Source: Nanopusillaceae archaeon (GTDB lineage Archaea > Nanobdellota > Nanobdellia > Nanobdellales > Nanobdellaceae). Taken from it: 10,119 nucleotides of DNA. Shown in pieces: positions 1 to 10,119 of this stretch; positions within the stretch are counted from its first letter, which is position 1; every line of letters begins with the position of its first letter. The position numbers and the translations under genes are program-made. Where the stretch lies: contig JBMFJL010000014.1 of assembly GCA_049973735.1 (NCBI GenBank), positions 1 to 10,119 on the forward strand, in the 5' to 3' direction. Below the pieces are notes generated by a model. It was not told where the DNA came from, searched no databases, and saw only the letters and a list, made by a program, of their open reading frames with translations.

Positions 1-326
1 CTTCTAATATATTCAATTATTTGTTTTTTCTTTTCTTCTAAAAGTTCTCTCTTATATTCCGTAGGCAATGGTATGTCTGTATTTTTTATTATTTCTTCTG
101 CTACCTTTAATATATCTTCAGTTCCAAAAGTCTTTTTTAAAGATTCTATTGATGCTCTTTCGCCTTTTTTAGCATCTTTAAATATTTCTTGAACAACCAA
201 TACCTCTCCTATATTTTTGATTTTTCCTTCTTTATATTCTAGAGCCTTTCTTAAATATACTATTATTTCAAAGTTATAGTTGTTCTTTTTATATTTTAAG
301 ATTATTTCTTGATCTTTATCCTTCAT
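1..326 (-). CDS. sdo1: Ribosome maturation protein, SBDS/Sdo1 family; N-terminal 108 codons only, gene runs off the left edge
   Basis: Hand translation of the minus strand from ATG at 326 gives MKDKDQEIILKYKKNNYNFEIIVYLRKALEYKEGKIKNIGEVLVVQEIFKDAKKGERASIESLKKTFGTEDILKVAEEIIKNTDIPLPTEYKRELLEEKKKQIIEYIR with no stop to position 1. The blocks FEI-V, EGK, VFKDAxKGxxAS, FGTxD and LPxxxxRELLEEKKKQI match the archaeal SBDS N-terminal (FYSH) domain as I remember it, e.g. the M. jannaschii homologue. The ATG overlaps the psmA stop by 11 nt (ATGAAGGATAA). SBDS next to psmA is the conserved archaeal order. Not in the supplied ORF track because it is edge-truncated. Confidence 0.8.
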   Translation of the reverse strand, partial: MKDKDQEIILKYKKNNYNFEIIVYLRKALEYKEGKIKNIGEVLVVQEIFKDAKKGERASIESLKKTFGTEDILKVAEEIIKNTDIPLPTEYKRELLEEKKKQIIEYIR

Positions 327-1032
327 AAAATTCTTTTATTTGATGATTTTGTAATATCTTTACTTTTTCTCCAACTTTTACATATCCTACAATTGTTCTT
401 TCATATGTGAAGTTATCCTTTAACAATTCTTTTAGTAAGTCTATACCATATCTTATTGCTTCTTCAGTTTTCATTTCTTTATAATTTTCTTCAAGTATTT
501 TCAATATTTTGTCTTCCCCTTCACCAATTACTGTCCCTAAAGTTCTATAAAATATTCCTGCAGGATCTAATATATAGAGTTTTGGAATTCCAGTTTTGTC
601 TATTCCCCCAATAATTAAGGAAACACCAAATGGTCTTACTCCACTATATCTTGTATCTAAATGCATTATATCACTTATTTCCCTTACAAGTAAATCAACT
701 TCTATATTTTTTCCGTAAGTTACCTTATATTCTTGTGCAATATGTCTTGCATAATCAATAAGAACTCTGCCATCTGGAATAAATCCTGCATAAGTTCCTA
801 GAATGGTATCATCAATTTCTAATATCTTTTCAATGTAGTCCGAAACTACCAATTTATTTGGTATTTTTTTATCTGCTACAATAACTACTCCATCTTTTGC
901 AACAAGCCCTATTGCTGTAGATCCTGACTTTACTGTCTGTCTTGCGTATTCTATTTGTAATATTCTACCTTCCGGAGAGAAAAACATTCCAAATCTATCG
1001 AATGGACTTGAAGGACCTATTTCACCATCCAT
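316..1032 (-). CDS. psmA: Proteasome (20S) alpha subunit
   Basis: 238-aa ORF. The N-terminal alpha-type signature FDRFGMFFSPEGRILQIEYA resembles [20 protein letters not shown] of the Thermoplasma alpha subunit. It is followed by KSGSTAIGL and YSGVRPFGVSLIIGG. There is no beta-type Thr1 propeptide. The genomic context (Pop5-like upstream, SBDS downstream) is canonical. Confidence 0.95.
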   Translation of the reverse strand: MDGEIGPSSPFDRFGMFFSPEGRILQIEYARQTVKSGSTAIGLVAKDGVVIVADKKIPNKLVVSDYIEKILEIDDTILGTYAGFIPDGRVLIDYARHIAQEYKVTYGKNIEVDLLVREISDIMHLDTRYSGVRPFGVSLIIGGIDKTGIPKLYILDPAGIFYRTLGTVIGEGEDKILKILEENYKEMKTEEAIRYGIDLLKELLKDNFTYERTIVGYVKVGEKVKILQNHQIKEFYEG

Positions 1033-1044
1033 TTTAAAAAAATT

Positions 1045-1323
1045 TTATGATATATTTAAAAATTGTTTTATACTTTTTATTGTTTTAAATACTTTTATTA
1101 TTTTTGAATTTTGGAGATAGAGTACAAATAATACTTTATGTAATTTTTTTCTATTTGTTGATATCACAAAAAAATCACTTATTTTCCATATTTTTATATT
1201 TGAATCTAAAAAATCTATATAACCAAAAAATTTTATATAATCTATTTTTAATCTATTCTTATCTAAATTTTCTACTAATATATATCTTCTTTTTATTTTT
1301 AATGATCCTGGAAGCTTTACCAA
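1045..1323 (-). CDS. rnp2: Probable RNase P protein component 2 (Pop5/Rnp2-like), unusually short (92 aa), TTG start
   Basis: The N-terminus (M)VKLPGSLKIKRRYILVE matches the Pop5 signature LPxxLRxxxRYIxFE (P. horikoshii Pop5: LPPTLRDKKRYIAFKV, from memory). Later blocks (FFVISTNRKKLHKVLFVL, and a basic C-terminal KSIKQF) align loosely. Position directly upstream of psmA is where Pop5 sits in the archaeal superoperon. There is no in-frame ATG, so the only usable start is TTG at 1323-1321, which overlaps the tfb stop by 7 nt. Sequence similarity is weak, hence moderate confidence. Confidence 0.55.
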   Translation of the reverse strand: MVKLPGSLKIKRRYILVENLDKNRLKIDYIKFFGYIDFLDSNIKIWKISDFFVISTNRKKLHKVLFVLYLQNSKIIKVFKTIKSIKQFLNIS

Positions 1324-2249
1324 TTGTCTTCGCTATTTAATTTTTGTTCAATTTCTTTTAAATTAAGCTTTTCTAACATTTCCTTATATCTATTTCTTAT
1401 TGTTACTTCTGTAATTCCAGCTACTTCTGCTATATCTTTTTGTGTTTTTTGTATTCCATGCTTTACACATGCTAAATATATTGCTGCTGCAGCTACTCCT
1501 GCAGGACCTCTTCCTGCAGTTATATCTGCTTGTTTTGCTTTTTCAACTATTTCTACTGCAGTTGCTACAACTTCTGGTGGTAAGTTTAATAGTGAAGAAA
1601 ATCTATGTACATATTCTACTACATCAATTGGTGATATCTTTAATCCAAGTGCTTGAACTAAATGTTTATAAGTTCTACCTAATTCTTTTTTATGTATATT
1701 AGCAGCATTTGTAATTTCATCAATTGTTCTGGCAACGTCATGCATTCTACATGCAATATATACACATGCAGCTACAACATTCTCTATAGATCTCCCCCTT
1801 ATCAATCCCTTTTCAACCGCTTCTAAATATAATCTTAATGCTGTTTCTTCAACTTGCTTTGGTAATTGTAGGAAAGATGAAATTCTTTTTAATTCTTGTT
1901 GGGCTAATTTTAAATTTCTTTCATAAGAGCTGGTTGATCTTTGTTGCCATTTTTTCAATTTTCTTATCAATAGCGTGTCTTCTACGGTATTTCCAGCTTC
2001 TGTCTTTCCAATTTCTGTAGATAAAGAGCTTGCCATGTTTGAAAACTTTATTGCGCTTCCAGTTCTAGATCTCTTTTCTATATCGTCAGAGTCAATTGTT
2101 CTATATTCTTTACCTAGATATGGTACTTGTTCTATTACATAACCACATTTTGTACATATTAGCTCTGCTGTTTTCTCGTTGTATATAAATTCTTTACTAC
2201 CACATACGGGACACTTAAGTTCCTCTTTTCTTATAAGCTTTTGAACCAT
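1317..2249 (-). CDS. tfb: Transcription initiation factor B (TFB, TFIIB homologue)
   Basis: 310 aa from the ATG at 2249 (MVQKLIRKEELK...). N-terminal Zn ribbon C-x2-C-x15-C-x2-C (CPVCGS...CTKCG). Two cyclin-fold repeats (RGRSIENVVAACVYIACR and GRGPAGVAAAAIYLAC). C-terminal HTH-like AGITEVTIRNRYKEM. The ORF-track start at 2315 adds 22 low-complexity residues that cover the predicted TATA box, so I prefer 2249. Confidence 0.95.
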   Translation of the reverse strand: MVQKLIRKEELKCPVCGSKEFIYNEKTAELICTKCGYVIEQVPYLGKEYRTIDSDDIEKRSRTGSAIKFSNMASSLSTEIGKTEAGNTVEDTLLIRKLKKWQQRSTSSYERNLKLAQQELKRISSFLQLPKQVEETALRLYLEAVEKGLIRGRSIENVVAACVYIACRMHDVARTIDEITNAANIHKKELGRTYKHLVQALGLKISPIDVVEYVHRFSSLLNLPPEVVATAVEIVEKAKQADITAGRGPAGVAAAAIYLACVKHGIQKTQKDIAEVAGITEVTIRNRYKEMLEKLNLKEIEQKLNSEDNW

Positions 2250-2271
2250 TATAAGGTTTTTAAAAATTATG

Positions 2272-2287
2272 CTTATAAACTTAACTT
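2272..2287 (-). promoter_or_regulatory. Candidate BRE/TATA box of tfb (leaderless geometry)
   Basis: The minus strand reads AAGTTAAG-TTTATAAG. The TATA-like octamer (plus coordinates 2272-2279) is centred about 26 nt upstream of the tfb ATG at 2249, and a purine-rich stretch sits just upstream of it. No Shine-Dalgarno motif lies between them. AT-rich background makes any TATA call tentative. Confidence 0.45.
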
Positions 2288-2409
2288 TTTTAAATATTAT
2301 CGATAGATAAAACACTTACCGATGACTAAATGGAAAAATATCGTTAAAAAATATTATTTTTGTAATGATAATTAAAGAAAGAAATCTTAATAAAATAAAC
2401 ATTCTAAGA

Positions 2410-3390
2410 TTATTTACTAACAATGGCATCAAAAGTTTTTCTCAACCATATTACAGAAAATATTAAGAAAGTTATAATTATTACTTGAATAGGATTAAAT
2501 ATTATTGAAAATATAGGTAGCAAAGATAGAGTTATTAGCATTGGAATATAAAATTGCAATTTAGATATGATCAAAATATCTCCTATGAATTTATTAGAGT
2601 AAGAATAGCCCCTCCTTATTGATATATATGGAGATAAGATCATACCTAGAGGTATTATTGACATATAAGTGAAGAAGAATAGATAGTAGAAGAAGTATTT
2701 TGTAAATCCAAATAAAAGTGGGTTAATAGTAGAAAAATATTTCAAGTAGGAATAAAAAATCCACAGTAATAATAAGGAAATAAATACAATTCTTATAAGT
2801 TCTGAGTTTGAGACCTCAAGATTTCTAGATCTACCTATTCTTTTGTATTCTATAATTACTGGTTTTAATGAAAATATGATGGGTACAAAATATCCAAAAG
2901 ATATTAAAGAAATAAATATCGTTAAAATATAGCTTAGATTTATTCTTTTTGCAATAGTTATGTTTATAGTATCCTTTTTTTCTTTTTTAGACCTTTCCAA
3001 GTATATTCTATAAAATAATAAGAATAATAAATATGAAACAACTAGTAGAAAAAGGTCATTATTAAATAAGAAAAATAATATTATAAGAGCAATTATTGGA
3101 ATGAATATTTTCTCTAAAGGGTTTTCTCTTGGATAAATTAATTTCTTTATTTCTGCTGTAACCAATGGTAGATTTATATATAGACCATACCATGATCCAA
3201 CGATATTAAATATAAATAATGTTATCAGATAAGATAGAAAAGTAAAAATTATGGAAAAGAGTAGATTAATTATGCCCAACTGTATAGTATACCAGGAATT
3301 GAAAGATAAAAAGAATGCAACTATTATCAAATAGTAAACAACATTTCTATCGATTTTAATATATTCGAACATTATAAATTTATAGATCAT
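2410..3390 (-). CDS. Hypothetical polytopic membrane protein (about 8-10 TM segments), no recognisable family
   Basis: I trimmed the ORF to the ATG at 3390 (MIYKFIMFEYIKIDRN...; an alternative ATG is at 3372). The 100 codons upstream in the track ORF (3391-3690) are antisense to the conserved lonB 5' end. 326 aa, with repeated 18-25-residue I/L/F/Y-rich hydrophobic stretches separated by short K/R-rich loops (RSKKEKKD, YKRIGRSRN, SIRRGYSY). It contains no Cys or His by my reading, so it has no HExxH, archaeosortase or rhomboid-type catalytic motifs. Confidence 0.7.
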   Translation of the reverse strand: MIYKFIMFEYIKIDRNVVYYLIIVAFFLSFNSWYTIQLGIINLLFSIIFTFLSYLITLFIFNIVGSWYGLYINLPLVTAEIKKLIYPRENPLEKIFIPIIALIILFFLFNNDLFLLVVSYLLFLLFYRIYLERSKKEKKDTINITIAKRINLSYILTIFISLISFGYFVPIIFSLKPVIIEYKRIGRSRNLEVSNSELIRIVFISLLLLWIFYSYLKYFSTINPLLFGFTKYFFYYLFFFTYMSIIPLGMILSPYISIRRGYSYSNKFIGDILIISKLQFYIPMLITLSLLPIFSIIFNPIQVIIITFLIFSVIWLRKTFDAIVSK

Positions 3391-3427
3391 TGTAATTTTT
3401 ATATTTTTATAGGTTAAAATATGGTAT
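3391..3427. promoter_or_regulatory. 37-bp divergent promoter spacer between the membrane-protein gene and lonB
   Basis: The sequence is tgtaatttttatatttttataggttaaaatatggtat. TTTTTATATTTTTATA (about 3396-3411) lies about 25 nt upstream of the lonB ATG at 3428. ATATTTTAAC on the opposite strand (about 3413-3422) lies about 25-30 nt upstream of the minus-strand ATG at 3390. The two TATA-like elements must share this tiny spacer. Confidence 0.4.
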
Positions 3428-5293
3428 ATGAATAACGAAGGTATTATATCTGTAAAGGATTTATTCAATATATTTAATTTTAAAACTACCGAAGAAATAA
3501 AGGTACCTGAAAAAATTTCTGAGCAAATTATTGGACAAGATGAGGCTTTGGAAATAATAAAAAAAGCTGCCAAACAAAGGAGAAATATACTATTAATAGG
3601 AGATCCTGGTACTGGTAAGTCTATGCTAGCCCAAGCATTGGCAGAAATTTTGTCAGAAGATAAGGATTTAGTGAATAGTTTAGAGGACATAGTTGTATTT
3701 CCAAATCCTCAAGATGAATTTAATCCAATAGTTAGAACATTCCCAGCTGGAGTTGGTAGAAAAATTGTAGAGGATATGAGGAAAAAATTAATTGAACAAG
3801 CAAAGGCATTTCAGTATTTTTATATAATATTACTACTAATTTCTGCGTTAACTCCAATGTATTTTTACTACATTGGTAATTATATAATGGCAGGTGCTAC
3901 TTTTGTAGGATTAATGATATTAATGCTGGGTATGTCCTTTTCAATGCAATTTGTTCAAAGACAAATACTTAAAAATTTACCAAAAATCATTGTAGATAAT
4001 TCTGAAAGAAAATCTGTTCCATTTATAGATGCTACTGGTGCATTTGAAGGCATGTTGTTTGGTGATGTTTTACATGATCCATACCAGTCCGGAGGTTTGG
4101 AGACGCCACCGCATCAAAGAGTAATTGCAGGCGCAATACATAAGGCAAATAAGGGTGTATTGTTTATAGATGAAATTGGAACATTGAGACCAGAAGTGCA
4201 AATTGAGTTACTAACTGTAATGCAAGAAAAGAAATATCCTATATTTGGTAGATCTGAGAGATCTGCAGGATCTATGGTAAGAACAACACCAGCTCCAGCA
4301 GATTTTGTATTAGTAGCAGCTGGAAATATAGAAACATTAAAGAATCTTCATCCAGCTTTTAGATCAAGAATTAGAGGATATGGATATGAAGTATTTATGA
4401 AGAATGAAGTACCATTTACCAAGGAAAATGCATTAAAGTTTGCACAATTTGTAGCCCAAGAGGTTAAAAAAACAGGTAATATACCACATTTCACAAAGGA
4501 AGCAGTTATAGAAATAATAAGAGAAGCTCAGAGAAGGTCTGGCAGAAAATCATATTTAACATTAAGATTAAGAGATTTAGGTGGATTAGTAAGACTGGCT
4601 GGAGATATTGCGAAATCAAAAGGTAAGAAATATGTAGAACCAGAAGATGTTATTGAAGCAAAAGAAAAAGCATTGAGCTTAGAAGAACAAATTTCAAAAT
4701 ACTATATTAAAAAGAAAAAAGAGTATCAAGTAATTAAGACAGAAGGTTATTCAATAGGAAGGGTGAATGGATTGGGGGTAATTGGAACAAATTTATATTA
4801 TTCTGGAATAGTATTGCCTGTTGAGGCAGAGGTAGTCCCTGGAAAAGGTTTAGGAAAAGTAATTGCTACGGGAAATTTGGGAAAAATAGCAAAAGAAGCA
4901 ATAATAAATGTTTCAGCTGTTATAAAAAAGAAATTTAATGAAGATTTAAAGAGATATAATGTTCATGTTCAATTTTTGCAAACATATGAAGGTGTTGAAG
5001 GGGATTCAGCATCTATAACCGTTGCTACAGCAATAATTTCTGCACTTAAAAATTGGCCAGTTAGACAAGATATAGCAATGACAGGATCCTTATCTATAAG
5101 AGGGGAAGTATTACCAGTGGGTGGGGTGATAGCAAAGATCGAAGCTGCAATTGATGCTGGATTAAAAGAAGTTATAATACCAGAAGGGAACTACAATGAT
5201 GTACCAGATGAATTATTTGAAAAGATAAAGATAACACCTGTAAAGGATATAGATGAAGTAATAAAGATTGCACTAAAAACAAGTAATTTCTGA
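3428..5293 (+). CDS. lonB: Archaeal membrane-anchored ATP-dependent Lon protease (LonB type)
   Basis: 621 aa. Walker A is GDPGTGKS (aa 58-65, nt 3599-3622). Two hydrophobic helices (aa about 128-173, nt 3809-3946) are inserted between Walker A and Walker B (GVLFIDEIG, aa 243-251), which is the LonB hallmark. The protease domain carries EGDSAS (Ser527, nt 5006-5008) and [10 protein letters not shown] (Lys570, nt 5135-5137). The Ser-Lys spacing of 43 residues matches characterised LonB enzymes as I recall them. Stop is TGA followed by in-frame TAA. Confidence 0.95.
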
Positions 5294-5298
5294 TAAAC

Positions 5299-5312
5299 TT
5301 TTAAATTTTTTT
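5299..5312 (+). terminator. Oligo-T tract downstream of lonB (candidate archaeal terminator), overlapping a TATA-like box for the next gene
   Basis: cTTTTaaaTTTTTTTc starts 6 nt after the lonB stop, with T4 at 5299-5302 and T7 at 5306-5312. Archaeal termination typically occurs at oligo-T runs. The same TTTTAAATTTT is centred about 25 nt upstream of the ATG at 5329, so it may double as the promoter of the surface-protein gene. Confidence 0.35.
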
Positions 5313-5328
5313 CAGTAATCTTTATGGT

Positions 5329-5388
5329 ATGAGTAAAAAATATATAATACTATTAAGTTTTCTATTTATATCTGGTTCTATATATTCA
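5329..5388 (+). other. N-terminal Sec-type signal peptide of the giant ORF
   Basis: MSKK (basic n-region), YIILLSFLFISGSI (h-region), then YS|Q. There are small or aliphatic residues at -1 and -3 (I-Y-S). Predicted cleavage is after Ser20. Confidence 0.7.
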
Positions 5389-8300
5389 CAAACAATATGG
5401 CACCAAAGCAATTTATATACACCAGTAGCATTTCTAAGTATACAATTGCCAACATATACATATATTGCGGGGCAAGATGTTTCATTTAATGTAACAATAG
5501 ATTATAGAGATATATATTATATACCGAATGTATCTTTAGTTGTTCAAATAATGCAAAAAAATGATAACAATCCAATATATCCATTTCAATTTACATCAGA
5601 TAATGAAATATACGAATTCTATTTGAATAATATATATTTAGAACCTGGAAAAACTATTACAATACCATTGAGCTATAAATTACCACAAAATATAAAATCC
5701 GGATACTATTATATTGTTGTATACTTATATACTCCCCTAGGAGAAATTAATGGTTTACCCTTTATATATTATCCAAAAACATATGCAGAGATATATGTAA
5801 ACAATCCAACTGGAAATTATCCTCTAATATATATATATAAAGATGGTACATATTTGTCTTCTTCTACTTTATATACTTGGGGTTCTACATTATCGTCTTC
5901 AGGATATTATTATTCTTCTTTAAGTGGTCCATCAGGCTTTGGTGTACAAAATTATGTAAATCTAACAGTAACAGTCTACTCTGATGTAGATTCTGATGCA
6001 TCGTTAAAAATAGTAATTGCCCCATGGGATGATATATTGTATCCACCCGTATACAGTGTTACGAAAAATGTTAGTTTGAAAAAAGGATATAATAGAATAG
6101 AGATAGATAATATAAATGTTGCAAATTATATGCCCAACGCATATTCTATAAGAATAGAATTGGCTAAAGATGGTCAAATTCAATCCATATATAGATCTAG
6201 ATTTATAGTTTTAGGACCAACAGTTAGGTTGGGAGGTGTATTTTTACAAGGAAATGGAAATTTAACAGTTATAGTATCACCATCACCGGATCATTTTACT
6301 TATCCAGTAACTGAAAATGTTTCGCTTAAAATATTCTCTAATGTTTTGGGATATTCTGAAGAAATATATTTAGGAAATATAGGTTGGAATCTTACACAAT
6401 TTACATATGTCAATAAAAGATTACCCATAAATTCAACAGAATTTGATTTATGTTTGACTCTATTTTATCATCCCGAAGGGCCATTTTATAATTTAATAGG
6501 TACCGAATATTGTACTTATTATAGGTTAGATAAGTCAAATACATATGGAATACCATTAGAAGATCTAATTTATGTAAATTATTCGAATAACTATTTCTAT
6601 ATATGTTCGAATGTTTCTGGAATATTGAATATAGGATATAATTCTGAAAGCAATGTTATATATACTGCAAAAATAGAAAATGGTTGTTTGAATTATACAT
6701 TTTCAGATAGTGGAAAGTATTATATATACTTTTCTTCGAATGAATATTCTAATAGTTGGGCTATAAACTATTCAAATTTAGTTCAAAGTAGCGAAAATAT
6801 CTCTACTAATCAAACTGCTCAAGGAACTAGTCCTATTTCCAGTAACAAAGGTATATTCACAATAATAGTTATATTATTAATAATATTTGCTGTATTATAT
6901 ATCATGATGAAGAAGATGAAGAAAGGAAAATTCTTGTTGTTACCACTACTATTAATACCAGCATTATTTAGTATACACTCTCAAAATGTATCTCTCAGTA
7001 CAAATTCTATATGTATACCAAATGACAGTTTAAACATAACTACAGCCAATTTTACAGGTACAGTTTATGTAAATTTTACATTCTATAATTTATCTAATAC
7101 AAGTCAGATATTTGCTAAAGGCTCATATTCATATAATGGAAATAGTATAACTAAATATAGTTATAATGTTAGTTTTTATAATTTACCAAAAAATCTACCA
7201 GATCAAATAAATACAGTATTTATGGGATATTTAATAACAGTGAAAAATTGTACTGGTTCTGGAAGCAATTTAAAATGTAATACTACCGATTATAATGGAA
7301 CAGTATATATAAATTATCCATATTACTTCAAATATTATTCTAATCCAATCTATCTTGGATCTAGTGCAGCAGTGCAGATAATACCAGGATGTATTTCTTC
7401 TACAATAAAAATAAGTCCTGTTACAAAAGGAGATATAGTATACTTCAACTTTACATTGGTTCAAGCCTCTGGAAATATATTGACGAGAACAAATTGTCCA
7501 GGAACTGGAGATCCGGAGTGGGGAACAAATATATGTGATTTAAACATCTCTAACTATATAAATCAAGTAGGTAATTATACATTTCTAGGATCTTACGATT
7601 ATAGTGGTGTAAAATATAATGTTTCTGTTTCTGATAATCCACTACAAGTATTAAATTCAGTTTCTGGTTCATTTACCAGTCAATCTTGTTCTCATGCAGG
7701 AACAAATACTGGTGCAAGTACAAATTCGAATCCATTATCAATAAATATAACTTATTTTGGAAATGGACAAGGATCATATTATACATATTACAATGGAGTA
7801 TACATATTGGCACAGAATACTACTTTGGCATTTTCTGTTGCGAGTGGTTATAATGCTTTATGTTCAGATGCTCACTCAACGAATGGTACTTCGGCAGTGG
7901 CTATATGGTTGTACAAAACAAATAATAACTATGATTTAAATGTTGCAAGATATATTGCGGGTATATCAAATATAGGGATTAATTTCACGAATTATTCAGT
8001 TAGCAGAAATACGATATATAATTTGTATCCAGATCAGGGATTCATGTATCCGGGATTGCCATGGTATGCTCCGGTTGCTGGTTCATCTTTAGTTTCTGTA
8101 TATAATTTCACCCAGCAAGATGCTGGATACTATGTAATATATCAAGATTATATAAAAACAGTTTGTGATAATCCAGTATCATATATTTGTGATCCAAATG
8201 GAGGATTATGTAATATAAGTGCTATTATTAATCAAGCCCAAGGTTGGTTACCAATAAATCCAGAACCAGGATATAAAATTCTAGTTATAAATCCAAATGC

Positions 8301-9669
8301 TACATTGAGTGTTTCCAACATTACATATTATCCATATATATGGAATACAAATCCAGGTATTGGAATATATATAGGGGATATAAACAATGTTGGTATTGGA
8401 GATTTAATTGTATTGGTTAATTATACAATACAAAATATAAATTACGGATATAGTTTTGTATTAAAGGAAAACAATGTTAATAAATTGTACATATATTTCT
8501 CAACAGATAAATGTCAACATGTGGATTGTAGAATACCTTACAATATAACATATTTAAATTACTATGGATTATCAGTGTATTCTCCCGTATTAAATAGTGG
8601 TTATGTAGATATAAGATGGGATAATTTAAGCATAAATACTACACCCGATTTAACAAAAATTACTTATGGAGCCCCTTCAAATATAAAATTGGAAATAAAG
8701 AATTTAGGTCCAGTGCCAGCAAAAAACATATCTGTTAGAAATATTTATTATAATCCCAACTGTATAGAAATCTTAAGCAATAATGATATGATAGATTCAT
8801 TAGATCCTGGAAGTGTATCATATTTAAATGTTAAAATAAATATAAAAAGCTTGCAATGTAAGAGTAGCGATTACAATATTACATTTACAATATATGGATG
8901 GAATACATACATTTATAACTATTCTATAATCTTGCCAGTTAGCTATATAGAATATCCAAGGGAAGGTATACAATTAACAGATCAAACAATATTCAATATA
9001 TATGACATAAATGCTAAAGAATGTTATATATCATTCAGTGGTGGATTATATCCAAGAAACTGTAATGCGCAATTCGTATATACACAGAATATGTGTCCAA
9101 GTTCTTTATGTATTGTGCAAATACAATCTAAGAACGATTATGCATTGTATTATAGTAAAAACTATACATACTATACTTATTTATTAAATTCTACAACAAT
9201 ATTCGGAATATCCACAGAGTCAAATTCTATAACATTGTTTGTTGGACAAAAGATAAACTATAAAATACTAATAAAGAACCTTGTTCCAACAGATTTGCAA
9301 TGTACATTAAATGTATTACCACAAATAACAAATTCAATTGCACAAATTTCCAGTTATGATGTAAATGGTGTACAAAATGCCAAAAGCTTTACAATACCAG
9401 CTGGAGGAGCAGTTATTCTAGCATCAGATATGGTAGGTTTGAGTAGTGGGGTTGGAGACTATTTAGTTGGTATACAATGTACATCAAGCGCATATGGTAG
9501 TGCATCATTTACAGTAGATATTCCTGTTTATGTATTGTCCCCAAGTGGAAATATTCTAACAAATAATACTTTATCTAATTTAGTTGTTTCAGAGAAAACG
9601 AATGTTCCAGTAATGGCAATAGCAGGCGTTGCTGTTATAACCTTACTTACTCTACTTTCTATAATTTAG
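5329..9669 (+). CDS. Giant secreted, membrane-anchored, putatively heavily N-glycosylated surface protein (S-layer or adhesin-like), bipartite; no family name assignable
   Basis: Uninterrupted 1446-aa ORF with an N-terminal signal peptide, an internal TM/basic/signal-like hairpin and a C-terminal TM helix. Composition is dominated by N, Y, S, T, I and is poor in K and E, unlike the neighbouring cytosolic proteins. By hand count there are 48 N-x-S/T sequons (14 before aa 508, 34 after) and 25 Cys (4 + 21), whereas LonB and PsmA have none. Several stretches resemble CARDB/DUF11-type beta-sandwich domains, e.g. YGAPSNIKLEIKNLGPVPAKNISVRN...LDPGSVSYLNVKINI (nt about 8641-8853), TYIAGQDVSFNVTIDY...LEPGKTITIPLSYKLPQNIKSGYYYIVVYL (nt about 5446-5733), and LFVGQKINYKILIKNL...FTIPAGGAVIL (nt about 9226-9528). 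Confidence 0.85.
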   Translation: MSKKYIILLSFLFISGSIYSQTIWHQSNLYTPVAFLSIQLPTYTYIAGQDVSFNVTIDYRDIYYIPNVSLVVQIMQKNDNNPIYPFQFTSDNEIYEFYLNNIYLEPGKTITIPLSYKLPQNIKSGYYYIVVYLYTPLGEINGLPFIYYPKTYAEIYVNNPTGNYPLIYIYKDGTYLSSSTLYTWGSTLSSSGYYYSSLSGPSGFGVQNYVNLTVTVYSDVDSDASLKIVIAPWDDILYPPVYSVTKNVSLKKGYNRIEIDNINVANYMPNAYSIRIELAKDGQIQSIYRSRFIVLGPTVRLGGVFLQGNGNLTVIVSPSPDHFTYPVTENVSLKIFSNVLGYSEEIYLGNIGWNLTQFTYVNKRLPINSTEFDLCLTLFYHPEGPFYNLIGTEYCTYYRLDKSNTYGIPLEDLIYVNYSNNYFYICSNVSGILNIGYNSESNVIYTAKIENGCLNYTFSDSGKYYIYFSSNEYSNSWAINYSNLVQSSENISTNQTAQGTSPISSNKGIFTIIVILLIIFAVLYIMMKKMKKGKFLLLPLLLIPALFSIHSQNVSLSTNSICIPNDSLNITTANFTGTVYVNFTFYNLSNTSQIFAKGSYSYNGNSITKYSYNVSFYNLPKNLPDQINTVFMGYLITVKNCTGSGSNLKCNTTDYNGTVYINYPYYFKYYSNPIYLGSSAAVQIIPGCISSTIKISPVTKGDIVYFNFTLVQASGNILTRTNCPGTGDPEWGTNICDLNISNYINQVGNYTFLGSYDYSGVKYNVSVSDNPLQVLNSVSGSFTSQSCSHAGTNTGASTNSNPLSINITYFGNGQGSYYTYYNGVYILAQNTTLAFSVASGYNALCSDAHSTNGTSAVAIWLYKTNNNYDLNVARYIAGISNIGINFTNYSVSRNTIYNLYPDQGFMYPGLPWYAPVAGSSLVSVYNFTQQDAGYYVIYQDYIKTVCDNPVSYICDPNGGLCNISAIINQAQGWLPINPEPGYKILVINPNATLSVSNITYYPYIWNTNPGIGIYIGDINNVGIGDLIVLVNYTIQNINYGYSFVLKENNVNKLYIYFSTDKCQHVDCRIPYNITYLNYYGLSVYSPVLNSGYVDIRWDNLSINTTPDLTKITYGAPSNIKLEIKNLGPVPAKNISVRNIYYNPNCIEILSNNDMIDSLDPGSVSYLNVKINIKSLQCKSSDYNITFTIYGWNTYIYNYSIILPVSYIEYPREGIQLTDQTIFNIYDINAKECYISFSGGLYPRNCNAQFVYTQNMCPSSLCIVQIQSKNDYALYYSKNYTYYTYLLNSTTIFGISTESNSITLFVGQKINYKILIKNLVPTDLQCTLNVLPQITNSIAQISSYDVNGVQNAKSFTIPAGGAVILASDMVGLSSGVGDYLVGIQCTSSAYGSASFTVDIPVYVLSPSGNILTNNTLSNLVVSEKTNVPVMAIAGVAVITLLTLLSII
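5827..5839 (+). repeat. (AT)6A dinucleotide microsatellite inside the surface-protein coding sequence
   Basis: atatatatatata at 5827-5839 encodes part of PLIYIYK. An A7 homopolymer also lies at 5553-5559 in the same gene. Confidence 0.9.
6850..6981 (+). other. Internal hairpin: TM anchor, KKMKKGK, then a second signal-peptide-like segment
   Basis: aa 508-551 read GIFTIIVILLIIFAVLYIMM-KKMKKGK-FLLLPLLLIPALFSIHS|Q. This is preceded by an S/T/N/Q-rich stalk (NLVQSSENISTNQTAQGTSPISSNK). In-frame ATGs lie at 6904, 6907 and 6916. The motif SIHS|Q mirrors SIYS|Q of the N-terminal signal peptide. Confidence 0.75.
9610..9666 (+). other. C-terminal TM anchor of the giant ORF
   Basis: VMAIAGVAVITLLTLLSII followed by stop, preceded by the S/T/N-rich stalk SPSGNILTNNTLSNLVVSEKTN. 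There is no basic cytoplasmic tail and no PGF-CTERM-like motif. Confidence 0.7.
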
Positions 9670-9921
9670 AATTTTTTTAATTTCTAATATTAAATCGTGT
9701 ATACCAATACCTAAGAACAATAATGCTATCATATAAAGATTGAAGATATAAGTTAAGAGTGCTGCAAATGAAAAGTACAAATGATGTATTTTTGTTTTGT
9801 ATATTTTTGACTTTGTCACTATTTCGATGAACAATTCTGGCTTAAATTTCTTTGTTATATATTCTGCTGAAAGGAAACCTATAGCGAAAGTTAAAGCATA
9901 TGTTATACCATCAGTTACCAT
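9652..9921 (-). CDS. Small hypothetical membrane protein (89 aa, 2-3 TM segments)
   Basis: The track ORF starts at a TTG (9939). The first ATG is at 9921 (MVTDGITYALTFAIGFLSAEYI...). Hydrophobic segments are ITYALTFAIGFLSAEYI, LYFSFAALLTYIF and LYMIALLFLGIGI, separated by a basic loop (KKFKPE...KSKIYKTK). It fills the only otherwise unassigned space between two confident genes. No family is recognised. Confidence 0.45.
   Translation of the reverse strand: MVTDGITYALTFAIGFLSAEYITKKFKPELFIEIVTKSKIYKTKIHHLYFSFAALLTYIFNLYMIALLFLGIGIHDLILEIKKILNYRK
9672..9678 (+). terminator. T7 tract 3 nt after the giant ORF stop (candidate terminator)
   Basis: tag-aa-TTTTTTT-aatttc. An oligo-T run sits immediately downstream of the TAG at 9667-9669. 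It lies inside the convergent small ORF on the other strand. Confidence 0.35.
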
Positions 9922-9977
9922 AATAAAAATTAAGACCAATTTAAATTTAAAATTTTATCACTATAAAAATATTTTTC
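9922..9977. promoter_or_regulatory. Divergent promoter spacer between the small membrane ORF and rps24e
   Basis: A 56-bp, almost pure A/T spacer (ttaaatttaaaattttatcactataaaaatattttt) with TATA-like elements usable on both strands at about 25-30 nt from each start codon. No Shine-Dalgarno motif. The assignment is not discriminating in this AT-rich background. Confidence 0.3.
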
Positions 9978-10119
9978 ATGGAAGTAGTTATACTAACTAG
10001 AGAAAAAAATCAGTTATTGAATAGAGAGGAAATAATAGTCAAGATAGAACATAAGGGAGAAGCAACTCCAAAAAGAGAAGAATTAAAGAAGAAAATAGCA
10101 GCTATGATAGGAAAAGATG
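9978..10119 (+). CDS. rps24e: 30S ribosomal protein S24e; N-terminal 47 codons, runs off the right edge
   Basis: Hand translation from the ATG at 9978 gives MEVVILTREKNQLLNREEIIVKIEHKGEATPKREELKKKIAAMIGKD. This matches the S24e pattern (NxLLxRxEixfxixHxGxxTPsRxexxxkla). It is not in the ORF track; the 9797-10000 track ORF is in a different frame. Confidence 0.85.
   Translation, partial: MEVVILTREKNQLLNREEIIVKIEHKGEATPKREELKKKIAAMIGKD

Follow-up and report, generated by a model that had tools for sequence, protein, structure and literature searches.

Does the long open reading frame (ORF) that follows LonB on contig JBMFJL010000014.1 of a Nanopusillaceae metagenome-assembled genome (MAG) encode one surface protein or the precursor of two? 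The window, by which we mean the whole 10,119-nucleotide stretch analysed, contains this ORF as NCBI entry MGC9079424.1 (ACP5G1_01660, 'hypothetical protein'). A sequence-only reading had described it as two complete surface-protein modules joined in frame, and had offered as explanations a polyprotein in which signal peptidase cuts at an internal signal sequence, a nested gene with internal starts, or a recent gene fusion or sequencing/assembly error. Translation of positions 5329-9669 gave a single 1446-aa frame with no stop between the modules. The order of parts proposed earlier (signal peptide, stalk, transmembrane (TM) segment, basic patch, repeated signal, second ectodomain, TM segment) agreed with the mapping of residues to coordinates, and the three in-frame ATGs named in that reading were present. 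The features of the locus are as follows:

5300-5307, forward strand: TATA-like box TTTAAATT within the 35-nt spacer that separates LonB from the ORF, 29 nt before the ORF start
5329-9669, forward strand: whole fused ORF, 1446 aa plus stop, from translation
5329-5388, forward strand: N-terminal signal peptide 1, residues 1-20, ending SIYS before Q21
5389-6771, forward strand: module 1 ectodomain, residues 21-481, an all-beta array of tandem beta-sandwich domains with 14 sequons
6772-6849, forward strand: S/T/N/Q-rich, poorly conserved stalk, residues 482-507
6850-6909, forward strand: TM1, stop-transfer anchor of module 1, residues 508-527, GIFTIIVILLIIFAVLYIMM
6868-6875, forward strand: weak TATA-like 8-mer GTTATATT, candidate internal promoter element, 36 nt upstream of ATG 6904
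6904-6918, forward strand: three in-frame ATGs (6904, 6907 and 6916), the first two being the last two codons of TM1
6910-6930, forward strand: basic patch KKMKKGK, residues 528-534, predicted cytoplasmic loop
6931-6981, forward strand: h- and c-regions of the internal signal peptide, residues 535-551, FLLLPLLLIPALFSIHS, i.e., FLLLPLLLIPALF followed by SIHS
6979-6984, forward strand: predicted signal peptidase I site between S551 and Q552 (Q552 at 6982), from conservation and motif, with cleavage inferred
6982-9609, forward strand: module 2 ectodomain, residues 552-1427, rich in Cys and all-beta, with 34 sequons
9610-9666, forward strand: TM at the C-terminus (residues 1428-1446) that anchors module 2, KD peak 2.66

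At the N-terminus, residues 1-20 (MSKKYIILLSFLFISGSIYS) are followed by Q21, and both S20 and Q21 are invariant in an alignment of 11 homologues. TM1 is the strongest hydrophobic peak of the protein (mean KD 3.18), and the C-terminal TM is kept in the aligned fused homologues. The 48 N-x-S/T sequons fall into 14 in module 1 and 34 in module 2, and K and R are scarce in the protein. Between the modules, a stop-transfer anchor leads through a short predicted cytoplasmic loop to a correctly oriented internal signal sequence, and the proposed out-in-out-in topology is consistent with this arrangement.

The uninterrupted junction was recovered at 32 loci with 30 distinct junction sequences, every one downstream of LonB. 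These loci cover Nanopusillus, Nanobsidianus, Nanobdella, YN1 and five more divergent syntenic clades, with identity in module 1 falling to 31-34% in the most divergent ones. Orthologs include Nps_00425, Nst1_583, MJ1_0095 and YN1_4260, and the fused ORF is present in the complete genomes of N. acidilobi (CP010514), Nanobdella (AP019769) and YN1 (AP031373), together with dozens of metagenome contigs. All 30 distinct junctions run from a TM segment through a basic loop of 4-12 residues into a hydrophobic segment of 13-17 residues. Each has 3-5 K/R in the basic patch, giving a positively charged n-region, and 29 have a small residue at -1, the exception being L040 with Pro. As it is conserved across 30 distinct sequences, this pattern is far beyond chance.

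Such breadth bears on whether the junction is a sequencing/assembly artefact, or a very recent lineage-specific fusion masking two ordinary neighbouring genes. The window comes from one MAG contig, and stops or frameshifts in this gene were seen in four low-coverage contigs (L011, L032, L035 and L041), as an artefact would have it. However, the same open frame at 32 loci from independent projects, in three closed genomes and down to about 31% identity, reduces the probability of this explanation to almost nothing, and the error that the sequence-only reading had allowed for is refuted by the recurrence of the frame in those complete genomes and dozens of metagenome contigs.

The internal segment has signal-peptide rather than TM character. 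Its h-region in the window, FLLLPLLLIPALF, comprises 13 hydrophobic residues including two Pro. Across 10 representatives of all clades, the segment is 13-17 aa long compared with 18-21 aa for TM1, its mean KD is 1.95-2.6 compared with 2.6-3.5, and nine of the 10 contain a Pro or Gly helix breaker. All 10 have S, A or G at -1 and I, V or S at -3 (Ser at -1 and Ile at -3 in the window, I-H-S before Q), with the reservation that cleavage sites were picked by eye and most such segments offer some position obeying the -3/-1 rule. The same rule fits each of the c-regions, which vary by clade (residues before and after the site: IHS and Q, VFS and S, IKA and D, SSG and L, SYS and L, IYG and Q). Within the close clade, S551 and Q552 are invariant inside the most variable part of the alignment, and the N-terminal and internal sites both read [IV]-x-S followed by Q, with S and Q invariant. 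In position, the segment departs from a class 1 signal peptide: it occupies residues 528-551 of a 1446-aa ORF and would be N-terminal only if ATG 6904, 6907 or 6916 were used. In unfused orthologs, the homologous segment sits at the N-terminus of gene 2. Since unfused gene 2 starts with a canonical signal peptide, the internal segment is the downstream partner's signal peptide, kept after the fusion.

The homologue search that the sequence-only reading had suggested found fused genes in the Nanoarchaeales loci retrieved and separate adjacent genes in more distant archaea. A word-indexed search with the module-1 profile returned two fragments. The more distant archaea supplied at least 11 loci in which the module-1 homologue stops right after the TM and basic tail; one of these unfused relatives (P0030) is annotated as Aenigmarchaeota. 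Module 1 is homologous to stand-alone type I membrane proteins of ~520 aa in other archaea, with a BLASTP E of 2e-26 against unfused P0023 and module-1 HMM values of 1e-14 to 5e-54 against gene 1 of unfused loci. In these loci, gene 2 usually starts through a 4-nt ATGA overlap, otherwise through an 8-nt overlap or after a gap of 4-10 nt, and it begins with a canonical N-terminal signal peptide in every case. In five lineages (L012, L016, L017, L043 and L044), gene 2 is a detectable homologue of module 2 (HMM E 2e-11 to 3e-34 at Z=1e6). A comparison by hhalign of module 2 with an unfused gene 2 product gave 88% probability, and the core of module 2 that matches the secreted products spans about residues 710-1060. 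The gene 2 products of L047-L052 showed no detectable homology to module 2 by HMM. By HMM and BLAST, both modules exist as separate adjacent genes in at least five lineages. Most unfused gene 2 products are without any membrane anchor, which would fit a dependence on the gene 1 product. One candidate for a natural stand-alone module 2, P0011, was rejected because its gene call lies behind an in-frame TAA, in a contig of 6x coverage. Modules 1 and 2 were also considered as duplicates of each other, and with a best BLASTP E of 0.18 they are not paralogues.

Of the earlier suggestion of a recent gene fusion, the fusion itself stood and its recency did not, as unfused pairs occur solely in more distant archaea. 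Parsimony would favour fusion rather than fission, with outgroups that are poorly identified. Our analyses suggest that the ORF is probably an ancient in-frame fusion of a two-gene surface-protein operon, and that its precursor is probably cut by signal peptidase into two anchored glycoproteins. Under this proposal, the product of ancestral gene 1 would have been a type I membrane glycoprotein in which a signal peptide preceded a beta-sandwich ectodomain, a stalk, a TM and a basic tail of few residues. Gene 2, joined to gene 1 by an ATGA stop/start overlap, would have specified the large beta-sandwich partner, rich in Cys and secreted by means of a Sec signal peptide of its own. The stop may have been lost in the ancestor of the hot-spring Nanoarchaeales, for which a +1 slip in the A-run of Lys codons just before ATGA would have been sufficient. 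A single cytoplasmic loop of 4-12 residues would then have formed from the basic tail encoded by gene 1 together with the n-region of the gene 2 signal peptide. In the unfused relatives, gene 2 begins, through its ATGA overlap, exactly at the position of the junction ATG, and the three ATGs of the window may be the relic, or the still active, start of the once separate downstream gene.

Translated as a single chain, the precursor would begin translocation through signal peptide 1, be cut after S20 and be halted by TM1. The internal signal peptide would restart translocation in N-in/C-out orientation, and signal peptidase I would cut after S551. Module 1 would remain held by a hairpin of TM1, loop and signal peptide 2; module 2, starting from Gln552 and held by its own C-terminal TM, would be made in an obligatory 1:1 ratio with it. 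Both products probably form an anchor-plus-partner surface complex. Signal peptidase cleavage at the internal signal, the first explanation offered by the sequence-only reading, appears to be the best-supported mechanism. A signal peptidase gene, MJ1_0412, has been reported for Nanobdella in a preprint, and Nps_00425 was undetected in shotgun proteomics of N. acidilobi (PMC4935971).

Two further readings concern what happens at the junction. The precursor might stay uncut there, and once signal peptide 1 had been removed the mature protein would be a single 3-TM glycoprotein whose ectodomains are joined by a TM hairpin. The topology works equally well in that case, a covalent link would also ensure 1:1 stoichiometry, and Wurch et al. 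give four TMDs for Nps_00425 (PMC4935971). The metagenomic variant L040 points the same way, since Pro at -1 should block cleavage at that position. Nevertheless, with about 13 hydrophobic residues and a polar c-region, the second segment is short for a stable span when set against the 18-21 residues of TM1, and it carries the helix breakers noted above in nine of 10 representatives. The invariance of S551 and Q552 amid a variable region, in a motif identical to the N-terminal cleavage site, and the retention of small residues at -1 and -3 in all divergent clades despite complete turnover of the c-region, likewise argue for a processed site. We regard an uncut precursor as unlikely.

A pure polyprotein model leaves the conserved junction Met without a role, and the sequence-only reading had raised a nested gene as its second explanation. 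In such a design, the conserved internal ATG would supply all or some of the module 2 protein via an internal leaderless mRNA, whose TATA-like box would lie within the stretch coding for TM1. For a product started at that ATG, the internal signal peptide would be N-terminal in the ordinary way, and this route would be compatible with polyprotein processing. Of the 30 distinct junctions, 29 keep a Met no more than six residues ahead of the basic patch, across all clades, while the neighbouring TM residues vary; the exception, L031/P0007, has Ile in its place, which counts against this route. Genes of these loci appear leaderless: in related loci (54 gene starts) the 5' end of a TATA-like 8-mer is modal at -29 to -31, and the 29-nt spacing before the fused ORF points to a leaderless or near-leaderless mRNA. 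Scored with a home-made PWM, true starts reached 5.9±1.4 and TM-end controls 1.9±2.2 (mean 1.94). The 8-mers before junction Mets averaged 4.55, a value that only 15% of other TM-ends reach, in a comparison with controls that is confounded by codon composition and shared ancestry. In L007, L021 and L022, TTTAATAA stands exactly at -31, and the highest score among orthologous sites is 5.78, at -31; the window's own box, however, is weak (3.38, at -36). Moreover, AT-rich Leu/Ile codons (TTA ATA ATx) themselves yield TATA-like strings, the junction sites are not independent because they are homologous, and an SD-like motif is absent before the junction ATG. Module 1 of contig L011 is interrupted by an in-frame TAA, yet all other parts of the frame, among them module 2, stay open; this is, however, a single contig of 6x coverage. 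As the sole route to module 2, internal initiation would place no selection against a stop between the modules, yet none of the 32 loci has one. Taken together, a nested start appears possible, at well below even probability. A combination, in which signal-peptidase cleavage at the captured signal operates alongside a fossil start and TATA-like box that make module 2 alone, would give a dual-output gene with tunable stoichiometry; we consider this rather doubtful.

Returning to the fused precursor and its proposed cleavage, we asked what kind of surface protein it is. Pfam and NCBIfam searches gave nothing above cut-off, and PDB sequences searched by profile yielded no hit. Residues 549-636 of module 2 approached DUF11 (E 0.011; 16.5 bits against a cut-off of 24.6) and CARDB (E 0.14), both below Pfam cut-offs. 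Structure prediction of both modules, also suggested by the sequence-only reading, gave all-beta AF2 models of low confidence (pLDDT 60 for module 1 and 52 for module 2). For both modules, the top 50 PDB matches in Foldseek were almost all strings of complement/alpha-2-macroglobulin MG domains, with a few other beta-sandwich-rich entries, and the query-normalised TM-scores (TMq), from these low-confidence models, were at most 0.29. As the structures are of low confidence and the matches generic tandem beta-sandwiches, we withhold functional inference from the fold. Wurch et al. place N. acidilobi Nps_00425 in arCOG02079 (PMC4935971); arCOG02079/COG1361 'S-layer domain' (CARDB/DUF11-type) is a generic one-domain label that is silent on the architecture and the junction.

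The fused protein is not the main S-layer protein. According to RNA-seq in a preprint, the Nanobdella ortholog MJ1_0095 is weakly expressed, unlike a lattice-forming S-layer protein, and is not the S-layer candidate; the predicted S-layer protein of N. acidilobi is Nps760, not Nps_00425. Homology to a known S-layer protein was likewise not found, in sequence or in specific fold. The sequence-only reading had likened the locus to the two-component S-layers of SlaA/SlaB, and from this comparison the anchor-plus-partner logic survives while family membership does not. As in the SlaA/SlaB pair of Sulfolobales, the adjacent, co-transcribed genes of the unfused relatives encode an anchored beta-sandwich protein and a large N-glycosylated, often anchorless partner. 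Unlike that pair, the anchor gene comes first, the AF2 model is without a coiled-coil stalk, and the fused form has an anchor on each module.

Other systems resemble the proposed processing more closely. FbcH of Bradyrhizobium japonicum, reportedly described by Thöny-Meyer and colleagues in 1991, is said to be a cytochrome b/c1 polyprotein encoded by a single ORF for two membrane proteins, with an internal signal peptide after the last TM of the first. Its cleavage by signal peptidase into two subunits of one complex was reportedly proven by experiment, and its relatives are said to have separate adjacent genes. The likeness lies in a prokaryotic ORF, an internal signal after a TM and separate adjacent genes in relatives. 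However, FbcH is bacterial and belongs to a respiratory complex, whereas here we have a glycosylated surface protein with inferred cleavage, and the two have no sequence relationship. The viral precursors alphavirus p62-6K-E1, flavivirus prM-E and bunyavirus Gn-Gc also alternate stop-transfer anchors with internal signal peptides; they are cut by host signal peptidase at a fixed 1:1 ratio, and the upstream product retains the downstream signal as an extra membrane segment. They are processed in the eukaryotic ER, whereas the gene analysed here is cellular, lies in a conserved chromosomal LonB neighbourhood and has no viral homology. Clostridioides difficile SlpA (cut by Cwp84) and Staphylothermus marinus tetrabrachion, the latter an archaeal precedent for a surface polyprotein, each yield two envelope subunits that stay associated from one precursor. 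In contrast to the present case, these are cut at a soluble site by dedicated or unknown proteases, without an internal TM, basic loop, signal-peptide hairpin or translocation restart.

Literature searches for archaeal internal signal peptides or polyproteins returned nothing relevant, and the literature searched contained no data on two mature products of the fused ORF. MJ1_0095 is mentioned in one preprint only, in which the junction is not described. A preprint on the YN4 glycoproteome lists the glycoproteins YN4_326 and YN4_730, neither of which could be placed in this family. We know of no earlier example of archaeal signal-peptidase processing at an internal signal sequence. Current annotations of the gene read 'hypothetical' or 'S-layer domain, 4 TMD'. 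Given such generic annotation, and because standard signal-peptide predictors examine N-termini only, similar fused precursors have probably been missed elsewhere.

Should the precursor indeed be cleaved, it would stand as a rare cellular parallel to the viral glycoprotein polyproteins and the first archaeal one known to us, and it would show that archaeal signal peptidase can process an internal signal that follows a stop-transfer anchor. From an ATGA-coupled pair in several uncultured archaeal lineages to a fused ORF in every Nanoarchaeales locus retrieved, the loci compared trace in steps how an operon can turn into a polyprotein with the targeting information of both products kept. The ortholog is carried by two cultivated systems, Nanobdella aerobiophila with Metallosphaera and N. 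acidilobi with Acidilobus, which makes the hypothesis directly testable. The gene takes up about 0.7% of genomes of roughly 0.6 Mb and stands beside LonB in every hot-spring nanoarchaeal clade retrieved; given this share and presence, it is likely to matter to these obligate ectosymbionts, either in their envelope or in contact with the host.

The 10,119-bp window (G+C ~28%), which a cluster look-up identified as the complete contig of a Nanopusillaceae MAG, encodes a multi-TM protein among archaeal housekeeping genes and, downstream of LonB, the 1446-aa target ORF, which the same look-up found already deposited as a hypothetical protein (MGC9079424.1). The sequence-only reading had described this ORF as two surface-protein modules joined in frame through a membrane anchor, a basic patch and an internal signal peptide, with three in-frame ATGs at the junction, and every element was recovered in the following layout (↓, predicted cleavage).

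316-1032, minus strand: proteasome alpha
1317-2315, minus strand: TFB
3428-5293, plus strand: LonB
5329-9669, plus strand: target ORF, 1446 aa
6904, 6907 and 6916, plus strand: in-frame ATGs
Residues 1-20 of the ORF: N-terminal signal peptide (SP1), ending SIYS↓Q
Residues 482-507: S/T/N/Q-rich stalk
Residues 508-527: TM1, the most hydrophobic segment of the protein
Residues 528-534: basic patch KKMKKGK
Residues 535-552: internal signal-peptide-like segment (SP2), FLLLPLLLIPALFSIHS↓Q
Residues 1428-1446: C-terminal TM, following the second ectodomain

The ORF contains 48 N-glycosylation sequons, and no relatedness was found between the ectodomains of module 1 and module 2.

Several neighbouring genes also merit description. 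The 426-aa ORF listed at 2410-3690 (minus) is over-extended and runs into the LonB start; the conserved protein there is ~320 aa long from the start MFEYIK, matches no Pfam family, and is orthologous to Nps_00415 of N. acidilobi, which has 9 TMDs (Wurch et al., PMC4935971). Between proteasome alpha and TFB, a TTG-initiated ORF of 92 aa (1045-1323, minus) had no match in a Pfam search; its position is taken in N. acidilobi by Nps_00405, annotated as RNase P/MRP subunit POP5. Another TTG-initiated ORF (95 aa; 9652-9939, minus) is convergent with the target gene, overlapping its 3' end by 18 nt; the corresponding place is taken by a 102-aa single-TM protein (Nps_00430) in N. acidilobi and by threonyl-tRNA synthetase in the divergent clades L020-L023. 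LonB has a short form of 611-621 aa (window, N. acidilobi, L021 and L023) and a long form of 1070-1120 aa (Nanobdella, YN1 and L022; coordinates 2637-5930 in L005, 2616-5978 in L008 and 6764-9976 in L022). The ~470 extra residues, located behind the Walker A motif, match LAGLIDADG_2 below threshold and are therefore probably an intein restricted to some lineages. Conserved proteins of ~215 and ~410 aa (L010 14345-14992, minus; homologues in L001-L009) start with MK(E/G/N)Q(L/F)SI or MRNQ(T/I)E and continue into an extended hydrophobic segment, so that their N-termini resemble class III signal sequences of the type IV pilin or archaellin type.

The uninterrupted junction proved to be conserved. 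A homologue search recovered ten full-length proteins (1410-1461 aa, 51-56% identity) from Nanobsidianus stetteri, Nanobdella aerobiophila (MJ1_0095), strain YN1 and metagenomes, and in a genome scan the frame was uninterrupted at all ten loci obtained, among them those in the closed genomes of N. acidilobi, Nanobdella and YN1. When 1.8 billion cluster representatives were searched with a profile, four further and more divergent fused clades came to light (P0013, P0014, P0016 and the P0017/P0038 group), with module 1 31-34% identical; their contigs carry proteasome alpha, TFB, membrane protein, LonB and the target gene as in the window, and they are therefore orthologs. With ~18 further fused loci from a metagenome scan, among them a fifth divergent clade (L039), there are 32 fused loci with 30 distinct junction sequences, none of which has a stop between the modules. 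This refutes the suggestion that a sequencing or assembly error had removed a stop codon.

The same profile search returned module-1-only proteins of 517-527 aa (P0023, P0028, P0030 and P0031; P0030 annotated as Aenigmarchaeota) that end in a TM helix, a short basic tail and a stop, e.g., LLLRRKKEEKYYD. On their contigs a co-oriented gene 2 always follows directly, overlapping the stop of gene 1 by 4 or 8 nt: three of the four junctions share ATGA (AAA AAA TGA also read as ATG A), and the overlap in L012 is 8 nt. All four gene 2 products begin with a textbook signal peptide (e.g., MKKYLNLILTFFLIIVSFQIVIA↓DEE and MRSAVKWLAIVIMPFALLAYSVSA↓E). Seven more unfused loci with the identical arrangement came from the metagenome scan (L043, L044 and L047-L052). 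In an HMM built from the fused proteins (E-values at Z=1e6), the module-1 part matched gene 1 of the seven new loci (E 1e-14 to 5e-54) and the module-2 core matched gene 2 of L012, L016, L017, L043 and L044 (E 2e-11 to 3e-34), with an hhalign probability of 88% for L012; no relationship was detectable for gene 2 of L047-L052. The latter (e.g., L049 from 6608) encodes a ~835-855-aa secreted protein with a common C-terminus (FWNQD...C). Separate adjacent genes thus occur in more distant archaea. The fused ORF therefore goes back to two conserved, translationally coupled genes that merged. Parsimony favours fusion over fission, albeit with taxonomically poorly identified outgroups: several lineages of diverse base composition (G+C 23-48%) have the unfused state, only one syntenic clade has the fused state, and fused proteins retain a Met exactly at the former gene 2 start. 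As a proposed mechanism, gain of one A in the run of Lys-codon As ahead of ATGA would bring the ATG into frame (AAA AAA ATG AAA).

In the fused proteins, the internal hydrophobic segment is orthologous to the genuine signal peptide at the N-terminus of unfused gene 2 products. SP2 spans 13-17 residues including a polar c-region (~13 hydrophobic), is less hydrophobic than TM1 (18-21 residues), and contains Pro or Gly in nine of ten representatives, whose predicted sites have I/V/S at -3 and S/A/G at -1. These properties are kept in every fused clade, and c-regions that differ wholly between clades still follow the -3/-1 rule (IHS↓Q, VFS↓S, IKA↓D, SSG↓L, SYS↓L and IYG↓Q). In the group comprising Nanopusillus, Nanobdella and YN1, conservation is lowest in the junction region (stalk, TM1, loop and SP2), where S551, Q552, K531, L540 and L546 are the sole invariant positions. 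The internal and N-terminal sites share an [IV]-x-S↓Q motif, and S20 and Q21 are also invariant. TM1 (N-out, C-in) and the 4-12-residue basic loop would force the next segment to insert N-in, C-out, thereby exposing the SP2 c-region at the outer face, the side on which signal peptidase acts. For Nanobdella, a gene encoding this enzyme has been reported. Cleavage would leave module 1 held by a TM1-loop-SP2 hairpin and free module 2 with an N-terminal Gln, perhaps cyclised to pyroglutamate.

We weighed three accounts of the junction. Signal-peptidase cleavage of the precursor at SP2 is the reading we favour as reasonably probable. That the precursor instead stays uncleaved as a 3-TM protein appears unlikely given the short h-region and conserved c-region of SP2, although one junction variant (L040, NVHP↓Q), with Pro replacing Ser at -1, fits it. 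Some use of an internal start at the junction Met, which is compatible with cleavage, is a tentative possibility: this Met occurs in 29 of 30 distinct junctions, which a pure polyprotein model leaves unexplained, but L031/P0007 has Ile there. If real and functional, the L040 and L031/P0007 variants each contradict one main mechanism.

Promoter-like signals bear on the internal start as well. A TATA-like box (consensus TTTAAAAA) precedes gene starts, its 5' end modally 29-31 nt upstream of ATG (window 5300-5307, upstream of 3428, 1032 and 2315, and in L020-L023), and no SD-like motif was found before gene starts in these loci, which together imply mostly leaderless mRNAs. A PWM trained on 54 real gene starts (score 5.9±1.4) averaged 4.55 upstream of the junction Met, versus 1.94±2.2 where 62 other TM-coding segments end (3' side), and three separate clades have TTTAATAA exactly at -31. 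However, the window's own site is weak (3.38, at -36), and the evidence is suggestive only, since the box overlaps Leu-Ile-Ile codons and the sites share ancestry. In favour of an internal start, L011, a single 6x-coverage contig, has an in-frame TAA in module 1 with the rest of the frame, including module 2, open. In this metagenome contig (ERZ1669406 NODE_692; positions 1176-1178 and 1341-4679) the TAA replaces the Ser codon of relatives, and module 2 has a tandem duplication of its first ~230 residues.

For cleavage at SP2, the closest mechanistic parallels are the glycoprotein polyproteins of viruses and, in bacteria, FbcH, the precursor of cytochrome b/c1. Surface precursors that are split into two are also known from C. 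difficile (SlpA) and S. marinus (tetrabrachion), but these, unlike the target, have no internal signal peptide. A literature search found neither an archaeal protein described as processed at an internal signal peptide nor a description of this fused junction.

Regarding the identity of the protein, Pfam/NCBIfam searches gave no family at its cut-off (the best were module-2 matches to DUF11, E 0.011, and to CARDB, E 0.14), and a PDB sequence search found no relative. AlphaFold models were all-beta with low confidence (pLDDT 60 and 52), and Foldseek returned only generic MG/Ig-like beta-sandwich strings (complement, alpha-2-macroglobulin; query-normalised TM-score ≤0.29). Kato et al. list MJ1_0095, which is weakly expressed, under 'other cell surface proteins', leaving its junction unmentioned, and name MJ1_0160 as the S-layer candidate. 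The N. acidilobi ortholog, Nps_00425, was assigned to 'S-layer domain' (arCOG02079, 4 TMDs) and went undetected in the proteome, the predicted S-layer protein being Nps760 (Wurch et al., PMC4935971). The target is therefore a conserved but minor glycoprotein of the cell surface rather than the protein that forms the S-layer lattice. Most unfused gene 2 products lack a membrane anchor, from which we infer a complex of anchor (module 1) and partner (module 2), alike in logic to SlaB/SlaA with no family relationship to them. The partner of the anchor gene may differ between loci.
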